Positions 1 through 64,000 of a DNA stretch of 64,000 nt are shown here, piece by piece. The position numbers and the translations under genes were made by a program. The DNA is from Phaeosaccion multiseriatum (lineage: Eukaryota > Protista > Ochrophyta, other classes), in the NCBI GenBank assembly GCA_965112735.1, contig OZ218952.1, positions 2,232,001 to 2,296,000 of the forward strand. Reading direction: 5' to 3'. Every line of letters begins with the position of its first letter. Position 1 is the first letter of the stretch. The notes under the pieces were generated by a model. It worked only from the letters and a program-made list of their open reading frames with translations, searched no databases and had not been told where the DNA came from.

Positions 1-299
1 AGCTGTTTATGAAGCAGAAACACAGCTCCGCGGACTCCGTGTTCCGCTTTCTCCTCACCTCGCACGAGCTGCACCCCTATTACCTCTACCTCAAGCAGCA
101 GGAGGCCGCCAGGATGTATGAGGTGGGGGAGGAGCAGCAGCAGCAGCAGCAGCAGGGGCAGCCCGCTGGGGCAGGAGGGGGGGATGGCTCTCCTTCTCCT
201 CCTTCCTCTGCTCCACCACCCCCGCCTCCTTTGTCGAACCCCAACACCGTAGACTTGAGTGTAGTCATGGGGCTCATGGGCGTCAACAAAACTACTTGA
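1..299 (+). CDS. 3' end of a SURP/SWAP-domain-like protein (splicing-factor type), partial
   Basis: Translation SADSVFRFLLTSHELHPYYLYLKQ fits the SURP motif F-x-FL...H..HPYY..LK, followed by a Q/P-rich tail and TGA at 297-299. The 5' part lies outside the window. Confidence 0.55.
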   Translation, partial: LFMKQKHSSADSVFRFLLTSHELHPYYLYLKQQEAARMYEVGEEQQQQQQQGQPAGAGGGDGSPSPPSSAPPPPPPLSNPNTVDLSVVMGLMGVNKTT

Positions 300-1175
300 T
301 TCGAAAGAACAGACTCTACTCTGTTCTTTCTCCAAGTACCCTTGGTGCCAAAGTCTCCACTTGCTGATGTATCTACTACCACTTACTGATTTATGCAGAA
401 GAATACATGTACATACAATGTATGTACCACACTTCAACATTCATCGTATGTATATATGTATATGTGTGTGTATGTGTGTGTGTGCAGTGAGTGCGGTGCT
501 CTCATTGATCGCGATTAATATTGGGTCGAAGGGCACAACTTCGCAGACACTAGCGGCCTGTGTTTCTTGCGCATCAAGGGTACGGCATTGTGAAGAAACA
601 AGACGGCCTCTCTCTGCGGTAGTCCTGGAAATGACCCTGGCCCAGTCACTTCCTCTTTTCACCAGCTCTGAGCAGCAAGGGCGAAGAACACGTGGCTGAT
701 GGTGTTCTTTCGCTGACGTACTTGCTTCCTTGCGGCTTCACAAAGCAGGTTGATGCACACTTCGGCGTGGCCCTTGGGCCAAGTCAACAAGATGATGAAA
801 ACAAGCCCTTCCCAAGCTCGTAGTAAGAAGAAGAGACCGAACTAAAAGGAGGGGGGAGTTGGCTGGGCAATCCGATTCTCAGACGGGAGAAGAAGCAAGA
901 GTAGTCCGCCGCTCCACCCACTACGTACCCAGTGAAGCAACAAACGAAGATGTGTAGGACCAGGCAGCCGGTCCAAGTATCCAACGCGCTGCTGGGCTGA
1001 AGTGGACACTCCCTCATAGGGCTTGGTTGGTTGTCGAGCCGCCATGTGTGTGACAGGGCCTCCATCTATTCAGAGAGCTCAAGCGCCGCCGCCGTCTGTC
1101 GCCCCATGTCTCGGCCTGTCTCTTCATCTCCACCTCTCTCTCCCTCCACACTCTCTCTCTCCGCACATGGCGAGA

Positions 1176-1355
1176 GGTCTCACAACTGGTTGTGGTCTCA
1201 CAACTGGTTGTGGTCTCACAGCTGGTTGTGGTCTCACAGCTGGTTGTGGTCTCACAGCTGGTTGTGGTCTCACAGCTGGTTGTGGTCTCACAGCTGGTTG
1301 TGGTCTCACAACTGGTTGTGGTCTCACGACTGGTTGTGGTCTCACAACTGGTTGT
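1176..1355. repeat. 18-bp minisatellite, 10 copies of GGTCTCAC(AA/AG/GA)CTGGTTGT
   Basis: Head-to-tail tandem array with three unit variants and no spacers. Confidence 0.95.
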
Positions 1356-2141
1356 GGGGCTGACAGTGTGGGGGTCGGCTCCTCCCCTCATCAGCTCTGA
1401 ACAGGGGCCTTGGCCCTTCTGACGGTTGGGGGGAGGGGGGAGAGGGATGAGGAGGGGGGAAGGGGTGTGTGGTGTGTGTGTGGTACTCGGCACGTATTGC
1501 ATGCCTGAGCTCCTTTCCCCGTGGCACTGGTGCCGACCACCCTGGAGGCACAGCAGCCTGGCTGCGACAGACCGACAGACCGACCGACAGACCGATCGAC
1601 AGACCGATCGAGAGAGAGCCAAGTGCCGGACTCGTTTGCTCGTGGCTGGACTCCTCCCCCCTCCCCTCCTGCCTCCGACAATCGCGAATCAGGTAAGCGG
1701 CGAACAGCCACCCATCCATCAACCCCTCATCCATCCATCGATCCTTCTGTAGGACAGGCCAGTGCAGGCGAGCATCCATGGACTCAAAAGATCTGCGAGG
1801 AACGCCGCCGCTGACTCATGGACGCTTGCATCGCAAGGCTGGGGGGTGCGGCATACCAGCACGCACACGCACGCACACACGCGCAAACACGGTAGACACC
1901 GAAGAGAGGAGCAGGGAACGGAGGAGCGTAAGGAAGAGAAAGAGGAGCCCGACCAGCAGTAGTACTAGCAATGGCAGCAGCAGTGGCAGCAGCAGGAGGG
2001 GGGGGCTAGTGTAGGTGGGTAAGAGTGCAGTTAGAGATGGAGGGACAATGGCCCCCCTCCCCCTTCGCAACCGCCCGTTGACGGGCAGCAAGACAAAGAT
2101 GGCAACGCACGCACACAGGCAGAGTAGAGGTATGGTAAGAC

Positions 2142-5073
2142 TTAACGTACGACGTACCTTCCTGCCATACCCCCACTCAAGTCAAGCCCCCCTCCTCCTC
2201 CTCCTGCTCCTGCTCCTGCTCCTCCTTCTCCCGAGCCCCCCAGCGAAGCCCCTAGCGAGCTCCTCCTCCGTAGCACCACCATACCCATTCCGTTGCGCGT
2301 GACTTGATCACTCTCCACAAACTCTGACCCCCCTCCCCCTCCCCCGCTACCACCGCCCCCCGCAGCGCCGCTAGAGCTGGATCTGCGATGCCTCCTCCCA
2401 TTGCTGGCGTTGTAGGACGCTGCGGGTCCGGCAGAGGCAGAGGGAATAGCAGGGCCCACACTCCTCGCTTGACCGTTACTCGCGTGACCGTTAGTCGAGG
2501 TGGCCATAGCCATGGCTGCAGCGAAGGCCGTGCCCCCTGCAGCTCCGGCTCCCCCTCCCCCACCACCGCCCGCCCCCGCCGCTGGGCCTTGTGGTCGCCC
2601 CAGGGTGGCAGGGTCAAGGCTGGTGTTTGTTGCTGTAATAGGGTACCCAGAAAGAGAAAATGACAAAGCGCAGAGGGAGATTCAGTACACCTCGATCGAT
2701 CCATCGCACCTCCGACACGAGAAGAGGAAGATTTCGATGAAATTCTCAACATGACACGCAAGGCCTCCGTTCGCACCCCCCCCCCTCTCCCTCTCCCTTC
2801 CCCCACTCCCCCAGTCCAGCGCGGCGAACGACCAATGACTACAGCTAAACAAGCAAGTCTCACAGATGACAAACGCGCATGGCAAGTCCCTCTTCCTTCC
2901 TTCCTCCTCCCATGCCCTCACCCGCGAGTGGTCGGGGCATCAGTGCTGCTCCTTGCGGAGATTTATCCGAGGAGGATCCCCCCTTTACGGACCCACTCCG
3001 CCGCCGGCCGGACCCCACACCCATGCCACCATTGCCCCCGCCCCCGAGGGTGTGTGAGCCGAGACCCCCCCCAGGGTACCCGCCCCCCGGGTACCCCCCG
3101 CCCCCCCCCGGGTCGGTGAGGAGGTACTCCTTGAGGGTGACGATTTCGTCCTTGAGAGCGTTGTTTTCGTGCTTGAGGTCTACGTACTTGGCGAAGCGTG
3201 TCTTGCCCAGGCTTTGGGTGCGGAGGGCCTCCACTTCGCGAGTTAGCTGAGGTGTGTGTGTGTTTGTTTGTGTTTTGTTTGTTGGTTTGTTTGTTTGTTT
3301 GTTTGTTTTGGAGGTGGTGGTGGGAGGAGGGGGTAGGTGGCGTTTTGGTGGTGTGGTTGGGGTAGGTGAAGCGAGTGTGGTTGGGGGGGGCTTGAGGCCA
3401 ACGGGTGGGTGGCAAGAAGAGCGGAGGGAACACGCACACAAGTCTCAGCTGCAACACGTCATGCACACCAACCAACAAGGCCAGGTGTCACCACTGCCAC
3501 CTCTCTCCCCCCTCCTCTGTAATGGCAAACAAAGAACAGGAATAAGAAAACGAAAAAGTGAAAGTCCCTTCACTTCTTTGCTTCTCTTCGTCACGGCACA
3601 TCACACCACACCATCCCATCCATACCTGTGCCACTTCCTCCATGAGCTCTGCGATCTCGTGATGGGCCTCCTGCCTCGTCTTGTCATGCGCCTCCCTCTC
3701 CAGCTCTAGCTGCCCCTGCACCTCCTCCAACGCGGCCTCCATCCTCTCCTTATCCTGCTTCCTTTTGCCCGCCTCCTTGTCGGCCCCACGGACCTTCTCC
3801 TCCATCTCCAATCGCTGCACTTCACACTTGGCCTGCAGGGCCTTGTGTCGCGCTTCGAGGGCCGCCAGCTCGGCTTCGATGCTCTCTCGAGTGCGCGTGA
3901 CGGAGTCGAGGCGGTCGCTGAGCTCTTTGATTTCGCCGTCGGTCCTTTGCTTCACCGCGGCCTCTAGCTCACCGCTCCACGTCTTGTTGACGATGGGGTG
4001 GGGTGTGGGAGGAGGAGGAGGAGAGGAGGAGGAGGAGGAGGAGGAGGGGGGGGGGAGTGACGACTGTGCTTGACCGAGGAACGAATCGCCAGTAAGTGGC
4101 TCGGCTCCGTCCGGAGACCCGAACATGCTGAGAGGGCTGCTTCCGCCTTTGGGTCTGCCTTCCGCGTTCTTTGCCCCGCCCTCTCTCTCCCTCCTCGTCC
4201 TCGCCGCCGTCCGCCATAGCCTCTCCCCCACTAACCTCCCGCCCCATCCCCCCACCCCTACCCTGCCCCTGCCCTCCTCACCTTCTTGTCCTCCTCCAGA
4301 GCTGCCACCTTCTCCTGCAGCTCTTGACATCTCTTGTCCCGCAGCTCCGCCTCCCTGGTCAGTCTGTCCACCTCCCTCTCCCCCTGTTCAAACTTGGCCG
4401 TCAGCGCCTCGAATGCATCCCTGACCTTGACCGCCTGCCCCGCCAACGCGGACGCCTCCTTGCGCATCTCCTTCTCCTTGGCCTCTAAGTGCATCCTGTC
4501 CTGGTCGACGGCCTGCAGCTCCATACGGGCGGCGTGGAGTGCCTTCTGGTGCTTCTCAAGGGCCGCCTCCAGCGCCGCTTGGCTCACATCTTTATCTCCC
4601 TCGAGCCGCAGCGCCCGGCCCTCTTGAGCTTGACACCGCTCCCGTAGCTGCCGCAATCAATCAGAGGGAAGGCGGGAGGTAGGAGGCGGAAGGCAGGGAG
4701 GGGGGGTCAATGAGTCGTTCGGGGGTGGCCAAGCCGGAAAAAGGGCTGTTGTTCATAACCCTTCCCTCTTTTTGTGCTGCTTCCTCTTGTTTCTGGCTCA
4801 TAACCCTTCCCTCTCTTTGTGTTGCTTCCTCTTGTTTCTGCTCTGCCTTACCCGATCAATCGTCTCCGTGGCGACAGCCAGCGCGTCTCGTGGGCCCTTT
4901 AGCGCCTCCTCCACGGCGGTGGCAACAGCGTTCTGCCCATTGAGTTTTTCTCTCTCAACAGCTGCCGCCAGCTCCTGCCCCAGGGTGGCCTTCTCTTGCT
5001 GGAGAGTGTGAAGCACCTCCAGCGTCCGCACATGCTTGGCGAGCAGCGCAGATGCGGCCTTGGCCTCCGCCAT
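2142..5073 (-). CDS. Multi-exon coiled-coil protein with Gly/Ala-rich C-terminus, function unknown
   Basis: ATG at 5073 (MAEAKAAS). Successive E/K/Q/L heptad-rich segments (LRERCQAQ..EEDKK; IKELSDRLDSV..EEVAQ; LTREVEALRTQSLGKTRFAKYVDLKHENNALKDEI) are separated by GT..AG introns. The 3' exon structure is approximate. Confidence 0.65.
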
Positions 5074-5473
5074 CGCACCCGATCAGATCAACTTGCTCCT
5101 CCTCAACCGACTACTGTCACTTGCTGCACATCCCTTCCCACATAATTTACCTCTCTTTCTCTTCCACTTCCAAAATCCACCTGGCGGTTACGCTTTTTCT
5201 GAATTTTGCATTTTGGACTGGTACGGGGGGGGGGAGGTGAGGAAGCAGGGACTCGCTCATGTAGAGTGGTGGACAGAGTGTAGTGGCCGAGAAAGATAAT
5301 TCGTGGTCTTAGAGTGTGTTTAATGGAGGCAGAGAAGTTACATTTCGTGCAATCCTCCTCCCTTGTACACTGGGACTCTGGGCTTGGGCACTGAAGGGCG
5401 GAGAGTTCGCTTCGAGAAGCCTCGCGTCCCTGCGAAGGGGGGAGCTGTCACTGCTGCAGGGCGAGAAGCGACC

Positions 5474-9074
<3,601 letters not shown>

Positions 9075-9583
9075 GTGCCCGGCCTATTGAAGTCCTCCTC
9101 CTCAGTGCTTTCCAGCTGCAAATTTCTTATAAATTTCTTATAAAAATGAAAATGAACGTGTGCTCTCAAAGTTGATTTTGAGAGATCAGGGGAGAGAGGG
9201 GGAGGGAGGGGAGGTTAAGGACATTGTGTCGGTGTTGGCTTGGCCAGAATTGAGGATTCTTGAGTAGACAGGGACTTTTGGGGCTTTACTTTCAGTTTCC
9301 GTTTCCGTTAAAAAGCCCCTGCTCTTGGACGCCCGGCGCCTGGCCCGGCCAAGGTCGATTGCTCGCACTGGCCGCCCGCGTTTGCTTTAAGAAGCACAAT
9401 TTTCAATCTCAAAGGAGTTGAGAACTGAGTTGAAGTGGAGAGAAGTCAGGGCTTGGAAACATGTACCCACGGGATTTTCGCGTAAAAATTTCAGATCTGA
9501 CGGTCAAAAATCCTTCACCTTCGCCCTTCAGCTCAAGAGGAGTTTAGATATTAGGAGAAAGGAGAAAGGAGCCCCGAGAGAAG

Positions 9584-11545
9584 ATGGGGAAAATTAAAAA
9601 GCTGTGCTCGTCGGAGGGCTGCACCAACCAGGCCATCAAGGCGGGGATTTGCGTGAAGCACGGGGCTGTGGTCAAGGCCAAGCGCTGCAAGATGGAGGGC
9701 TGCACCAACGGCGCTGTGTTGGGGGGAGTCTGTGTGAGGCATGGGGCCAAGACCAAGCGATGCGTGATGGATGGCTGCGAGAAGCAGGCTCAGAAGGGGG
9801 GGTTGTGTATCCGTCATGGAGCGAAGGTCAAGCGCTGCAACGCGCCAGAGGGCTGCAATCGCTTCCCTGTCCAGAACGGCCGTTGCGTGACGCACGGAGC
9901 GGTGGTGAAGCGCTGTAAGCACGAGGGCTGCACCAACCAGGTACAGACTGGGGGTGTGTGCATTCGACACGGTGCGCTCGTGAACTTCCGTCGCTGCGGA
10001 GAGGAGGGGTGCGCCAAGTTCGCAGTGAAACAGGGCAAGTGTGTTAGGCACGGGGCGGTGGTCCCGCGCTGCAGCCATGAGGGCTGTGAGAACCAGGTGC
10101 AAAAGGGGGGAGTCTGCTTCCAGCACGGAGCGGTGAGGGCGAAGAAGAAGGACAAGGGGGCGCCGAAGCTCAAGTCGACGGTGGCTGCGGCTGCTGCGGC
10201 GGCAGCGTCTGCGGCCGTGGCGGCCGCCAACTCCGCTCCTGTTCCTTCTGGCGGCTCTCCCGCCGCTGCGGGTGTTGCGGGCGCCCTCAGCGTGGGGGTT
10301 GGGGAGAACGGCACCAAGGCTCCTGCAGTTGCGCCTTCTATGGCGGGTGGTGCTTCTGCTGTGCCTGGGGCTGCGGGTGCTGGGCTTGCGCACCCCAACC
10401 GCGCTCGAGTGGTTGCCACTGCTGCGGCCAGTGCAGCCGCAGCTGCGGCAGCGGCGGCTGCTGTTGCCGCTACGGCCGCCTCCACCCCTGGAGTGTCCAC
10501 CCCCATGCTGACGCCTTCCTTCCGGGCGCGGCCCAATGCCTTGGCCCCAACGCAGGGGGGCAAGGCGATGAAGACTTCGGCCCTTCAGTCTGCCTCCAGT
10601 GCCGCTTCGGCTGCTGCTGCAGCTGCTTCGTCTGCTGCCTCTTTCGTTGCTGCGGGTGGCGAGAAGCGGGCCAAGGGCGAGGGAGGAGGAGGCACCATCA
10701 CTACTGCTGCTGGGGCTACCACGGCGGCTCCTCTAGCACCCACTCCAGCACCCACCGCTACGGACGCCAAGGGGGTGCGCCTTCTGGCAGGGCTTTCAAC
10801 TGGAGCCGGTGGTGTGCCTATGGGACAATCACCACCAGCATTTGTTCCACAAGCAGCGGCAGCTGCAGGAGCACCAACAGCAGCAGCAGCAGCAGCAGCG
10901 GCAGCGGCAGCGGCAGCATCAACAGCAGCAGTGTCAGCTGTAGCAGCATCAGCACCACCATTGTCAGCAGCTGTAGCAATGTCAGCACCACCGCAACCAG
11001 CACCAGCGGCGGTAGTAGTGTCCGCACCACCACCACCATTGGCAGCAGCCCCTGGGAATTTTTCGACAAGCATCATTGATGCAGCTGGACAGCCACCACC
11101 CGCAGCGGCAGCATCGGCGGCAGCTCCAACAGCAGCGCCATTGTCAGCAGCAATGCCAGCAGCAGTACCAATGTCAGTTGCACCATTGTCAGCAGTAGGG
11201 CTTGGCGTGTCCTCGATGGCTCTGCCTCTGTCTCTGCCTGGTGCTGGTGCCTACTCCAGCGGCGCCGCTTTCAGGGCGGCGCCTCATGCTGGTGCGCCCG
11301 CCGCTGGGCCCGCTGCCCATGGACATGATGCCCATGGACATGATGCCCATGGACATGATGCCCATGCACATGCTACCCATGCACCTGCTGCCCCTGTTGC
11401 TGCTCCTGTTGCTCCTCCTGTTGCTGCAGCACCAGCTCCTGCAGCACCTGCTGCGGCTGCCCCTGCGCCTCCTGTTTTTTCTGCTGCTCCTTCTGCACCT
11501 GCTGCGCCTGCTTCTGCTCCGTTTCAGCCAGCAGCGACGAAATGA
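9584..11545 (+). CDS. WRKY19-like zinc-finger repeat protein with long Ala/Pro-rich tail, intronless
   Basis: 653-aa ORF with 7 tandem C-x4/5-C-x9-C-x2-HGA repeats (e.g. CSSEGCTNQAIKAGICVKHGA). No WRKY domain is present. Confidence 0.85.
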   Translation: MGKIKKLCSSEGCTNQAIKAGICVKHGAVVKAKRCKMEGCTNGAVLGGVCVRHGAKTKRCVMDGCEKQAQKGGLCIRHGAKVKRCNAPEGCNRFPVQNGRCVTHGAVVKRCKHEGCTNQVQTGGVCIRHGALVNFRRCGEEGCAKFAVKQGKCVRHGAVVPRCSHEGCENQVQKGGVCFQHGAVRAKKKDKGAPKLKSTVAAAAAAAASAAVAAANSAPVPSGGSPAAAGVAGALSVGVGENGTKAPAVAPSMAGGASAVPGAAGAGLAHPNRARVVATAAASAAAAAAAAAAVAATAASTPGVSTPMLTPSFRARPNALAPTQGGKAMKTSALQSASSAASAAAAAASSAASFVAAGGEKRAKGEGGGGTITTAAGATTAAPLAPTPAPTATDAKGVRLLAGLSTGAGGVPMGQSPPAFVPQAAAAAGAPTAAAAAAAAAAAAASTAAVSAVAASAPPLSAAVAMSAPPQPAPAAVVVSAPPPPLAAAPGNFSTSIIDAAGQPPPAAAASAAAPTAAPLSAAMPAAVPMSVAPLSAVGLGVSSMALPLSLPGAGAYSSGAAFRAAPHAGAPAAGPAAHGHDAHGHDAHGHDAHAHATHAPAAPVAAPVAPPVAAAPAPAAPAAAAPAPPVFSAAPSAPAAPASAPFQPAATK

Positions 11546-12522
11546 GGGGCGCATCAAGGACGAGACAAGCACGGCAGAGGAGAAAGGGCAGAGCCAAGGC
11601 CACATGCGGGGAGGGAGTAGGCCACGCACGGCCTTCCTCGCAGCCGAGGGGTTAGTTAGCGATCTCAATTTCACAGGCACGGTTGCCCATCAGCAGCGGC
11701 AATCATCACGGCAAGGCAGCCATGCAGTGTCGACACGCCACCAGCCGTACACACTCACACGGTTCACAAGGGTTTTTGGGATATGGAGAGGGAGCTATAT
11801 ATATATCTCTCTCTCTGCCTGATGGAAAATCGAGGCGATGTAGGGCGGACGGGGAGGGAGCAGGTCATGCGGTGCGCGGTGAGGAGAGGAGAGGAGGCGA
11901 GGAGAGAAGAGGAGAGGGCCCAACGGAGAAAGGAGAAAGGGAGAGGGGTGGGCAGGGGGAAGGGGGCGGGAGGACGAGTATAACAACCACAACCACGGAG
12001 CAAAGGATACCTAATGGAGACAGAGGGAAGGGGGGATTTGCATTTCGACGGCGCAAACGGACGGACGACGAGAGAGGGGCTGCGCGTTAGCAAGGTTGCG
12101 ATGCTGGAAATGCATTGGTCTGTGAGCGAAGCATAGGTGCCCATCATGCTGTCCGCAAAGCCGGAAGGGAAGGGAAGGGCGGCGGCGAGAGGCGGTCAGA
12201 GGGCCTGGGAGGACAAGGGGGGGCGCGGGGGGGATTGGAGCATGCGTGAGGGGAGGGGAGGGGAGGGGGCAGCGGATGTGGGAGGCAAGCGCAAGCGCCA
12301 GCGTTCGGGTCCGCGATGTGTAGTGTATGTGAGGAATAATAGCCTGAGTTTAGAGGACGTAATGATGAATGAAGGTAGCTTGAGTTTAAAAGGGGAGTGC
12401 CGAGAGTTTGTGAAGAGACAGGGGAACAGGGGAACATCGATTTTGTTGGATTATGTGTTGTGGCATTCATTCTTTCATTCTTCTCCGCGCGCTCGCTCTT
12501 GGGAGCAGCAACAGCAGCACAC

Positions 12523-13688
12523 ATGCCAAAGAAAGTAAGAGCAGTCCCTAAAAAGAGGAAGACTAGCACTGCAGCATCCGACACCAACGGGAGTAACGCG
12601 GTGTGGCAGCGGGATGCCGCCGCACAGGCCGCAGCCAGTGAGGCTAAGGAGGCAGAGAAGCAGGCCATGACGGCCGCCATAAAGCATGGGGCAGACATAA
12701 TGGCCAATGAAGGCCCCTATACCCAGGAGGTGGAGGACACGCGAAGGAAAGTGAAATCTTTGGTCTCGGAGAAGAGTTACCTTGGCCTTTATACCATGCT
12801 GACGGCCAGCAAGGAGGAGGTCATCCATATAGAGGTATTGACCGAGATCGCGAGGTGCGTTCGTCATTGCCGGATCAAACTAACCCCTTTCTCTCTCTCC
12901 CTCTCCTATCTCTCCATGCCAAACTTTATCCACTCTCTTGAGTGCGTTACTCCAAACAACCCCTTCGTATCTGCTGGCATATAATAACATCATCCCTACA
13001 CCTCCCCCCTTGCCACAGCCGAAGTCAGCCACTGTCTTTCCAAATTCCTCTGTGATGAGCGCTCGCGCCTGAGTTCTCAATGTTTGCCCTCCTTGTTGCA
13101 CCAGGCTGGCTGAAAACTTCTCGGCCCACTTGAGGGTTTCGGCCTGCGATGCCATTGCAGGTGGGATGCTTTGCCTTTCTTGGGTGTGTGACTTTTGAAA
13201 GACTGAGGAGAAGGCTCCAAGGAGTTTGTGAAAGGAGGGGGGAGGTGGAGACTCAGCCTTGCTTTCGCGACACGAGAGCCTCGTTTAAGCCCCCCATGGT
13301 GCCCCTGCTGCTCCTCACTCCCAACTCCTTACCAACCGCTCCTGCTGCTACAGGCTCTTTGAAGAAGCCCGAGAATGAAAGCGAGCCTGTGTACATCGCC
13401 GGCTTCTGGGCGCTGGATGCTATGCTCAACCACTTCGAGAGCGTATCTGGCACGGGCGGGCAGACCCGAGTAGTCCTTCCCTCGAGCGTGTACGAAGTCA
13501 TCGCCCTAGGCCTGCGCAATTTCGATTGGAGCGCGTCGGTAACCTTCATGTGCTGCAAAGCATTGGCGCGAGTAGCTCGCCTTCCCGACGCCGCCACTGC
13601 TCTGGGCAAGCACGGGGTGTGCGAATGGCTCGTCGCGGGTAAGGAACTGGGAAACAATACGATTGGAGGGGCCCCTTCTCTGCTTCTC

Positions 13689-13726
<38 letters not shown>

Positions 13727-15665
13727 CCTCCCTTTCTCTCTCTATATCTCTCTTTGTCTCTCTCGATCTGTGCCCCTCCCCGTTCTGTGCTTGGTTCTCA
13801 CTCGCTCTCTCTCTTTTTATATATATATAGACTCTCTCTATGTATGTACGTCTCTTACCCTGCACCCCCTGCCTCTGTCCCATGTGCGCCCGCCTGATGT
13901 TGGAACGGAAGTACCATGACCCTACCGCCCTTCACACATGCTTGTGTTCGTCTGCCCCTCCCCCCACTGCCTCTACGCTCTACCCACTGCCCCATCTTGG
14001 CACTAACGTCCCTCTGCCGGACGCTCCGCTGCCTGTCTTGTCTTTGTGTCCCTCTGTGCCTCACCCATCCCTTTGGTCAATACACTGGCAGTGCTACAAC
14101 ATCACGTACACTCGCGGGTGATCCAAAGGAAGGGTGTGGAGGCGATGGCGGCCTTGCTAGGCGTCGTGGCAGTTAACGCGGCAGACGCTTTCAACCCCCC
14201 TCCTCCAGGCACTGACATGAACAGCCCCCCGCTCATTCGCCACATCAAGAGAGCTACTCCGCACTCCGCAAACGCTATGCGCCTCGGGGAGGCCGGGGCA
14301 GGCACCCACTTGGTGAGCTTTCTCAAGAAGGAGAGAACGGATGAGTTTTTGCAAGTGTGCGGTCTGTCCACGCTGGGCACTCTCATCAGAGCCTACCCGC
14401 TCAACATGGTGCGTATCTGCGGCAAGTCAGGAGAGGAGGAGCAGGAGCAGCTGAGCGAAGTGCTTGTGAGCGCCATCAAGAGCAGATTCAGCGCTCCCAA
14501 ATCAGCCGCCGCCGCCACGGCTGTCGCATACGCTTGCCACTCGAACGAAGAGATGACCCGAGAGATTGCCGTCAGGTTCGACCATCCCGAGCCCGGTCTC
14601 CCACCACCCGCGTTGCCAGAGGCGGCAGTCATTCTGGATGGAGGAGCAGCATATTTGGCTGCGGCGATTATCAAGCTTGCATGTCCCCGACAGGCGCACA
14701 CACGGTGGTGCAGCTTCTACCAGACCAGGGTGGATGCCAGCCCGGAGACCAGCGCCCGCTTCACAGATGCCGCACGCCGGGGGTTGGCGTGGCAGCTTGT
14801 CGAGGCTAAGATATCCGAGGCCGTGGAGTGCTACCTTAGGTCGTGCAGGCCTCCAGCCAACGAGCTTGCCACCACGCCGCTGGACCAGGTGCTGGGGTGT
14901 GTGGTGGTGCTGCTCGTGGCGCATCCCAAGCAGCTCTTCACGGAAGCGTTTGTGGACTCGAGCGTGGGGGAGCTGCTGGTGGAGAAGCTGCTGGACCTAA
15001 GTGCAGTCTGGCCAAGCAAGGAGGAGCTGGTGGTGAAGGGAGATTGGAAAGGTGGCTTGTGCAAGGTGGACTTGTTGCGGGATCATCAGGAAGCGGTTAA
15101 GACGCTGCGAGCATTGGCTCGGTTGGCGGACGCGGGGCCCATCAGTAGAGGCAAGCTTCGGTACGCCAATGTCTTTAAAGCCATGGCGCGGGTGGATGAC
15201 ATTACGCAGAAGGTCTATGACAAGCATGATGCTGACGAAGAGCAGAAGAAGGACAAGAGGAGGGAGGATGCGGACTCGGCTTTCCTGGAAGGGGTGGAGG
15301 CAATGTGTCTGGGGGCTGGATGCGGCAAGGAGCTGCTGGAGGCGGGGGTCAATGCGGCATCCAGGGTGGTCCGCATCATACAGACGCATATGGGCCACGC
15401 GGGCATTGTGGAGCGCGGCTGCTGGGCGCTGGCGACGCTGGGAGTGTCCGCAGGGGGGTTGCAGGAGAGCGACGTGGAGGGTGGACAAGGAGGGGCAGGA
15501 GGGGCAGCAGGGGGAGGAGTGGGTGGTTTTAAGATGGAGGAGCTAAGGAAGCAGATTGGAGAGGCGGCCCGAAGGAGTGGGGCCATGGCCGTTGCATCAA
15601 TTGCCATGGCATCAGCAGCGATGGCCCATACCTGGCTTGCAGGGGGTAGAGAGGTAGAGAGTTGA
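12523..15665 (+). CDS. Armadillo-like helical repeat protein
   Basis: ATG 12523 (MPKKVRAVPKKRK, NLS-like). Exons at about 12523-12854, 13354-13638 and 14091-15665. ARM-like segments HVHSRVIQRKGVEAMAAL, DEFLQVCGLSTLGTL, HMGHAGIVERGCWALATL. Confidence 0.6.
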
Positions 15666-16062
15666 CTAAGGGAGGCGCCGCCGTGCACGAGGATGACGGG
15701 GTAGTGTTCCTACCGGACTAGGACCGCCGGAGGGAAAGGAGGGAGGCCGAGGTGGATGGGGGCCGCCCCCCGGCGCCAGTAGTGGACTGAGAAGTAGAGG
15801 GACTCCAGGATAGAGTGTGAGCGCGTACCATATGCGAGGGCGAAGCGCGCATGACAGGGACGAGCAAGAATGCCGAGCGCCTCACCTGTCAGCAGTGTCA
15901 CCATGCGTATGGGAGGGTTTATTTCAGTTTTTTTTCAATGTGTTCCGCTTTAAAATTTTGTTTCTCCTACCGTGGCTTCGCCAGCCCCTTGAGGCGTGGG
16001 CGCAGTTGGTCCTCGAGCTTCTGGCGCCCCCCAAATGTGGAGTTGGCATCCGCTGCGACAGC

Positions 16063-16490
16063 GACAGTGGCATTCAGGCACGTTTCCTGGGCTGCTGCTG
16101 CTGCACGTCCCATTTCAGGGACAAGGGTGCCCCTCAGTCGGAATGTGCAGACGGTGGGGATGGGGCGGTGAGCCAAGAGCAGGGGACGGTGGAATCCGGC
16201 GGGGATGCCCAGTGGCGGCCGCTGGGGGGTAGGGAGAAGAGTGTCCTGATCGAGGTTATTACATACTTCAGCAACGCTTGCATGGTATGTGATTACCTCG
16301 ATCAGGACACTCTTCTCCCTACCCCCCAGCGGCCGCCGCTGGGCATCCCCGCCGGATTCCACCGTCCCCTGCTCTTGGCTCTCCCCCCCATCCCACCACC
16401 GTCTGCACATTCCGACTGGGGGGCACATTTGCCCCTGAAATCGGACGTGCAGCAGCAGCAGCCCAGGAAACGTGCCTGAATGCCACTGTC
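16063..16490. repeat. Long inverted repeat (arms ~205 bp, 18-nt loop at 16267-16284)
   Basis: GACAGTGGCATTCAGGCACGTTTCCTGGGCTG... at 16063 is reverse-complemented ending at 16490, with scattered mismatches and small indels. Confidence 0.95.
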
Positions 16491-16779
16491 CTCCTGACAC
16501 TTGTCCCGGATGGAGTCGATCAGCGTCGCCCCGAAAAGCTTCTTGTTCCAAGCGGTCAAACGCCTCACGCAGAAGCGGTTGATGTCACGGATCAGCAAGT
16601 ACATCTCGATGCAGGGGTAGGTCAACCCCCCTTGCGAAAGCTCGTCCATCTTGCCCGTCGGCAGCCCATACTGCTCGGCAACACATCTGTCGGGATACTT
16701 GTTCGCCTCGATAAAGGCCATGAAATCCGGCAACTTTTCCACCGCTTCTTTTTGGTGCCTGTTGGGGTTGGCTGCGAAG

Positions 16780-17403
16780 TAGGTACTGCGCATCCTCCTC
16801 AGCACGTAGCCGGCGTAGAAATAAATGGTATCGAGCTCCGTCTGAGTCCGAAGGTCAACCCCCTCGTCGGCCGAGACTCGAAAGTGATCACCCACTCCAC
16901 CCAATGTGTGTGTAACCCGCCCACAAGTGCCGACAGGATGATCGTCGTCCAGTCCGTTCTCTCCAGCCCGGGGGGGGTGGGTCGAGAGGGTCTGCTCGGC
17001 GCCATTAAGCACTGCCGGACAACCCTCCAGGGCCTTGTGGAGGACCTTCCACGCCTGGAGAATCGCATCTGCACAATTCTCGGGCAGTGCTGCTCAGCCC
17101 CCTGGCGGAAACTTTCGAGTCTCGGCCGACGAGGGGGTTGACCTTCGGACTCAGACGGAGCTCGACACCATGTACTACTACGCCGGCTACGTGCTGAGGA
17201 GGCAGTACCTACACGTAGCCGGCGTAGAAATAAATGGTATCGAGCTCCGTCTGAGTCCGAAGGTCGGGGGGAGGGGTCGATAGGGTCCGCTCCGCGGCAT
17301 TAAGCACTGCCGGACAACCCTCCAGGGCTTTGTGGAGGACCTTCCACGCCTGGAGAATCCCATCTGCACATTCTCGGGCAGTGCTGCTCAGTCCCCTGGC
17401 GGA
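16780..17403. repeat. Nested inverted and direct duplications: A(16780-16885), B(16970-17109), inverted A'(17111-17211), partial A(17212-17265), B'(17266-17403)
   Basis: Read directly. 17212-17265 is identical to 16803-16856. Confidence 0.9.
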
Positions 17404-18536
17404 CTCAACGTCGCACGCGTACCGACTGTAGATATCCGTCAGAGCATCGAAGCCGGCACGGAGGAGGTCCCGCACACTGTCGTCCTTCTCAAATGCCCTA
17501 AGGAAGGTCCTCTCCTCTCCGCCGGAAGCGAACGGCGACATCTTGCTCCGTTCGTCATGAAGATCGAAGAACAGCTTGCGGAGAGCCCGAGCCAGAGCAA
17601 TGCCCCCTTCTTTGAGAATCTCGGCCACCACCTCTTTCTGCGAGTGAATCTGTTTCATCCTTTGCTGTTTGGAACGAGCCTGTAGCTCCTTCACTTCCTT
17701 GTCGTAAGCACTCTTCGCGATGGCCATGAACATGTCCATATCCCTTCTCCGCCGTATCTGCCCACCTTCCAGCACCTTCCCACCCTCCCCACTTCGCGCC
17801 AAGCAAAACCTGGCCCTGGCCCAAGAGCCACGTGCGCGCCGCGTCAAGCTGCTGGGACAGGGTGTTCTAAAGGCCGTCTTTTGCCGCTATTGGGGTGAGA
17901 GGGAGGATACAACAGCCGAGAGCCTTAGGGCGAAGCAAGATTCCTTCTCTCCACCTCCTCAGCAACCCATTTGTCGAGCTCGCTCTGCATCTCCTCCTCC
18001 GAGGGCCGTTGGGTAAGGGCAAACCCAAAGAGCTGAGGACAACCATCCTTCACTGCGGCCGGAAGTGCCTCAAACCTCGCCTCTACGGCCTTCTTTCTCA
18101 GAGCGACCACCGCCTTCACCAACTCGCGCTCTCCCCGCCTGGACGTCTCATCGTTCGGCTGCCATCCGCGCCTTCGCGGCTACACTACTGTAGCATCCCC
18201 CCAACCCTCGTCATACCCTGGCTCGTCTACGAACGCCTTCACCGCGGGATCAGCCTTCAATGAAGCGTTAGCATTAAAGGAAACCCCTTCGTCGACGCCG
18301 TGTTACCCACCGCCACAGAGACATCCCTCACAAGGGTGTCATGGCACTGCTCCTGCCAGTTTCCCAGCAGCCCCTCATGTCTAAAGAAAAAAAAGAAGAG
18401 AGAATTTGAATTTCACTCCACGAACCTTTCCTCACTCGATCCACGGCTATATCCCACGAAAGACCCCACGAGAATACGTAAAGCGGAAGATGTCATAGTG
18501 GGAAAAGGAAAAGGGGGCAAAACCCTCCGTTACGTA

Positions 18537-18857
18537 ATGCCAAACAAAATCAGAGTGAGGTCAGTGAGTCGAGGCAGGGATTGCTTCTCCTCCTCTCCTT
18601 CCAAATTTATCCCTCTTGCCCCATCCCCCCTCCACCTTCTCCTCCTCATCCTCCTAATCATTATTCTCCTCGGCCCCCCATCCACCCCCCTCCCCCTCCT
18701 GCTCCCCCCGCCCATAGGCGCACAGACGACAGCGAGGATTTTCACCTGCAGGGGAGTATCGAAAGGAAGCCGAGCAATGGGGGGGGCGACTTGGGGATTA
18801 GCAGCAGCAGAGGCAGCCCTGCTTCTTCCCTGAGACGCCAGGTCCGTGTTCAGCAGG

Positions 18858-18888
<31 letters not shown>

Positions 18889-19505
18889 GGGGATCCATTT
18901 GAGGAGGACCTGTTCTGCTGCTGCCCTAACTTCAGCTGCCCCATCCTTTGGATCCGTTCTCGTGAGAAGAACTGACGACAGGGCAGACCTCCACATTCGG
19001 TGAGCAATTATGATAGGTTGCCCTCAAGAGAGGGAGGAAGGTTTACGAGAATCCGTGAGCCGAACCTGCCCACCCGCCCAGAATGCTGTGACTGACAAAA
19101 GCAATCTCGCCTCCTTTGCAATCTGTCTTGATCTCTCTCACTCTTTGTCACACACATACTTATACGCGCCATCTCTATCTTTCTATCTATCTATCTATCT
19201 ATCATATCTCTCTTTGGTCTCGCCAGGGGGGAGGAGACCATTCGATCTCCTCAGGTCCACGGCAAGCACGGAATTGACCTTCTCAACCATTCTGTACCAC
19301 CACCCATTGACTTGAGCACCAGCAGTGGAGCAGAGAGGCAGGCGCTGGGAGAGAGTTGGGGAGGACAGTGCAGCAGTCTCTGCATGGGCTCGAAGGATGG
19401 CAACAGGGGAACCAATTTTGCAAAGGGAGAGGGACAAAGGAGGAGCACGAGAGCTGGAGGTGACCGAGAGAGGGCAAAGTCAATGGCAGGAAGGGGAGAA
19501 GGAGG

Positions 19506-19537
<32 letters not shown>

Positions 19538-20638
19538 TAGGAGAAGCAGCAGAAGCAGCGGCGAGGGGGCCGGGGGCTCCGAGCAAGTACAATCGAAGCC
19601 GCTCGAGCTCGGATCATCAGAGAAGCGAAGGAAGTGGGTTTTTCTCTGCGCTGTCTTCTTTATTCAGGAGCGGCGGAGGAGGGAAAGGCGCCGACAGCGG
19701 ACCTGATGAGAGCGAGAGGGAGGTGAATCTCGAGCTGCGCGAGGAGGAGGTGGGCGGCACCGAGGCAAAAGAGGTGACGAGGGTGAGTTGACATGACAGA
19801 GAGAGAGAGAGAGGAGAGGGAAAGAGCGGATGGAGATTGAGAGGACAGAGAGAGGGGAAGTGATGAGAACGACTCCTTGTACATAGAGATAAATTCTACT
19901 TGTTCCAAGCATGTAAGTTTATGCCAAATGAAAACTTCGCAGCCCCGGCAGTAGCAGCAGCAGTACAAGAGTATGCTGTGACCGTTCCTCCCCTTCGCTG
20001 CTGTCGTTTCTCATGCATACGACACCACGTCACCCACTACGACTGATGCTACTTCTACTGCCACTACTGATACTACTGCTACTGCTGTCGCGACTACTAC
20101 TGCTGCTACTATTGCTGCTGCTAACGCTGCCACTACTTGCCGGTGGGGATGGCCTCCGTTTCGTACCGCCACCGCGAGTTCAGACGTCACGCTACTTACT
20201 GTTCAAGAGCGTGTACGCCGCCGAACCCGTGCTCATCAAGTGTGTCATCAGGGGGGAGCAGGACACTCGGTGAGTGTGAGTGCGTGCGTGGTCGGGCCTG
20301 ACTTTGCTGCCGCTCTGCCCACAGTCTTATCTGCCAGAACCATGAAAGCCGAACAGACAAAAAAGGCCGTACTGCCGTACCGTACCGCACCGGCGTGTGA
20401 AGTGAGAGGAGACGGAGAGGCGGCCGAGAGGACACTGAGGAGACTGGAGGGGGAGGGAGGGAGCAGGGTTAGGGGTGGTCAAGTAGCATTCCAGTGCGCT
20501 ACCTAGCTCACTCGCCTCACCTCGCAGCCCCTCCACTGCCTTCTTCTCTTGCCCCTTGCCCCTTGCCTCTTGTCTGATCGTCTGGCCTCGCCTTGCCTCC
20601 TCCCCCTCGGCCCCGACTGTGCTTGTCTCTCTCTCTCT

Positions 20639-20670
<32 letters not shown>

Positions 20671-23121
20671 CGCGCGTGTGTTTTGGGTGGGACTCATGGT
20701 GCCTCTTATCAGGTGGGATGGACAGGCCGAGCTCTCGCGTGGCGCTCTGGAGACTGAGCTGCGCGTGTATACATCAGCCTCCTCCTCCTCCTCCTCCTCC
20801 TCCTCCTCCTCCTCCTCCTCCTCCTCCTCCTCCTCCTCCGCAGCGTCGTCGTCGTCCAGCGCCAGTCACATGGACAGCAGCGGCGGCACTCCCATGAACA
20901 GCAGTCATATGGGCAGAGCACTGCCCCTCCGCCATCCTCACCTCCTCGAACTGAGGGGCGCGGGGAGGGACGCGGAAGATCAGCCCTTCCTCGTGTTCCA
21001 GCCCTTAGATGAGCCCAGGTGGGGTGGAGTCACAGATGGGGTCGGGTGGGGGGGGGGACGGGTTGGTCATCCATCTGCTTGGGTCGCGGGTGGGGTACCG
21101 TATGAAGGGGCCATTCGAGAAGAGATGCTTCTCCACCCTTGTATCCGTCCCCTGACCTTCTGTGGTGTGGTATCCCCTGACCTTCTGTGGTTATAGTGTG
21201 GTGTGTGCCTGCCTTTTGGTATTCGATCTCTGCTCTAACTCGCGTTTTTGCTTCGTCGTCCCTCACCAACCGAACTGAATGCCCAACTGCTGAACAAACA
21301 CTGAACGAAGTCTGCTGAGCGGCTTGTCCAACAACTCTCACCTTGCCGCACACCCCGCCGTCTTCGGAGCTTTGCCTCGGAGAGAGCCTGTACACTGGAC
21401 TCACCATTTCAAGGTCAGAGAGGACAACAAACACGACAGCAAAAGGAAGGAGAACAGGAGGAAGGAAGAGCAAAGCAAAGCGAAGGCACTTCATCTCCTC
21501 TGGGGCTCACCATCTGTCTGACATCTATGTTCGCCCTGGCTGCTGCTGCTGCTACTGCTGTTGCTGTATCACCAACTGCTTGTGTGCCCCTCCCTCCTCA
21601 GCGTCATTCTGGCGTGTCTCTGGGCGGGCTGGTGAGGGCCGCTCTACACATCGCACTGGGCATGGAGTTCCTGCACGACAAGGCCGTGGAGGGCGCGCGC
21701 GTTGTGCACAGGCAAGTGGGGCCGTTGGTAGTACGCGCTATGAGCAGGCAGTCTAAAGGCCTGCTGTTCGAGGAAGTTGTAGTGGGACTGTTGCTACTTC
21801 ACGCTATGCGCAGGCAGGCAGTCCAATGCGCTGCAGTTGGAGGCTGTTGCGTGCCCTGGACAGCGAGAGGACTATAGAAGTAGTGAGACTGCCACGCTGT
21901 AAGGACAATGATCTCTCTCTCTCTCTCTCTGTCTGTGCGTGTGTGAGTATATCTCTCTCTGTTTGCATGTCTGTCTCTCTCTCTCTCTGTTCGTGTGTCT
22001 GCTCTTCTACCCTCTTTCTCTCGCTTTGTCCCTTGTGTCCTCCATTTTCATTCTCATCCAACCCTCTTGTCCTCTTCTCTAAAACGGATGTATGTGCGTG
22101 TGCGTGTGCGTGTGCGTGTGCGTGTGCGTGTGTGTACAGAGATCTCAACCCCGAGGCCGTGGCTGTGTGCCACGACAACGTGTTGAAAGTGTGCAACTTG
22201 TGCAGCGCGGAGCTCGTACCCTGCAGCCCATTGCAGCAGCAGTCTGAGGGGAGCCGCAGCCCGAGTGCCGGGAGGGACTCACTCTCACCACCCCCAACCA
22301 TATCCAAGCCCACTCCCACTACCCCACCCTCCTCACCACAACGTCCCATCTCGGAATCCTTGTTGGACGGCGAAGAATCTCGACAAGGGATTCTTGCTCT
22401 GAGCACAGAGACTCCGGCGGCGGCTCCGGAGATGGCTCCGGGGCTCAAGGGCGAAGCGCTAGCGAGGGACTTGCGCGCCCCGAGGCAAAGCGGCGGCCTT
22501 CCACCCAGCATGTGAGAGCAATTAATCGGACTCTTCATCCCTTCTCCGTCTCTTCTTCTTTTGTGCTCTCTCTCTCTCTTTCTCCATCTCGTTCTGCTCT
22601 GTCTCTTTCTCCCTCACCCTCTCTCTCGCACACACACACACTCTGTCTCTCTGAAGCACACATTTTTTGTTCTCTCAGCTCGCTTCCCACTTGTCCAACG
22701 CAGGCCCTTCGACATACTCTCTTTTGATGTGCTCCAAAAGCCGTACCTGACCCTCCCCCCCCTCCGCCCTTCCCTCCCTTCCCTCCTCTGCAGCCTTTGC
22801 TACACCGCCCCTGAGCTTATCTCCTCTACAGGGGGCATGGTGTACAGCGGTGGTAGCAGTGGTGATGAGCTCAGCAGCCCCCTGGGCCTCCTTCACCTTG
22901 CTGATGTGTACTCCTTTGCCATGACGGTGTACGAGCTCGGTAGCATGAGGAAGCCATTCGAGGGCATACCGCGATCGCAGTTCTACAAGCGCGTGGTGGT
23001 GAGTTGGTGTTGTACGGATGTTGTGCTACGTTTGTGTGCGGTGATGTGTCGTTAGAGTGATGTCTTTGCTTTTGTGAGGAACGCCATTTTATGTTGGAGC
23101 TGCCAAGCAAAATTGTCACAC

Positions 23122-23161
<40 letters not shown>

Positions 23162-23570
23162 ATACACACTCACACACACAAACATACACACTCACAACAC
23201 TCACACAAGCACACCCTATCTCTGTCCCTCTCCCACCCAGGCACACCCACCCACCACCACTCTACATTTCTCTGTCTCTCTCACTCACGCACGCACGCAC
23301 CGTCCTACCCCCCTCGCCCGTTTCGTTTCCGTCGCATGCCCCTCTACTGTGGCGGGTTGGGTATGGGTATCGCGCATCGCTTCCCTCTCCCCCCCCCCAA
23401 ATTCTCACACACAGGAGGACGGCGAGCGCCCCCCCCTGGGCAACCCAATGTGGCTTGAGGCGGGCCTCTCACGCCTGCTGGAGCGCTGCTGGAGCTCAGA
23501 GCCGAGGGACAGACCCGAGTTTCGGCAAATCGTGCTTGATCTCAGGGATATTCAGATCGGGGTGGCGTGA
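18537..23570 (+). CDS. TKL-like protein kinase fold, predicted pseudokinase; multi-exon, start uncertain
   Basis: Subdomains VLIK, LRHPHLLEL, IALGMEFLH..VVHRDLNPEAVAV..LKVCNLCSA, YTAPEL, ADVYSFAMTVYEL..KPFEG, LLERCWSSEPRDRPEF. Stop at 23570. Confidence 0.8.
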
Positions 23571-23631
23571 GTGAGCAGAAGAAGCAGAGGGAAGGGGTAA
23601 GTTTTTTTCTCCTGTTCGTGCGGGAGGGAAG

Positions 23632-23665
<34 letters not shown>

Positions 23666-24593
23666 CCAGCATCAGCACCAGCAGCAGCAACATCTATACT
23701 GTATATACTCGAGGACATGCACGGAGGCGGGCAGTGCTCGAGCCAATATCGGAGAGGGGCACATCACGGCGTGAGCTGAAGGAAGCGAAAGCGAAATAGA
23801 GAGTAGCTGAGCTCTATCCCTCCTCTTCTATTCCTGCGAATGCAAGAGGAACAGCAGGCTCTAACCACCCCCCTCAACAACATTGCTCTCATCCTCAGCA
23901 CATGTTTCTTCTCCTTTTTTGTTCTCTCTCGTTCTCGTGAGTTTGGGTGGAGGACCAATACATTAATCTATCAAACATCACACCTCGGACGTGCTCGGCA
24001 TCAGCCCGGGTTGTGACCCAATGCATCTCACCACCCCCCCACCCACCCACCTTATATTACAACCCACCCACCTTATATTACAATGCCAAGGGTGCGTCAG
24101 TGCCCTTCCTCAGGCAGGCAAAGGATGACTCATCAGAGACCAAGTAATATAAATAGGCGAACATTTTTTTTTGCAAAATGTAGACTAAATTAAGTAGTAG
24201 CAAAAAAAACACCTTTTTTTACACACACAAACACGTCAAGTTCATTTGACTGCCGTAATCCCATGTGACTGTCGAGCTGCGAGAGGCACCCCCTGGGTGG
24301 ATCCGATCCCCCACTCACTCCCAACCCGCCCGATCCAGCCAATGAGCAATTGAGTAGGAGTGAGTGGCTCACCCAGAGATCATCTGAACGCCGCACATGG
24401 GGCGGGGGTAGTGAGGACAGGGAGGAAGGGAGGCGGGCGGGCGGGCGGTGGGGCAGAGCTTAGGAGATGGGAAGAAACGCACAAGTCAAGCCAGGGGTTA
24501 AGTAAGTCCTCACTCCCTCTCTGCCGCCGCCTCTCCCACGCCGCCCACTCCCCCTCTCAATCCTTCTCCCACAACTTGCTTCCCTTACCCGTC

Positions 24594-27500
24594 CTAACCC
24601 GTCTCACCGCCGTTGACCCCCTTCCACTCTCTCTTCGGACCCTCTCTCTCAAACCCCATCCCTTCTCTAACCTTGAGAGGGTTGCGTGTCGGCTGCGGCT
24701 TGAGGAAGATGTAGCTCCTTTGCATGCGATGCACCACCGCCAGCTGCTGCTGCACCGACATGGCCCCGCCCACAAGGTCCTTCACGTCCTCGTCCAAACC
24801 CCTCTTGGTTTGCCTGCTGAAGCGGTTGGAATTCAGCAACAGATTCTGATGCATGTCGTAGAGGATCAGCACCAGGCTGCCGTACTCACGCGCGCTGAGC
24901 GAGGTCTGCCCCTGCCTCTGCCCCTGCTCTTGCCCCTGCCCTCCACCCTCCCCCACAGGAACGACGGTACCGCTCCCTCCGCTTCCCCCCGGTCTAAAGT
25001 GGAAGCTTCTCGAGCTGGTGAGGAGGCGCTCCACCTCTCTCAGCGACGCTCGCACGGCCATGTGCACCCGAGCAGTGGTGTCCAGGCGCCGTGAGGTGAT
25101 GGCGAAGAAGACATTCTTGCAAACCAGAACAAGACAGGCCCCCACCACGAGGGCGGGAAAGACCGCCATGAGTTGCAAGTTCACCTGAGTGTTGAGGAGT
25201 GGGAATGGGGTAGTGGGCCGGGTGAGTAGTAGGGCAGCGGGTAGTGTGGGGTTTGTAGTGGATGGTGAGAGGATGGTGGTGCATGGCACAGCGGATGGCA
25301 TTGGATGGTAGTGGATAGGCGGGGGGAGTAGTGAATGGCAGTGGATGGTACAGTGATACCTGATTGGCGTGGTACAAGTCGTCGATGGCCTCCATAGCCA
25401 CCATGAGCTCCTTCTTGATGAACTGCACCTGCTCTCATCGTCCGGGGGGAGGACGGAGGGAGGAGTGGGCGACGGGCGTGGGGAGAAAGGGAGAGAAAGA
25501 GAGCGAGAGAGAGAGGAGAATTAAGAGGGGAAGGAGAGGTTAGCCAACCAATCAATCCATTCCACGAGGCGAGGCAAGCAAAAGCACCATGGAGGGAGGG
25601 GACTGCGAAAGGCAGTCAGTCAGTCAGTCAGTCAGTCAGTCAGTCAAGTGTCGGTGGGCGGAGACTCCTACTGGTCTCTCTCTCTCTCTCTCTCCCTCGC
25701 TCTCCCGCTCCCGCTGTACATCTCCTGCGCTCCGTGCGACGCTGTAGGCATCTATCGATCCGCTCTTTCGCATGTGAAGCAGTCAGTCTTGGACGCGACG
25801 GACTACCTAGAGACTTAAACATGTTCCCTCCCCCCCCTCCCGTGCCCCTCCCTCAGCACGCACACACACCCGCACGCGCACACACACGCACGCACGCACG
25901 CACGCAGGAACGAACCTGGATGAGCATATTGCGAACAATCTTGCCCCTGAGAAGGTTCTTGATGGCCTGGGGAGTGTCCCGCTCGTACTGCCGGCGCAGA
26001 ACAAGGGGGTGAGAGGGAGAGGGAGAGAGAAGGAGCGGGGGGGGGGGGGAGAGGCCCAGCAGAGCGAGAGGCCAAATGCCCCGCGGGGAAGAAGAGTGGA
26101 CGAGACAGCAGGACAAGTCAATCGGTCAGTCAGACAGTGAAGTTAGCCAGTCAAGTCAGCCAGTCAGTCAGTCAGCCAGCCAGCCAGCCAGCCAGCCAGC
26201 AAGCCACTCAGTCAGCCAACCAGTCAACCATGCATTGTCGCCTGCACCCCCCCTCCCTCTCACCTCTCTGGACACGAAGGTCATGTCCATATCCTTAGCC
26301 CGGCGCTCCCGATCCTCCTCCTTCATGTCTGTGGCCAGGGGATGGAGGGATCAAGTTTCAGGTTCAGTTTCGGTGTCAGTGGGAGTAGACACTATAGCAT
26401 CCATCACAAGGAGGGGATGGAGGGGATCAGAAGCGAGCCCCCCTCCCCCTTCCCGGACACACACAGACACTGGGGAAGACGCACTGCACTAGCCTAGCCT
26501 TGTACTCACTCGGCTCTGTGTCCCGCATGTAATCACTCAGCATGGTCTCTAGGGTCTGGTCCAGGAGGGAGGCGGGAGAAGAGAGGAAGAGAGAGAGAGA
26601 CAAAGAGAAGGATCAGATCTCCTTGCATCGAACACCTGGGAGCAGAGCAGAGCAGACAAGCACCGCCACTGCTCACCGATTCAGCACCAGCACACGGGCA
26701 GCGCGGCGCGAAAGTCCGCCGTTCGCCAGGTATCTACAGTCAACCCCGCCACCAGCCCCGCTCATCGCCTCTTACTCCAACCCCCTCCTCCCTCCTCCCC
26801 CCTCTCCTCTCGCCCCACTCTCCCTCACCTGTTTGGCGTCAACAACGGCTTCCTTGTCCATGAGCTGCTCTCTCTGGCGGAAGAGCACACCCTGCACAAT
26901 GGCCTTGGACGGCTCCCTGTGCACCATCAAAAGCAGTTGGTGATACAGCAACAGCAGCAGCACCAGCACCAGCAGTGGAGAGAGAGTGTGTTTGGCTTTA
27001 GCAGCAAGGAAGGGAGAAAACGGGGGGCATGCCCTTTCACGTGATTCCACCCCATCCCGTTCCATTCAGTATCGGAAAGGAAAAGAGGTGGGCACGACAC
27101 GACACACTCCACTCATTCTCCCTCTCACACACATACACACACACTCCACTCATTCTCCCTCTCTCATTACTCACTCATTCACTCCTTCACTCACTGACTC
27201 ACCACAACTGTTCCTCCCAGAAGATCTTGAGGCCCTTCCTGGCCGCCCAGTACGTGGCCTTGAGCTCGCTCCAATTGTCTTTCACCTCTGCCCCGGCCTT
27301 GACCGTGAGGGGAAGCAGAGCAGTGAGGAGCAGAAACTTGCCTGCCTTCTTCTGCGGGGGCTTCCACGCACCCGCTTGTGTGATGGCTCTATTGTGATGG
27401 CCCCTCTGGGCTCTGGGGAAGGTGGCCACGCTTTTGGCTCTTATGCTCAGCCGTCGGGCATAGGCCAAGTGGGTGTCGTCGGCCCGCGGCATCCACGGGG

Positions 27501-30500
27501 CATGGTCTACGGCCTCCCCTGCCACCCCTTCTCCTCCTCCTCGCTCACTGCGCTGGGAGCTCTTGCTGCTCCCCTCCTCTTCACTCGAGGCGGCGGTGGT
27601 GGTTGTGGCGGTGTTAATATTGCTCGTGCTGACGCCGCCGCGGCTGCTGCTGCTGCTGCTGTTGCTACTATTGCGAACCCTCTCCTTCCTGCCCCCGTTT
27701 CTGCCAGCGTTGCGGCCATCTCCCCTATCGTTCCTGCTCCTTTTACTGGCATTCTCTCTCGGTCGGCGGCCATCCGCAGCCAGCTCTTCCTCCTCCTCCT
27801 CCTCCTCCTCCTCCTCCTCCTCCTCCTCCTCCTCCTCCTCCTCCTCCTCCTCCTCCTCCCCCCGTCCTTCGATGAGTACCATACCCACGCCCCCCCCGTC
27901 ATGAGCTGCTACGCCCACCCCTCCCTCCTCTCCCTCCCCCTCCTCCACCTCCATCCTCTCTTCCTCCTCCCTTCTTAGCAGGCTCTGCAAAAAGTGCTTG
28001 AACCCGGCAACATCATCACTCTCCTCCACAGCCGTTCCAAGCCCTCCAGCTCCAGCAGCTCCAGTAAGCGCCGCAACATCCTCTGCATCGATACCCCCGG
28101 CTTGTTGTCCTTCCCCCCACCGCCGCCCGAAGGTGACGGCATCAGCGAGACTCATTCTTCCACCACCCCGAAAGGCCGCCGCGGTTTCCGCATCCACGTC
28201 ATCATCCCCCTCGTTGTTGGGGCTGTTTGGGCTGTTTGGCTTATGTTCGCCTCCCTCCCGTCTCCCCTCTGACGCGCTGCTAAGGCTAACCTCTACTCCA
28301 ATGGCACCACCACCAACAAGAGGCGGCGCCGAGGCAGGAGGTGGTTTGGCTGCTGCTTCTTCTCCTCCTCCTCCTCCTCCTGCTCCTAAGCCCCCTCCTG
28401 CTCCACGCTCATCAGACACATCTTGATTCTTCGCACCCTCTGCAACAATGCTGCTTGGTGCAGCAGAAGTCACAACAACTTCGCCTTCCGGCAGTGGACC
28501 CAAGCCCGCCTCAAGCCCCTCTCCGTCTCCTCCTCCCCTCCCCGCTCCTCCTGTGGTCCGTACCTCGGACAGTTTCCCGCTATACACCTCCCCTAGCGCC
28601 TGCGTCATCATATCGAGGGCGCGGCCTACCCACCAATCGAGTTCTGGGGAGCCTGATCCCCACTGCTCAGTTACAACCCACGCCTGAACAAAGGAGTAGA
28701 AAACAACAACAACAACAGCAACAACAACAACAACAACAGCAGCAGCAACAAGGCAGGCCACTGTCAGTCAGTAGTCCGGGACATATCCAAAGGCCATATT
28801 GTGGTCCCTCAATCGTTGCCCATGTACACACACACACTTTCCCTCCCTTCCAGCGAGGTAGACATGTACACACTTGTCTACCCTTAGCTGCCGCATTTGA
28901 TGTGATCCCTCCCCTTCCCTTCCCTTCCCTTCCCTCCCTACCTCCTTCCCTCCCTCCTTCCCTCCCTCCCTCCTTCCCTCCTTCCCTCCCTCCCTCCCTC
29001 CTTCCCTCCTTCCCTCCCTCCCTCCCTCCTTCCCTCCCTACCTCCGTGTCGGCGGCTCTCCCCTGCAGGGGTGCATGCATGTCCGGCCGCTCCAGCAAGT
29101 GTTTCTCAATGGTGCCCAGTTGATGAAGCTCCTTCTGTAGCAGCATCTCCAGCAGCGCGATAAGCTCATCGTCGGCAGCGAGGGCCAGGGCCTTGCCTCC
29201 GAGGGGAGACTGACGCTCGAGAGCTCCGAGAAGGGCAGAGCGCACGAAGGTCATGCGTGCATGGCGGCTCTTGCGTTCCTGATGATGCGAGGGGGGGGGA
29301 GGGGTGGTGGAGGAGGAGGGGTAGGGGAGGGGGGCGGTGAGGAGGGGGTTTTGCACTGGCAATTTCATGCCCGAGGAGGACGGTAGCACACAATGTCCAA
29401 CTCTCATGGCTACTCATGAGGACGCCGATGACTGCTACACTACACACCACACATCACACCAAACACACACACCCACACGCGCACACACACGCACACACAC
29501 ACATACACACACATACATGCACACACGCACACACACACCTCTACCCACGTACCTTCCAAAAGACGAGCAAGTGCTGCACCTCCGTGGCCGAGTGCAGAAG
29601 CGCATCCCTCAACACTCTTAGGCACGCATCCGCCATGCGTGCCTGAACAATGGTCAGCGCCGCCTCCACGAGCTCGACGTGCGGACTCCCCGCCGGCAAG
29701 GCGAGCTGCTCTTTGAGCTTGTGGTGGGCCTGGGCAAGGCGAGAGAGGCCAGCGCCGAGGTCTTCTACATAGAGCTGTCTGCGGTGGGGTTTGCAGCGCA
29801 TCTGTAGCACGGAGGAGACCGTCTCCTTCACGTCAGCCCAATACGCCTAAGGTTTGGTTTGGAGGTTATGGAGAGCTGTAGTGAGGCAGTACGCCAAAGG
29901 TTGGGTTTGGAGACGTTGGAGGGCTGTTGTTGTACAGGGTTTGTTTACTCGATGTGTCTCGGGTTTGTTTGCGTTTTAGTTTTGGTGTGTGTTTGGTTTG
30001 GTCTGGAGGGGTAGGTAGGGTGGGCTGAGGTGGGTCTTGCGGGTCGTTGGGTAGGTTATACGCCCCTCCTGACCTTGCCCCTTCGCCCCCCCTGCCTAGC
30101 CTTGCCCCATACACCCATACGCCTGCCTGCCTGTCCCACTCACCATGACCATACGCACGGAGCCCGGCTGCTCCAACTCCGGTGCCTTGAGTTTTTCCAG
30201 GTCCAGCAGCAAAGAGCACCCCTCCAGCTCCAGCACGGTGCCTCTTGACTGGTACAGCTTGTCGCCACCGTCCAGGTTGATGTCTCTGTCAGTGAGGGAA
30301 GGGAGTGAGTGAGTGAGTGAGAGAGCGGCGGAGGGCGGAAGGCTCAGGAGGGTGGGACGCTAGAGATGATAAGAGCATGTGTGGAGGAAGGAGTAACGGT
30401 TTCTTGAGTACGACGCACGGGTGCCGGAGCAAAACATTTACGTAAACTCCTGCTGCTTCTGCTTCTCCGTGAACACGCATCCGCCATCGATACGATATCA

Positions 30501-31629
30501 TCACCCCCCCCCCCCCGTGACCCATATACCACCATGACCCTTGCACCGCACCACCGACTCACTGTGTGGACAGGATATTCCTCGTGAGCTTAGCGGCAAT
30601 GTTCCTGGCAAAGCGGATCATGTTGAGGCCCAGCAGGCTCAGCAAGGCCTTGCGCTTCCAGCGATATCGCATCCAGTGGCTCGTGAACACAGCGCTCTTC
30701 CAGATGAGGGAGGTGGTGTCCCTGGCCCTCCCCTGCACCACGGTGAAGTACGTCTCTATAAAGAGCCGCATGCCAGACGCGGTCTCTGAGCCCTGCAAGA
30801 CCCCACTTGAAGAGGAGGAGGACGAGGAGGAAGAGGAGGAGGAACCGCTTCTTCCGTCGCCTACTGCGGAGGGGACTGCCCCCTCTTCCCCCTTTGCCTC
30901 GCCCTCTCGTCGCCGCTTCTTCCAGCTCCTCCACATCCTCCAGTGAGGAGGCAAATCATCGTCGTCGCCAACGCTGTCCTCGTTGGCGTCTTTGGTATCG
31001 CTGCTTGCCCCACCCTCTTCCTCGCGCTCCTCCTGCCCCCCCCCGAATGGATTGAGACCCCTTGGGAGGCCGCGGAAAGGGAAAGGAGGAACGGTGCCCA
31101 TTGCAAGCCCTGCCGCCTTCCTCCTCCCCCGCCTCTTCCCTCGACTGCGGCCATTGCCCTGAAGCTGCTGTTCCTGCTGCTGCGGCCTCATCGACAAGGA
31201 GCCAGGTCGCGATGGAGCACTGCGGCGTTGGTTCCGCGTGACAGACAGGCGCGCCGGAGCAACAGCAGTACCAGTCCCTGCAGTCGCTTCCCCGCCTGGT
31301 CTCAGCCCTTCCGCCCGCGTTGTGGCCCTCTCTCGTCGCGAGCCTGCTACGTCTTTCGCCGTCGTCGTCGCTACACGGTGTCCGACTCCTCCGTGCCGAA
31401 GGGAAGCGGCTGCTGCTCCAGTGCTTTTGCATAGAAGAAGGAGAAAAGCGGCGCCAGTCCAAGGCGCCGAAGGCCCGTCGCTATCCCAGTGGGGAGTAGC
31501 GTAATCCGTCCTCCTCCTTCTCCTCCCCTTTGTCTCCATCCTTGGGGGCCTAAGGAGATTGGCACAGAGGAGAATCAGCAGCACGCAGCAGCACAGCAGG
31601 AGGAAGAAAGCAAGCCGAGCTTTCCACAC
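24594..31629 (-). CDS. NCA2: NCA2/DGS1-family mitochondrial membrane protein; multi-exon, start uncertain
   Basis: QYERDTPQAIKNLLRGKIVRNMLIQ|VQFIKKELMVAMEAIDDLYHANQ|VNLQLMAVFPAL matches the NCA2 core (YE..PI.NL..G...R..LIQVQ..K..ME.D.IL..N). Also present: YGSLVLIL near the C-terminus and IFWEEQL. Confidence 0.75.
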
Positions 31630-31805
31630 AAGGCAGCGTTTTTACAGCTGCAACAGATGAAAAAAAAAAAAAAGAGAGAGAAACCGATGCCCAATTTGTG
31701 GTACCCAAGCTCGGGGTTTATCGTTTTCCGCGATCTTACCGCCTGCCGATCGATTCGATTCCTTGCCCCACAAGTTACAGTCCTCTTCACAGGAGATCAA
31801 AGACC

Positions 31806-32027
31806 ATGGATGGGGTGGGAGATAGCAGCACAGCAGCTCAGAACACTAGCGAACGCCCTTCAATCACGTCTGCTTCGGCTGGAGTGGCTGGGACCAAAGT
31901 GTTGAAGGACGAAAGCTCGGCGTCTCAGCAAATACCTGCTCTTGCTGAGAGTGAGACGAAAGCTCCGAAGTCCTCCGTGTCATCGCCTCCTCAAAGCGAA
32001 GACGTTGACAGCGGTAGCAAGGGCAAG

Positions 32028-32058
<31 letters not shown>

Positions 32059-32995
32059 GTGGGGTTGACATCAAGCCCAAGTCCGCCGCGGGGGGGGGAG
32101 AAACGGTCCCTTCAAGTAAAACCACAAGATCCACAGATACGACAAAGGCTGCAGACATGCCTTCTTCTAGCTCTACCACCGCAGCGACCCCAGCCAGTAC
32201 AACATCTGCCGCAGCAACCACCACCACCACCCCCACCACCACCGCTCGGAAAGGCAACAAGAGAGGTGATATTGCAAAAGACATTAAGGACGTTCTCGCA
32301 GATATCAACCTTGGGCTCTCGCAGCCCCTGAAGCAGGATCTGCCGCAAACTGACAAGACGCAGGCGAAGGGTGCGGAGGGGTCGGCCGAGGGGCAGCCTC
32401 AAGGTATGGCCCACACCGGCGAGAGGCAGCAAGAGGGCGGCCAGCACACCGCCCCCCTGCAAAAGAAGAAAGAGACTCAGCCGAACAAGAGCCCACCTAT
32501 AGCCAAAAACTCTGCGCGCTCCGGCGGTGCCCCAGTCACCACCAATGCGCCAACGGACGATGCGCCAAATAGGAGCAGCCGAGCAGGGAGGGGCAAGGGT
32601 AGGGGCAAGGGCAAAGCAGGGGGAGGGGGGGCAGAAGGCAACGCAGGCAGCCAGACCAGTATGACTGCTGCCAAGCCTTTTGGATCAGCACCAGCAGCGA
32701 CTCCTCCACCCCCTCCCGCAGCTGCTACCGCATCATCATCATCCGCACCAGCGAAGAGGACTGGGGCGAAGCAGCCACAGGTGAATGACGGCATCCTCGC
32801 TTCCCAGCAAAAGCTTAAGGCTCTTATTATGGGCCCCGGTCAAAGCGTGAAGGCTCAACAAAAGGGCGCTGCCTCTGTCGATCCTACCTCCAAGCCTTCA
32901 CCACCACAGCAGCAGGTCCAGCAACAGCCTGACCAGAACAAGAAGCAGCAACAGCAGCAGCCAAGCAAACGGAAGCAGACTCAACCGAAGCAGAT

Positions 32996-33042
<47 letters not shown>

Positions 33043-33214
33043 CCCAGCAGCTCCAGCAGCCTCAGAGCAAAACTCAATCGAAGCAGACTCAACAGAAGCA
33101 GCAGCCCCGGCAGCAGCAGAGCAAAAGCCAACCGAAGCAGACTCAATCTACGCAGATGCTGCAGCAGCAGCAGCAGAGCAAGGGTCAGCGTGTTCAGCAA
33201 CCCCGGCAGCAGCC

Positions 33215-33286
<72 letters not shown>

Positions 33287-33323
33287 GCAACAACAACGGC
33301 AGGAGCTTCAGCAGCAGCAGCCT

Positions 33324-33358
<35 letters not shown>

Positions 33359-33467
33359 GCAACAGCAGCAGCGGCAACAGCAGCAGCGGCAACAGCAGCA
33401 ACCGAAGCAGACGCGGGAGCAGCCGCAGCAGCAGAGCAACAGCCAACGTGTACAGCAACCCGGACAG

Positions 33468-33501
<34 letters not shown>

Positions 33502-33708
33502 CCCGGCAACAGCAGAGCAGAAGTCAACCGCAGCGGATACAGCCACAACCGCAGCAACAGAGCAGGCAACAACCACCACCACCACAACAGCGACGGCAGC
33601 AACAGCCGCAGAGTATGCAAGTGCAAGCCTTGCCACTGCAACATTCTGGGTCGCTTCAGCAGCAGCCTTTACCTCTCCAGCCTTCCAACTTTCTGACAGG
33701 GGCCCCTC

Positions 33709-33746
<38 letters not shown>

Positions 33747-35980
33747 CTGGGGAGCATGGCAGTGGTGCAGAGCGTGAATGTTCCTCCTGAGCTGCACGCC
33801 TGGGCTTCTTACGACAATTCCCGCTTTGTGGAGGTTTTGAACAAGGTGCGTCCGATTGACCTGTGCAGTTTCTCTCTCTCTTGTTTCTCTCCCTCTCCCC
33901 CTCTCCCCCTCTCCCCCTCTCCCCCTCTCCCCCTCTCCCCCTCTCTCTCTCTCTGCCCTTGCTTGTGCACATATCGGGCTCTGATTCCTCTGTCTCTCAT
34001 CCTCGCCAACCTCAACCTCCCGCCCTCGGCCCCCTCCCCTCGACCGTCCCCCCCCCCCCACAGACCAAGCAAACGAGCGGCGTTTACAGTATGGAGGTAA
34101 AGGGGTACGCAACAGACCAGGACGGAGGAGGAGGAGGAGGAGGAGGAGGAGGAGGAGATGGCGGCCAATGGGTGAAGCAGATAGCCATCCTTGCCCGTGT
34201 GGAGAAGGATGCGGCGGTGGCTGTGAAAATGCTTGCTGCGCACATGAGGCACCAGAAGGACCTGCAGCGGGTGGAGGAGCGGCAGATGAAGCAGCAGCAG
34301 GACCTGTCGCACATTCAGAGCCAGCTCAGCAACGGGCTGAGGAGGAAGTTCAAGGTGCAGCCTGACTTTGTGGGGGCCATCATTGGGAAGGCAGGTGAGG
34401 GAGGGAGTTGAGGGAAGAAAGGATGGGAGAGAGTGGGTGAGTAAGGGAGGAAGGGAGGGAGGGGGTTGGGTGTGAGTGGGAAAGAAGGTGGAGGGCGGGT
34501 TGAGATGTGTGGGGCTCGACGCAGGAATATGGGCGGGGAGAGGGGAGGAGGGGGAGCACTTGGGTCCGTTTGGTGCAAAGGAAACAACGAAGACGAGCCA
34601 CAAAACTGAGGACAAGGTCTTTGTTGAGCCGATGACTGTCTCTTCCTCTAACCCAACCCCTTCATCCATACACCAGGCCCTGGACCCACCCTTGCTCCTT
34701 TCCCCCCTCTGCTTTCTTTTGTCCCCTCCATCTTTGCCTCCACCACGACATCCCACTGCCTTACTGCCCCACTGCCTTACTGCCCCACTACCTTACTGCC
34801 CCATTGCCTTACTGACCCACTGCCTTACTGCCCCACTGCCTTACTGCCCCACTGCCTTACTGCCCCACTGCCTTCCTGTCCCATTGCCTTACTGCCCCAC
34901 TGCCTGACTGCTGTTGTCCTAACGTTAGGCGAGCACATCAACCTTGTCGAGGCTCAGACGGGCTGCCAAGTGACTGTGGAGTCCTCCTCCGCACGAGGGG
35001 AGGCGTGGGTGCACATAGTGGGCCCCTCGAGCGAGGCGGTGGAGCAGGCGGTGGTAATGACGGACATGCAGGAGGAGCTGGTCGGGATCACGGCCCAGCA
35101 GTACCAGCTGCTGCGTGCGAGGGAGTCCGCTGGCAAGCTTCAGGTTAGTCAGTGTTGCATCGTGAGTGTGTGTGTGTTTGCTATGATTGATGAGTGAGTG
35201 AGTGAGTGAGTGAGTGAGTGAGGGTTTCAGTGCTGACCAGTGTGTGCGCGTTCCTCCTCAACGCGCGTTGTGCCATCGTCGCAGCCCCGCCCCCGCCCCC
35301 CCTTCTCCAACAACCCACTCAAAACGCCCCCCAACCTTCCTTCCTTCTGTCCTTCTCTCTTGCTCCTGTATACAACACAAACCAAACCAGACGTTACGCG
35401 AGGAAAGTAACTGCATCTTTGTACGAGTGGTCGACGGGTCACCAGAGAACAACCACAGCAGGGGTGTGCGTCTCGTGGGCTCCAGGCCGAGCGTGGACGA
35501 AGGCAAGTTGCTGCTGAGCATCTGCCTCGAGTATGTGGACCGCCAGATTGAGGAGGAGCAGAAGGAGCAGCAAGTGGCTCAGCAGCTGCGAGAGATACAG
35601 AGGGGAGACGGTATGCAGCGCAGGGGGGCGCGGGGCGGCAGCGGCGGCGGCGGAGGAGGAGGAGGGGGCGGAGGCAGAGCGAGCAGTGGCCGAGCCCGTG
35701 GTGGCGTGCATGTCCAGCATCAGCAGCATCAGCAGCAGCAACAGGAACAAGAACTGCCGCAGCCGCCGCCGCCACAGACCCAAGACCCGTACGGTGTCCA
35801 GCAACAGCAGCAGCACCAACAGCAGCAGCAGCAACAGCAGCAGCCGTATCAGGGCTGGCGGGGGCAGGACCCTTACGCGCACCTGCAGCAACAAGAGCAG
35901 CAACATCTGCAGCACGTCAAGCGGCAGCCGTACAGGCGTGGTCAGCAGCAAAGGGGAAGCGCAGGGCCTTCACATCCCCC

Positions 35981-36015
<35 letters not shown>

Positions 36016-36122
36016 CACCAGAAGAGACGCCGCCACCGCCGGAGACGTATCAGCAGCAGCAGCAGCAGCAGCAGCAGCGGCAGCAACCGAGGTCCTCGCG
36101 AAGGAGGAGGGGTGCCGCGTGA
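31806..36122 (+). CDS. FMR1/FXR-like KH-domain RNA-binding protein with polyQ regions
   Basis: Exons 31806-33845, 34064-34394, 34929-35143, 35391-36122, all in phase. KH0-like (VNVPPELH...IAILA...KMLAAHMR), KH1 with FVGAIIGKAGEHI, degenerate KH2, LLSICLEYV..QVAQQLREI, then RGG segments. Confidence 0.7.
32900..33750 (+). repeat. Coding (CAG/CAA)n polyglutamine region
   Basis: Directly visible in exon 1 of the FMR1-like gene. Confidence 0.9.
34752..34908. repeat. Intronic ~16-bp tandem repeat (CCCACTGCCTTACTGC)n
   Basis: Directly visible degenerate array. Confidence 0.85.
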
Positions 36123-36508
36123 TAATTGGTGAATGGTCGCTTGAAGGAACGACAGGCAGGAAGGCATACACACATGCTCACAGGGGAGGGGGGCAAGTTG
36201 TTGAGTGAGGGGCGTCCTTGTTTTACGGGGCTTCGGTGAACTGCTACCTGTTATGGGAAGGAAGGAAGGAAGGAAGGAAGTAAGGAAGGAAGAAAGAAAG
36301 GAAGGAGGAAGGAAGTGTGTGTTTAACTTTTTGTATGGTGCGCAATGTGTGGTTGTGGATGTGGAAGGCGTGTGTTGTGGATGTGGCAGGCTGTGCTGTG
36401 CTGTGGCAGTTACGATGGGATGGGACGGATGAATTCCTCTCTACATGTTTAATGACGCCTTGTGCGTCTGTGTATCTCTATCTTGAAACAAGACAAGGTG
36501 GATACTTC

Positions 36509-36526
36509 CTTTAATTAAAATTAATT
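36509..36526. promoter_or_regulatory. AT-rich 18-mer CTTTAATTAAAATTAATT, candidate 3'-end signal (copy 1)
   Basis: Identical copy at 51148-51165; both lie between convergent genes. Function is inferred only. Confidence 0.35.
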
Positions 36527-36558
36527 AAAAAAACGAATTGTATGTACTATGTACTGTG

Positions 36559-41232
<4,674 letters not shown>

Positions 41233-41584
41233 CCTCCCAACGCTACTGGTGCTCACAACTGCCCCCAAAAGTAGGGGGGTGGGCGATGACGAGATGACTC
41301 ACACCGAAAGTAAGTCAAGGAACCGTAACAGGAGGAAAATGAAAGGAGGAAGGGGGGGGAGGCATTTCCAAGAGCTACACGAAGAGCTTACAGCGCTTCT
41401 CCCAGCGTCATTTTGCGGAGTTCGTGCAAGTAGTTTATTGGGGGCGAACAAAAAAAATTAATTAAACGAACGCAAACACAAACGCGAGAGGGAGGGGGTT
41501 ACGGAAAGGCATGAGAAACAACAGGGTCCCCAGCCCACCCACGAGCGGAGCAGAGGTGGGCCCTTCCTCCTCATCTCAGCCATG

Positions 41585-43057
41585 TCATCGAGACGAACCC
41601 CCCTCCCGCACAATGCCAAAGTCCGCGGCCCGCTGCCAGAGCTTCTCCTTCTCCTCGTCCGCGCCGCTCCTTTCGCACATGCTCTGCAGCACCCAAAACG
41701 TCGCTTCATCGGGTCGGAGGTTGTCTGCCTTCATCGCTTCGACCAGCCCGAGAGCAAGCGAGACGTTGTCGTTGCACGCACCGAACAGAGCGCCGTAGGT
41801 GACCATTGAGGGCTTGAGGCCCTTCTTCCGCAGGAGTTGCAACACACTGAGAGCCTTCCTCGTCTCTTTCGCCTTGCCGAGCGCGGAAATGAGCGAGGTG
41901 TACACCACAAGGTTGGGCTCCAGCCCCGCAGCCACGATGTCTCGAACAACGTCGATGGCAGCCTGATAATCATTACCTCGGATGTACACGTCCATGAGCG
42001 TGTTGTAAGTGACAATATCGGCCTTGATACGGTCCACCTGCATTTGCTTGGCCACATCCATCGCCAGCTCGACGTTGTTCGTCTTTCCGCAGGTGTCAAG
42101 CAGTACATTATACGTAGATAGCGTGGGTTGGAGACCTTCCGCTCGCATCTGAGCTAACAATTTTACGGCCTCCTCGGAGGCGGACGGGCCGTCGTCCGAT
42201 GTGCCACATATCTTGATCAATGAGGTGAAAGTCAGTGCATCCGGCACCACCCCTTGCTCCCTCATTTCCCCAAGCAGAGCCAAGGCCTTTCTGTACTCGT
42301 TGGTTTGGCCGTACGCCACAATCAGGCCATTGAAAGTCCTAGCCGTTGGTCGCAGACCATCCTTCTGCATCGCCATCAATACCTGGCGCCCCTTCTCTGG
42401 CTCGCTGGCCTTTCCCAGTGCGTCGATGACCGCGGAGTACGTCACAACGTTAGGTGCTGGTCCATGCTTCTTCATATCAGAGAGCAGCATCACGGCCTGT
42501 CTCCATTGGCCAGCTCGCCCAAAGGCAGTGACGGCAGCGCTGCAGCAAATCACGTCCGGCCGAACCCCCCGCACTTTAGCCTCGTCAATAGCTTCCTTCA
42601 CTCCTTGCCAATCTCCTTCCCGGTCCAGCCCCTGAATCTCTCTCAGCAGCTTGATTTGAGCGCTTTTGTCACTATTGAGCGGTGAGGTCCTCCTGGGCCC
42701 GAAGTCATCAAGCCCCCCCCCTCCTCCACCGCCTGCAAACAGCGGTCTCGTGGCCCTCCGCCGCCGACCTGGTGCAGGAATCACTCCTCCTAGAGTGGTT
42801 TGTTGTCGATTTGAGGGCCTGGCCATGCTTCCCCTACTGCGATTGGTGTGGCTCCTTTGTGTGCCACTCATGGCATCAGCCAAGGTCGACTCCATGAGAG
42901 CGCTCCTTGGTGTAAAGCCATCACTCCCCCTGCAGCATAAGCCAAGTAGCGCTATCGCTACTGCGGCACTCTTCCCTGTGGTACACCCCACATGATTCCC
43001 TTCAATAGGCCTTCGTCCACTAAATCGCTCTGCCCTCGCTTGAGCTGAGCCTCTCAT
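41585..43057 (-). CDS. Pentatricopeptide repeat (PPR) protein with bipartite-type presequence, intronless
   Basis: About 9 repeats of ~35 aa (PNVVTYSAVIDALGKA, PTARTFNGLIVAYGQ, ADIVTYNTLMDVY, PNLVVYTSLISALGK). Leader AVAIALLGLCCRGSDG-FTP. First plausible ATG 43057; the ORF extends to 43237. Confidence 0.9.
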   Translation of the reverse strand: MRGSAQARAERFSGRRPIEGNHVGCTTGKSAAVAIALLGLCCRGSDGFTPRSALMESTLADAMSGTQRSHTNRSRGSMARPSNRQQTTLGGVIPAPGRRRRATRPLFAGGGGGGGLDDFGPRRTSPLNSDKSAQIKLLREIQGLDREGDWQGVKEAIDEAKVRGVRPDVICCSAAVTAFGRAGQWRQAVMLLSDMKKHGPAPNVVTYSAVIDALGKASEPEKGRQVLMAMQKDGLRPTARTFNGLIVAYGQTNEYRKALALLGEMREQGVVPDALTFTSLIKICGTSDDGPSASEEAVKLLAQMRAEGLQPTLSTYNVLLDTCGKTNNVELAMDVAKQMQVDRIKADIVTYNTLMDVYIRGNDYQAAIDVVRDIVAAGLEPNLVVYTSLISALGKAKETRKALSVLQLLRKKGLKPSMVTYGALFGACNDNVSLALGLVEAMKADNLRPDEATFWVLQSMCERSGADEEKEKLWQRAADFGIVREGGSSR

Positions 43058-43249
43058 TATTAATTGGTTTGGGTTGATATCTGGCTTTCTTTCAGCTGAG
43101 ATATAAAAAACAATTCCAATCCAGGTGTGATTTCCCCATGGAGAACCAACACACTCACAAAACCCACACCGCTTATATCCCAGCTGTTGTATCTCTCGTG
43201 GGGCGCTACTCACCGGCAAGACCACTTCATTCATCACAACAGAGGATCA

Positions 43250-46200
43250 ATGGCGGATATGGACGCGGGAAAGCTGGTGGACTTCATCGACTTTCTCAAT
43301 GAAGCGTGCACCGGGTACCATGCAGTGGAGGCAGCTCGACAGCGGCTGTTGAAGGCTGGCTTCAAGGAGCTGCAGGAGGAGGAGCCTTTCAGCGGGGCGG
43401 TCAAGGTTAGTTGCCTTTGGTCTGCGGTCGACGCTGTGCTGCGTCTTTGAGGGAAGAATGATGCTGCTTTCGCTCGGGGAACGCATGCCTGTCGCTAGAT
43501 CGGCTCGCATGTTCTCGGTATTCGCTCTCTCTTGGCCACACTCTTTTTTTCGCCTTCTTCTGACTCTTAGCCCCTCTCTGAGCCCTGGTCCCTATCGTCC
43601 CGTCCCTGCATCCTCTGTTTCTTTTCTTCCCTCCCTGGTGGACCCACGTGACTGCACTTGCTCTGCCATCCTGGCCGACCTGCTCGCTCTGTCCCCATAT
43701 TTCCCGCTTTACCCTCGACGACGCATGCTCCTGTCCAGGCTGAAGGAAAGTACTTCTATACCCGGAACATGACGGCACTCATCGCTTTTACCGTTGGGGG
43801 GGGGTACAAGAAAGGGAACGGCTTCGTGATTACAGGGGCGCACACTGACAGGTAGACGTAGGACGGCCTTGACTCAATCAAGATGAATCGACCACCTCTT
43901 ACTGTCTTCTCGTCACCCTCCACCCCTGCCTCCAACCCCTCCTCCTCCTGCTCCGCTCCTCCGGCGCAAAGCCCCTGCCCTAAGCTGAAGCCCGTGTCCA
44001 AGAGCGGAAAGGGTGGTTTTGTTCAGGTGGCCACACAGCCGTACGGAGGGGGCTTGTGGCACACTTGGTTCGACAGAGACCTCACAGTGGCGGGGAGGGC
44101 AATCGTCAAGAGGGAGGGCGGCTTCAGGTGGGTCGCAATGGCTATGGCTATCCAATTCTCCAACTCTCCTCTCTCCCACTTCCTTCTCCCCCAGCGACCC
44201 CCCCCCCTCTCTCTCTTGCCTTTTGTTTTCGAGCGCGACGCGACAAACGATAGTGGGGGGTAGGGCTAGTCGTCTAGATAGAGAGGGAGATGGTCTGGGT
44301 TTTTATCTTTGCAGTGGCCTTGATACTACATATATGAATATGTCCGACGCCATGAAACATATGCACTCATCCCCTTCTTTCCGCGTACAACTGACTCCGA
44401 ACGACTTGACTCCCTCCCTCCCTCCCTCCCTCCCTCCCTCCCTCCCCACTCCCCTCCCCCGGCTCGCCCTGCTCTACCCCCCAGCCAAGAGCTGGTGCGG
44501 GTGGACCGCCCCATCCTGCGCATCTCCACACTGGCCATCCATCTCACCTCTGCTGAGGAGCGGAAGGCCTTCGCCCCCAACCTGCACAGCAACTGCTACC
44601 CCGTGCTAGCCACTGAGGCCAAGGCACTGCTCGACAAGCCCGTCCCCGCAGCAGGGGCAGGGGCAGGGGCGCAGGCCGGAAGTGGGGAGGACGAGAAGAA
44701 GGTATAGGGTAGGATAGGTTGGATGGATGGATGGATGGATGGATGGATGGATGGATGAATGGATGGATGGATGGATGGATGGATGGATGAATGGATGGAT
44801 AGATGGATGGATGGATGGATGGATGGATGGATGGAGGGATAGATGGATGGATGGATAGATGGGTGGATGGATGGATAGATGGATGGATGGCTGGAAAGAT
44901 GGATGGATGGATGGATGGATGGCTGGATGGATGGATAGATGGGTGGATGGGTGGATGGATGGATGGATAGATGGGTGGATGGATGGATGAATGGATGGAT
45001 GGATGGATAGATGGATGGATGGATAGATGGATGGATGGATGGATGGATGGATGGATAAATGGGTGGATGGATGGATGGATGGATGGATGGATGGATGGAT
45101 GGATGGATGGATGGATGGATGGATGGATGGGATGGATGGATGGATGGATGAATGAATGGATGGATGGATGGATGGATGGATCCATGGATCGATGGATGGA
45201 TGGATGGATGGATGGATGGAAAGATGGATGGATGGATAGATAGATGGATGGATAGATAGATGGGTCGGGCATGAAGTTCTGACCGCCTTTGCCTTGACAG
45301 GCCCTTGTCTTTGCCCTCCTCCGACCGTCTTGATGAAGAGATGTTACCCATGACTGCGCCCCCTCCCCTTTTCCGCCCACCCTCCTTCCTGCCTCCTTGC
45401 CTCTCCTCTCCCCTCCTCTCGCTGCCCCCTCCTCTCCTCTCCCCTCCCCCCTCGCCCCTCACCCAGGAGAAGCATCACGCCCTTCTACTAAAGGTGCTCA
45501 GCGACGAGCTGTCCTGCGCCCCCGAGGACATTCAGGACTTCGAGCTGCAGGTACGGGGATGGCACTGGATGGGTAGGGCACGGCAAGACGGGGATGGCAA
45601 TGGATCGCGGTGGCTCCCGAACCCCTCTGACCTGTGGTACTATTGCTGCCCTCTGCTGTACATAGCTCTGCGACACGCAGCCGAGTGCCATTGGAGGAGC
45701 CTGCTCGGAGTTCGTGATGAGTGGCCGACTCGACAACCTCTGCAGCTCCTGGCAGGCCACCACTGCCCTCATCGACTCATGCGACTCCCTGGCTGAAGGT
45801 CAGTTGGCTTGGACTTGCTTGAGTGCTGATTCGTTGGGTTGGGTAGTTGGGCTCAGGTTGGATTGGGTTGGATTGCGTTGGGTAGGAAGGATTGGGCCAA
45901 CGCAACTATTGGTTACAGGTTGGAACGGTCTGTTCGTCTGTTCCTCTTGCATCAAATCCAGCCATTCCATTTTTCTTCTTCCCATTCCCGTGTTCCTTTT
46001 GCCACGCCTTTCTTCCTCCGCTTCGTCGCTCTCCCACCCTGCTCTTCTGCTCCTCAACCCCTCCTGCAGTCATACCCCTTGGAGTGTAATCTGTTGCTCT
46101 CTGATTATTCCTGGTTCTCCCCTTCCCCTTTCGCCGCACCCACACCCACACCCACACCCACACCCGTGCCCGCCTTCGCGCCCACCCCCCTTGCTTTCCA

Positions 46201-47968
46201 CTCCACCTTCCGATCTTCTCGATGCCCCCCCCTCCCTTCCCTTCCTGCACCTGCAATATCCCCCGGACTCCCCGAATGAATGTCATGCTTTATACAGAGC
46301 CCAACGTCCGAATGGTGGCCCTGTTTGACCACGAAGAGGTGGGATCGACATCTGCGCACGGAGCAGGCAGCTCTCTCATCCCGGAGGCTCTGCGAAGAAT
46401 CGCTAAGGCCCTGGTGCTGGAGAGCGAGGCAGGGGTGGATGAGGACAGCACAGCTGCTGTCATGAGGAACTCCTTCCTCATCTCGGCAGGTGTGTTCATA
46501 CGTGGAACGGGAAGGATTTGACGCCAGACGAGGGAGAAAAGAAAGGGAAGGGGTGGAAGGACGGAGGGAGGGAGGGGGGGGTGTTCCGTCCTCTTTATTT
46601 AAACATGTGCGTGTGCACTGCTGTGAAGGGCCCGGTGCTGCATGTGTTGACTTCGCCGGGGGGAGTGGGGGTCCTTCACATGGGGAACGGAACCCTTCTT
46701 TCTTCTTTCCTTCTGCTCCCCGCGGTTAGATCCCGAGTAGCATCATCATCATCATCATCATCTCATCATCATAATAATCATTCATCCATTCCATCGCCTT
46801 CGGTCGATGCTTACGGCATTGCGCAAGAAGCCACCGCTGAGGCCAAGCTCCCATGACCATGGGCACACCCTGCCCCTCATCCCTGTGCCTACCCCAACGC
46901 GCTTCTTTCAGCTTGGCGCGATATACAGCCTCTGTTCACTTCGCCACTAAGGAGCGTTACTGCTATCCCTCCCTCTCTCTTCTCTTCATTCCTTCCTTCC
47001 TTCCTTCCTTTCTTCCTTCCTTCCTTCCTTCCTTCCCTCCTTCGTACCTTCCCTCCCTCCCCTCCCTCCCCCCTTTTAGACATGGCCCACGCCGCGCACC
47101 CCAACTACTTGGACAAGCACGACCCTGCCCTGAGCCCCAAGATGCATGCGGGCATGGTCATCAAGCATAACGCCAACCAGCGCTACGCGACCAACTCCGT
47201 CACTGCCTTCCTCTTCAGGGAGTGCGGCGCCAGGGCGGGCCTTCCATCGCAGGTATCGTAGCACTGGAGGGTGCAGTAAGAACTACAAGGATGTCTCCAC
47301 ATGGATGTCCTGATTACCACCTGTCTATTGCCTGACACAAAGTCCAGTGGGTCGGGGGGGCCAACTGAAGCTGGGGTGTGAACTTTTTGTTTTTTTGGGC
47401 TCGGGTCGGAGTGCGGGTTCGCGCTGTAGTCTCTAGACGAACGATCATCTTCGCCATTTTTTCTCGGGGCTTTTATATCAAACAGCGTCCCCTCTCTCTC
47501 GTGGGACAAGCCACTCACCCACTTCTCGAGCTTGTTCTGCCTGCCACGCGGTGGTGGTTGAGAGGAGGGGAAGAGAAGCCCCTCTTCTCACATCCATTTT
47601 ATGGACTACGCGCCCGTTCCCATCTCACTCTGGCTATATATCTACGTCTTTTTGCATGTTGTCGTATCTCCCTTTTGGTCCCCCCATCCCTCCCTCCACC
47701 CCCCCCCCCCTTCCCCCACGCGCACCCACATACGCACAAGCAGGAGTTCGCAGTTCGCTCGGACATGGGCTGCGGCAGCACCATCGGGCCCATGCTGTCC
47801 TGTCTGTCGGGCATCCGCACCGTGGACGTGGGGTCCCCGCAGCTGTCCATGCACAGCATCAGGGAGGTGATGGCTACGGACGATGCCATTTACGGCTACA
47901 AGCACATCAAGGCCTGCTTCGAGCACTTCGCTCAGCTGGATGCAGAGCTTAGCAAGGGCAAGTTGTAA
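43250..47968 (+). CDS. DNPEP: Aspartyl aminopeptidase (peptidase M18)
   Basis: [20 protein letters not shown]|[90 protein letters not shown]. Confidence 0.95.
44717..45262. repeat. ~550-bp (GGAT)n microsatellite in a DNPEP intron
   Basis: Directly visible. Confidence 0.95.
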
Positions 47969-48111
47969 TACGCAAGTGGCTTTTGCCTGTGAGAAGCCCC
48001 TCCCTCCCTCCCTCCGTCCGTCCTCTACCGTCGAGTGCCTTACTGAGCGCAACCAGCCTGACTTGATGCGGCTTTGACGTGGAAGGAATAAAATATTCAG
48101 GAATAAAACCT

Positions 48112-48219
48112 TGTGGCTAAATAATGTTTCGTTGTATTCATGTGTACAAATAGGCTGTGTACAAACCACGGGGATGTGGCTAAAAAATGTTTCGTCGTAT
48201 TCATGTGTACAAACAGGCT
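48112..48219. repeat. 45-bp direct repeat pair (48112-48156 and 48175-48219, 3 mismatches) in an AT-rich island
   Basis: TGTGGCTAAA(T/A)AATGTTTCGT(T/C)GTATTCATGTGTACAAA(T/C)AGGCT occurs twice. Confidence 0.9.
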
Positions 48220-48464
48220 CCTCAGTAAGTATCGTCACACTTAACTTTTCCCCCTCCCGTGTGAATGGCTTGGCTAATATAGCTAGCCACACGCAAAAAG
48301 TTTTTAATCATTTACACCTGTCCCCCCCATGGACTTGACGTGGGGGCTATTTGGTGCCGCTAGTCTGAGAGATGAGGAGGGGTGAGTAGCCACAGCAGCA
48401 GCCTGAGGCATTCATTGTGTTACCCCCTAACCCCCACTAATGCATGTAGAATGCGTGCAAGCCA

Positions 48465-48902
48465 TCACAAGCCGTCTCTCTTTTCATCTACAGGCCCTGT
48501 TCCAGGAGCGCGATGAAACTCCACCACGAACTCCAAGTCGTCCGTCAATGGCTTGACTTGATGCAGCTGCTGCGGCACTATGATGCCTGGTGGCGCATCC
48601 GGACTGAGCTCGTATTTCCGCAATGTGGGCTCGTTGATTTGGTATTCCAAGCGCCCTTGAAAGACACGAATAACGCCCCACGTGCCCGCTTTGGTGGAAT
48701 GCTGCTTGAGTAAGCCCTTGGGTACTGTGGTGGCCGTAAAGCGCTTGTTCTTGGGCAATTGGGAGTACTGCACGACGTCTTGAGGGAGCTTGGGCATGGT
48801 CGTAAATGCCAAGAACGCACGACGCCGGACTGCAGCAACCGCGCACAGCATGGTCCCTATCAGCAGAAGGACGGATGTCGCTGCGGTGGTCTTGTTCATC
48901 AT
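48465..48902 (-). CDS. TehB/YeaR-like cupin-fold (DUF1971) protein with N-terminal hydrophobic leader, intronless
   Basis: FTATTVPKGLLKQHSTKAGTWGVIRVFQGRLEY...IIVPQQLHQVKPLTDDLEFVVEFH matches the YeaR/TehB N-terminal pattern (HxTKxGxW, PxxxHxV, F.VEF). The ORF is open upstream to 49139. Confidence 0.8.
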   Translation of the reverse strand: MMNKTTAATSVLLLIGTMLCAVAAVRRRAFLAFTTMPKLPQDVVQYSQLPKNKRFTATTVPKGLLKQHSTKAGTWGVIRVFQGRLEYQINEPTLRKYELSPDAPPGIIVPQQLHQVKPLTDDLEFVVEFHRAPGTGPVDEKRDGL

Positions 48903-49491
48903 CTCGTTCTCCTTTGGTTTAGCAGCAGACTTCTCGTGGAAAGATTCAACCCCAACGAGGATAGACGAGCATTTGTGGACAAATCGCTCGAGCCTCTTCG
49001 CGGTTCCTTGCCATAAGCTTATGGAGATAGTACTCCAGACAGTCTTTCGAATGAATAAAAGCGAAGGGAGAAGAAGGCAATATGGAGCCTCCTCGATATC
49101 CCGGGTTCTGTGAGTGTTTCCGTACCACCAGTTCGCCACTGGTCACCAAAGGAGCGAGACAAGATTAATGAAATACAACGAGCAAGCGAGGAAGAGTGCT
49201 TGTTAGCTAACTCCTCTTACAAGGTTTTTGTGGGGGCGGGATTCTCCATCTTGTGCACGCCTTCCTCACCCCCAAACGGCGAGAGCCTCTGCGAACTGAG
49301 GCCCACCTTCCGACCATAGTGGTACTGAGCAACAGCAGCAGAAGTTGGGGCGCAGCGCCCCGCGCAGGAGCGGGAAAGGCAAGCGGTCCGGGGGAATTGC
49401 GAATAGAATACCAGCCGCAGCAGGGGCAGGGGCGACAGAGGGTAGCAGGAGCAGCAGAGGGCAGTTTGGGGCAGCAGGAGCAGAGCAGACG

Positions 49492-50757
49492 ATGGTGCGT
49501 AAGCGCTGCAAAGTAGAGATGTGCTCGGAACAGGCCATCGTCGGTGATGTTTGCATCTTACATCAAACTGGCGCCGTCGCGTGTGCCGTTGATGGATGTG
49601 GCAAGCCGGCCAGAGTCAAAGGGGTCTGCTTTATTCACGAAACCTCTAGCAGCAGTTGGGCGGTCGCGGCGGCGATGGCTCCTTTGAAAACAGAAGGAAT
49701 GGCGAGTACATCTGCTTCTACTGCTGGCGGATATGCAGCCTCAGCTGCTGCCCTAAATGCTAAGAAATCTCCGAACAGAAAGAAGGCGAAACCGGAAGGG
49801 AGCGCAGCACCGGCAGCAGCAGCAGGGGTATCGGCCCGCTCTGCCTCAGCCGCAGCCGGAGCAAAGGCAACCCCGGCCAAGCTGAAAGCCAAGAAGGAGG
49901 TGGCGTGTAAGAAGCCCAAGTGTAAGGAGGATGCCTTGGTCGGGGGACAATGCAGTGACCACCGCGCTCCTACGCGGTGCGGCTTGAAGAACTGCCGAAA
50001 GGTTGCCACGGTCATCAAGCCGGACGGAGTCGCGTTCTGCACGCAGCACAATGCCATCGCAGAGACGTGTAGCCTTCCTGACTGCACCAATCGCCAGCAG
50101 AAGCAGCAGAGAGATGGCTTGTGCGTTTCTCATGCGCGCGTGTCCAACTCTGCTGGTGGTGGTGGTGGGAGTAGCGGGAAGAAGCCTACACCATCTGCGC
50201 AACAGAAGAAGACGAAGCAAGTCAAGCCGTTGTGTAGTGTGGACGGGTGCATCAAGTACGCGCAGTCAGGGAAGATGGGAATGTGTTGCGCTCACGCTCG
50301 GGAGTACGGGGTTGGGGCGCAGACGGGAGCGGCCGCCGCAGCAGCACCACGAGCCGCACGAGCAGCAGCGTCAGCAGCATCCACAGCAGCATCATCGAGT
50401 GGGAAGGCAGAAGGGGGCTCTGCATCGAAGAAGAAGAGGGGTTTAGAGTCGGAGGAAGACGAGTGTTTGCCCCATCCAGCACCCGCGGCGGCGAGAAAGA
50501 GGGCCCGCAAGGCCCCGCCAAAGACCACAGCCAAGACCAAGGGCACGGGCAAAGGCAAGGCCCAAGCGCAGCCCGCAGCCAAGAAGTGGAGGAGCAGAGA
50601 GGCAGTGGCGGAGAGGAAGCGGAAGAAGCAGCGAGGAGGAACAGGAGGAGGAGGAGGAGGAGGAGGAGGAGGAGGGGGGGCAGCCGCCGACACAGGCCAG
50701 GAGGGAGAGAAGCTCGGGCCACTGCAGCGGCTGGGACGCTGGCTAAACATTTGGTGA
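49492..50757 (+). CDS. Second WRKY19-like zinc-finger repeat protein with basic tail, intronless
   Basis: Six divergent C-x4-C-x9..14-C-x2-H units (e.g. CAVDGCGKPARVKGVCFIH, CSVDGCIKYAQSGKMGMCCAH) and K/R-rich NLS-like stretches. Confidence 0.75.
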   Translation: MVRKRCKVEMCSEQAIVGDVCILHQTGAVACAVDGCGKPARVKGVCFIHETSSSSWAVAAAMAPLKTEGMASTSASTAGGYAASAAALNAKKSPNRKKAKPEGSAAPAAAAGVSARSASAAAGAKATPAKLKAKKEVACKKPKCKEDALVGGQCSDHRAPTRCGLKNCRKVATVIKPDGVAFCTQHNAIAETCSLPDCTNRQQKQQRDGLCVSHARVSNSAGGGGGSSGKKPTPSAQQKKTKQVKPLCSVDGCIKYAQSGKMGMCCAHAREYGVGAQTGAAAAAAPRAARAAASAASTAASSSGKAEGGSASKKKRGLESEEDECLPHPAPAAARKRARKAPPKTTAKTKGTGKGKAQAQPAAKKWRSREAVAERKRKKQRGGTGGGGGGGGGGGGAAADTGQEGEKLGPLQRLGRWLNIW

Positions 50758-51147
50758 TTTGGAGAGAATGGAAAGCAAAGCGAGTGGAGTGCGGCAGACT
50801 AGGAGTGGGGGGGGAGAGAGATAGAAGGACGAGAAGATGGTGTGCTGGAGGACACACAAGGGGGGATGCGTATGTTGTGATTGCAGAATTAGAATTGAAA
50901 CTTAAACTTGGCTGACGGGTGGGTCTCCTCTGGGGTGGGGGGGGGAGTAGTAGTATGTATGTGTGTGTGTGAATGTATGTTAGGGGGAGAAGGGAATCTC
51001 AAGTGCACTGGAAGGGGGATTCAAAAGAATGAAGTGGACGCGGACCAAGGGGGGGGGGGATGTTTTTTTCTCCTCCCCTTCCCGAGCACCCTGAGCTAGT
51101 TAATGAATTCAAGAGTGGATGGAAGCAATGATGGTGTCAAGCAATTG

Positions 51148-51165
51148 CTTTAATTAAAATTAATT
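51148..51165. promoter_or_regulatory. AT-rich 18-mer CTTTAATTAAAATTAATT, candidate 3'-end signal (copy 2)
   Basis: Identical copy at 36509-36526. Confidence 0.35.
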
Positions 51166-52184
51166 GTAATCAAGAAATACGAATATCGAAAAAGGGAGGG
51201 CCGAACGGAACACCAATTATTGGGAGTGTGTGTGGCTGTGTGTGGGTAGATGGACGTGTGTCTCGAGCATCTTTCGTCAAGGCAGAGATCGCACTCCGTT
51301 CCCCGGCCCTCAATCCCCCGTACAGAGCAAGACATGATGGGCAAGATGCTCTGGGGCCTGCTGGGGGGAGGGAGGAGCTCACTTTCAGTTTCGGGATATT
51401 GGACCGACCTCTGGCCAATGGCTGGGGCTGGGGCACGTGGCCCGAAAAGGGGCGGCCCAAACATTGGTTTATGGCGCCGTTGTCCATCTGCCCTCCCCCC
51501 GACGGGTCAGATCGCAAAGCTGGCGACTGAGGACGAGAGACTATTTGGAAGGGAAGGGCTGAGAATGGACAAACCCTCAGGCAGGGGGGAAGGCACGGCA
51601 GAGCTTATACGGGCCGTGTACAGCAGCAGCGAGGTCCTGGTGTGTAGGGGTGTACGAGAGCCTAGGAGAGGGGGAGCGTAGAGAGCGGATTCGCTCTGCA
51701 CTGCCATGAAGAAGTGTAGGTGGTGGCTGTGGAGGACGAGCGAGCCATCCAGCAAACAGAAAAAAATGTAAATCTCAAATCTCGTCCCCCAAATCAAATG
51801 CGTTCTGCACTTGCGCATTCTTCGCGCCTGGCGTGTCTGCCAGTCGCGATTAATCGCTTTGACTCCTCCTACCTCCCCCACCCTTCCGCCTCCCCCCCCC
51901 CGCCAACCCGTAAGGAGGGTAGCCAACGTGCCTTCTCGCTGTGCCTTCTCAGCCCCCCCGCCCCCTCAGATTTCCTTGCTGTTGCCCCGCGCGGACATGC
52001 TCCTGCTCCTGCTCGTCCTCCTCCCCCTCCTCCTCCTCCTCCTCCTCCTCCTCCTCCTCCTCCTCCTGCTCCTCCTCCTCCTCCTCCTCCTCCACCACCA
52101 CCTCCTCCTCCTCCTCCTCCTGCTGCTGCTGCTCCTGCTGCTGCTGCTGCACCTTCTGACAGGACAGGACACCTCCCCTCCTCT

Positions 52185-55100
52185 CTACTCCTCCTGTTCC
52201 CCCTTCATTTTATGGCGGAGGAAGGCCTCAACGAAGAGGTCGATGTCACCGTCCAGCACATCCTGCACTCGGGTGGTTTCCGCCTCCATCCTCACGTCTT
52301 TGATTGACTTGTACGGATGCAGCACGTAGTTGCGGATCTGCTGACCCCACGACGCCTGTGTTCACGTTGCGCAGCAAAGCGGAAAGGGGGGAGGGTAGTT
52401 AGGCCGAGCAGCGCCGCACGCATCCACGCACGCAGGCAACACACGCAGGGTAAGCTAACCGCAGTGTGTGAGACAAGAGACCGAGACAGGAGGCAGAGGT
52501 GGAGACAGAGAGAGACCGGTCGATGGAGGCGGAGATGGGACGCAAAGTCACGGCTCCGTCATGAGGGGTTCCGGAGCCGTGACAGTGTGAGAGAGAGTGA
52601 GGTGATCAAAGCCAGAGGTAAAGCAGAGGTAAAGCAGAATGAGTGTGCCCTCCCTCCTTCCCTCCCTCGCTCCCTCCCTCCCTCCCTCCCTCCCTCCCTC
52701 CCTCCCTCCCTCACCTCGACCATGTCCCCTCTGATCTCAGCGATGTCCTTGGCCTGTTGCTCCTGCATTACCACAAGGAGCCGTTCCTTCACCATGTTCA
52801 GGGCCAGGGCCTTGTTCAGGAGCTGGCTCCTCTGCTGCGTGCATCGCACAGAAATGCCTTCAGTGGAAGAGGGAGGGAGGGAGGAGGAGGAGGAGGAGGA
52901 GGAGGAGGAGGAGGAGGATGGAGGAGGAGGAGATGAACACGCAGGCGGCAAAAGGAGGGTACCACACAACAACACACAAGCAGGGGGGTGAGGTCGAGGG
53001 GTGAAAGAAGCCCTACAAGAGAAAGGTCAAGCGGGACTCGACAGGAAGGGCGATGCGACACAAAGTCGGCACGCACAACGCGAAAGGAGGGGACAGTAGA
53101 TTGCGACAGATGTACGTAAGCCAATGAACGCAAGTCAATGATCCAAGCCCATATACCTGGACCTATATAGTACCTACCCGTGGGTATGTGCGTCATGCGC
53201 ACGCCAGTCTCCACCTTGTTGACGTTCTGTCCGCCGGACCCGCCAGACCGCATCGTCGATATCTCGAGGTCAGAGTCGGGAATATCGACATCGCTGGTTC
53301 ATGGAGAGGAGGGAAGGAGGGAGGGAGGGAGGGAGGGAGGGAGCACACCGAGGGGAGTCGCGGCAAGATGGCCCCCAGCCCAGGTATATGTATGTACACA
53401 CAATACACACACACATGCACGGCGGTAAGGAGAGAAGGAGTGGTGAGTGCTCTGATGTCGGACCGTAGGACAGAACGGTTTGGGGAATCTTCTCCTCCTT
53501 GCGCCATCGTTCATTCCGCAAAGAAGGGCCACGCAGGGTAAGCTGGGCAAGCGGTAGGAAGCGAAGCCCCTCCCTCCCTCGCTCCCTCTGCTACCCGCTC
53601 GTTTGGTAGGTGCCGGGTCCGATCCAATTCACGTCCAAGTTCACATTCAATTCCACGATGTAAATTCGTCTACTGTATATGTCAATTTGTTCTCACCCCA
53701 CCCACCTTAACTCCTGCTCGTCCAAGATGGGGAAGGTCTCCACACCTGCGAAGCTCGTCTGCCGCTTGCTCATCGAGTTGAAGGGGCTGATTCGGACCAG
53801 CCTGTGCGTGCCCTTCTCCCCCGAGAGCAGCCCAAAGGCAAAGTCTCCGGTGATCTCCATAGCGCAGCTCTTGATGCCCGCCTCCTGCCCCTTCTCCTCC
53901 TCGATGAGCTTGCACTTCAGGCCCTTTCTCTGGCAGTACCTGTCCAGCCGGAGGGCGGAGGTACGGGGGGGGGAGAAGGCGTGAGGGGGTGGGTTGGGCG
54001 GGGGGAGTGGCACATAACGAAAGCGCCGGGGCAAGGGCGACATGGTTCTTGCATATCCAACATGGAGACCAGTCTGTATGTCTGCCTGTCTGTCCAGCCT
54101 CCCTCCGTCCCTCCCTCCCTCCCCTTCCCCTCTTCCTCCCACGCCCTCTCCTTACCTCTTGTACATGCGCTGCAGCATCTCTGCCCAGTCCTGCGCATCC
54201 GTGCCCCCTGCCCCCCCCGTGATGGTCATTCGGCAGCCGCTGTTATCATAGGCGCCACCCAGGAGCTTCTCCAGCTCCCAAGCATCGAGATCGGCAGAGA
54301 GATGCTCCAGCGCCTCTGTGGCCTCTGTGTAGCGGGGTATGGGGTAGGGTGGGGTGATTGGTTGGGGCCTTGGGCAGACAGGCACAGAGAGAGAGAGACT
54401 AGCAAAGACAGACTTAGCTTACCCTCGACCATCATTTGCTCTTCTTCTGCCTCCAAGCCTCCGTCCTCCGCCAGCAGCTCCAGCACTGTAGTGGCGTCGC
54501 TTCTCCACCGCTCCCACTGCACGAGGCGATCCACCTGCCTCTTGACTACATTGAGCTGGTCAAGGACCGTCTTGGCAGCCGCTGGGTCATCCCAGAACGT
54601 GGGCTCGCCCGACACGCCCTCCAAATACTCGAGCTCCGCCCGTAGCTTGACGTCATCGAGCACACCTGCATTCTTCTCCAGTTTTGCCTCCGTCGTCTCC
54701 AGCATACTTCGCACACTCAGGGCGGTGGTGGGCAAGGCGAGCTGCTGCTGCTGCTGCTCCTTCGCGGAAGCCATGAGAGAAGTACGCCCATGATTGGTCT
54801 CTGCTTCCCCTTGACAACAACCCCAGCCCCTCCGTCGCCGACCTGGTGCAAGAGTGAATCGACTTATGCTGCTCCTCCTGCTGTTGGTTTGGCTCCTTTG
54901 CGTGCCACTCATGGCGTGAGACAAGGTTGACTCCATCAGAGTGCTCATCGGTGCAAAGCCCTGACTGACCGTGGAGCATACGCCAAGCAGTGCAATCGCT
55001 ATTGCCGTACTCTTCCCTGTAGTACACCCTACATGCCCTTCGAGAGGCCTTCGTCCACCAAAGCGCTCTGCCCTCGCTGTTGGTGCTGCCGCTGCTGCTG

Positions 55101-55185
55101 CTCCGGCGGCGTGGACTGATGCGCCTGAGGTTCCAGGGGTGCGGCAAGCTTGGGCAGATTCTCTCCTTCTTCGCTTCGTCAACAT
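52185..55185 (-). CDS. prfB: Organellar (probably plastid) peptide chain release factor 2
   Basis: [41 protein letters not shown] (SPF anticodon of RF2), [33 protein letters not shown] (GGQ), [18 protein letters not shown]. Stop at 52185-52187. Start is 55185 or 55299. Confidence 0.93.
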
Positions 55186-55491
55186 GTTTAACACAGCAGC
55201 TAAGGCGAATCCCGAAGTGAAGGGGGAGTGCAGGATGCCGATCTGTGAGTCCCTGGAGGTCCAACACGTCAACAAGAATGTTACCGGCTCGTCGATCATC
55301 CGCGCCAGTCTGCAAAAACAAAACGTTTTGCTCTCTTCCCTCAGGGCAGGGGTTAGTTGGGCTTGATGCCTCGACCTCCAGTTGAGTGATGCGACCCTAC
55401 TCGAGGTTTGAAGGGCTCCATAGAGGCTTCTGAGTGCAACAACAAAAACGGAGGAAGGGCGAGAGAAAATTGAGACCCGTTCTCAATCAAG

Positions 55492-56219
55492 ATGTCGCAG
55501 CACAGCAGCAGTAGCGGGGGGAATGGGAGTCATTCAGGGAGGCGCTCGTCGACGGCAGCCAAGGTGGAAAGCATTCTTGCCTTCCTGGACAAAGTCCAAA
55601 CAACAAACTCCTCGTCTTCTGAGGAGTACCATGGGCACGAGCACCAACGACTGACGCCGCCGCACTCTCCCCTTTCCAGCCCTAGCAAGGCTTCTACCAC
55701 GTCGAGCCCGTTTGCAAATCTGCAGCAGCGAGGCGCATCTCCTGGAGGACAGGACGCAAGGTCGAGTAGCAGCTCATCATCCGCAGGAGGTAGGCGCCGA
55801 AGGAGGGGCGAAGGCGTGCAGCAGCAACTTCACCGGGAAGAAAGACAGAACAATGATGACCACAGTCTATCCTATTCGATGAGCACCTCTCAAACGAATG
55901 GGAGCCGGGGAGGAGGCAAGAGTGCCTCCGGAACGTCGACAGTAGGAATCCTGGAGCACAACAGCACCAGTGGCACTAGAAGCAACGTGTCCATCGAGAA
56001 GCATCGTCCGAGACGAAAGTGGGTGTGGGATGATTGGGACGACGATGAAGTGGTAGCTGCAAGTAGCGCTGTTGGGGAGGCGCAGCACCAGCAGCCTCCC
56101 CCCACATGGGGACGGGACGACAGAGACAAAGGCGATGCAATGGTCGAGGAGCAGCTTCGCCAGTACAATAGCCAAAGGGCGCCCTCCTCTGACGGCGACT
56201 ACCACCAGAGAGGTCGTTC

Positions 56220-56253
<34 letters not shown>

Positions 56254-58603
56254 GAGGAGGAGGAGGAGGGTGATGACAGCCGTTCGTACTTTGGCGGAGG
56301 GGGGGAGGGGCCTCCTCGACCGAATGACGGATCTGGGGCCCCACGGGGCGGGAGAGACCCGTACGGGGATGGAGATGTCAGTGTGGTATCCTCCGTCACA
56401 GCCGCCACGTATTCAGTGGTGGCGGCAGAGGATATAGCGGCCAAGGTGAGTGTGTCTGTTGCGTTTCGTTTGTCACAAGGAGGAGGGGGGGAGAGAAGGC
56501 GAGGGCTGGACAGAAGTAATCGTGCATATGCGTGTACGTAAGAGAAGAAGATAGAAGAATGTGCCCTTTTTTTAACACCTCCTCCTCCTGCTCCTCCTCC
56601 TCCTCCTTTCGCAGATTTCATCAATGAAGGCAGAGCTGAGAGGGCGCAAGGACGAGGTAAGGTAGTGGAATCGAAAGCGAATCGAATCGAAACGTTGCCG
56701 TTAGCATAACAAATTTCCTGCCCATCTGTGCATCCGGCTTCTACACGCGGCGCGCACCCCTCCCCCCGTCCTCCTTTCTTCTTCCCATCCCCTATATCCC
56801 ATTCCCCTGGCCTCTGCTGTTCGGTCTCTTGCCTCTGATTACGCCTGTCTCTCTGTCTCTGCCTCTTGCCCTCTCTCTGCTCTGTGCTCCTCGCCGTGCA
56901 GGTGATTGAGCTCAAGACCGCCCTGGCGAGGTTGCGCGCCTCCAACGCGCGGCGGAGAGAGCGTCTCGCAGCCAAGTGGGCAGCCAAGCAGGAGCAAGTC
57001 AAGGAGCAGCGCAAGAGCGCCATAGACAGGTGAGTCACTATCTTTGGGTTGGCTGCTTGGTTGGTTGGCTTGGTTGGTTGGTTGATTGGGTGGGTGGTAG
57101 GTTGGTTGGTTGGTTGGTTGATTGGTTGATTGGTTGATTGGGTGGTTGGTTGGTTGCTCCTTCTCGTTTCCTCTAGGGAACGAGTACCAGAGATTCGAGA
57201 CGAGAAGTGTGATGATCTTCGCCAAAGTGTAACGACTTGTCTATGTTCCTCCTATTCCCGCCCCTGCAGGCAGCGAAAGTTCACCGCCGAGGTGGAGGCA
57301 GATGTGGAGGCTCTAAGCAAGAGAAGCGATGAGCTCGAGCGACAAGTACTCAAGGTGTGTGCGTGCGTGCGTGCGCCACTCGGGACCCACTCGTCACAAG
57401 AGAAGCCGTGGTGGAAGGGGGCTTTGCTATAAGCCACCTACCTACCCTACCTAGACGGACTGGCTACCCGCCTACCCGCCCGCCTGCCTGTCTGACTGAG
57501 ACTGTCTGACTGCCTGATGTACGCCTTGGTGACGGCTGCTGCTGCTGCATGTACCAGGCTACTTCTCAAAGACATATTCACCCCCCCCCCTTCCTTCCCA
57601 CTTCGCCCCCTCTCCCTTTCTTCCCCGGTCCAGTTGCGCACGGGTCGACAGCGTGACCTTGACTTGTCCCGCCTCAAATGTGCCAAGGAGCTCAAGAAGG
57701 CAAGGGAAGCTTGGGCAGCGACCGAGAGGAGCAAGCTAGAGAGGCTGGCCAGTCAGAAGATGGGTGCTATCAAGCAGGTACAGAGAGAGAGAGAGGTTGA
57801 GAGTAGAGGGGATGGGAAGGAGAGAGGGTGAGGGAGACAGAGAGGTGAGGGGGAGGGGGGGAGGGGGAGACAACAAGCGAGCGAGCGAGAGAGAGAGAGA
57901 GGGAGGGGGAGGGAGGGAGGGAGGGAGAAGGAGAGCGAGTGCGAGAGGGAGAGGGAGGCGGGGGGGCAGAGAGAGGAAGGATGGACATTGGGGTGGAGGG
58001 GATCTGAATCGGGGGCGGTGGCTGAAGGCAAGGCAGAGCAATACTGTGCTACAACTTTAACTCCCCTCGTCGCACACGCGCAAACATACGTATGCACGCA
58101 CAGGGGGCCATCAAGGCACTGGAGCCGGAGCTGGCCATGCTCGTGAGTGACAACAGAAAGGCCCTGGCGCAGGCCAAAGAGCAGGGCAGGGAGGAGATGA
58201 AGCAGCTTGCCCTCGCCTTGGAGAGGGAGGTGGAGAACCACGTCAATGCAGAGACCATCAAGATGTGAGTGAGGGAGAGAGGGAGGGAGGATGGAGTGAA
58301 AGGAGCGAAGGGGGGGCTGTGCTTTAGCAAGTGTTCCCTTTACTATTCTCTGCTTCCCTTACGTGGCTGCTGCTGCTCTCTTTCTCTCTCCCTCTCCCTC
58401 TCCCTCTCCCTCTCTCTCTCTCTGCGGTACTGTGCGGGCAGCCAAGCCGAGATGGATGCTCAGGTGGCCGCGGCCAAGAGAGAGATCGCTCACGCTCAGA
58501 GGCTCACCACCAGAGAAGGTTTGATGTGGGGGGACAGGGAGCCACAGACTCGCTGACTCGCTGCTGCGACTCAGTCTCTCTCTCGCTCGCTCACACGCAC
58601 CTC

Positions 58604-58647
<44 letters not shown>

Positions 58648-61146
58648 CACGCCCTCGCTCCCCCCACACCCGACCTCAGCGGAGTCTCGAGCAGCGGAGG
58701 TTCGAGACCAAAGCCGCCGGGCCATGGAGCAAGAGAGAGTGCGCTTTGAGGCTGACCGAAAGCGCCTGCGTGAGGCGGGGTGCAGCAGACTAGCCGGGGC
58801 GAGGGAGGAGGGCTTGCAGCAAGCGGCGGAGGCGGATCGAGAGTGCGAAGAGGAGCTGGCCCTGCTCAAGGCGAGGGGAGAGGCCGAGGTGGAGGACAGG
58901 AAGGAGTTGAGAGCGGAGCAGCTGGAGGCGCTGCGGAGGGAGGTGAGCGTGAGTGGGGGAGGAAGGAGGGGGGTGGGGGGGAGGGTTGATGGCAGTAGAT
59001 GGATGGTGGCCCTTGCTCGGGATGCTTTTTGTCTTTTTTTTCGCTTGGTGCTGCTGACGCTAATGCCGATGCCCTGGGCTGTGCTGTGCTGCACGCGTAC
59101 AGGTGACTGCGGAGCTCCAAGAGGAGTCCCTGCGGCGACAGAAAGAGCTCAAAGCCGCAACGAAGGTAATATGACACGTACACAGCACAGCCCGAAAATG
59201 TCGAAAGGCACGCGGAACGAGAGGGAGAGAGAAAGAGAAAGGGCCCGCCTTGTTCCGTTTGGCTCTATCTCTATCTTCGTCTCTCTCCCTTTCCCTCTCT
59301 AGCTCTCTCGCTCGCCTCCTTTTCCTTCAGCTCCGCCCTTCTTTTTGCGATTGCCCTGGTGCCATCAACCCCGCCTCGCCTCATCCCGCCGTCTTTCTTC
59401 TCTCCTCTCCATCTCCCCCCTCCCCTACCCTTGCCCCCTTCAATGCCCCTCTTTGCCTCTACGTATGTGTGCTTGCTGTGTGCGTATGTGCAGGCCAAGT
59501 CGGATGGGGAGGCAGACATGGTGAATAAGAGACTCAGGGATGAAGCGGCAGAACATCTCCAAGCCATGCAGGCAGATGTACGTCCTTCCTTCCGGACTTG
59601 TTTCCTTCCATTCGCCCTACCCTCCTTCCTTCCTTCCTGCCTGCCTGCCTTCCTGCCTGCCTGCCTTCCTTCCTTCCTTCCGTCCGTCAGCCCGTCCGTC
59701 CTTCCCTCCTTCCTTCTTTCCGCCCCCCCCCCCCGCCCCGCGTGCGCGCTTCTCCCTCACACATTCTTTCTTCCTCCCCCCCCCGCCGCACACTCTCTCT
59801 TCCTCCATCCCTCTCTCTTTGTCCCTGCCTCCCTGCCTCCCTCCCTGTGGCCGCCTCGTACGCTGCTTGTGATGCACAACAGAGAGACAAGGAGGTGGAA
59901 GAAGTGAAGCAAACGCTTCGGGCGAGCCTACAAGCCGCGGTGGAAGAGGAGAGGGCAGCCCGGCAGAGGTATCACGACGACAGGGATGCACAGGCACAGG
60001 TCAGTCACAGTCACAAGTCACTCTCTCACTCACTCACTCCCTCACTCACTCATCCACCCACCCAGCCACCCACCCATCCACATTCACTCACTCACGCACT
60101 CATTCACTCACTCACTCATACAGCACTAATACAAAGGAGTACTGACTGCAAAGCAAATATTGAGAGTGACATTCCCTCGGCCTTTCTTCGTTGCGACCTT
60201 GGACCTCACGTACATGCATGCCCATACACACACGCATGCCCATGCACACACACGCACACCCGTACGCACAGCTGGAAGGAGATGTGAAGGAGCTGGAACA
60301 GCGCATTGCGTCGGCAGAGGGGGAGGAGCGCGAGCTTCGAGCGATGCTGCAGGGCCTCACCGACACGGCGGCGCAGGAGAGAGAGCAGCACCGACAGCGA
60401 CTGGCTAAGCTGGAGGAGGAGCTCGAGCAGGAGAGAAAGGACGCAAGGACCCAGGTATACTGAATGTAGTCGACGGCGTACGGGGTGCGGGGTAGGGTAG
60501 AGGGTAGGGGTTTAGGATCAGTGGTTAGGAGGGAAGCGGCGTATAAGCAGCTGTGGTATCACCAAATGATCACCGACCTACCTGCCTGCCTTCATTCCAA
60601 TCTCATTCTGCTCGATTCGGCAGATGGCGGCGCTCCAGCAGAGAGCGGAGAGCTCGGATGATGCCCTTGTGCAGGTGGTGGCCGAGCAAGCGAAGGAGCA
60701 AGAGCGTGTCAGGGCAGAGCAGAGGGACGAGGTGGAGGCCATCGAGATGAAGGTATTGCGCAAACACACGTACACACACGACACACACACGCGCGCACAC
60801 ACCCATACACCAACAACAACGCACACGCGCGCAAACACGCGCACACACACTCACACACACGTACACACACGTACACACACGAGTAGGCAACCCATACCAC
60901 GCCCTCTTCTCCACCTCCTGCTCCTCCCCGTTCCTTCTCTCCCTTCCCTTCCCGCCCCATCCACTGACTACCACCCCCCCGCCTCCCTCGCTCTCCACCG
61001 CCGCTGCCCTGCACTAGATTGACGCTGTGATTCAGCGCAAGCGAGAGCAGCTGCAGAGCCTCAGCGCACAGCTCACGGCGGCCCAGACGGAGAACGCTCT
61101 CCGCGATCAAGAGCTCGAAGAGGCAAGGAAGAAGACCTTCTCGTGA
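55492..61146 (+). CDS. CEP131: CEP131/AZI1-like centriolar-satellite coiled-coil protein
   Basis: KELKKAREAWAATERSKLERLASQKMGAIKQ|GAIKALEPELAMLV resembles the CEP131 conserved block (E.KK.KE...ATEK.RREKW..EK.K.IKE.TV.GLEPEI). N-terminal VESILAFLDKV. Many coiled-coil exons; TGA ends at 61146. Confidence 0.65.
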
Positions 61147-62217
61147 TGGGCGAACAACACCTTGTCATGAGGCCGTCTCGTTCGGCGTGAGAGGGCATGG
61201 CTGGAGCCTTCCTTCTCTTGTGGCGTGAGAAGCATGAGCGAATGAGCAACGCCTTCCTGTGAGGCTTATGAAGCACAATGAGAGCGGGCTGTGGGAGGGG
61301 CTGGTGCTCATGCTGCCCATTTGCCGCTCCGGCGTTGTTGGGTTGGGTTGGCACAAGGTTGGCATGGATGTTTGTTACTGCTGTCCCAAACACGAATGAG
61401 ACGGCAGCCAGTTTGCCAGCCCGTCGGAAGGTCAGGCGGTCAGTCATGTCCGTCTGTCTGCCCGTCCGTCAATCAGTCAGTCAGTCGGTTAGCCTTCCGT
61501 GAGGGCTCTCGCAGGTGGCTGTGTAGAATGCTCTTGAGGCCATACATAAAGTCTATCGATTAGTACAAGGAGCGTACAAGGTAGGAGAACAGGTGGCCTG
61601 CCTGTGGTAGTGACTGCAATATGTGAGCCCATCAGCCACGGTGGATATCTGCCTCTGCTGCGGCTTGTGTCAAGGCTCAGAGGTGAGGAGCACACACAAT
61701 TCTGGCCACAACACGCAAAGCCGATGTCTCCAATAATGCCGCACTACGCATTTCGAGAATCCTTGGGGCATGGCTCCCCCCTCACGCTCTCTCACATCGC
61801 TTCTCCTTTGGGTGTGGCTTCTATCCGGGACGATGCGGTCGTTTCTCCTCCTCCTCTCCGTCCTCCTCCTCCTCCTCCTCCTCCTCCTCCTCCTCCTCCT
61901 CCTCCTCCTCCTCCTCCTCCTCCTGTTGCTGCTGATGCTGCTGATGCTGGTGCTGGTGCTGCTACTGCTGCAACTGCTGCCCCAGATTGCTGCTTTGGTT
62001 ACTTCTGCAGTCATCGGGCAAGAACCGTTCCACCACCACCACCACCACCACCACCACCACCACCACCAGCACCACCACCACCACCAGCAGCAGCAGCAGC
62101 AACAGAAGCGACGGCGAGCACACGCTCCACTCAAAAGGCTTCCTGTGCTCGCCACAGAACTATTCGAAAAGTCAGTAACGAGCTCCTCATTCTCGATCCG
62201 TTCAAGCAATGATCAGA

Positions 62218-63022
62218 TCAGAAGCGCCCCTTCCTACTTGTGGCTCTGCTAATGACGCTGTCAGCCACAGTTCTGTCCGACCGCTGGCTCACTCCCCCCC
62301 CTCCTCCCCCTCCTCTCCTCCCCGCTGTCACATGGTTGGACAAGTCTAGCCGCCGAGAGCCGTCGCCGCCACCGACACTGCCATTACTGGACCTCCTCCC
62401 CACCCCGTATTGGTCTGCTGCGCCTGGCCCTGAGCCCGCCCTCGACGAAGCTAAGTTCATCTCGTGGCGCATACTTCTCATCGAGCTGCTGCCATCTCCT
62501 CCTCCTCGTGTGCTGCCTGCGGTGGAGCGCTGTGAGACTGCCCCTCGGCCTGTGCATCCGATTGGCGGAGAGGGGAGAGAAGAGGAGAGAAGAGAGATTG
62601 ATTATAGAGAGCGTGAGAAGAGAAGGAGAAGAAAGAGATGAGAGAGGAGGTGACAATGAGAAAGAGGAAGAGGAAGACAACAAAAGAAGAAAGGGAGAAA
62701 CAGAGCTGAGCAAAAGAAGGGGAGAGAGGGAGGCGTGAGGGCAGCGGCGGAATGGGGACCGACCGAAAGGAGTGCGGCGTTTGTGTGGTTTTTTACAATA
62801 ACACTGTACATCAGATGGAGCAGCGGATGACACCAATACGTGGTTGAGTGAGGAGAGGGGAGATAGAACCGATGGAACACATGAAACAAACGGACCTGTT
62901 CTGCTCGTGGGAGGAGGTTGAGGGGGCTCGCCCTCCACGAAGTCCGGATAGGCTTTGCTAAAGGCACCCAGCCCCCCTGTGTGAGTAGGTATGTAGGTGT
63001 GTGGGTGTGTGTGGGTGTGTGG

Positions 63023-63094
<72 letters not shown>

Positions 63095-64000
63095 CGACAA
63101 TGGTAACCAGTATATAGCAATGGTGAAATGGTGGTGGGAGATTGGTCGTGGGAGAGAGAGACGTCAAGGCACAAAGGGTGTAAGAGGGGGGCGGAAGAGG
63201 TGGGGGGGGGGAGGGGTTCACTCGCCATTTAAATGAAGGCTGTAGCGCCGTCCCTGCGGTAGGCAAATCAAAGCCGCACCCGAGCGCACTCAAGTATCCC
63301 GCCGCGCCGCCCATTCGCCCCCTCCCTCCCTCTCTCCCGCTCACCCTCGAACATCCTCCCCCTCCTTCTCCTCCTCCTCGTCCTGGTCCTCCTCCTGGTC
63401 CCTCTCCCCCACCTGAGAGCACAAAGATGTTGGTGAAACCCCTGGCAATGAGTGTGTTGGCGGCCTCTACGGCTAGGCGCTCCTCCGACTCGTACAGCAC
63501 TATGAGCTTGCCCTCCTGGTTGCGGAACCTTACAAGCTCTTGCGTTTGCCGGTCTTGCTTGAGATTCGACGCCGGAAAACAACGGGCCTAAGTCGTACAA
63601 TAGGGAGAGGGGGCAGGAAGGAACGCAGGCAGTGAGGCGTCTCTCGGTTTCAGCGTTGGCATGACTTGACATCATGGACGCAAGTTCAAAAGGGTAGACA
63701 GCGCAGCCCCACCCGGTGAGGGTGTAGACATTTCTCTCTGCAAGGGGAAGATCCTTCGCTACGGGTTCCTTCCATTGTTGCCGTCCTTCTTTCTTCCTTC
63801 CCTCCCTCCCTCCCTCTCTCCCTCCCTCCTCCAGAGCGTGACCATCGGTCTAGTGCCCCTCGCCTCTCCCGCACAGCGTCGTGTGTTTACCTGTGTGATG
63901 TGGCACAGTGAGAAGTCCTCGGGCCGCCGCATGTCAAGTATCAGGTACGGCCGATCGTATTCCGGGCGGTCCTGAACAGGCCGGCGGGGAGGAAGGAGGG
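62218..64000 (-). CDS. CEP41: CEP41 (rhodanese-like domain ciliary protein), 5' part outside the window
   Basis: Spliced reading RPYLILDMRRPEDFSLCHITQ|ARCFPASNLKQD..FRNQEGKLIVLYESEERLAVEAANTLIARGFTNIFVLSG|GLGAF..YPDFVEG matches the CEP41 rhodanese-like domain. Confidence 0.82.

What the first reader, a model, noticed from the sequence alone, without database searches (positions are those of the whole stretch)
42754..55078. One targeting presequence duplicated onto two unrelated organelle gene-expression genes (PPR and RF2)
Seen: 42754-43040 (PPR 5' region) and 54828-55078 (prfB 5' region) are homologous, same orientation, 12 kb apart, roughly 80% identical by eye. They translate as [63 protein letters not shown]...PAPGRRRR versus [62 protein letters not shown]...LAPGRRRR. 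Indels (3 and 33 nt) keep the frame, many substitutions are synonymous, and homology stops before the mature domains. Known: a hydrophobic helix, G/A-F-x-P cleavage motif and S/T/R-rich transit peptide is the ASAFAP-type bipartite signal of complex red plastids. Inference: a visible case of presequence recruitment by local duplication, or a reusable targeting cassette. Caveat: the hydrophobic core is unusually far from the ATG (about 27 and 55 aa).
Basis: partly seen in the sequence, partly recalled or inferred. Interest (0 to 1): 0.75.

Follow-up and report, generated by a model that had tools for sequence, protein, structure and literature searches.

The report
Two genes share one copied address tag
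In this golden-brown alga, a PPR RNA-binding protein and release factor RF2, two unrelated organelle proteins encoded 12 kb apart, begin with copies of the same roughly 90-codon organelle address tag, which is a clear new example of a known way for genes to acquire such tags.

Summary
Window 42755-43039 and 54829-55077 (minus strand) are homologous: 82% nucleotide and 72% amino-acid identity. The only indels are 3 and 33 nt. These are the only two copies in the 67-Mb genome.

Both copies lie in frame between an ATG and the mature part of an unrelated gene. One is a single-exon PPR protein. The other is a six-exon RF2 with SPF and GGQ motifs. Substitutions favour third codon positions (15/7/24). 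dN/dS is 0.37 (P about 0.004), and 0.36 for the part upstream of the first conserved internal Met. Only this frame is open in both copies. So the segment is most likely translated.

It encodes a hydrophobic core, a small-residue G|F-x-P junction and a basic, Ser/Thr-rich tail. That is the layout of ochrophyte bipartite plastid signals, which this genome uses in textbook form elsewhere. This RF2 is the plastid one by elimination among the genome's four organellar release factors.

Some points stay open or fail:
- The hydrophobic core starts 31 and 59 residues from the ATG, unlike the reference signals.
- No transcript, orthologue or localisation data could be obtained.
- Donor and recipient are unresolved.
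- A "reusable cassette" is not supported, since there are only two copies.

Earlier notes of this scan report two more neighbour-gene leader duplications elsewhere in this genome. I did not test them.

The parts
42755..43039 (-). Copy A of the shared presequence segment (95 codons), residues 7-101 of the PPR precursor
54829..55077 (-). Copy B of the shared presequence segment (83 codons), residues 37-119 of the RF2 precursor counted from ATG 55185
41585..43057 (-). PPR gene: single uninterrupted ORF of 490 codons plus stop, from ATG 43057 (A at -3). An in-frame upstream ATG at 43234 lies only about 17 nt from the divergent M18 peptidase start and is unlikely to be used.
42932..42964 (-). Hydrophobic core of copy A (residues 32-42; Kyte-Doolittle 11-residue mean 2.74). 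It is followed by the G|F-T-P junction, with Phe at residue 48 (42914-42916).
54976..55008 (-). Hydrophobic core of copy B (residues 60-70; Kyte-Doolittle mean 2.51). It is followed by the G|F-A-P junction, with Phe at residue 77 (54955-54957).
54442..55185 (-). RF2 exon 1 from ATG 55185 (A at -3; a further in-frame ATG lies at 55299) to a canonical GTAAG donor. The match to the prfB profile begins at about residue 163.
54155..54322 (-). RF2 exon 2, conserved part (prfB profile positions 91-144); ends at a GTAAGG donor
53708..53938 (-). RF2 exon 3, carrying the SPF stop-codon recognition motif (prfB E 6e-29 against prfA 4e-10)
53176..53253 (-). RF2 exon carrying the GGQ peptidyl-tRNA hydrolysis motif (conserved part only; splice sites not mapped)
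52712..52855 (-). RF2 exon, conserved part (prfB profile positions 260-305)
52188..52283 (-). RF2 C-terminal exon, conserved part, ending at the stop codon of the ORF that ends at 52185

Best explanation
A stretch of about 250-290 bp of coding DNA for an N-terminal organelle-targeting presequence was copied between two unrelated genes that lie 12 kb apart in the same orientation. Both genes now start with it. One is a P-type PPR protein. The other is the alga's plastid-type release factor RF2. The shared piece encodes four things in order: a basic N-terminal stretch; a signal-peptide-like hydrophobic core; a signal-peptidase-type junction with small residues at -3/-1 and Phe at +1 (G|F-T/A-P); and a basic, Ser/Thr-rich transit-peptide-like tail ending in four arginines. 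Each gene then continues with 30-45 residues of its own before the mature domain.

Inferred mechanism: the hydrophobic core engages SRP and Sec61 as it emerges, although it is not at the very N-terminus. Cleavage exposes the Phe, and the tail carries the protein across the inner plastid membranes. One address tag would then deliver an RNA-binding factor and a UGA-reading termination factor to the plastid gene-expression system.

Shown here: the duplication, its restriction to two copies, its reading frame, and the purifying selection on it. Inferred: translation from the upstream ATGs, the plastid destination, and the copying mechanism. For the mechanism I favour a short templated or ectopic repair copy, because no flanking DNA is shared and neither copy's end is separated from its mature domain by an intron. 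RF2 as donor is only a weak guess. It rests on two points: a plastid RF2 must always have had such a signal, while the PPR belongs to a large family whose sampled members carry mitochondrial-type N-termini.
For: The duplication is real and unique to these two places. No other homology links the two 13-kb neighbourhoods.

Evidence that it is coding:
- Both indels are multiples of 3.
- Only the sense frame is free of stops in both copies.
- Differences by codon position are 15/7/24. Nei-Gojobori counts are Sd 20 and Nd 26, with dS 0.42, dN 0.15 and omega 0.37.
- Placing the same substitutions at random gives a stop in 47% of trials. Among stop-free trials it reaches the observed synonymous count in 0.4%.
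- The part upstream of the first conserved internal Met (N-stretch, core and junction) on its own has omega 0.36, P about 0.013-0.017.
- Both ORFs run without a stop from an ATG with A at -3, through the repeat, into the Pfam/NCBIfam-supported mature domains.

Evidence for signal architecture:
- Kyte-Doolittle core means of 2.74 and 2.51 exceed those of the FCP (1.94) and pRF1 (1.44) leaders of the same genome.
- Ser at -3 and Gly at -1, with Phe at +1, in both copies.
- The 60 residues after the Phe have K+R/D+E/S+T of 11/2/14 and 9/3/17.
- The genome uses the ASAFAP-type signal: FCP ...CASA|FVAP, pRF1 ...ATA|FMP, and another ORF ...GLG|FAP.

Plastid assignment of this RF2 by elimination. The genome has four PCRF-domain genes, matching the canonical organellar set mtRF1a, mtRF2a, pRF1 and pRF2 (PMC3472500). 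One RF1 has a classic signal plus A|F. The other RF1-like gene and the second RF2 have Arg-rich N-termini without a hydrophobic core.

Precedent: presequences copied from other genes in plants (PMC2631504, citing PMC452489), and a proposed case in the diatom T. oceanica (PMC3022921).
Against: - The hydrophobic core begins 31 (PPR) and 59 (RF2) residues after the nearest in-frame ATG. The three reference plastid leaders of this genome place it at residues 3-4.
- There is no in-frame ATG between the upstream ATG and the core in either copy.
- No signal-peptide or ASAFind-type predictor was available, and there is no transcript, TSS or proteomic evidence (blank).
- The tail has two acidic residues within 10 residues of the Phe.
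- With only two sequences, the omega test has modest power. Its null model ignores context-dependent mutation.
- No orthologue or outgroup was found, so selection in each lineage separately, and the direction of transfer, cannot be shown.
- The plastid assignment of RF2 rests on elimination and N-terminal features, not on a phylogeny.
Confidence: 0.65

Rival explanations
1. The shared leader is an ambiguous or multi-start signal that sends both proteins to the mitochondrion, or to both mitochondrion and plastid. The Arg-rich stretch before the hydrophobic core would act as a mitochondrial presequence. Alternatively, translation from the two conserved in-frame Met codons just after the G|F junction would give a shorter isoform without a signal peptide. 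This resembles the arrangement of diatom dual-targeted aminoacyl-tRNA synthetases.
For: The stretch before the core is basic: K+R/D+E is 6/2 in PPR and 11/3 in RF2. It has the lowest omega of the three sub-regions, 0.18, though on only 8 substitutions. Two in-frame Met codons after the junction are conserved in both copies. The seven sampled PPR paralogues have mitochondrial-type N-termini. In diatoms, dual plastid/mitochondrion targeting uses a signal peptide from the first Met and a presequence from the next Met, or an ambiguous peptide (PMC4494062).
Against: The genome already has a separate RF2 with a mitochondrial-type N-terminus, so a second mitochondrial RF2 is not needed. The peptide that would start at the conserved Met has Glu at position 2 and Asp/His at position 7, which is poor for a mitochondrial presequence. 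Nothing was tested experimentally.
Confidence: 0.2
2. The shared segment is not translated in one or both genes. It would be 5' UTR or promoter-proximal DNA copied along with a start region, and the real proteins would start at downstream Met codons.
For: No transcript evidence could be obtained. Downstream in-frame Met codons exist, including one between the repeat and the mature RF2. The long N-terminal stretch is odd for a signal peptide.
Against: Omega is 0.37, and 0.36 for the upstream part alone. Indels keep the frame, differences are richest at third positions, and only this frame is open in both copies. An RF2 starting after the repeat would have no targeting information, although bacterial-type RF2 works only in organelles (PMC3472500). 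The intergenic space to the divergent neighbours is only about 190-300 bp.
Confidence: 0.1
3. The segment is a fragment of a dispersed repeat or mobile element that happens to lie at two gene starts, or it is a chance similarity.
For: The surrounding DNA is rich in simple repeats.
Against: There are only two copies in 67 Mb by blastn and tblastn, with partner E 1e-55. There are no terminal repeats and no shared flanks. No Pfam hit appears even at E 10.
Confidence: 0.02

Closest known systems
Presequence acquisition by duplication of an existing targeting signal in plant mitochondrial genes (rice rps11-1 from atp2, Arabidopsis sdh3 from hsp70, carrot rps10 from hsp22; summarised in PMC2631504, original PMC452489)
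   Same: Sequence similarity between unrelated nuclear genes is confined to the N-terminal targeting extension. One gene's leader is reused by another.
   Different: Here the signal is a bipartite (ER signal plus transit peptide-like) leader of a complex red-type plastid. The two genes are neighbours 12 kb apart. No recent organelle-to-nucleus transfer is involved. No intron separates the leader from the mature part in either gene.
Proposed exon-shuffled plastid leader of nuclear PETF in the diatom Thalassiosira oceanica (PMC3022921), and the intron-linked presequence acquisition of Kilian and Kroth 2004 (cited in PMC12136025)
   Same: A heterokont alga in which the plastid-targeting module of one gene is proposed to derive from another plastid-protein gene by duplication.
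   Different: In T. oceanica the leader is a separate exon and the donor (LI818) is only suggested. Here the homology is unambiguous (82% over about 250 nt), but both leaders are continuous with the mature coding sequence, so classical intron-mediated exon shuffling is not evident.
ASAFAP-type bipartite topogenic signal of ochrophyte plastid proteins (Kilian and Kroth 2005, cited in PMC3022921; ASAFind 2.0, PMC12136025)
   Same: Hydrophobic core, small residues at -3/-1, Phe at +1, then a basic hydroxylated region. The same genome's FCP, pRF1 and another ORF show the canonical form.
   Different: The core is preceded by 31 or 59 residues rather than 2-5, and that stretch is as well conserved between the copies as the rest.
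Dual plastid/mitochondrion leaders of diatom and cryptophyte aminoacyl-tRNA synthetases (PMC4494062)
   Same: Organelle gene-expression proteins; a signal-peptide-bearing leader with in-frame Met codons downstream of the signal peptide.
   Different: In those proteins the signal peptide starts at the first Met. Here a basic extension precedes it, and a dedicated mitochondrial-type RF2 exists in the genome.

Membership tests
Ochrophyte bipartite plastid-targeting signal (ASAFAP type) | N-terminal ER signal peptide (short n-region, hydrophobic core, cleavage site obeying the -3/-1 rule) | tested here: inconclusive
   A core is present (KD 2.74 and 2.51) with Ser at -3 and Gly at -1. But it starts at residue 32 or 60, against 3-4 in three reference leaders of this genome. 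No SignalP-type predictor was available.
Ochrophyte bipartite plastid-targeting signal (ASAFAP type) | Aromatic residue (usually Phe) at +1 of the signal-peptide cleavage site | tested here: met
   G|F-T-P in the PPR copy and G|F-A-P in the RF2 copy, conserved in the alignment.
Ochrophyte bipartite plastid-targeting signal (ASAFAP type) | Transit-peptide-like region: net positive, rich in Ser/Thr, poor in acidic residues | tested here: met
   In the 60 residues after Phe, K+R/D+E/S+T is 11/2/14 (PPR) and 9/3/17 (RF2).
Ochrophyte bipartite plastid-targeting signal (ASAFAP type) | Delivers a passenger protein into the plastid | not testable with these tools
   Needs GFP fusions or organelle proteomics.
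Presequence acquired by duplication of another gene's targeting signal | Significant similarity between otherwise unrelated genes, limited to the N-terminal extension | tested here: met
   Partner blastn E 1e-55. Homology ends 30-45 codons before the PPR and prfB domains. Flanks are not similar.
Presequence acquired by duplication of another gene's targeting signal | Both copies translated and under constraint | tested here: met
   Omega 0.37, P about 0.004; frame-preserving indels; a single open frame. This is statistical evidence only, with no transcripts.
Presequence acquired by duplication of another gene's targeting signal | Donor and recipient identifiable from orthologues lacking or carrying the leader | tested here: inconclusive
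   No relative of the leader in 1.84 billion representatives, in the word-indexed collection or in metagenome contigs.
Class I release factor RF2 (prfB), plastid form pRF2 | PCRF and RF-1 domains with SPF and GGQ motifs; prfB scores above prfA | tested here: met
   PCRF is over its cut-off. SPF and GGQ are present. prfB is the best model for all four exon pieces. The spliced protein was not joined or searched as a whole.
Class I release factor RF2 (prfB), plastid form pRF2 | Groups with cyanobacterial/plastid RF2 rather than mtRF2a | not tested
   Assigned only by elimination among the four RF genes and their N-termini.
P-type pentatricopeptide repeat protein | Tandem 35-residue PPR motifs | tested here: met
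   PPR_2 E 5e-69 in 7 stretches; PPR_3, PPR and PPR_1 all over cut-off.
Multi-gene reusable targeting cassette (as the crTP of Paulinella; from my own knowledge) | The same leader on many unrelated genes | tested here: not met
   Exactly two copies in the genome.
Dispersed repeat / mobile-element fragment | Many copies, including non-genic ones | tested here: not met
   Two copies, both at gene starts.

The most novel reading that the evidence does not exclude
The shared leader is a three-part ambiguous tag made of a basic mitochondrial-type N-stretch, an internal signal-peptide core with a G|F junction, and a transit-peptide-like tail. It would send organelle gene-expression factors to both mitochondrion and plastid. 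Copying such leaders between neighbouring genes would be a recurrent route of retargeting in this alga, since two further neighbour-gene leader duplications are noted elsewhere in the genome (s1-331354, s1-342207; not tested by me).
Probability: 0.12. Interest if true: 0.65.

Novelty: new member of a known kind. Interest (0 to 1): 0.42.

Why it matters
How nuclear genes obtain the long two-part leaders needed to cross four plastid membranes is mostly inferred from indirect evidence. Clear donor/recipient-type pairs are known mainly for plant mitochondrial genes. Here both copies are still recognisable at the DNA level, they sit 12 kb apart, and they show protein-level constraint. That makes them a natural experiment. 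Fusing either leader, with or without its unusual N-terminal stretch, to GFP would test whether a signal-peptide core placed 30-60 residues into a protein still works as a plastid signal. It would also test whether one leader serves two different passengers. If the two other cases noted in this genome hold, local copying of leaders may be a common way for this alga to retarget proteins.

Tried and rejected
1. Dispersed repeat: rejected, since there are two copies only.

2. Larger segmental duplication. There is no other blastn or tblastx similarity between 36-49 kb and 49-62 kb, and the flanks are not significantly similar. A possible extension of homology to the PPR start codon, a four-residue match S-A-Q-A interrupted in RF2 by an Ala-rich insertion, is only suggestive (P about 0.02).

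3. Relatives of the leader elsewhere, all blank:
- Word search on residues 1-105 of the PPR, on RF2 exon 1 and on the 105-residue leader alone.
- Two metagenome scans.
- The HMMER search of 1.84 billion representatives. It gave only an ankyrin-repeat protein and a low-complexity repeat protein, whose scores come from the same 30 residues matching six to eight repeats. Pairwise score is 30 bits for copy A and E 0.09 for copy B, and there is no Pfam hit at E 10. I rejected both as chance.

4. Transcript evidence through exact-protein look-ups of three alternative PPR starts: nothing on record.

5. Origin of RF2 through genome contigs: only four uninformative bacterial loci came back, so no phylogeny was made.

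7. A mini-intron or non-AUG start that would bring a start codon next to the hydrophobic core. No plausible splice pair exists. The in-frame GTG of copy A is GTA in copy B (reading).

It was rerun from references.

9. The spliced RF2 protein was never joined.
Full report
THE OBSERVATION

The repeat finder reports three collinear direct-repeat blocks with about 12,040-nt spacing, at 85%, 82% and 89% identity. A MAFFT alignment of the minus strands joins them into one block interrupted by gaps of 3 nt and 33 nt, with sharp ends on both sides.

In the whole assembly (67.1 Mb, 22 contigs; the window is C3:2232001-2296000), blastn finds only these two places, with E 1e-55 for the partner. A six-frame protein search finds nothing else better than E 0.09. 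The weak hits there are unrelated leaders. One of them is a textbook plastid signal beginning at its Met and ending ...GLG|FAP. So this is a genuine two-copy duplication, not a dispersed repeat and not chance.

THE TWO GENES

Copy A (42755-43039, minus) lies in a single 490-codon ORF starting at ATG 43057. That ORF is a P-type PPR protein, with PPR_2 at E 5e-69.

Copy B (54829-55077, minus) lies in exon 1 of a multi-exon gene:
- Exon 1 runs from ATG 55185 to a canonical GTAAG donor at about 54441.
- Downstream exons carry the SPF and GGQ motifs.
- The PCRF domain is over its Pfam cut-off.
- Every exon piece tested scores best against the prfB (RF2) model. For the SPF exon, prfB gives 6e-29 and prfA 4e-10.
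- The match to the prfB profile begins at about residue 163 of the precursor.

I never joined the exons or searched the whole protein.

Both genes face a divergent neighbour across only 190-300 bp. These are an M18 aminopeptidase start at about 43250 and an ORF without family matches at 55492.

IS THE SHARED SEGMENT TRANSLATED?

- Both indels are multiples of three.
- Of the six frames, only the sense frame is free of stops in both copies.
- Over 83 aligned codons there are 46 differences, distributed 15/7/24 over codon positions.
- Nei-Gojobori counts are Sd 20 and Nd 26, giving dS 0.42, dN 0.15 and omega 0.37.
- I placed the same substitution types at random positions of copy A. This creates a stop codon in 47% of trials. 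Among stop-free trials it reaches the observed synonymous count in 0.4%.

That part has omega 0.36 and P about 0.013-0.017.

These are two-sequence tests with a simple null model, so they give good but not overwhelming evidence. dS of 0.42 says the copy is not recent.

The ORFs run without interruption from ATGs with A at -3, through the repeat, into the mature domains. I could obtain no transcript evidence. Exact-protein look-ups for three alternative PPR starts were blank.

WHAT IT ENCODES

From N to C, the shared block holds:
- a basic stretch of about 24 residues;
- an 11-12-residue hydrophobic core, with Kyte-Doolittle 11-residue means of 2.74 and 2.51;
- a short polar stretch with Ser at -3 and Gly at -1;
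- Phe-Thr/Ala-Pro;
- a basic, Ser/Thr-rich region, with K+R/D+E/S+T of 11/2/14 and 9/3/17 in the 60 residues after Phe, ending in Pro-Gly-Arg-Arg-Arg-Arg.

The same genome uses the classical heterokont signal elsewhere:
- FCP genes begin with a 17-residue signal peptide ending CASA|FVAP.
- The plastid-type RF1 begins with a signal peptide ending ATA|FMP.
- Another ORF ends GLG|FAP.

The cores of the FCP and RF1 leaders are less hydrophobic (1.94 and 1.44) than those of the shared segment. So the segment has all the parts of a bipartite plastid signal.

The difference is position. The core starts at residue 32 (PPR) or 60 (RF2) from the nearest ATG, against residue 3-4 in the references. There is no in-frame ATG in between. 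From general knowledge, SRP recognises hydrophobic segments wherever they emerge, and long n-regions occur in some signal peptides and in signal anchors. The position therefore does not exclude ER entry, but cleavage efficiency is uncertain.

WHICH ORGANELLE?

The genome has four PCRF-domain genes. This matches the canonical organellar set of mtRF1a, mtRF2a, pRF1 and pRF2 (PMC3472500). Reading their N-termini:
- An RF1 on C6 (P-Q-T motif) has a classical signal peptide plus A|F.
- An RF1-like gene on C4 has an Arg-rich N-terminus without a hydrophobic core.
- A second RF2 on C6 also has such an N-terminus. It carries S-P-Y in place of S-P-F.

By elimination, the RF2 in this window is the plastid one. 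That agrees with the G|F-A-P junction. This is an argument by elimination, not a phylogeny.

The PPR belongs to a very large family here, with 192 matches at E below 1e-10. Its nearest paralogues are only 38-40% identical. The seven paralogues I could read have Arg-rich, mitochondrial-type N-termini without a signal-peptide core.

HOW IT AROSE

Nothing but the leader is shared between the two 13-kb neighbourhoods, and the immediate flanks are not significantly similar. A four-residue match right after the PPR start codon may extend the homology to the start, with an Ala-rich insertion in RF2, but P is only about 0.02.

In neither gene does an intron separate the leader from the mature part. 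So classical intron-mediated exon shuffling is not visible. I think a short ectopic copy during repair, or an old tandem duplication followed by deletions, is more likely. This is inference.

The direction cannot be polarised. No relative of the leader exists in the 1.84-billion-protein representative library. Its two hits are repeat proteins whose scores add up over 6-8 repeats. They are not supported by pairwise scores for copy B or by Pfam. Nothing was found in the word-indexed collection or in metagenome contigs.

I weakly favour RF2 as donor. A plastid RF2 has needed such a signal since the plastid was acquired, whereas the PPR sits in an expanded family with mostly mitochondrial-looking leaders.

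RIVALS

1. Ambiguous or multi-start leader for mitochondrion, or mitochondrion plus plastid (0.2).
- For: the stretch before the core is basic and has the lowest omega (0.18, on 8 substitutions).
- For: two in-frame Met codons just after the junction are conserved in both copies.
- For: diatom dual-targeted aminoacyl-tRNA synthetases use a signal peptide from Met 1 and a presequence from the next Met, or an ambiguous peptide (PMC4494062).
- Against: the genome has its own mitochondrial-type RF2.
- Against: the peptide starting at the conserved Met has acidic residues at positions 2 and 7.

2. Untranslated in one or both genes (0.1). The selection tests argue against this. So does the fact that a leaderless bacterial-type RF2 would have no organelle to work in.

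3. Dispersed repeat or chance (0.02). Refuted by copy number and E-value.

COMPARISON WITH WHAT IS KNOWN

Copying an existing leader onto another gene is an established route. It is best documented for plant mitochondrial genes: rps11-1/atp2, sdh3/hsp70 and rps10/hsp22 (PMC2631504, citing PMC452489). It has also been proposed for the plastid leader of nuclear PETF in the diatom T. oceanica (PMC3022921).

This case is a new, clean member of that kind. What is new is a bipartite leader, two neighbouring genes both involved in organelle gene expression, and an atypically long and conserved stretch ahead of the signal-peptide core. It is not a multi-gene cassette.

Earlier notes of this scan describe two further neighbour-gene leader duplications on other contigs of the same genome: an FAD synthetase with an IF2_N protein (s1-331354), and SHMT with a neighbour (s1-342207). 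I did not test those. If they hold, the phenomenon is recurrent in this alga.

VERDICT

The duplicated, translated, constrained targeting leader is well supported. The plastid destination is plausible but unproven. Donor and recipient are unresolved. The reusable-cassette reading is rejected. Novelty: new member of a known kind. Interest: 0.42.

Noticed in passing
G000:C6:1147000-1154000 (L020, minus strand; motif exon at about L020 2612-2788): The second RF2 gene of the genome, with a mitochondrial-type N-terminus, has Ser-Pro-Tyr where RF2 normally has the stop-codon-reading Ser-Pro-Phe motif. GGQ is intact.
   Followed up: no
whole genome; examples L047-L053: The PPR family is very large for a heterokont alga: 192 matches at E below 1e-10, mostly long intron-free ORFs and often clustered (for example C3 3.5-3.7 Mb and C7 1.29, 1.98-2.06 Mb). 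The seven paralogues read have Arg-rich N-termini without a signal-peptide core.
   Followed up: partly
window 42905-42994 (residues 22-50 of the PPR precursor): The hydrophobic core plus G-F-T-P junction of copy A resembles one ankyrin-type repeat of an uncharacterised 455-residue repeat protein (P0001; 13-15 of 31 identical). Copy B does not (E 0.09) and Pfam finds no Ank match, so this is probably chance.
   Followed up: yes
window 44620-45190: A microsatellite of about 570 bp with GGAT/GGATGGAT units (58 or more overlapping copies), flanked by CCCT-type tracts at 44389-44489. Similar CCCT/AGGG tracts recur at 46966-47088, 52637-52749 and 53301-53345, inside or next to introns of the RF2 gene.
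   Followed up: no
window 39717-40673 (minus): Immediately downstream of the PPR gene lies the first exon of a class I methionyl-tRNA synthetase. Its catalytic domain starts at residue 21 after a poly-Ser stretch, with no targeting leader in this exon.
   Followed up: no
G000:C9:474910-521083 and C15:1683723-1700707: Near-identical fucoxanthin-chlorophyll protein genes stand in tandem and inverted arrays with about 4.5-kb spacing on C9 and 3.5-kb or about 6-kb spacing on C15. All leaders read are of the same short CASA|FVAP type.
   Followed up: no
window 43232-43234 and 55297-55299 (minus): Each gene has a further in-frame ATG upstream of the start used here, 59 and 38 codons upstream. The PPR one lies only about 17 nt from the divergent M18 peptidase start codon, so it is unlikely to be within the mRNA.
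   Followed up: partly
window 55492-56541 (plus): The divergent neighbour of the RF2 gene is a 349-codon ORF with no Pfam match. It contains long CAG/GAG (Gln/Glu) runs at about 56207-56279.
   Followed up: no
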